The notes under the pieces were generated by a model. It saw only the letters and a program-made list of their open reading frames with translations, was not told where the DNA came from and searched no databases. Positions 1-36,410 of a stretch of 36,410 bases of DNA are shown here, piece after piece. The stretch spans positions 1-36,410 of the forward strand of contig JYFJ02003920.1 of NCBI GenBank assembly GCA_000934665.2, in the 5' to 3' direction. This stretch comes from Catajapyx aquilonaris (lineage: Eukaryota). The position numbers and the translations under genes were made by a program. Positions within the stretch are counted from its first letter, which is position 1, and the number at the start of each line of letters is the position of its first letter.

Positions 1-379
1 CTTCATTCCTTGGTGGGATGTGAACTTGGGGAGTGCAACACTTCAGGTTTTACCTTCAAAATATGCAATCCCATTCCCAGAACTAAAGGCAACTTTAGCC
101 ATTTAAGACCCTATGCAGGGAAGGCGACAAAACAAGTTCAAGTGGGTGAAAAGATTTTGCACCAGCAAATCCAATAAGCAAAATGAGAGGACATTTCAAT
201 TCATTACAGACTTGATCAATTGCAAATATGATAATTGCTGGCCTCCTGCATGCACCACTGTGGCTCAATAGTGGCACCTTTCTATACTACAAGGGACATA
301 CGGTACTAAAATGCTCTGCAATTAATTTTTTGCCACAAATCCAGTGCCCAAACAGGTTGGCAGATAGTCACACATTATA

Positions 380-931
380 CATGGTGGTCGGTAAATGACG
401 CACAAGCTTCAGGTAGCGAGATTCCTTGTGAAAAACCAGTATATGGAAGTGAAGGTCATATTGCTCTACGATGCCTGGTTAGGGCTGACGAGGCCTCCAA
501 AGTTTGGGCCAAATCATGACGTCACATCCGCCCGCGAAATTCAAACATTACTGTATCGCTCCAGTATACGGTTTGTTGCCATGTTGACACCCCCCCACAT
601 GTTCACCAAACAATGAAACCGTATAAACCCGCAGGGAAGTCGCCAGGCACACGGCGACGACGGTATGGCAATGTCCCCGCCAGTTTATACGGTCCAATTG
701 TTTGGTGAACATGTGGAGGAGTGTCAACATGGCAACAAACCGTGTCCTGTAGCGATACGGTAATGTTTGAATTTCGCGTGCGGATGTGACGTCATGATTT
801 GGCCCAAACTTTGAAGGCCTCGTCAGCCCTAACCAGGCCTCGTAGAGCAGTAGCACCTACACTTCCATATACTGGTTTTTCACAAGGAATCTCGCTACCT
901 GAAGCTTGTGCGCCATTTACCGACCACCCTG
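380..931. mobile_element. Near-fully palindromic MITE (~550 bp) with CAGGGTGGTC-type termini
   Basis: 380-~645 is the reverse complement of ~666-931 (CATGGTGGTCGGTAAATG... vs ...CATTTACCGACCACCCTG). TA at 378-379, TG at 932-933. No credible coding capacity. Confidence 0.85.
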
Positions 932-1106
932 TGTAGAATCCTCGTGGAGCTGAATGCACTACCCCCACAGGTGTCAACCTCGGCCCTCCAGGAACCACTT
1001 TTTCGAGGTGCGATGGAACCACTACTGGACAACTTTATTTCTATTAACAACGTACGCAACTGTCAACAGTGTCCTCGAAATTGATTTTTTTCCATGGATC
1101 TGTGTT

Positions 1107-1181
1107 TGGGTGCTTCCATACCCGCTGCACTCACCTGGCTTGGCCCCCAGTGACTTTCACCTGTTCAGATCCATGAAAAAA
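1107..1181 (+). pseudogene. Mariner transposase C-terminal fragment
   Basis: Translates as WVLPYPLHSPGLAPSDFHLFRSMKK, matching the mariner HPPYSPDLAPSDFHLF motif. No intact transposase ORF around it. Confidence 0.8.
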
Positions 1182-1390
1182 ACTCTTTCGCTGATGCAAT
1201 TTCGAGGACATTGTTGTAAGCAGTTGTCCAGGAGGGAGTGTGTCGAACCTCCAAAAAATTGTTCCTGGAGTCGCTGTAAAGGTTGACCCCCCCCATCCTG
1301 TTCATTCAGCTCCATGAGGGTTCTCTCTGCAATGTGTGACTATCTGCCGACCTGTATTTGTGGCAAAAAATATTGTAAATCAGTTTAGTA

Positions 1391-3134
1391 CAGCCCTTGT
1401 ACATAGCCAGTGTTCGGTTTCACCCCCTTCCTCTCTGGCAAAGAGCTAAAAAGCCTCCACCTTAGCCTGATGTGCAGCAAGATAGTCCCACCTAGTCAAA
1501 TTGCCCCTGTCGGCCGGCCCTCTTCAGGCGTCCTGGAACGACCAGTGACTCTTGCATGGAACGTTCCATTTTCAAAAAAACCTCCCACCCTCTCTAGAGA
1601 CATGGGCTGGAGGGTTCCAATTGCAACCTTGATTCGAACAGGAAGTCGCTTCCCGTCGACCTTCGTCACCTTCGTCGCTTCCTGTTCGATAAAATATGGC
1701 AACCTTGACCGAATGACCCTGTCTTTTGACACCTGTTCCTCCAGGCCGGGTTCTTCTCCCACGCTCACCCTGGAAGGTTCCTCCTACCACCGTGGTCAGC
1801 TTGGCTTCCACCAGCACCCGGAGGACCCCCAGAAGACAGAGGAAACGGTCTCTTTCAGAAGAGACGCAGCCTCCGGAAATGGAGCGCCATGTGCTACTTT
1901 GTTTTGTTGTGTTGGTTGGACTCTCGCCAACTCTCGCCGCCAGGTGGCAGGACCAACTCCCGCGATCTACCGCGATCGCAATGCCCTCTGCCGGAGAAAG
2001 TGGGAACTTCCATTTGAAGGCCACTGTACACGTACAGTAGCAGCCAAAATAATGGGCTAACTTATATGATTTTTGGGGATAACTTTTTGCAGAGTACTCT
2101 GATTGAGCTAGGATTTAAATATGTTATGCACAATAGTCAGGTAAGCATTTCTGAGGGGCAGAAGACATGCAGCGAAATCCCCAAAAATATTATCAGTCGT
2201 CACCGTCTGCAGCAGATGCTATGAAACTTCCCTCCTGTCAATTCCTGCTCCACCGGATCCCCTGGGAAAAGTTCAACCCAAAAAACTAAAAAATGAGACC
2301 TTCTGTGTCGTCAAACGGACAGCTGAGAATGCACCCTTTCTGGTTCCATTTATTCAGTCCCTCACGGCAGGATTGAAATGTCCGTCGACTATCCAACTTG
2401 TGGCCGTGTTGCAGCTTCGTCTGAAAAAAACTTCCGCATCACTCCAAATTTTCAATAAAAATGACAGGAATTAATCCTACCATAAACTGCGGAAAACGAA
2501 GCCAATCTGACATCATCATTTTATTCTCTTGCCACAATAGGCATAAACAATGTTCTTTTTGTTGACACTGTTCACTAATATTGTTGTGTGAGGATGACCT
2601 CAGATCGTCATTTTGTTTTCCGCACAGGAGAATGGATCTAAAGGCAACGAAATAGGTGTAAAATAGCTTTACTTTCCAAGGCAGTCTTTGCAGTATAAAT
2701 AACCCTGTTATGAATAACAGGCTTAATGTGTATTCACGTTAAAAGTCGCCAAAGACACCTTGTGGGACTACTTGCCATGCTTCTGAGATCATTCTTTTAG
2801 TAGTGCCAGTGCTGGTATGGACCAACATATGGAATGTGCCGAAGAGCCAATCGTTTGCTAGCTAATTGCTGAGCACTGTTGAGTACAAAGTGATTAGCTT
2901 ATTCCTTAAATGAATCCCATTCGCGTTTCAACAAAACTGGTCTGGGATCGTGAACAACTGTTCTAATTTGTCTCCCACCACAATGAAATGCATAAAAGTA
3001 ACCAGGTGCAGGTCATCATGGTCGTACTGATTTTACAAATAATAACTGGAGTAACACAATGACGATGCCACTCCGCTTCAACTGACGACTCTGACTTATT
3101 CCACCAGGTACAGTGTTGGACATTAATTGTGTCG
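1391..3134 (-). pseudogene. Decayed coding sequence, possibly an EnSpm/CACTA-like transposase relic
   Basis: A minus-strand frame over ~3030-2580 reads QYDHDDLHLVTF...QGVFGDF*REYTLSLLFITGLFILQRLPWKVKLFYTYFVAFRSILLC with scattered stops, then YGRINS..F.EN..GVMRKFF across frameshifts. The order loosely resembles recalled CACTA motifs (DYMHxV; KATEFRxFLLYTG; GPL..SAFxFEN). Boundaries are uncertain. Confidence 0.35.
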
Positions 3135-3136
3135 TA

Positions 3137-3244
3137 CTGCTAGCGACATTTTCCAAAGCAACAGAAAAACGAATAAAAGCAATTGGGCAAAAGCCGTGTG
3201 AGCGAGACTAGTTTTCCTGTCGCTTCGGAAAATGTTGCTAGCAG
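3137..3244. mobile_element. 108-bp MITE with TA target duplication
   Basis: TIRs CTGCTAGCGACATTTTCC / GGAAAATGTTGCTAGCAG; TA at 3135-3136 and 3245-3246. Same terminus as the element at 16055. Confidence 0.8.
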
Positions 3245-3272
3245 TACGCCGCGATTAATGTCCAACGCTGTA

Positions 3273-3486
3273 CACTGTAAACTGCAAAAGATTAAAAGAG
3301 CATCCCTGGCGAGTCTCTCATGGAACATCAATTTTTTTAATGCTCTTGTGATGCTCCTGTGATGCTTTTTTGATACTAATAAAGAGCATCCCAAGCGCAT
3401 TGGCAAGGATTAGAAGAGCATTAAAAATTGATGTTCCATGACAGACTCACCAGTGATGCTCTTTTAATGTTTTGCGGTTTACAGTG
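3273..3486. mobile_element. 214-bp MITE with CACTG...CAGTG termini
   Basis: ~75-bp inverted arms (CACTGTAAACTGCAAAAGATTAAAAGAGCATC... vs ...GATGCTCTTTTAATGTTTTGCGGTTTACAGTG); TA at 3271-3272 and 3487-3488. Confidence 0.85.
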
Positions 3487-3685
3487 TAGGTAAATAACTC
3501 CATTTAAGACATCCCCACAACACTCATCACTTAATATCAACACACCGCTATAAAATGGTGGCCAACAAGAGGAAAAAATCTTCGAGTGTTTGAAGAATGT
3601 GAACTATGGGCTGGTCAAATCAGTCAAATCCTCCTTGCCATTGATTGGTACATTGCTGGTGGCATCAACTTCCATTGGATCCAGA

Positions 3686-6600
3686 TCATGGGTCCTCTTC
3701 AAGTGGCTCCCTGTCAGTCAAGGTCACTATCTTGCTAAACAAGTCCATGAAGTAGTGCTGCGTTCCAGTGCTCTCTGTGTCTGTCGCACAGGCTGCATCT
3801 ACGCAATACAAATGATCACACCCATACAGTTCTTTATAATATTGGGGAGGGAGTCATGACTTGAAAAGATACTGTCAGGCAGAAGTAACAGCAGAGAAAG
3901 ATTCAAATTATTACTGCATGCTTTAACAAAGCACTTGATGGGCTTATTGTTTTTAATGACTATTTCACCAAAAATGTGGCTTATTCACCTTTTGCCTCCT
4001 CAAATTTACCATGCAGGACCCTGTTCTGGGGCACTGAGATAGAGTCGCAGGTAATGTTCTCCACCGCAGAAATTTCGTTGAGGAGTGTCTTGACATCCTT
4101 CACTTTGATCTTGCCTGTGATGTGCTTCATGAGTCGCTTTGCCACCACATTCAATCCTATTCCAGCCCCCTGAAAAACCTTGAGATGGGCCTGAAGAGCC
4201 TTTGCTTTGGTGACCAGCTCATCCTGGCAGTCGAGCATAAGCTGGAGACACTCGGATAAATCATCACCCGCAGGTGGGAGCTGAGCCAACACAGACCTCA
4301 TGCACAGAATATGCGTCACTACTTTAGCAATGTGTATGGTCGGTAGCTGAACCACTGCTGAAGGCCCAGAGCTACCATCAGCTTCATCAGCAACAGCAGT
4401 CTCAGGTTCTTCCTGCAGAGGAGGAGTCACATCGTCCAACCGCTGGCATTCTGTATCGTCACTTTCCTTTTGTGACCCCAGGTCTACCATCAGACATGTG
4501 TTGTCACTGGCTATGCTGCTCACTGGTGAGGTACTGGCAATGCTGCTCACAGGGGAGGTACTGGGCAGGCTGGGCAACGGGGAGGACTTGGGCAGGCTGC
4601 GCACAGGAGAGGAGCTGGGAAGGGTTTCCATATCAGCAAGATCTGATAGTTCATACTGACCTGTAAATGAAGATGGCAATCTATCAGTTATGGCAAGTGG
4701 TGCAGGCCAATTTAAAAAAAGTACTAGCAGGAAGCCTGTCTCCAACGGCTGCCGGAAAAGTCTGAGATGGCTGCGACACAGCCTTTTCAGCCCACTGCAT
4801 CCTTTTTCAATGATCATTAAACGAGACCAATTTGATTACATGATGTTTGCTAGTCGCACTGAGATTTCCACAACACCTATTATGTTGATATTAGTATGTC
4901 TGAACAGTATGTATCTGCAGCCAGTAGGATCTGCCTCCAAAACTCTATGTGCAAAAGACAGTGAAACCGGCAGAATTGCTCAATTCCATGAATTTACTCT
5001 GTAATGAACAAATTTTAACCAATATCTGACAAAAAACCACATTGAAACTCATCTGTCTGTGCAGTGGTAAAACTTCTGTTATATCGAGGCTTTGTCGTAT
5101 GCTTGTTTACTGCACTTTAACATTATTTCAAATGGCAAAAAATTGCTTACCCATCACCAATCCTCCCTTTTTTCCACGACTCTGTTCTGAGATAGCTTTA
5201 TCTTCTTTCACTTGCTTTTCTTTCGCAGGCCTCGCTTCTGTCAGTGTTAAATGCATCTTGCCTGCAGTTGCTTTCATTCTGGACGCCTCTTTGCCCTTCT
5301 CTGATTGCTTGCGTTTTTCTTCCTCCTTTCTCTGCCTCTCCTCTAGTTGTTTCGCCTGCATCAGCTTCACTTCTTCCTCTTCTCTCTTCCAGCTCTCCTC
5401 TTCCTCACTTTTAATTTCTCGTTCTCCTATCTCTTCCTCCCTCTTCTTTTGCAATGCTTCCTCTTTCCTCATCTTCTCTAGTTTCTGCCTTCTCTCTTCT
5501 TCTCTCAGACTTGCCAACATTTTTCTTTGCTTCTCCTCCTCTTGCAGCCGTTGGGTTTCCTCCTCCTTCAGTCGTTTCTCTTTCTCCTCCTTCATCTGTC
5601 GCTCTTTTTCCTCCTTCAGCTGTCGCTCTTTTTCTTCCTTCAAACGTCTTTCTTTCTCCTCCTGCAGCCGTCGCTCAGTCTCTTCTTTCAGCTGTTGCTC
5701 TTTCTCTGCCTTCAGCTGTTTCTCTTTCTCTTCCTTCAGTCGTCGCTCTCTCTCTTCCTTCAAGCGTTGCTCTTTTTCTTCCTTCAAACGTCGTTCTTTC
5801 TCTTCCTTCAGTCGTCGCTCTTTTTCTTCCTTCAAGCGTTGCTCTTTTTCTTCCTTCAAACGTCGTTCTTTCTCTTCCTTCAGTCGTCGCTCTTTCTCTT
5901 CCTTCAGTCGTCGCTCCTTCTCTTCTTTCAGGTGTCGTTCTTTCTCCGCCTTCAGCTGTTGCTCTTTTTCTTCCTGCAGCTGTCGCTCTTTCTCCTCCTT
6001 CAGTCGCTGGGCCTCTGCTTCCTTCTGCCGCTGCTCTTCTTCCTTCTGCCGCATCTCTTCTTCTTTCAACCGCCGTTCCTCCTCTTCTTTCCTCAATCTC
6101 TCAGCCTTCTCTTTTCTTTCTGCATGAGCCGCCTCTTCTGCCTTCATGTCTGCATCATACTTTGCCTGGGCATCATCTTTGGCCTTCTGGTATGCATTCT
6201 CTATTTTCTTAACATTGGAATCAAAACGGGCCTGAACTGGAACACGATCCTCCTCATAACATGTCTTCTCAACTTCTAGTCTGTCTCGGAAGATTCCCCT
6301 GTATTCATTTTTATCTTCCTCTAACGTGACACTACTTAAGCTCTCATCCAAATCCTTCATTATGGCAGCCTCTGCTTTGGCGAATGTTGCCTTACACTTT
6401 TCTAAATCCGACTGCAATTTTTCTACTTCCAGAGAGCGTTTTTTATCCCTGTCCAATTCAGCCCTGGCCAGGGCATTATTGTAGGCCTCCTTGATAGCCT
6501 CCACAGCCAGGGCATGACTTGTTTCGATTCCTGCTGCAAGTGGTATCGACTCAGCAGCTTCAGCCACACCCGCACTGTTGTTGTCACATTCAGCAATAGT

Positions 6601-9270
6601 ACCTTCAATCAGATCATCCAAGACCATATCACTAGTGAAAGCATCTTGTCCTAGGGAAGTGACACAGTTATTGTCAGCATCAATCTCCATATCACCCTCT
6701 ACTTCTTCAACAATGTTATTATCAATGCTGTCATCATCAGCAACAAAATCATTTCCAAAATCATCCGGAAGGTTGCTCACATCAGGGGCCTCCTCCACAT
6801 AATCATTCTCTAAATCCTCTGTTCTGTCGCTTTCAACTGTGTCTGATATTTCCATGGCTTCCGATAACTTGGGATCAGTTTTCTCCATGTCCCCAACTGT
6901 CACGGTGCCCATTCCTTGTTCCACTCTACTCACGCTCTCCTGCTTCTTTTCTTTAGCCCCTGTTCTTCTTTCCATCTCTTCAAAAAATCTCCTGTCGGCT
7001 TGGACATCGATGTCTTTTGCTGTTGCGAGATGCTCGTTATATCTTGTCATGCGCTCCATGTAGATGTCACTGAACATCTGCTTGGGCTCCACGGTGAAGC
7101 ACGATGATATTGCATGTTTTTTTTTCACCCCATCACCACTTGGAGGTTTGTCATGCCCGTACTTCTTTATAAGCGCATCCATTACTTCCAGACCCTTTCC
7201 TGTCCTGTAAAGACAAAAGATACACATTTTATCAGATTCTTAACACTCATTGCAGGGCTAACATGACTCTGAGAGCATGTACCTCATATCACCTGTCACG
7301 GATGCAATTATTACAGCAATAACTGACCATGCTTACATCAGCAAAATAATTTCAGGAACAGATTCCAATTACATTCATTGCAAATGCTGTGAAAAACCTG
7401 TATTGGGACAAAACTAATGTTCCACAGTGGACATGTTTGCTTTTGCTACATTAATTAGCTGCTTAATATTAACCAGCTACTTAGGAATAGTTACTTCTGG
7501 TGGCCATAAATATATTAGCTGCTAATATTAAGCCTAAATAAATCACCTATCCAAGCTCGGAATTGACCCATTTCCAGTTGCGTGCCTCTCGCAGCCAAAT
7601 TGGCCTGCCATCAAAATGGCTGCGTTATATGTGCAGAGGCTATCCCTGCCCATGTTAAATGGCCTCTGCTTGCTCACGTCTGGGGGTCTGGCTCCAGGGC
7701 AGATCTTGTTGACATATTTTTTTTGGAGTGAGGAGGTTCCTGGCCTGCCCTCACCAGGTCCCAAAAGTTAATTGGCTGCCAGGCGGACTGCCCCCGGAGT
7801 GATTTCGTGAGTGCGAGTTTCTCATTACTATCCGGCTTCTCATTATCCGCGTCTTATGGTTTGGCCCGGGGGCAGATCTTGCTGGTAATTTTTTTTAAAG
7901 TTCCATTCATAAATTACACTGTCACATTTTAGACTCCCAGCATAGCATAACTGCTGGAAAAATATGCAGTATTCAGGGTGGTCCAACTTCAAGTGTCGTT
8001 TTATAACAGCTATTAATAGAAGCGCTTAACGATTGACGTAGCAGCGATGTGTAAAATGCCCACTTCGGCGCCATCGGAAATATTAGCTGTGTTTTGTTTG
8101 CAGGCTTCCCCCTTGCATTACAGGTCCATGGTCCATCTGGTGCCTTGGGCGTCACCCATTTCACCCAGGCGCATCTCAGGTCATGTGTGCACCTACTTTT
8201 TTCCAGGTCACCCCAGCAGCAGGGTTCATTACATGTGTGCTGCTATTGGCAGCTAATATTTCTATGGCGCCAAAGTGGGCCATTTTATACGTCGCTGCTG
8301 TGTCATCGCAAAATCACTGCTATTAATCGCCGCTATAAAATGACACTTGAAGTTGGTCCACCCTGTAGATACGTATCGCAAACATTTAGATTTGAGGAGA
8401 AATGACAGATTTTTTTTAAATAAATGAGCAAGTTACAAACTTACACACATATAGTCAAAAGTAAGGTCCATTTTCAAAAGGGTTCATGCTCAACAAGATC
8501 TCCCCCGGGGCCAAACCACAAATGCTGACAATAAGAAGGTGGATAATAGTGAGAAAAGCGTGGTCACCGCTCACAAAATAACTACGAGGGCAGTTCCCCT
8601 TGGCGCCGATTCACTTCAGGCACCTGGAAAGGGAAGGTCCGGCTCCTAGTCACTCCAAAAAAAATTACCAGCAAGATCTGCCCCGGGCCAAACCATAAGA
8701 CGTGGACAATGAGAGGCCGGATAGTAATGAGAAACTCGCACTGGGGGCAGTCTGCCTGGGGACCAATTAACTTTTAGAACCAGGTGAGGGCAGGCCAGGA
8801 ACCTCCTCACTCCAAAAAAAAAATGTCAACAAGATGTGCCTCGGGGCCAGACCCCCAGACGTGAGCAAGCAGCGGCCATTTAACATAGGCGGGGATAGGA
8901 AAGTCCCGGCTCTGCACATATAACGCAGTAATTTTGCTGGCAGGCCAAATTTGGCCGCGAGAGGTGCGCAACTGGAAATTGGTCAATTGCAATTAATTTA
9001 TGGTTGGGTCCAATTGGCATCAAACGTAAATTCTTCACTAAAATAAATATGAGCAATGGTTATTTCACACAATGTATATGCTCCGCAACCTGTAAATGCA
9101 ATAAGCTTCATGGACATGTACACTCACCCAACTACCTGATCCCTCTTGCTTGACCGTGCCGCAATCTCTGCCTGTGTCAGCTTATGAAGCTTCGGCTTCA
9201 ACTTGTCACATTCAGGAGCAGGGCGCTTGGGTGTCAATACCCTACAAAACGGGTTGTCCTTGGAACCCAT
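3686..9270 (-). CDS. Unidentified ~993-aa protein with an acidic region and a long ER/K-rich helical repeat
   Basis: Exons 9270-9128 (MGSKDNPFCR...), 7204-5151, 4660-3989 and 3798-3686, all GT-AG with matching phases (2,1,1); 2982 nt in total. Includes ORFs 5128..7227 and 3981..4817. The last exon is least certain (alternative stop at 3981). No family recognised. Confidence 0.7.
5545..6020 (-). repeat. Coding 24-nt tandem repeat (~19 copies) encoding EEKE(R/Q)RLK
   Basis: Plus-strand unit close to TTCCTTCAGTCGTCGCTCTTTCTC; the translation is repeated EEKERRLK. Confidence 0.95.
7559..8990. mobile_element. Foldback / non-autonomous DNA transposon with ~335-bp inverted arms, in intron 1 of the ER/K gene
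   Basis: 7559-7895 is reverse-complementary to ~8657-8990 (AATTGACCCATTTCCAGTTGCG... vs ...CGCAACTGGAAATTGGTCAATT). Internal ~160-180-bp subrepeats (AAGATCTGCCCCGGGCCAAACC at ~8495, ~8673, ~8831). TSD not identified. Confidence 0.8.
7974..8365. mobile_element. MITE with CAGGGTGG termini nested in the foldback element
   Basis: ~115-bp inverted arms CAGGGTGGTCCAACTTCAAGTGTC... vs ...GACACTTGAAGTTGGTCCACCCTG; TA at 8366-8367, left flank TT. Confidence 0.85.
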
Positions 9271-11116
9271 GATTTTCTTCTACCCTGGAAACCTGCAATT
9301 TGAGACATTTCATTCAGAACAAAAACACAGGCACCTCATTAGGCCATTATCACCAGAGCACTACGTCAAGCTTGTTTTTCCTCCCTTTGGGGTAATTCCC
9401 TTCCTGCCCTCCGCCTGCAGGCACTTCCCAGACTCTAGTCGTTTGTACTATCTTAACGTACTTACTCTGGGCAATCCACAGGAATCAGTGTAATGAAGCA
9501 AAAGCAACTGAAGCTCTGAAGCACGCTCTGAAGGCCATAAGATCTCACCCGGCGGTATCGACACCAGAGCATATTCGTATCGTCATCAGGCAACCGGATA
9601 TTTACCCCAATAAATTTATTTACAGTTCTAAGTTTGTAATTCCTCGATAAATATTTTAACGGTACAAATTATTTACAGCTTTTAATGAACAGATTAAATT
9701 ACATTTGCAATCTGGCAACTGTGCTCCATCCGGGCGGGAAATGCAAACTCACTGAATATTGTTCATATTTTCTGTCTTAGACAGAACTTCAGTAGGCTAC
9801 TGCGCTACACTGATGCTTCTGTGACATTTCCAGGACCAATCCATAAGTTCAAGACTGATCACAGAATGACCTTTACTGTGCCCTTATAATTTTTCCAAAC
9901 TCCTTACTGTCATGACATTTTCAGCGCGGTTTCTTCCCTGGAATCGATCAAAATTACTTAAAAAAAAAAACAAGTACAGGCCCTCACAAAAGTCAGCCAA
10001 GGATGTACTGTACAACCCTCCACTTGATACTTGATTCCACTTGATCTGGGATCTTGGACAAACCACTATATACGCTATACCGGGGTACTGTAGATGAAGT
10101 ATGTAAATAAAATTAATTAAAATTTTGTGGCTGTTTATTTTTCCGTTCTAATTACCATTTTTTTGTATTTTGGGTGTAGTCTACAAATTCAAGCCTTTTT
10201 TTTCATTTTCATAATGTCACTCTAAATACTTCCGTGAAAATATGTAGCACTTGACACACTCATAATACAAGTTAATCGGCCCAGTAACTCTCACATTTGT
10301 GTTACGACACAAAATGATGCAGCATGGTTCTAGATGAGTGGTTATCAAACATATGTGTCAATGACTGAACAAACCTTTGCATATGGTAACTTCGCCTGAG
10401 TTGTTTATGATATAGTTGGGGTAATTCAAGGTCATTGCTATGTATAAGTCCAGATAATATATAGCATTGCGGGATATGCTAATATTTATCTGCAACATTA
10501 CATCTGAGGAAACTTTACACCCAGCCATTTCATCATTCCTCATACGCCCATCACTTATCATTATTAGGAAGTAAATATTTACGACACTAAAAACGTAATT
10601 GCACATTCCATAGGCTAATTGAGCCATCTTTATGTAACCACACTATTGTTCTAGAATAGCGTCTAAGCAATACAATAAATATCTTATCACAATATTTGTC
10701 TCTCCGATGATTGTCAGATAGGAAATTCCAACCGATCAAAAGAGTTGACCCCCTCTCAGGTCACCTTGACCACAACTAAATTGCACCACTTAATATTTAA
10801 GAGGACAGACGACCACACTAATTGCATACCAAAAGCACGCAACCCTATTGTTGCTCACATTTCATGTCAATAGGGTGCGTACAGGGCCAAGTGGGTATCA
10901 GCTATTGCGACACAGTGCCCCCTGATAAGTCCGATTAGTCGCATCAGTGCAGTGTTGAGTATCCTTGTGTCCACGTGAGTAGGTTGGGCAGAGGAAGCTA
11001 TTCATTAGGACCGACCGAGGGAATAAAACCAGCAGCCACCCAGTGTTGCTCTTCACTTCAGGATCATCCTGAAGGTTGGATCCATCTGCATCGGAGGTGC
11101 TAGTGTAGTGCGACAC

Positions 11117-11124
11117 TATATAAA
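11117..11124 (+). promoter_or_regulatory. Candidate TATA box of the GGT gene
   Basis: TATATAAA 59 nt upstream of the ATG at 11176. Confidence 0.55.
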
Positions 11125-11175
11125 AAGTTGTTTACTTCTGCTCACAAGCAATATCCGATCAAGGCAGCTACAACA

Positions 11176-13644
11176 ATGACTGAGAGGTCAACACTAAATT
11201 CAAAGAAGAAGGGCAGTTATGGTACGGTCGACTACCAGAGGCTGCAGGATGAGGACCAGCCTAATCAAAGGTATCGGTATGTCGTTGCCCTATGATGTGT
11301 TCCAACCTAACTGTTTCAAACCATCAGAAGACCAGATGGTACTCGGTACGGATTAATCGTGGCAGTGGTCAGCGTCCTGTGCGTGGCCGGAATGGCCGCT
11401 GGGTTAGGCACAGGGCTTCCTCCTCTTCTGGCCAAATTGGACGCCATCAGGTCTGTTTATCCGCCTGACCCACGAGTGCCATTAGGTCCATCCACTTCCG
11501 AAGAAGGACATTACAAACATGCGGCTGTCAGTAGTGACTCCCAGATATGCTCAGACATTGGAAGGTAACTATTTACATGCACCTGATGTCTGTATATATA
11601 CAATGCAATGTCGTAGGGACATCATGCAGAAGAACGGATCTGCAGTGGACTCAGCCATCGCAACAGCCCTGTGTCTCGGAGTGATTCTGCCTCACAACAC
11701 TGGCATTGGAGGAGGATTTCTGATGACAATCTACAAGAGTGAGAACAAGTCAGCCATTGTCCTGAACTCCAGGGAGACAGCTCCAGCAGCCGCTTTTAGA
11801 GACATGTTTGATGGAAACGCCAACAAGAGTGAAAGAGGTCTGTGCTGCTGATCAATCTTACGTCCCTTTACATAACAGACAATGTCTTTCGCAGGAGGAC
11901 TGGCTGTAGCAGTTCCATCTGAAATCATTGGGTTCGACCAAGCACACAGAGAGTTCGGACAACTCCCATGGTCCGAACTGGTAGAACCAACAGCCAAATT
12001 GTGTGAAGATGGAATTGCTGTGCATCCATCATTGGACGAAGCTCTTAGAAAGACTGAGGCAATAGTACGAGCCGATCCAGGACTCAGGTGAGGACATTGT
12101 TATCTATACCTCTGATAAGTGACTCAGCAGTTTGGCTGAGGGTCAAGCAGCATGTGTAAAAGTGACTCTTCAGTTCAGTGTTTGTCAACGCAACTACTGG
12201 CCGACTTCTTGTGAAAGGAGAGGTGTTCAAATGCCCAAAATTGGCCCAGACTCTTCGTACCATTGCTCAGAATGGCGCCCAGGAACTCATCACAGGCAAT
12301 TTGGCATCACTGCTTGTGGAAGACATTCAATCACAGGAAGGAATAGTTACGATGGATGACCTGGCTAATTATACGTAAGTGTCTCTCACTAAGGATTGAT
12401 TCTTTATTATCACTTCTCATGGAGATTGTATGGATGTTCTCAGGGTACGGTTTGAGGATCCGACCATTATTGACTACAATGACAAGTACACAATGTTCAG
12501 CGTGCCACCACCTGGAAGCGGGCCTGTATTGGGCTTCATCCTGAACATCATGGAAGGATATGGGTACACTCCGGAGATGCTTGACAGCCTCAGCAACAAT
12601 GTGACCTTTTACCACCTGGTGACCGAGTCGTTCAAATTTGCTTACGGAGCCAGGACCAGGCTTGGTGACCAACACTACGTCAATGTCACAGAGGTGAGTC
12701 TTAGTAATAATATTGTCAGTAGATAAGTGACTGGACATTTATTTGACAGCTGCTAAGTAAAATGGCGAGCAAGGACTTCGCTGTTGAAATCCGTGGAAAG
12801 ATAGACATCTGGAAGACCCACAAGAACGCTTCGTATTACGGTGGTGATTTCGAAGGACCTTTTGACCAGGGGACGACTCACCTATCGGTTGTGTCACCAA
12901 ATGGCGATGCAGTGGCAGTCACAAGCACCATCAATGCATTGTGAGTTGTCTTTCTGATCAATGTGAATCTGGGTTCACACAACTTTTGTTTCAGCTTCGG
13001 AGCCGGTTTCATGTCACCTCAAACCGGCATCATTCTGAATAATGAAATGGACGACTTTTCATCACCAAACGTGACCAGCATGCCTGGACTGCCACCATCA
13101 CCAGCCAATTTCATCAAGCCTGGAAAGAGACCATTGTCTTCCATGGCACCAAGCGTCTTCATCGACAAAGCCAGTGGTGAGGTCAGACTCGTCGTTGGTG
13201 GGTCCGGAGCAACGACCATAACTACGTCCATAGCACAGGTAATTACATTCAAAATTAACGTAAAAGCATTGTCTCCCAACGAGCTAATATTTTACAGGTG
13301 GTGATGAACAACTTGTGGTTGGAACAAGGTGTGAAAGAATCAATCGACACTCCAAGAATTCATCATCAACTCATTCCCATGGTTGTCAGCTACGAATATG
13401 GTTTCCTCGAGGTATTACATAATGTTGCTAACTTATAAAAATATTTTCAACCCACTGTCTAAACAGGAGGAATCACCTTTTCCATTCGTTAACATTGTTG
13501 CAGCCATATGTACAGGGACTTCGAAGAAGACGCCATATTGCGAAACGGTTTCATCCCGGAAGGATAAACGCCATTTCTAAGAAGTCTTCTAATATATCCG
13601 CAAATGCTGATTACAGAAAAAATGGCGGCGTCTCTGGATTTTGA
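11176..13644 (+). CDS. Ggt: Gamma-glutamyltranspeptidase (glutathione hydrolase), type II membrane, ~628 aa, proximal terminal exon isoform
   Basis: Exons 11176-11270 (or 11276), 11328-11564, 11617-11837, 11895-12087, 12174-12374, 12444-12693, 12750-12940, 12995-13238, 13298-13411, 13504-13644; 1887 nt. N-terminal TM ([19 protein letters not shown]), [22 protein letters not shown], autocleavage site [31 protein letters not shown] and C-terminal ADYRK.GG. Confidence 0.95.
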
Positions 13645-13647
13645 CAT

Positions 13648-13653
13648 AATAAA
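13648..13653 (+). terminator. Candidate polyadenylation signal after GGT terminal exon A
   Basis: AATAAA begins 4 nt after the TGA at 13642-13644. Confidence 0.5.
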
Positions 13654-14108
13654 CGAGTAGACTTCAAACTGTGAGAAATCAGAGCAAATGATCGGTTTTG
13701 CACGTTCTGCATGTAGCAAGTTCCACTCTATGAAATGTGCATGTTTTTGAAGCATCATTGAGGCATTTAGTCATTATTATATTCTAATTTTTGCAATGCA
13801 ATAATAACAGAAAATGGTCCAGTACAATAATGTTCACAGGTTGTTCGCAATAATTTATTATTTAAAAAAATACCAATTGCAATGCTTGCATGAGTCACCA
13901 GCATGTACTTTTTTTAAACACAAAAAATCAGTAAATATTAATTAGAAAAATAATTCGCACTGGCGGGATTAGATCGTCCAACCCTCGGAAACAAAAACAC
14001 TGCATGACGCAAGCATCGGCTTGCGGATACTGCGCCCCCTGCATGGCATATATCAAAGTACCTGTTACAACAATACTTACGTAATGTGATTTTATTTTTA
14101 TTTTCCAG

Positions 14109-14252
14109 CAATATGTACGTGGATTGCGGAGGCGAGGTCATGTTGTGAAGAGAGGGGATGTGGGCAGGATCTGCGCCATTTCGAAAACATCGCCTGATGA
14201 CCTGTACGCCAATGCTGATTACAGGAAATGGGGTGGAGTAGCCGGGTTTTGA
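14109..14252 (+). CDS. Ggt: Duplicated alternative terminal exon (B) of GGT
   Basis: Strong acceptor TTTTATTTTTATTTTCCAG, phase 0. Encodes QYVRGLRRRGHVVKRGDVGRICAISKTSPDDLYANADYRKWGGVAGF*, paralogous to exon 13504-13644. AATAAA at 14468-14473. Confidence 0.85.
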   Translation, partial: QYVRGLRRRGHVVKRGDVGRICAISKTSPDDLYANADYRKWGGVAGF

Positions 14253-15319
14253 TGGGCTATCAGGAGGTTTTAATTATTGCGATTGATTGTAATCATAGGG
14301 TTTGGCGCAATTGTTTCTACTTAAACTGAGCAGCCCAAGCAAACATGGTAGCAGTATTTTCAGTAGAATGGAGCCGCGGTTGGTTGTGTAATGCTCAAAT
14401 TGTTGATTTGTTCAGTAAATTATGTTTTATGATCAAATTTTTATAATGTTGTTATTAAAAGGCAAGCAATAAAGACGACTACCTCTTATAGTGTGTGCAA
14501 TATATTATTTTGATTGACACATAATGATATTCATAATCACTGGTTTTATTGTTCTGCCAATAATGTTAAAAGGTGCATCATGTACATATTATATCACAAT
14601 ATTATTGTGTACAAAATCTGAAAATGTTATTAGAAAACTACAAAATTATTACGGAACTACAATTCAGGCCACATTTTTTGCATGGAGAGTTTTTTTTAAA
14701 GACTGAAGTAATAACTCTCACCAATATCAATTTGATCATTCTGAAGGCCAAAATATATAAGCTACTCAAAATTGCTAAAAGCCAATTTTGCAAAATAGTA
14801 TGCTAAATTTTCACTGAATAAATACTTATTTAGGTAGCATATAATTTACCAAATTACCCAGTTCATAACATGGAGATGATGCTAATACTTTACACCAAAG
14901 AGGAATTATTTTTTTAATAAACCATCCATGGTTTTGGACATTAATTCCAATAATGCATATCAATTATCTTTATCCACATTAATCATTCAATAGCCAACAG
15001 TCATAAATAGAACCAGAAACCTCATTCGGATTATGTGAAGAGAACGATGAATATTCAAGCTTCAAAACTTTAAAATGTTATTATTTTTTTTGTACCAGCA
15101 AGGAATGCTACATTAAATCATTGACGCTTTTACTAAACTCGTAAGCCAATGACGTTATTTTCTTGATATAAATGTTACTCACGTTACTGTACATTTACTG
15201 TACATAGTCACGCCATTTAATCACAGACAAAATCATGATGACGCCCATACTCCAAAACTGCATATAAAGCATCCTGAATAATTATGCGACTGTACTGCAA
15301 ACATTAGTACCGGTACTCT

Positions 15320-17198
15320 TCAGACGTTGACAATACTGTCGCGTGTAGCATCGCCATTCTTGGTTGGCTTCTTCCCAGCCATCTTCAACTTCTCCTGCAT
15401 TTGTGTCAGCATATCTTGCATACGACGAATCTGAAATGATTTGCATATGTTACATGTCCCTTAAACACAACATGGACAACCATACCTCCTCATCCTTTTG
15501 TAAAAGAAGCCTATCTGTCTCTGTTACGTTTTCAAACCCAACACCAGATTCCCTCTTCAGCTTGCTGCAAAAACACACTTCATTTTAGAACCGGTCATAA
15601 GTTACACAGAGATCACATACCTTCTTTCCCTGAGTGCGTGTTGTGATATTTGAGAGATACACTGAGCCCTGAAGTTCTCATAGTGCACATCCTGAGTCAC
15701 ATCCTTCAAGTCTTGCATATGAGTCGAGATGAGCATTGTCCTCAGTTTGATGAAGTCGCTGTGCTTGGGGTTCTCAACTATGTGAAATTACAATGGTTAG
15801 TAAACAGGCACGATTTGACTGACCTTTTCCGTACCTTCCACAATTCCCCATGGGTACTGCCGTCCTCTGACCTTCCGTCCATTGGCGTCAATCACCGTGT
15901 TGCTGGACACCACAGCAAAAGGAACGGACGCCTTCATCTCCTTGTCCTGCTGCTTGAAGTCATCATCTTCATCACTGTCACACTCTGGGAACTTGTAAAT
16001 CTATGGACAAACATCCAAATATAAAATCTTTAGTGCCACTCCAATCGCGTCATACTGCTAGCGACATTTTTCGATGCGGCAGACTTGCAAATCGAAGTGC
16101 GAGCCGTGCGAATCAGAAGAGGTAGGCCTTGGGTGACGTCACTGGCTGGGGGGCAATGGAGACAAAGGCTTGTCCGATGCCGGTGACGTCACCAAGGCCT
16201 ACCATTTCTTTCTCCCAAGGCTCGCTCTCTATCACTTCTATTTGCACGTCTGCCCTATATCGGAAAATGTCGCGTCGTAGTGCACCCCACAAAATATGCT
16301 GCAACTATACCTGAATTTTGTGATCTTCAACATCCTCCATGATTCGCTCTTTGAGTCTTTTGATTTCAGGAGCAGTTAAAGTGTCAGCCTTTGCGATGAT
16401 CGGCACAATGTTCACTTTCTGGTGAAGACGCCTCATGAACTCCAGGTCGATCTGACGAAGGCTGAAGAATAACATTTACACTCATATACACCACCAGAAA
16501 CATGCTGCGTACCTGTGTCCATACGGTGGAATAAAGTAGAGGCAGCAATGGACACGGTTGTCCTGAATATTCCTCCTGTTCAATCCACTTTCGTCTTGGA
16601 AATATTGACGAAATTGTTCGTCGATGTAAGCACCGCATGATCTCCAGCTCTCATCGCAGTTTAGCGCATCCCCAAAACCTGTTAACAAATGTGTAGGCTA
16701 ATTATATGACAAATTGTCACTCTCCAAAATATCCTGTACCTGGAGTATCCACAACAGTCAGCCTCAACTTGACCCCTTTTTCTTCAATCTCCATCATTTT
16801 CTTCTCAATATTCGTCGTCTTCTCAATTCGATCTGAAACCAATTTTGATCACACATGTTCAACAATTAGGCTGATAAAAATTACCTTGAACATTGGTCAG
16901 CTTCCTGTCCTTGTACAGATCCGTAAGGAAGAGACTGTTGATCAACGTGGACTTGCCCAAACCAGATTCGCCCACCACCATCAAGGTAAACTCGAATCCT
17001 TTCTTCACCGACTTCCGATGCACTTGTTCAGGAAGTGTCGCAAACCCAATGTAATCCCGATCTCCCTGAAAACAATATTGTTACATAATTTTCGTAACAA
17101 TCAGGTCATATACTCACAATCTGAACACTAAACCTTCTTTTCGGCCCATTAATCTTCCCTTTTCTCAATGGCTTAGGATGAGGCGCAGGACGCTGCAT
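15320..17198 (-). CDS. Sep4: Septin, SEPT2 group (Sep4 / SEPT4-5-like), ~394 aa, proximal-start isoform
   Basis: Exons 17198-17118, 17065-16885, 16832-16740, 16678-16513, 16461-16311, 16000-15835, 15777-15621, 15564-15486, 15430-15320; 1185 nt. Motifs [24 protein letters not shown]1 [10 protein letters not shown]3 DTPGFGD, G4 AKAD, septin unique element [30 protein letters not shown] and a C-terminal coiled coil. Confidence 0.93.
16055..16280. mobile_element. MITE in a septin intron, same family as 3137-3244
   Basis: Starts TA|CTGCTAGCGACATTTTTCGAT and ends ATCGGAAAATGTCGCGTCGTAG; internal inverted repeat GGTAGGCCTTGGGTGACGTCAC / GTGACGTCACCAAGGCCTACC. Confidence 0.75.
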
Positions 17199-17931
17199 TA
17201 TTGTCACACTTCCGACCCAACAATAAATCCACCACGTTTGTCTCACCCACTACGTAGTGCCAATTAATTCATCGCCGCCCAGACTTGACTCAACCAATTT
17301 GAACACATGCAGAAACACCACGTGACAATATGTGTGGGCGACACCCCCATAAATTCAGATCTAATCTCGACACATTTATAGCGTTAGATTAAATAGATTC
17401 GGACAAAATATTAAAAATAGTTCCGCACAGTTTGGATCAGTCCCACCGACTGGTCTGCACAATGAGTCCACGTGACCTCGTCACCAACGGATGTTGCCAG
17501 TTGACCCTCAAATTATACCAAGGTTTGGCTGAGATTGAAAACGTGCCAATTAATACTAATGCAATAATAATTAACCCATTTTAAAATTTGTGTGGATACA
17601 ACCAGCCCACGTATACCGATGCAGAAGTGGCAACGTTTGCTTTTATTTACAACGGAGCTCAAAGACCTCGGTATCACATTTCCACCCTCTGAAAAGGAAA
17701 CTGAATACCCTTCTATACAATGCATGGTCCACCCCTCACGTGTATACGAACAGGACCCAAACTCTCCCCTTCACAGTCCATAACTTTCAATTGATATTTA
17801 ATTGGGCATGATCAGGACATGTCCTACGCACACATGAATCATTGATGAGATACAGACGCACACATGTCAAGAGGATGTGTAATCAAAAGTTTGATCCCAT
17901 GTGTTGATCCTATTAGTTACTAAGCAACCAT

Positions 17932-19623
17932 ATGGATATAAAAACCAGAGATAATGCTCCAGTTTTGGTCATAATGATGGTGGGTGTAGCCATTGTTGCA
18001 TTGTCTCACATCTACGGATTTGCAGGGATATTGAATCAATTGCTGGAGTCATCTGAAGTGGCTAATTGTAGTGTCAGGTTGGCTGAAGATGGTACCGGTA
18101 CGGTGTTGTATGATCTGATGAAACAACTAGATTTGAAGTACAGATCTGTTGAGATTGGACAAGCATCGATGACGTTGGCTCAAAAACGGAACAGTTGCAA
18201 CGTGAATGTCATCTTGGTCAACAAAAGTCACCGGTATGTCCACCAATACCACCCGTATACAATTTTACGCAATACATTTTATTATAGGTTACCATGGGAT
18301 TGGACATGGAGACCAGCCGACTTCTACGTTGTTCGCATACGACACGACATATTCCGGTCCTTCTACAGCCCCTGGAAAGTATGGCCCAAGTACACCACAT
18401 TCGCTGTCGAGCACCCAGAAGGAACTGCCCTGTACTCCGTCTGTCATTTTTGTCCGAACGGTCGTAATGTCCTAGTACCGATTGCCGGTACATTTTTCCC
18501 AGATTCGACCAGACATCTTCATGGTAACGTACTGGTGGTCCAAAACGCAATTAGGGGCGTAGTTAATTACCTGTCAGATGCACTTGATTTTCGAGTGTTC
18601 AGTTGCCCGTACACACCATGCTACTCGGACATCGGGATTCACCACACCATAATGCACCAGAAGAAGAGCACGGTGGTGTACACATCGCCGTACCTGTTCG
18701 GCCGCATCGCCTTCGCAGTCTCTCGTCCAAAGGCCGACTTTAGCTGGAAGGCCGTGGTACGACCCTTCACACCGACAGCATGGTTGTACCTCTTCTCACT
18801 CTTCGTCCTGGCCTACGTGACCATACTCGGATTCGACAAAGCCACCAGTTCATCCTCCGGGTCACCGATGCAGCGGTATATCATACCCCCGCTGTTCTAC
18901 CAAGGTATACGTTTCCCGACTCATCCGGTCATCCGCTGTTTCCTGACCTTCTGGTGCTGCTTCTGTCTGGTCATCAGCACCGCCTTCACATCCAAGCTGA
19001 CCTCCTTCATCATCATACCTGAGCACCTTCTGGTCGGATCGTTGGAGGAACTGCCAGGTCAAGGGTACCGATGGGGCACGCCATACCATCTACAAACAGG
19101 CCGTCACTTCCTCAACTTCTCCGGAACCTCGACGTACCAGAAGGTGGTTGACCTTCTGGAACACGAGGACAGCGTGGACCGTTGTCTCCAGCGTGCTCTG
19201 GAGGAACGTTTCGCCTGCATCCACCAGGAAGACATCCTGAGGAACACAGCTTTGTTGCACTTCACCAACCCGGACGGTATGGGCCAACACATCCAACAAT
19301 ACTCTGAGCTACCACCGTTCATGATGACCCTCAGCATGCCCCGTGGGTCACCTTTGTTCGGGTCAATGAGCCAGGTTGTCGCCCGGTACATCTCGGGCCA
19401 CTTTTACCACCAATTTGCTCGACGGAACACTGAGGAGGCCAAGTTGAAAGGTCGAAGACGTGCTCAATTGAATGGCACTGTTAATGAAGAGGTCAGGGCT
19501 ACTAAGCCAATTAATATGGGTCAATTAGAAGGACCTTTCGTGGCTCTGGTCACCGGAATGGGGTTGTCAACCGTGGTGTTTCTGACAGAAATCCTCCGTT
19601 GCTGCCCACAAATCCGGCGATAA
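17932..19623 (+). CDS. Divergent ionotropic receptor (IR, variant iGluR family), intronless, 563 aa
   Basis: Single ORF. Hydrophobic N-terminus (true start may be the MM at 17974), S1 end YTSPYLFGRIAFAVSRP, pre-M1/M1 WKAVVRPFTPTAW, M3 RCFLTFWCCFCLVISTAFTSKLTSFI.IP, S2 lobe, and M4 PINMGQLEGPFVALVTGMGLSTVVFLTEIL. Confidence 0.9.
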   Translation: MDIKTRDNAPVLVIMMVGVAIVALSHIYGFAGILNQLLESSEVANCSVRLAEDGTGTVLYDLMKQLDLKYRSVEIGQASMTLAQKRNSCNVNVILVNKSHRYVHQYHPYTILRNTFYYRLPWDWTWRPADFYVVRIRHDIFRSFYSPWKVWPKYTTFAVEHPEGTALYSVCHFCPNGRNVLVPIAGTFFPDSTRHLHGNVLVVQNAIRGVVNYLSDALDFRVFSCPYTPCYSDIGIHHTIMHQKKSTVVYTSPYLFGRIAFAVSRPKADFSWKAVVRPFTPTAWLYLFSLFVLAYVTILGFDKATSSSSGSPMQRYIIPPLFYQGIRFPTHPVIRCFLTFWCCFCLVISTAFTSKLTSFIIIPEHLLVGSLEELPGQGYRWGTPYHLQTGRHFLNFSGTSTYQKVVDLLEHEDSVDRCLQRALEERFACIHQEDILRNTALLHFTNPDGMGQHIQQYSELPPFMMTLSMPRGSPLFGSMSQVVARYISGHFYHQFARRNTEEAKLKGRRRAQLNGTVNEEVRATKPINMGQLEGPFVALVTGMGLSTVVFLTEILRCCPQIRR

Positions 19624-19734
19624 CAACAGTCGTCTCAATTTAGATTTGACCTCCGTCTAAAAATGTCTTGGCGTCGTCCCACTTCCGCGTCTCACAGCAC
19701 ACATTTTCAAAAAAAACCAACAATGGTCACTCAC

Positions 19735-20043
19735 CTCAGTTCCTGTCGGGTCCATCAGCGGATGGTTTTGGTGTTTGGCCCAATAAGCAGCCGAGAAGCC
19801 GAGGTCACCAGGAGGGCATGAAAGACAAAATGCATTTTTTAGAGTATCGGACAAACTCTGTTGGTCAGCCGGTTGTTGCTGGACAGGCTGCTGTGGCGGC
19901 ACGTGAATCAAGTGACCTCCAGGTGACCTCATCGGAGGCTGGATAGTGGTCACCTGCTGACTGGGACTAGGTGACCGTCGCATTGTGAAGAAATGGGACG
20001 CGGGTTTGATTGACAACTCTAGATCTAACGAGTTGTCCACCAT
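19735..20043 (-). CDS. Sep4: Probable alternative 5' coding exon of the septin
   Basis: 103 open codons (MVDNSLDLELS...PLMDPTGTE) end exactly at a consensus GAG|GTGAGT donor in phase 0, matching the phase-0 acceptor at 17065. Pro/Gln/Ser-rich like septin N-terminal extensions. A further phase-0 mini-exon MSSVEPWQ (20269-20246, CAG|GTGAGG) lies upstream. Confidence 0.6.
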
Positions 20044-20461
20044 CTATTATTGCTCTATGAATTTATAGACGCGGTAGTCAGATAACAATCTGGTTTGACT
20101 CCTGAGGACACACTGTTTCAACTAACCTTTCAGTCTAAATATCAGCTTGGCCTTTTACCATAAGGTCATCACCAAGAGGAAGAATAGAAAATGTCAACAA
20201 GAGGTCACCTGCTATACCACCCTCTATAATTATGTTGGTCCTCACCTGCCATGGCTCCACACTCGACATACAGCGACTGTTTCACACACTGAAACCCATA
20301 GAGACGCCCTCTCTTTCTCTCTCTTCCTCCACCCTCTTCCCCTCACCCTCCCCTCCCCTTTCTCATTGACCATGCTTATTGATCTCTGCGCCAGGAAACA
20401 TTGAATTGTCATCGCGCGCCAGTTGGAAATCCGGATGTAATCCGGGAGTCCGGATTCCCAT

Positions 20462-20728
20462 CACTGGAAAATTTTTTCCACTTGCATGAAAATAGGTGGA
20501 AAAATTGTGTCACATGTCGCAATATGTAGGCCATACTGCACAGAAATAAATAGATGAAAATAAATGTTGCTGATGTTCATTTCAGCTGAGTTGTCTCCAA
20601 TTATAAGTGGAAAATTGGCGAAACTGATTGTGACTGAAAAAAATTATTCCGCCTAAATAAGTGGAAAATTTTTCCGCTTATTATTTATTAAGGGGAAAGA
20701 TGTCAATTTTCCGCTTATTATTTAAGTG
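20462..20728. repeat. Cluster of short AAGTGGAAAA / TTTTCCGCTTA motifs in both orientations, probable decayed MITE
   Basis: Motif recurs at about 20472, 20495, 20605, 20647, 20659, 20669 and 20707; region begins CACTG and ends AAGTG-TA. TIRs are weak. Confidence 0.4.
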
Positions 20729-20996
20729 TAGACTGTTAGTAGAGTGCTCAACGACTTGATGTTACGCGATGGGAGTGATGCCCGAAGTTGGCACGTGTGA
20801 CATGTAAAAATATGTAACCGTGCCAAGGGCGGTTCTTCCGGGATTTGCATACTATTATTAGGCGTAAATTCTGCCAAGAACTAGTTTGCGCACTAAGTAG
20901 GCACACTAAGTAGCAATTAACTATCTAATACCATATAATAATGCGCCTCTCTGAATTTGACGATTATTTATCCACATTTAAAAGGAGGCTGGACCC

Positions 20997-21298
20997 AAAA
21001 TGGCGGCCGAATGTTAACACACCCCAATCGTACTGACCACTCGCATCTGATTGGTCCATCGCCCCAAATGCAGGTCAGCGATTGGTTCTTCTCTCTAACG
21101 CTGTGAGTGGCTACACCGAGCAGCTGGCGATGATGACGTCATGACAAAGGCACGTGCGACAATGCTCCTTGAAGGTATGCCACCCTCTCCGTACACTTCT
21201 AGTGTCCCTGTCCCCGTTTCCGTTCCGAGAATTTGCTTACTCAATCGGCCGACCCTTGGGTGACTCACTCCTCTGGCAGGGTTGACGTCACCCGCCCC
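20997..21298. promoter_or_regulatory. Motif-rich promoter region between the divergent septin (distal start) and testin genes
   Basis: YY1-type AAAATGGCGGCC 20997-21008; CCAAT/ATTGG at 21024, 21050 and 21081; full CRE TGACGTCA at 21134 and 21283; AP-1 TGACTCA at 21261; GC box 21291-21298. Confidence 0.55.
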
Positions 21299-21511
21299 CA
21301 ACCAGCAAGGATCATTAGCCAGGCAGCAGATCCAACAAGTGGTTGCAGCACACATCTACTGCAGGGTTTATCTTATCTGGAGATATCGGCAGGTAATACC
21401 TGGTGACGTACACTGTACATTCAACAACCGCTGTTCAGTACAAAGAAACGGCAAAGGAAGGTGTAAGTCGTGCGCATCTTAGTCGTGCGGTACTGGTACG
21501 ACCCATTCGTA

Positions 21512-24367
21512 ATGCCGCTAACACGTACCGATCCATTGCAGAGAACGATGGAAGGCAAACGGTCTCCACCTTCAACTCTTCCGAAGCCCAGGCTCCAGGG
21601 TCGGCCCATGATCCCGTTGCCCATCGAGGCTTTCGAGGCAGGGAGGGAAAGGCCGCCTGATTTTATCCTGCAGTTGGAGCGGAAGAAGTCCTTCAAGTTG
21701 GCCCACGAGCAGGGGGCTGGGAATCCATGCAACAAATGTGGTGACCTTTGCCCTGGATTTGACCTGCACTTTTGGAGGTATATGTTTGATAGGGGCTGCG
21801 GCATGATTTATATGAGACACCCGGTACTATGCTGATAGCTTTTTTGACCTGAAAGGCGCAGAAGTGCTTTTGTGGGGCAAATGTGCGGCGTTGAAGGCTG
21901 GCTGCTGTCAAGGTCACATCTGGCTTTTGAAACAATGCGCCTGACGCATCTGCTTATTTGTAGCATGAAGCGTAGTAAACAGCCTTTTAAGCGCATCTGA
22001 ATTGCAAACCAATAGTAAGCCAAAATTGCAGATATGATAATAAATATCACAACTGCCAGGAAGCTTCAGGTGGAACATACACAGCGTTGACGAGACACCA
22101 CATTTTGCTAACATTACACGTTTTATGCGACAGGAAAATATGCCGTCACTGCAAGTGCGGGAAGCAAGAACATAGTGTGGCGGATGAAGACAACTTCCAC
22201 ACAGTTGAGAGGCTTCTGGGACCTCGGGACAAGAGCATTCCAAAGTGTAAGTCAAGGGTGGCACTGCTAATTGGACCTTGACCTAATTTTTGTGCTTTGA
22301 TTTGTACAGGGACGAGAATGAAGACGATGGACCAGACTGGCAACTCGCAGGACGTGCAGTACGCCTGGGTTCCACCGGGAGTGAGCCTCGATGTGGTGAG
22401 TGCAAATGTTTTGTGCCCTTAAAATGTGACAATTATGCAATGTTAACCTTGTAACGACAGGCGAAAGAATACATGGAGAAGATTCCTGTGGAGAAGCAGC
22501 CAATAAGGGGCTCGGAAGGTGACAAGAACAGGAAAGACCAGCTCCAGAGGCAGGTCCCGCCACATGACATGGACGACACACTGTGCCATGCTCTCACTCC
22601 AGAAGAGCGCTTGTGGTGAGTAGATGGTGAAGAATACTCCAGACATGGATTGACATGTTGATGGCTGATTTAATTTCCGCATTAGCTTGCAGCAGTATGT
22701 GGATAACCTGAAGGAGAATGCGGTGGGACAAGGGTCTGTCCGCATCTGCAAGCTGTCCACTGCGCCGGCCTCAACAGCCAGATCCGTGGGACTGGGACAT
22801 GTCAAGCACCCACCACCAGCTCCATTCTTTCTGCGACGCAACTCTAACAATGCCACCAACAACAATGAGCCACCTTCCCCGCAAGATTGGCCTCCTCCAC
22901 CTCCGCCCTCCGCCTTCCACACTGATGAGGTCCTGAGCAGCCCTGAGCTGAAGCCGTCCAACATGGAACCACCCAGTTTCCCTCCACCTCCGCCACCATC
23001 ATTGTTGCTGAAGGCTGACGGAGTGGATGAGCTGGGACAAGCAATTGAAGGCATGGGATTGAACAACAATGGATGGAAGGAGGAGCTCACACCCACAGTC
23101 AGGGACCAGGTTGTGCTCAAGATGTGAGTATTGTAATCACACACTGAAATTTTCTGTATTCATGCAAACATGATTTTTTTCCTTCTAATCAGTGTACAGA
23201 CGATGTATCCCGAGGCAACATTTGAGAGCATGCAGGAAATGCCGATGCACGAGTTTGCCACATTTGTTGGGGAGAAAGAGAGCCAGATGTACGATAAGGC
23301 AGGTTCCTTGGATGATTACTGCGACCATGTGGAAGCAATCATGAGGGACGTTCGAGAGGAGATGGGTAAGAAAGTGACATGTCATAATACCTGACAGCAA
23401 CAATGTTCACGTAAAAATCTAACATTTCAGATCGCCAAGACCCAAGCAGGATTTACGGCAATGAAGTTGATCAGGTGGTGTATGCTGGTGACCTTGACTC
23501 CTCCTGCCGCAAGTGCAACAAGCCTCTGACAGAAGGAGAGGTGCTGGTGGTGGCCGAGAGGGCAGGAGGCGGCACCTGGTGGCATCCGGAATGCTTCTGC
23601 TGCAAAGTCTGCGGAGAGATGCTGGTTGACCTCATTTACTTCCATCACGAAGGAGAGCTTTACTGCGGAAGGCACTACGCAGAGGCCGTGTCCATACCCA
23701 GATGTCATGCATGCGATGAGGTCAGTGTATGGGTGACAAGGTTAAAGTGTTAGAGTTTAAATAATGTTTGAGCTTTCACTAGTCTTGCTCTCAGTCAGAT
23801 GGATTTGGGAAAGGTAAGGCTTGCCTTTAGTGAACGTTTGGTATTATTTGAATTTGCGGTTGAAAGGCTTGAAGAAAATGGTGTTCATGAGCTTTTTCTT
23901 CTCAGCTCATATTTTCCAAGGAGTACACCCTGACAGCTGGAGCAACGTACCACGTTAAGCACTTCTGTTGCTTCGGATGCGACAACCCTCTGGCGGACCA
24001 AAAGTACGTCGTCATGGCTGAGCAGCAGGACCAGCCACATTGCCTCCCATGTTACCAGAAGTATTTTGGGAAGGTGAGATAAACGCATCTGCATGATTCT
24101 AGCTTGCCATGAGTTGTATCATGTCGGAGCTCTCTACAAACTGAATTCTACCATTGTCAGGTGTGTCGCACCTGCAGGCGTGACATAGGACCTGAGGAGC
24201 CAGCCCTGACTCATGGGACCCTTCACTTTCATGCCAACGACCAATGCTTCAGCTGCGATACCTGCAAGGCTACCCTCCTCGGCGGCAGGTTTTTGGAAAA
24301 AGATGGATTCATCTTTTGCAGCAGGGAGTGTAAAGCCAAAAAGTTGGTCGTTGAGACTGCTATCTGA
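21512..24367 (+). CDS. Tes: Testin-like protein (Cys-rich, PET, Pro-rich, KIX-like, 3x LIM), ~631 aa
   Basis: Exons 21512-21777, 22134-22246, 22310-22395, 22461-22615, 22686-23123, 23193-23365, 23431-23720, 23906-24073, 24161-24367; 1896 nt. Testin Cys-rich motif [33 protein letters not shown]; PET motifs YAWVPPG, Q.PPHD and AVGQG; LIM motifs WHPECFCCKVC..L.DLIYF, CGRHYAE..PRCHACDELIF, HFCCFGC and HFHA..CFSC..C. Alternative start at 21548. Confidence 0.92.
23071..23365 (+). other. KIX-like domain within the testin (23071-23123 + 23193-23365)
   Basis: Spliced peptide GWKEELTPTVRDQVVLKIVQTMYPEATFESMQEMPMHEFATFVGEKESQMYDKAGSLDDYCDHVEAIMRDVREEM aligns without gaps to the recalled CBP KIX sequence [75 protein letters not shown]. 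Confidence 0.8.
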
Positions 24368-25671
24368 GGCTGCTTCATGTTATCTTAAAACAGTTATATT
24401 TTTATTATGCAGACACAAATTATATATTTTTGATGTTGCTTTTTGAATGATCAGGATGGTTCTGAATGCACATATTGTACAGCTATTTAAATGTTCGTCA
24501 ATATGGGAACCAATTGCACGCTTCTAGAAAACCTTACGTGTGATGGCATCATGTTTCTCCCGCAGGTGGTGTACCAATTAGTTGGAAATGGTTATTCCAT
24601 AAAAAATTGCAGAGGTTGTCATACGTAAATGTGCATTTTTAAAACTCGAAGAATTGTGCTAAAAGTTTTTTATCCATGATGAATGGTTGCTAATGTAAAA
24701 TGGGAAATTGCAACTTCATTATTTTGCGGAGAAAAAACTAGGAGGATGTCATGTCCACAAAAACTTCAAGTGCGACGTAAAGTCATAGAAAATCCTCTTC
24801 TGGGACCGAAGTTCCCTAATGGATAAGGTTCTGCTGCATTAGGCAGGTTGTACTATTCAACCGGATGTATGTTTTGTGCCTTGTTCCATATAGAAAATGC
24901 TATTCTGCCATTGCATCGCAGATACTGAACATAAGACCTGATGATGCAAGCCAAGGCAAGCGCAGGGCATGTTTTCATGTACACGTCAAATATCAGCTGG
25001 ACCCCAAAGTTGAGAAATGCTATAAAAAATATAAAGTATATACAGCTTATTTTTATGCAACTATGCAGGGTATACTGTTGAACCAAATCGTCACTTATTT
25101 AATATTTATCTAGTTGGAAAAATATGTTATACATTTATTTAGTTTACATGATTCTTTGATGACCATTGCGGTGGAGCTTCATGCAAGTCAAATTATTTCA
25201 GGAGGGCTTTAACCACAAAGATTTACTGTAAGTCTCCACATACGGCAAAAGTTGTATCCATTAAGCCTGGGATTTGTTTCGGGAGCTCGATGAAACCGAT
25301 CATAACGAACTTGAATTGACTTGCACGAATATATCCTTCCGTAGATTATGAAACACACAGATTCCAAGTGCCATTGAGTCTTCCAATTACTGTCAATGAT
25401 AATCGATTGTTACTATTTAGACAGATTGCATGGAGGCGACAAGTTGAATTACTTGTGGTATTTAATAAAATTTACTTATTTACAAACTGTTTTATTTCAC
25501 ACGAGAAAATTAGTATTACAAAATCATCCTCGCAACAAATACTGTGGAAATCCCGTTTATACCAATGTCATGCAGTCCAGCATTACGCTGTCGCTTCACT
25601 TCTAGAGTGTTCAAGCGTGTTGCTCTTCCACTACCACGAAGCACTTGTTAGTGACCAAGCAGTTGTACAGG

Positions 25672-28600
25672 TCAGTAGATCCTCCTGTTGTTAAGCACAT
25701 TGTACACAATTGCTGCGAATGTCATCTGCACTGCCTCGCCTAGTTCCACTCCCTTCTTTCCCTTTTCCTCCACGCCTCCTTCCAACGCTCTCTCCGCATT
25801 GCACACCCTCCCCATTTGCACCAGAAGCCCCACTGCATCCTCCAGCATAATTGGAAATGCCTGGCAGGCTCTTGCGATTGCTGGCAATGCTCCCTTGAAC
25901 AGGGCTGCTCTGGATTCACCTGGGAGCACTCCCAAAAGGGTCGACAGCTCGTTCAGGGAAAGTCGTGCTATGGAATAGGCCTGTGGAAGTGCAAACTGTA
26001 CGGACAGGTGGGAGATGAGTTCCACGGCAAAAGACTGCTGGGACAGTTGCGGCTGGCTCAGCAGTTCTGGGATCCATTCCAGGCAGATGTGCATCGATGG
26101 GATACCACGGACTGTCACATCTAGCAAGTGTGGGTCATATCCCTGGAAGCAACACATTGTAGCAACAATTGACAACAGAAACATTTACGCAAAGTGCACA
26201 AGTACCTGAAAGTGTACAAGCTTGGCCAGTCCTGGATCCAGAATGAAAACCTGGTGCAGATATGAGCAGACCACACTCCTGGTCTCCTGCAAGTTCCACA
26301 ACTCCCCTCTCGTTGACGGTCCATTGTTGTTCTTGTCTGGAAGACAAGCCTCCAACAGTATCTGAACCACTGCACTCTCCTGGCCCGCAACCAGTGTTAC
26401 TCGCAACTCTTCACGTTCACTCTCAGAGGCACCGTTGTTGCCACCATTGTTCCCGACTCGGTCCAACTGGTGGCGCGACAGCTTGGCTCTGCATGCAGCC
26501 AGTGCTGCTGCCTGCATGCGGAGGAGGACCTCCAGCAATGGAGGACACCTGAGTAGAAAGACACTCCATATTAGTCACAACTTCAGGTTACAGCTCCATT
26601 GAAGCCGAGTCACAGCTGACAATATGCTTCAAAATGAGCACGTTTATAATTACGTACAAATTCACTGACCTGAATATCCTGGGGTCGCACCTGAGCACAA
26701 GCAAGGGATCAATCGACATCTGCTCTTCCACACTGGGCACTGCAGAGAGCCAAGACGAACCCCCAATACCCGAGATGAGGGTGGAGGGCAGCAAGGCAGC
26801 CACCGAGGTCACCCACAAGTGCCGGGGAAGGACGCTTGCCAAGTGGAACCACACCCGTTTGTACAGCTCTAAAAGTTTCGGTTCAAAAATGTTAATGCAA
26901 TCACAGGATTATAATTATTATAAGATTGGCGGTCCTTACCTTGCAGCTGCCTGGGTAGATCTGGATGCAAAACATCTTTGAAGAAGGAGATGAACACGTT
27001 CGAATATTGCCACACTTCCACTGCTGGCATGGACAGCAAGCGACGGAGGAGTTGGGCAACCAAACCAGGACATGAGTGCATCTTCTCAAAGGCTTCGGAA
27101 AGGATACGACAAATCAGTTTTAACACGAATTATTAGAAAACGATCCTTTACCATCCCGAATGTCTCCCTCGGTGATCCTACAAGCCCTTCCTCCTCTGCT
27201 GGCAACTCCCCCAACCTGACCAGCCAGGTAGATGTCATCCTGGTCGTACAACCAGTCTTCCACCAGACAGAGGTGTGGGAAATGTGTAGCCAGTAGCCTC
27301 AGGAGAGATGGGACCAGTCCGGAACAATTAGTCTTTTCCCTCAGGGCTTGTTGGAGCAGGTGCTTGATGGGGAGGCGGTTGAGCAGCCTCTGGGAGTAGG
27401 CCTTGTGACGAGTCCAATTGGAGGAGTTCGGACCGCCAGTGGGTCGGCCAGGCAGACGCTGGTCCTCATACAGGAGGGCATAGTACAACAGAAGAAGTTG
27501 TGCCGGGAGGGATGCATGAACAGGTGGGGGTCCAGCAGAAGAGGGTTCCGCGGCGGATGCAACAGACCCAAGGAACACAGCCCATAACTGGAAAGTAATT
27601 TTGTAAGTGCACATTGCCGCAGCTGCATACAAAACTTTCTCGGCGTATGACTCACCTCATCCTCACTAATCGGCTCATTGGTGTGCTCCGGATTTCCCTT
27701 GCTGCTAGGAACCAGGATGGATGTCACGTACACCTCAATGAGTGCAGGAAGCACTGGATGAAGGGGAGCCTTGCAACTGCACACCTGCCTGTAGCCACAA
27801 GCACCAACAACGGCATAAATATCTTGAGCCCACATATTCACATTAATATTACTGTACCTGTAGATCCAGTTCTTGATTGGTACCCTGTGCTTGGTGAAGG
27901 CCCTGCTCTTAAGAAGCTGATAAATACAATGCACTGGCAGGAAGCCGGGAATGTTGGCATTCAGATCTGGTGTCACCGGAACACGCACTGCTTGAGCCGT
28001 CACCACCTGTAATTAATAAAGATCCCAGATACACATATTTTATCAGGAGCAATGTTAGTTCCAGCAGAATTCATGTCCAAAAATATTTCCGAACCTGCTC
28101 TGTGAAGATCTCTAGGGTAAAGATCTGCTTCATCCGAGTGAGGCTGTTGGGCCTGACGGGGACTTTCATCCCTAAGGTAGAGCACACCAAGTCGCATATG
28201 GCACTCAGCTGGTTGCTGTGGAAGTGGATGGCCATCAACAGGAGCATCTCACCAAACGACGAGGATGTAGCTTCTGTGCCGTCATTGCCACTGCTGCTCC
28301 TAGTATTATAAAATTGCAATTCATGTTGAGAAAACATACTGTCGCCACTCCTCATAGCCAATGTTATTGTTGTTACACCAATTCTAGGCCATTCAGTCCC
28401 CGCTGACCTGTGCAAGTATGCCTCTTCCTTGGCAAGCCACTTGATCCAGGACACGCTCTTCTTCTCATGCTCTGCAGACGCCACAAGTGACGGGCAGGCA
28501 AAGAGCATGCACAGTCCCAAGGACACAAATCGTACCCCTGCAGCTGAGTTCTGCGGAGGTCGGGAAGTCAACAGCTGCACCACCAGCTCTACTTCCTCTT

Positions 28601-30370
28601 CGGTAAACTTCAGGGTGGCTATGCCCTGTGGTGATAGAAACAACAGTCACTATACAATGCAGGACATGTACTTGTGTTTTCTGACTGAAATAAACCGCAC
28701 CTTGAGAGCACAATAGAGCCTGAGAAGGGTCGAGGCCTCCACCACCAGGCTGTCTGGCAACACCCCTCCGTCCTGGTGGTGGTGATGGTGGTGATGCTTC
28801 TTCCCATCCAACTTTGGTTTGATGGGAGTCCTCTGGCGGATGATCCGCTTCAAGTGGGCCACCAATTCTTCGCGAAGTAGCTGCAGGGCAGACTGCGCCT
28901 CCCACTTGCGCTTCTGGCCATTGCGCACGAACAAGGAAAACCAGTTGCGGACCTGCCCAATGCACAAAATTGTAATAGAACCATAGGCAACTGCATGCTG
29001 AAATAATTAGCTAATGTTCACCTGTTGATCATTTCCGAGTAAAAGACCAGACACAAATGACACAAGGTCACTGCTGGAGCCTTCATCATCTGGCTGGCTT
29101 GTATCCATGAGCTCCGGATCATCCTGCTTCACGGTAGGTGCTGGTAACTCCGGAGGGGAACCCTTCAGGCAAAAAATTAGCATATGTGAACCACAAGGTA
29201 CATCAGACGTTAACAAACCAACCTGTACCTGATTAGGAAGACTGAGCAACACGGCCAGGGCTGGCATCCGACATGTCTCAACACATTTGGCCCTTATAGC
29301 CAACGCCTGAGAGGGGTTCATTTTGCACAGCATTAGGACGCATGCCAGCCTGACCCTTCCCCCTTGCGATTCCTCCTCTTGCTTCTCACCCGCTGCTACG
29401 AGTCCACCTACCACCTCCCTGAAGCAGTCTGGCATGTTGGCCAGCAAGCGGCACAGGACCCAGGGACCATGCCTGACACGGAGGAGTGCTTCTGAAACCT
29501 CGGAGACAGAGAGGACCCCAGGAAGCTCAGCCAGAGCAATGCACAGGACATCGCATATCTCCTCCACATACACCCCATTGTCAAAGAGGTCAGACTCTCG
29601 AATGGAGAACTCTGATGCAGGGCCTACCTCTTGAGTCTAAAAGAAATGAAAAGTTCCATTACAGAAAATGTTAGGCTGCTCAAACATGGCCATATTTTTC
29701 CGCTTACCTGGGAGATTGCAAGAAGTATTTCTCTGAGTACAAGTCTCAATCTGTCGGTGCTGTCACTCCTCTCAAACTCTTGGGCAAGCCTTTCCTGCGA
29801 CCAATTACCTAAAATGCTGTCATGTTGGCTGCTTCCAAGCTTCTGCCTGAAAATGCAGATGCATCGTCAATTACTGTAGGAAAAAAATTCTCGTTTGCTA
29901 AAAAAAATCACAAACAAATAGTAACAACACAAAGGAACGGCTGCCTATGAAGTTTGTGCCACGAACCTGAGCTGCTGCTCTTTCTTGACGTCAACCTCAA
30001 GATTGTGGAAGTCGATGGACAGCAGTGCCACCAGAGAGTTCACCGTCTCAATCCCGGACAGAATAGTCAGGATCCCCTTCCTGCCATCCGCACAATCCTG
30101 GCTCAAATCCAGCGGTGCAATCAAACTCATGCGCACCTGAAAAAGATGCACAATGCGCGCAACATGAACAAAGTGCGACCAGATGGGCACTGGATTCTTA
30201 ACTTTCTTTTCATGGGTTCACTGCGCCCCTGACTCATTCTGATCCATTACCAGGCAAGGCAGGATGGGCCTGAGCTCGTGCTCCGTGCATCCGGACAGGT
30301 GGTTGATGTCCACGTTCTGCAAGCCCTCGAACACGTGCGGGGACACCGGCTGACGCTGACGACGGAGCAT
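25672..30370 (-). CDS. INTS2: Integrator complex subunit 2, ~1180 aa
   Basis: 15 exons: 30370-30251, 30136-29967, 29846-29708, 29636-29223, 29162-29022, 28952-28701, 28625-28408, 28299-28095, 28006-27858, 27788-27656, 27587-27152, 27092-26940, 26868-26670, 26548-26206, 26142-25672; 3543 nt, phases consistent. Motifs ELRPILPCLVRMSL, VNSLVALLSIDFH.LE.D..KEQQLR, FGEMLLLMAIHFHSNQLSAICDLVCSTLGMK, DPLLVLRCDPRIFRCPP and LVHFQGY...V.GIPSMHICL. Confidence 0.95.
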
Positions 30371-30415
30371 CTCTCGCACTCGCTGTGGTGGAGTACCGGC
30401 GGCCAGTGGCCCCGG

Positions 30416-30485
30416 CTACGACGCTTGGTCCACCGGCACAGGACGAGGAAAAAGGGCGACAGAGCGACAGGGAAGCGCCATCTTG
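30416..30485 (-). promoter_or_regulatory. YY1-type motif (CAAGATGGCG) opening a 21-codon upstream ORF in frame with INTS2
   Basis: ATG at 30481, TAG at 30418-30416, main ATG at 30370 (offset 111 nt). Confidence 0.45.
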
Positions 30486-31346
30486 AAACTCAAGCTCCAA
30501 GGTTGCCAGATGCACACAATAAATGTGAGCAAATTAAATATTTTAGCTCGGGTTAGACGACTGATTTTGACCACAAGTATTCAGTACTGTAATCTTTCTC
30601 CTAACAGGCTTATTCTCTCCGTCAGATGTTTGTCCGACCTGGTAGTATCGCTATAGACCTGAAGGTGGCAGGAGTGTGTAGAAGACTATACGCCATCTAT
30701 GCATGAAGTACAGTACTTTGTAAATCGGTGGGACATCTCATTCAAGCTGTCACTATCATGCTGAAATTGGCAACACTAGTCATAACATACAGCAGAAATT
30801 CAAGTTCATAAAATATTTATTTTCACAATCTATAGGCCTACTCATTGCTATAAAAACATATACAAAATAATACGATATATGTACACAAACATTGGGATGA
30901 AGATCCATATAAAATACTTTCATGAAAGTCATGTACAGTACTAATGAACACCACGGTGCACTATACCTTACTGCAGGAGTTAGAGGACTGCTGAGACATC
31001 ATGCATGGAGGTGAACACGGTGACCTTGCAGGAGAGTCACTTTTCCTCTGCAAAGCTGCAAGTAGCTCAGCAGACATTTTCAAAATTTTGTAATACTTTA
31101 GACAAATTATTGGGAATCCTTTAGATAAAAAATCAATCAATGTGTTTCAGCATGACATCTCGGTTATTCACAATAATTGCGTAACAAGAAAGTGGCTCCA
31201 GTGCACAAATATATCAAAGGTAGACAGATCACATTGGAAGGCTCCTCCACACATTACAATAAGTCATGACACAGTATCCATATATGCTTTTCTGATAACA
31301 AAAATGTTGCATAACTAAATGGCATCCCTTATTAATGCCATTAAAA

Positions 31347-31629
31347 GGGCGACACGTTGGCGGAGTGGTTAGCGCCACAGCCTTCCACCTCTGTCCGATC
31401 CGGGGATCAAACTCGGGGCGAGTTTGATCCCCAGATCAGACAGAGGATGTTTATGTGGATAGAGTTTCGATGGGTTCTCTCCGTGTTCGCGTGGGTTTTC
31501 TCGGGGTTCTCCCGTTTACTCCCACTATCAAAATCCATCACAGCAAAGGCAACGATTAAAGTCGGTCACTTAAAAAGATGACCCCCTAAAAAGCCCAAGG
31601 AGGCTTATCACGGGGTATCCATTATTATT
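31347..31629 (+). mobile_element. tRNA-derived SINE with a V-domain-like core
   Basis: A box TGGCGGAGTGGTT and B-box-like GTTTGATCC; core GTTCTCTCCGTGTTCGCGTGGGTTTTCTCGGGGTTCTCCCGTTTACTCCCAC resembles the recalled V-SINE domain; (ATT)n tail; TSD ATTAATGCCATTAAAA (31331-31346) / ATTAATGCTGTTAAAA (31630-31645). Confidence 0.85.
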
Positions 31630-31912
31630 ATTAATGCTGTTAAAAACCACACCAATACAGACTCATATGCACTTATGTAAACAGATTCTGTACGTGGTGG
31701 ACCTACGTCACCATTTTTGTCATTCTTATGGTGACTTGTTAAGTGACAACGATGGTGATGTACGTCCATAGAAATTGAAGAAGAGAATATTGAGAGACTG
31801 TCAGTATTTCAAATTTACCAACTACAAATAGCGTCGGGATCAGAACAATATTGAAAAGGCACACAACAAAGGCACGTGCTAAGCATGGGCACTGTTATAC
31901 ATGCCTTGTTAA

Positions 31913-32391
31913 GGGGGCGCATTAGTAAAAAAATACGGTAACACTCGGTAACAATATGCGAGCCCTTGGCGACCACGTAAACAAACTCGCGTATGCATGG
32001 ACAGCATATGGGGATTCGACATGTCTGGAGCAATTGACACAAAAATTACACCAAAAAATAGGACATGATCTGGCGCAGGTCACCTTCGGCGTCATTTTAC
32101 CATTTTCGGCCTGGAAGTGACCTTTTCATCGAGTTGAGGTGAAAGAAAAATGGCGTTCCCGAAAAGCTTATTTGAATAACATGGCGGCAGGAACGCGACA
32201 AAGTCGGGAACGCTTCGGCGCCCGTATGTCCACAATTTTAATGCAATCATATCGAGTATGGTACCATAGTAAAGGCCAAACCTTTCCGCAGGGCACCTTC
32301 GGCGTGATTTTTGCGATTAACCGTCCGTTACGCCACAAAAAATAAAATTCCCCCAAAAATGCGCCTACCGTATTTTTACTAATGCGCCCCC
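31913..32391. mobile_element. Non-autonomous DNA transposon with TTAA flanks and GG termini (Kolobok-like, family tentative)
   Basis: TIRs GGGGGCGCATTAGTAAAAAAATACGGTA / TACCGTATTTTTACTAATGCGCCCCC; TTAA at 31909-31912 and 32392-32395. Confidence 0.8.
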
Positions 32392-34766
32392 TTAACCTGA
32401 GATTTCATACATTACAATGTGTTTATACTAAATGCAAGCCATGCTGCTGGTACAATGCAACTGACTTGCGAGATTATTCTTTGAGGATTACACATGTTTT
32501 GTGTAATATGGCATGGCAACATAATGTGGACTAGGATGCCATCTTGCAGTTACTTCACCCCTATTGGTGTCAACATCGTGGCTGTTATTCTTACAATTAG
32601 GCACAATGCTTCAAAGCATTGTCAAAAGGGAAGCAACGATGGTTTTTAAAAACCCACTCCCAAACAAACCACAATGATCCAACCACCTTGGTTTTTCTAT
32701 GGTGTCTACTGACACGATAAAAGCATGATGTGACATCCACCATTTGACACTATTTGCATCGGTTAAAAAATATGCATGGAAGTCCCAGATAATACAATGA
32801 GTATTCACTAATGCCATACGGTTATTCATTTCAGGAAATTAGATATGCGCTGTTCAAAACTTACACGGTCAATTTAACCAAATACACTATACCACACCTC
32901 AAAAAAATAATATCTCTATCTTAAATGACTCTAGACACAAGCTGAAAGAGTAAAAAATGGATACAAAACAAGCTCCAAATATTGCTATGAGAAAATAGCC
33001 CTTGACATTCCAGTACAGTACTACACTCCAATTTTTAAATGTTCAGACTGACATCACATATGTTTCCATTTTTACTGCATCTTGTTGAGCAATGGCAACT
33101 GTGGATGTCACCATGCAAAAATCACTACCAGGCAATTTAAATTTACATTTCTAATCAAGTAAGAAAATTGTCAAAAACCTCCACGGATGGAACTGAGATC
33201 AGAACTCACCACGGACCGGAGGCATGTCCAAGAGGACACCCTACACAAACAAGCACTTTTCACCGTAGAATTTGAGTTATCTGAACACATTGTGACCTAT
33301 AAATCACATCCAGCCATTAAAAACACATGCAATGCAACTAAAATTAATGACGAAATCTCCTAGTTGTTCAGCTTGTAACTTCAGCCTTGGCAGTTGGTCT
33401 CTTGAACACTTCCCATGGTGCAGATAATCCTAATATCCAGTCAGCAATGAAGTGTGGCCCATAACATCAGTACGGAAAGAAAAGTTTATCAACAGGACTG
33501 CCAGCTACTTCCTCCTACTCTACCCAATTACTTGAGCCTTTGTCATCCCTAATTGAGGATGCCTTGAACTACTTGCCCAAACTCAGAATAATTCGGCCAC
33601 CTTAAATCATGGCTGCTCGATTTGTGGAGAGGGGCCTCACGCGCATAAAACAACACCCAGGGTGCCGGAAAGGTGCCACCCAAAAGGGTGCGTCCTGGCC
33701 CACAATTAAACTAAATATGGAACCACTAGGATAATTACCGTAATATATACAAGGTATTTTAAGTGCATCACAAGGTGCAGAATAATTCGGCCATAGCACT
33801 CGCTGTGCCATAATGAATCGGCCAAGTGATGGGATCCCACTGTAGTGGAGAAAATTGTAAGGAATATGGAAATTTGCCATTGGCATTCTCACAATGCATC
33901 ATATGGACATCTTGTCAGTCGCAGACATGGTACGTGGAAGAACACAGTCACTTGGGTGGTGAAATATTGAAGGTTCATGAAGATGTCAAATCCATGTGAA
34001 CCATGGCAAGACAACATTGGACCAATGTGACCAGCAAATGCAAGTCGGTATCAACATGTGGACAGTGGCTACATATGGACAGATATGGCTTTCTATCAGC
34101 GAAATAAGGGTGTAGGTTGAAAAAAAAAAAAACGGCAAAGTTACAGTTCCATTATTCAATTGCACCGTTATTGTTGGGAAACACACATCCTCTCTGGATG
34201 GCTGTTCAAAAGAATAAAAAACCAGCATAGGCGAAGGAGAGAAGGAAATGGAGGAAAGCACTCTGGTCAAAGGTCATTTTTAGTCATGAGTCCACATTAG
34301 AGGTCAGCTCTGGTGGCAACCGGCGGTAGATTCGGTGCACCATGTGAGATATGTGTCTTTCTCTACAATAACAGCGCAATTGTTATGGACTTGTAACTTT
34401 GTCGCAAATTTTTTTCTACGTACACCATTACATGCCTGATAGAATTCATGTCCCTGCATATGTAGCCACTGTCCACACGTTAATACGTACTGTTGTTTGC
34501 CCGTCACAGTGAATGTTGCCTTGCCATGATGCGCGTGGATTTGTCATCTTCGCGAACCTTCAAGATTACACCATCTAAGTGTTCTTCCAAGTACCATGTT
34601 TGCAACTGACAAGTTGTCCATGTGATACATGATTTGATTACAATGCCAATGGCAAATTTCTATATGCCTTACAATTTTCCCTACTACAGTGGGGTCACAT
34701 CACCTGGCCAATTTATTTAGGCACAGCCAGTGCTATGGCCGAATTATGCACCTTGTGAATCACTTA

Positions 34767-35881
34767 GGGGGCGTCCACATATTACGTAATGGTATTTTTG
34801 GCCATTTTTGACCACCTCCCCCCCCCCCTCTGTAACGGATCGTAANCCCCCCCTCCCCACTCCCGTTACGTAACGCCCGCTGTTTTTAAAATTTCGTGCT
34901 TCGGAACGAGCCCCACATGTTTCATGTATATAAAACCAAGGTAATAATTTTAAGAATATGTTTACTGTAAAACTCCTGCACTTGTGAAAGAAAAGAACAC
35001 TTTTGTACCGATACTAAAATTTAATATAGACAGAAATGGTCTGCATTTCAGAAGATTTGTTTCAAAAGGGGAAGCCGAGGCGACTCAGGCTATGAGGCTC
35101 TTGGGAGGGTGGGTGGAGGGCGAAAGAAAGGGGGAGGGGAAGATAGTGCTTGGAGTGTGGGAGGAAATTTATAACGGGAGAACCCCGATGTAAAACCCAC
35201 ACAAGCGTGGAGAGAACTCCATCGAAACTTAACCCATATGGGAAATCCTTGGCCCAATCCGGGGATCGATCCTGGGACCCCAGAGGTGGGAGGAGGCGGA
35301 CTTTATAATATTAAACCACTACGCCACCGCGTCGCCCGTATTTCAGAAGAAAAACGAAAAAATAATTAACGAACTACGTTTTAACTACGTACAGGTGCGT
35401 ATTTTTAAAAGACAAGTTATATTTGAATAAAACAGATTGTTGGACACTATTATAAAAAAAAGAAATCTTAATTTATAACATTATGAATCTTCTGCAGACA
35501 CTACTACATCATAACTGTCGAAGTTTTCAGATTATCGTGGATTTCTATGACTTTGAGACCCTGGAACAATTGTCATGCAATAGGTATGGAATCAACAAGT
35601 AGTACAACATGTGACTCACATAAATACCTTGCATAAAAATAGTGAGGTTGTCAAGTTCCTACAAAAAGTCTAATAAATAGCTTTTTTCGCACTTTTTTTA
35701 CCGATTCGGACCACTGCGAGGCGTCACTCAGTGGGTAGCGGATGATGCAGCCACGCGGGCCACGCGGGCCACGCTGAGTCGCACTCGGAATATTTATACA
35801 GTGCGTTCAAATGCGTTACGTAACGGCTACCCAAACCCCCCNCCCCCCCTAAATCCCGTTACGTAATATGTGGAAGCCCCC
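34767..35881. mobile_element. PIF/Harbinger-type MITE
   Basis: TIRs GGGGGCGTCCACATATTACGTAA / TTACGTAATATGTGGAAGCCCCC; 3-bp TTA TSD at 34764-34766 and 35882-35884. Confidence 0.85.
35056..35337 (-). mobile_element. Second V-domain-like tRNA-SINE, nested in the PIF MITE
   Basis: Minus strand reads GGGCGACGCGGTGGCGTAGTGGTT...GGATCGATCCC...AAGTTTCGATGGAGTTCTCTCCACGCTTGTGTGGGTTTT; TSD GCATTTCAGAAGA (35043-35055) / GTATTTCAGAAGA (35338-35350). Confidence 0.85.
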
Positions 35882-35884
35882 TTA

Positions 35885-36088
35885 CAGGAAGGGTCCATGC
35901 AGGGTACCAGGATCTCTGTGGGAGGCGCCAGCTGTATGAGTACCGTATCAAATACAGTAGCTGTTTCGACTTTCACATGACGGCATTTGCTTACGCGGCT
36001 TCAGATTCAAAAACTGACCACATTTTTGGAATCAGGGAGTCTTTTTTGATCTTTGAAGCCCAACATGCAAAATGACTGAACCCTTCCT
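35885..36088. mobile_element. ~200-bp MITE with TTA flanks, inserted at the same site as the PIF MITE
   Basis: Short TIRs AGGAAGGGTCCA / TGAACCCTTCCT; TTA at 35882-35884 and 36089-36091. Removing both inserts restores CACTTAAAATA, the exact complement of the left foldback arm. Confidence 0.7.
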
Positions 36089-36410
36089 TTAAAATATTTC
36101 GTATAAATTACGGTAATTATCCGAGTGGTTCCATATTTAGTTTAATTGTGGGCCAGAGCGCACCCTTTTCCTTTCCGGCACCCTGGGTATCGTTTTATGA
36201 GGGTGAGATGCCTCTCTGCAAATTCAGAAGCGAAGATTTCAAGGTGGCCGAATAATTCTGAGTTCGGACAAGTACTTTACACAAGGTTGGATGTACAGTG
36301 CTGGACACAATATCATATAACAAGTGTAAACAACGACTTTGGCGTTACCTGGCAACTGGTCGTGTTCGGACATCGTCATGTGGAGAGTGCTTAGCGTTCT
36401 TTCTGTCGTT

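Follow-up and report, generated by a model that had tools for sequence, protein, structure and literature searches.

A testin-type gene on the forward strand of a 36,410-nt stretch of Catajapyx aquilonaris DNA (the whole stretch analysed, hereafter the window) was found to carry, between its PET domain and its first LIM domain, an expressed segment that is probably a KIX domain, divergent in sequence and placed in a novel context. The interpretation that we consider fairly probable is that of a testin-type adaptor whose PET-LIM1 hinge holds a divergent KIX homologue, with one docking groove of the MLL type and a new set of ligands. In the nuclear co-activators CBP/p300, MED15 and RECQL5, KIX is the module to which activators dock. 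Testin works as an adaptor at focal adhesions and cell junctions, and its activity is governed by the hinge that separates the PET half from the LIM half. A KIX-like module at this place, if folded, would amount to a new combination of domains.

All parts of the gene lie on the + strand. Exon 1 (21548..21777), delimited by its open reading frame, a GT donor at 21778 and the frame, holds a putative start and the first half of a Cys-rich region, the second half of which is encoded by exon 2 (22134..22246), placed by its AG/GT sites and frame. This region, without a match to any Pfam model, precedes the PET domain and is taken by us to be the testin/LMCD1-type Cys-rich motif. The PET domain is encoded by exons 3 and 4 (22310-22395 and 22461-22615) and was recognised by Pfam with E=3.6e-17, the short first piece alone giving E=0.023. 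The main part of exon 5 (22686..23070), for which no Pfam family was found, encodes the end of PET and a proline-rich linker (21% Pro). The KIX-like segment begins in the end of exon 5 (23071..23123), is interrupted by a phase-2 intron of 69 nt (23124..23192) and is completed by exon 6 (23193..23365; 173 nt, 57 aa), from which a phase-1 intron of 65 nt (23366..23430) leads to exon 7 with LIM1 (23431..23720; Pfam LIM, E=6.9e-13). Exon 8 encodes LIM2 (23906..24073; Pfam LIM, E=1.1e-08) and exon 9 encodes LIM3 and the stop codon (24161..24367; Pfam LIM, E=1.4e-06). The order in the protein is Cys-rich N-terminus, PET, Pro-rich linker, KIX-like segment and three LIM domains.

The first-pass annotation had assigned the host gene to the testin type, and both the architecture and the closest structures agreed with it. 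PET and three C-terminal LIM domains were detected by Pfam, and the exons from PET to LIM occur in a single spliced contig from 22332 on. LIM3 was nearer to TESTIN than to other LIM proteins: its top PDB matches were two human TESTIN chains (2iyb_E, E=2.9e-12; 2xqn_T, E=2.4e-11), followed by the next LIM protein at E=2.8e-4, in a comparison that is incomplete for prickle, whose chains are perhaps missing from the PDB. The host is an invertebrate-type testin, that is, a cell-adhesion and cytoskeleton adaptor. As in testin (TES), a Cys-rich N-terminus is followed by PET and then by three LIM domains, and the hinge from PET to LIM1 is Pro-rich. This hinge, roughly 200 aa in length, contains two [FW]PPPP motifs, at aa 263 and 293, adjoining the KIX-like domain. 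Counted from the ATG at 21548, the predicted protein is 619 aa long; the 631 aa given earlier are recovered from an in-frame ATG 12 codons upstream. No second copy of the KIX-like segment was detected in the window by tblastn of the segment, and Rfam yielded 0 matches on the window.

Evidence of transcription came from public run X1, of unrecorded library kind, from which a spliced contig of 2486 nt (word depth 25.3, 0 other letters) was obtained. This contig joins six introns from 22395 to 24161, every joint being GT..AG, among them the joints 22395/22461 and 22615/22686 and the one leading to exon 8. It skips 23124-23192 (69 nt, GT..AG, no ambiguity) and 23366-23430 (65 nt, GT..AG, resolved to 23365/23431), so that the two junctions predicted from the DNA on either side of exon 6, 23123/23193 and 23365/23431, were both reproduced exactly. 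Exon 23193-23365, whose presence in transcripts had been proposed as a check, was present in the contig together with the PET and LIM exons; exon 6 is spliced in frame into an mRNA carrying both. Exon 5 ends in phase 2, and an Ile codon (AT|T) is formed across the splice. As exon 6 is 173 nt long, its skipping would shift the LIM frame, and the KIX-like segment, which the end of exon 5 and exon 6 together encode and which spans some 76 aa (~323-398 in the 619-aa model), is probably constitutive. Exon 1 lies outside the transcript contig, which does not cover the 5' end of the gene, and we infer its start codon; a second contig has a loose end at 22310 that holds the final 30 letters of exon 2.

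Every test of the segment that gave a signal pointed to KIX, and each signal was weak. Among 24,736 Pfam models, the best family for exon 6 alone (57 aa) was KIX (E=0.0044, 17.7 bits), with residues 1-50 aligned to positions 23-72 of the 81 in the profile, at equal lengths, and the second was Med15_N, another KIX-type domain (E=0.045). When the end of exon 5, 23 intron codons and exon 6 were read through as one query, KIX reached 20.9 bits (E=0.00045), and the only other families were KIX_2 and Med15_N. In this check against the Pfam models KIX was the top family, but the gathering cut-off of PF02172, 27 bits, was not reached, the best score being the 20.9 bits of the unspliced read-through, and both scored queries were unspliced (exon 6 alone, or with the intron read through). 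In a search of 177,635 PDB sequences, all three matches of exon 6 at E<=10 were CBP KIX (best E=0.73), as were all four when the first helix was added, E then improving from 0.73 to 0.11; all PDB E-values for the segment were above 0.1. The first helix alone (25 and 41 aa) gave no match at E<=10 in Pfam or PDB. Among the 7.7 million clusters of the ESM Atlas, the top match for exon 6 was a KIX cluster (0.87, 185/256 features shared), a score that counts as a lead only, being below 0.9, with a recognition value of 2269, slightly below the 2300 mark; the best 10 named matches were all in the KIX clan, Med15-type KIX being among the neighbours. CBP-type KIX, to which the segment had been likened, thus came first in the Pfam, PDB and ESM Atlas searches, methods that have nothing but the sequence in common.

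The two separately encoded pieces corresponded to adjacent parts of the CBP domain in the HMMER alignments. The G1 turn and first helix (alpha-1) of KIX have their counterpart in the end of exon 5, GWKEELTPTVRDQVVLK(I), and the remainder (G2 turn, alpha-2 and alpha-3) in exon 6. NNGWKEELTPTVRDQVVLK, from the end of exon 5, was identical to the CBP KIX chain at 7 of 20 residues (chain residues 4-23), and exon 6 at 11 of 45 (chain residues 23-67), making 18 of 65 printed columns for both pieces together (~28%; 24-35% for single pieces). Because the pieces match chain residues 4-23 and 23-67, the real splice yields a gapless alignment, in line with the gapless one of about 19/75 identities proposed by eye, and the phase-2 intron splits the domain between profile positions 22 and 23. 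Under the numbering that we assume, in which chain residue n is CBP 585+n (the offset for 1KDX), all 12 fold residues listed beforehand (W591, T596, R600, K606, P613, M625, E636, M639, Y640, A643, S645 and Y649) were identical in the printed alignments. The residues of the conserved core are kept in gapless register, and the pieces are collinear across the confirmed splice. The segment thus resembles the CBP/p300 KIX domain (PF02172; 1KDX, 2AGH, 6DMX) in being gapless over chain residues 4-67, with the same predicted order of helices, and differs from it in scoring, as unspliced sequence, under the family cut-off, in its replaced groove residues and net charge, and in being placed between PET and LIM in a cytoskeletal adaptor rather than in an acetyltransferase. 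As judged from the Pfam E-values, the PDB matches and the register of the two pieces, the KIX match exceeds chance.

The residues of the two CBP docking sites fared differently, with the caveat that their mapping rests on a 24-28% identical alignment in which I660, L664, A654, Y658 and K662 lie beyond the printed part. The c-Myb/pKID groove, which represents one function of CBP KIX and not its fold, has lost its signature: the replacements reported at first reading were seen again, Y650>C in the HMMER printout and A654>E, Y658>R and K662>E by gapless extension. K662 presumably contacts the phosphoserine in CBP KIX. The more acidic surface described earlier was also evident, the segment having a net charge of -10; CBP KIX is basic overall, and the ligands known for KIX are activation domains of acidic character. 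With its acidic surface and with Y650, A654 and Y658 lost, the segment would probably not bind CBP-like ligands at the c-Myb/pKID groove. In CBP, the mutant Y650A/A654Q/Y658A blocks the c-Myb site, and the MLL pocket is described in the same source as formed by I611, F612, L628, Y631 and L664, plus I660, at a positively charged site (PMC12698673). All six equivalents of this pocket were hydrophobic in the segment, as conservative replacements (I611>M, F612>Y, L628>F and Y631>F as printed; I660>V and L664>M by gapless extension). With the groove residues replaced, the MLL pocket kept and a net charge of -10, a single MLL-type groove and ligands unlike those of CBP are to be expected.

Under the favoured interpretation, the segment would fold as a KIX-like three-helix bundle and serve for the docking of a short amphipathic helix supplied by a disordered partner. 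It would have a single working groove, of the MLL type, the c-Myb/pKID groove being lost, and its ligands would be helices of basic or neutral charge, in place of phospho-KID and acidic activation domains. Situated beside the [FW]PPPP motifs in a flexible hinge, the domain would give the adaptor a further partner, or it could alternatively dock a helix of testin itself, tuning the closed/open state. The module may provide a direct physical link from an adhesion adaptor to helical motifs of regulatory proteins. A more far-reaching version, to which we assign a rather low probability, holds that an adhesion/actin adaptor acquired KIX, kept its MLL-type pocket alone and turned acidic, so that in one invertebrate lineage the domain would have been re-purposed outside transcription to read basic amphipathic helices. 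If this version were true, a nuclear factor might be held at adhesions until tension changes, or the closed/open switch of testin might be gated, and a cytoskeletal LIM protein would be seen to carry KIX for the first time. The module in the hinge, if folded, would also offer a natural experiment on the evolution of a two-site allosteric docking domain after the loss of one site and a reversal of charge. Being small, soluble-looking and expressed, the domain is readily testable.

A real possibility, somewhat short of an even one, is that testins with a PET-KIX-LIM architecture are widespread in the phylum of this organism and perhaps already annotated automatically, only their description being new; were the architecture common in the phylum, the value of the finding would reduce to that of an annotation note. 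The spliced domain, if it scored above 27 bits, would already have been labelled by automatic pipelines. The protein libraries searched contain practically no animal proteins, so that absence from them means nothing in this respect. A word-index search of a 5.8-billion library, restricted to longer proteins, returned three candidates for exon 6, none of which scored; the PET exon, searched against the same library, gave six candidates, likewise without a score, which indicates that the library lacks animal proteins and that the blanks for exon 6 are uninformative on its rarity. In metagenome contigs, exon 6 had 317 pattern matches, none of them confirmed. An exhaustive HMMER search of 1.84 billion representatives produced a lone match at E<=0.001, to a repetitive, acidic protein of 1425 aa (P0002), which was rejected as compositional, consisting of three short stretches. 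The searches with exon 6 thus yielded no orthologue carrying the segment from which its conservation or covariation could be read.

Against a wide distribution stand the relatives and the literature. None of the three fetched PET-LIM relatives spanning the PET-LIM1 interval (L001, L005 and L002) contained KIX in it, which upholds the earlier view that it is not general in these genes; in L001 and L005, LIM1 was 42-57% identical to that of the host gene. No paper was found that pairs testin with KIX or a KIX domain with a PET domain, and no KIX stood alongside a PET-LIM name among the matches listed. A survey of the LIM superclass describes Tes proteins as PET plus two to three LIM domains, with 0 occurrences of KIX (PMC3305314); compared with the Tes family as described in that text, the protein reported here is distinguished by a hinge of about 200 aa with a predicted KIX-like module and two [FW]PPPP motifs.

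That the domain is a KIX working within the molecule, docking a helix from the N-terminal half or the linker of the same testin and thereby setting the closed/open state with no outside partner, appears rather unlikely, though several observations fit it. The domain lies where the PET half is hinged to the LIM half, is acidic (net -10) unlike CBP KIX and has lost the pKID/c-Myb groove residues, and words of the form Φ-x-x-Φ-Φ occur elsewhere in the protein, e.g. at aa 101 and 196. PET is reported to bind its own LIM domains, altering the choice of partners and location (PMC3305314, citing Garvalov 2003). However, words of the Φ-x-x-Φ-Φ form often arise by chance, and of the 10 detected the majority lie within folded domains.

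It is quite unlikely that the resemblance is due to chance or convergence, the segment being no more than a stretch of the testin hinge that is helical and acidic, without KIX descent or fold. The scores stayed under the curated thresholds (17.7 and 20.9 vs 27 bits; PDB E >=0.11), short helical stretches whose residues are spaced as Φ-x-x-Φ-Φ are readily aligned, and the acidic motif YD.AGS.DD..EH also matched an unrelated repetitive acidic protein, so that composition can produce matches. The structure searches with the exon 6 model gave no KIX: Foldseek against the PDB returned 0 rows at E<=10, and a wide VIA-align search had no KIX in the best 50 of 798 chains (Z>=2), its best rows (Z 4.4 and lower) being unrelated helical proteins, a result that is uninformative for a 57-aa helical hairpin. 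The single-sequence AlphaFold2 model of exon 6 itself (pLDDT 79.9) showed helices at residues 10-14, 18-36 and 39-56, in the order and with the lengths of G2, alpha-2 and alpha-3 of KIX. A poor model of the read-through that included the intron (pLDDT 59.5) contained an artificial helix from the intron and helices at the places of G1 and alpha-1, and in Foldseek its first four of 35 rows were CBP KIX chains, at non-significant E-values of 1.9-4.4 and TM of 0.27-0.38. What weighs against chance is that three methods (Pfam, PDB and ESM Atlas) ranked KIX first, that neighbouring parts of KIX are matched by two pieces encoded apart, whose exact register is set by a supported splice, and that the identities sit at the listed fold residues in a segment whose predicted helices follow the KIX order.

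A CBP/p300-derived KIX that tethers or decoys the activation domains of transcription factors (CREB, Myb and others) at adhesions or in the nucleus is highly improbable: CBP-type KIX was indeed the best family, ahead of Med15_N and KIX_2, but Y650, A654 and Y658, the residues whose mutation in CBP blocks the c-Myb/pKID site, are all replaced, K662 is E by gapless extension, a net charge of -10 would ill suit acidic activation domains, and the printed pieces are no more than ~24-35% identical to CBP KIX. Nuclear localisation has been reported for LIM adaptors of this class, and GATA6 is bound by LMCD1 (PMC3305314). Binding of transcription factors by the testin segment is pure conjecture. The average identity among metazoan KIX domains is 73% in KIXBASE (PMC5668377), and with ~28% identity in the segment a recent copying of the CBP domain, or its recent capture from CBP, is unlikely.

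Among known systems, the segment also resembles the KIX of MED15, whose models (PF09606 Med15_N and PF16987 KIX_2) were the second and third Pfam families (E 0.045-0.064), and differs from it in scoring weaker there than against the CBP-type model. The MED15 KIX, located N-terminally in a Mediator tail subunit, has a three-helix docking fold as in CBP KIX and binds amphipathic activation helices. LMCD1/dyxin and FHL/ACT, members or derivatives of the TES class, are comparable to the host protein and act with transcription factors, the FHL-type ACT being a co-activator of CREM/CREB; unlike the gene described here, they use LIM or Cys-rich regions and not KIX, and no homology of the segment to either was seen. 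As a separate observation, LMCD1 and FHL/ACT show that the TES class can bridge the cytoskeleton and transcription.

A nine-exon gene was modelled on the plus strand between 21548 and 24367 from stop-to-stop frames and the joints of an assembled contig, with exons at 21548-21777, 22134-22246, 22310-22395, 22461-22615, 22686-23123, 23193-23365 (exon 6, KIX-like), 23431-23720, 23906-24073 and 24161-24367. Its predicted testin-type product has 619 aa, or 631 aa if an in-frame ATG 12 codons upstream is used, which accounts for the 631 aa of the first-pass annotation. Pfam recognized PET (E = 3.6e-17, with the first PET piece found separately), LIM1 (E = 6.9e-13), LIM2 (E = 1.1e-08) and LIM3 (E = 1.4e-06). 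The best PDB matches of LIM3 were human TESTIN chains (2iyb_E, E = 2.9e-12; 2xqn_T, E = 2.4e-11), the next LIM protein following at 2.8e-4. A Cys-rich motif of the testin and LMCD1 kind, covered by no Pfam model, was present 5' of PET. The combination of PET with three LIM domains, the proximity of LIM3 to human TESTIN and the Cys-rich motif before PET indicate that the host of the KIX-like segment is a testin-type gene.

Evidence for splicing came from one contig of one study, assembled from X1, the sole public run with this stretch, whose kind is not on record. The contig (2486 nt, word depth 25.3) showed zero differing letters with respect to the window and started at 22332 within the PET region, took in the KIX-like exon and reached across all three LIM exons. 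Six introns, all GT..AG, were spliced out of it, indicating that it derives from RNA or cDNA. The introns at 23124-23192 (69 nt, joint unambiguous) and 23366-23430 (65 nt) were among them, confirming both junctions proposed from the sequence (23123/23193 and 23365/23431). Exon 6 (173 nt) begins in phase 2 and ends in phase 1, so that a transcript lacking it would no longer encode the LIM domains in frame; the exon is thus expected to be constitutive in any LIM-bearing product.

Similarity tests were run on unspliced pieces: exon 6, the end of exon 5 (23071..23123), and both with the intron between them. For exon 6 alone (P0001, 57 aa), the top Pfam family was KIX (E = 0.0044, 17.7 bits), its residues 1-50 covering positions 23-72 of the 81-position profile, and the runner-up was Med15_N, the MED15 KIX (E = 0.045); in PDB nothing but CBP KIX matched at E<=10, with three sequences aligned over chain residues 23-67 at E 0.73-0.84. 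In the ESM Atlas, where scores <0.9 are leads only, the top match was a KIX cluster (0.87, 185/256 features), and the 10 best named matches all belonged to the KIX clan. The exon 5 end alone had no match in Pfam or PDB. The read-through query, in which the 69-nt intron was translated in frame, with X at its two stops, to join both pieces, reached 20.9 bits with Pfam KIX (E = 0.00045), the only other families listed being KIX_2 and Med15_N; every scored piece remained below the KIX cut-off of 27 bits, and the intron insertion lowers the read-through score. Against PDB, E-values of this query went down to 0.11-0.21, and all four matches were CBP KIX. In its second HMMER alignment, NNGWKEELTPTVRDQVVLK, from the exon 5 end, shared 7/20 identities with CBP KIX chain residues 4-23. 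With the exon 5 piece ending at residue 21-22 of the chain and exon 6 taking over at 23, the pieces abut, and chain residues 4-67 align without a gap across the confirmed splice (18/65 identities). This register across the splice is regarded as the strongest single argument against a chance likeness.

The first-pass observation of a spliced, KIX-like segment within a testin stood. Its interpretation as a KIX-type domain, KIX being the best family, is graded as probable, though on scores below the Pfam cut-off; homology and a shared fold appear fairly likely on these sub-threshold scores. The new aspect is the addition of a KIX-like module to a testin, both kinds of component being already known.

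An AlphaFold2 model of exon 6, built with no alignment (mean pLDDT 79.9), placed helices at 10-14, 18-36 and 39-56, predicted to follow the order and rough length of KIX G2, alpha-2 and alpha-3 (element names as in PMC12698673). This model, a two-helix fragment, had no Foldseek match, and a wide structural search yielded generic helical proteins only (Z <=4.4) among the best 50 of 798 matches. The read-through model was poor (pLDDT 59.5), with a helix built from the hydrophobic intron translation, and the CBP KIX chains in its Foldseek rows 1-4 (E 1.9-4.4, TM 0.27-0.38) are no evidence of a common fold.

No credible exon 6 relative was found in the protein libraries or metagenome contigs, a result uninformative on rarity because the libraries are nearly devoid of animal proteins and even the PET exon was unmatched. 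The sole library match of the exon, the repetitive, acidic protein P0002 (1425 aa), has repeats such as YDQAGSDLDDFTEHxETI that resemble the YDKAGSLDDYCDHVEAI stretch of alpha-2/alpha-3, and was taken as compositional. The LIM1 exon retrieved six metagenome loci, three of which (L001, L005 and L002) covered the PET-LIM1 interval; in none of the three did tblastn match the KIX-like segment (E<=10) or Pfam report KIX (E<=1). L001 encodes a Cys-rich region, PET and LIM domains, with the linker and LIM1 start in a single exon, and L005 holds linker and LIM1 start in a single open frame. PET-LIM is continuous in L002, where 17 aa separate the tblastn matches. Its architecture differs from that of the window's gene, which has a Cys-rich region and a long linker: L002:412-1446, on a contig of the metagenome collection, is an intron-free PET and 3-LIM frame whose N-terminus is rich in Ser and Asp; it lacks a Cys-rich region and has hardly any PET-LIM1 linker. 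Literature searches did not find testin together with KIX, or a KIX domain together with a PET domain, and for LMCD1, prickle, dyxin and PET-LIM there was no KIX among the matches listed. In the accessible text of a LIM-superclass survey (PMC3305314), Tes proteins comprise PET and 2-3 LIM domains and KIX has 0 occurrences; that of KIXBASE (PMC5668377), whose supplements might list other architectures, gives CBP/p300, MED15 and RECQL5 as KIX classes. The PET-KIX-LIM architecture is undescribed in the literature searched.

CBP positions are numbered here as chain residue + 585, presumably the correct offset. The printed alignment places M, Y, F and F in the window at CBP I611, F612, L628 and Y631, and its gapless extension gives V at I660 and M at L664. 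In CBP, I611, F612, L628, Y631 and L664 form the positively charged MLL site, blocked by I660A/L664A (PMC12698673); this second pocket appears conservatively kept. Alpha-1 and alpha-3 flank the c-Myb/pKID groove, which Y650A/A654Q/Y658A blocks, and KIX ligands have a common Φ-x-x-Φ-Φ motif (PMC12698673). The contact changes seen in the first pass recurred here, Y650 to C in the printed alignment and A654 to E, Y658 to R and K662 to E by gapless extension, and acidic residues (17) outnumber basic ones (7) in the 76-aa segment. Our reading is that of a one-groove, acidic module, whose ligands would be unlike those of CBP. The proposal of a capture from CBP for binding transcription factors thus received no support from surface residues and charge. 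A recent copy of the organism's own CBP KIX is unlikely, judging from the printed pieces, which are about 24-35% identical to CBP KIX, versus a mean identity of 73% among metazoan KIX domains (KIXBASE, PMC5668377, Table 4); old acquisition and fast divergence are the options for its origin. The domain is not a cleanly shuffled exon, as the large linker exon runs on without a break into the first helix and the exon 6 phases are unequal.

The Pro-rich hinge (22686-23070) contains two [FW]PPPP motifs, DWPPPPPPS and SFPPPPPPS (aa 263-268 and 293-299), and the linkers of the testin-type relatives L001 (5551-6117) and L005 (965-1948) contain DLFPPPLSP and DLFPPPPSP. Ena/VASP EVH1 domains recognize the ligand motif FPPPP, and human testin has been reported to bind Mena via LIM3. 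Invertebrate-type testins may have carried such motifs in their hinges from early on.

A minus-strand gene for Integrator complex subunit 2 (INTS2) faces the testin gene tail to tail: five scanned frames at 25672-29636 match Pfam INTS2 with E between 1e-39 and 7e-59, their profile positions in descending order. Just upstream, an uninterrupted 568-aa plus-strand frame (17917-19623; Lig_chan E = 1.3e-05, 25.5 bits, cut-off 30.8) suggests a divergent ionotropic-glutamate-receptor-like gene that lacks introns. The longest open frame of the window (703 aa, minus strand, 5128-7239) had no Pfam family at E<=0.001, and several long overlapping frames on the opposite strand (5030-6279) suggest an unusual composition.
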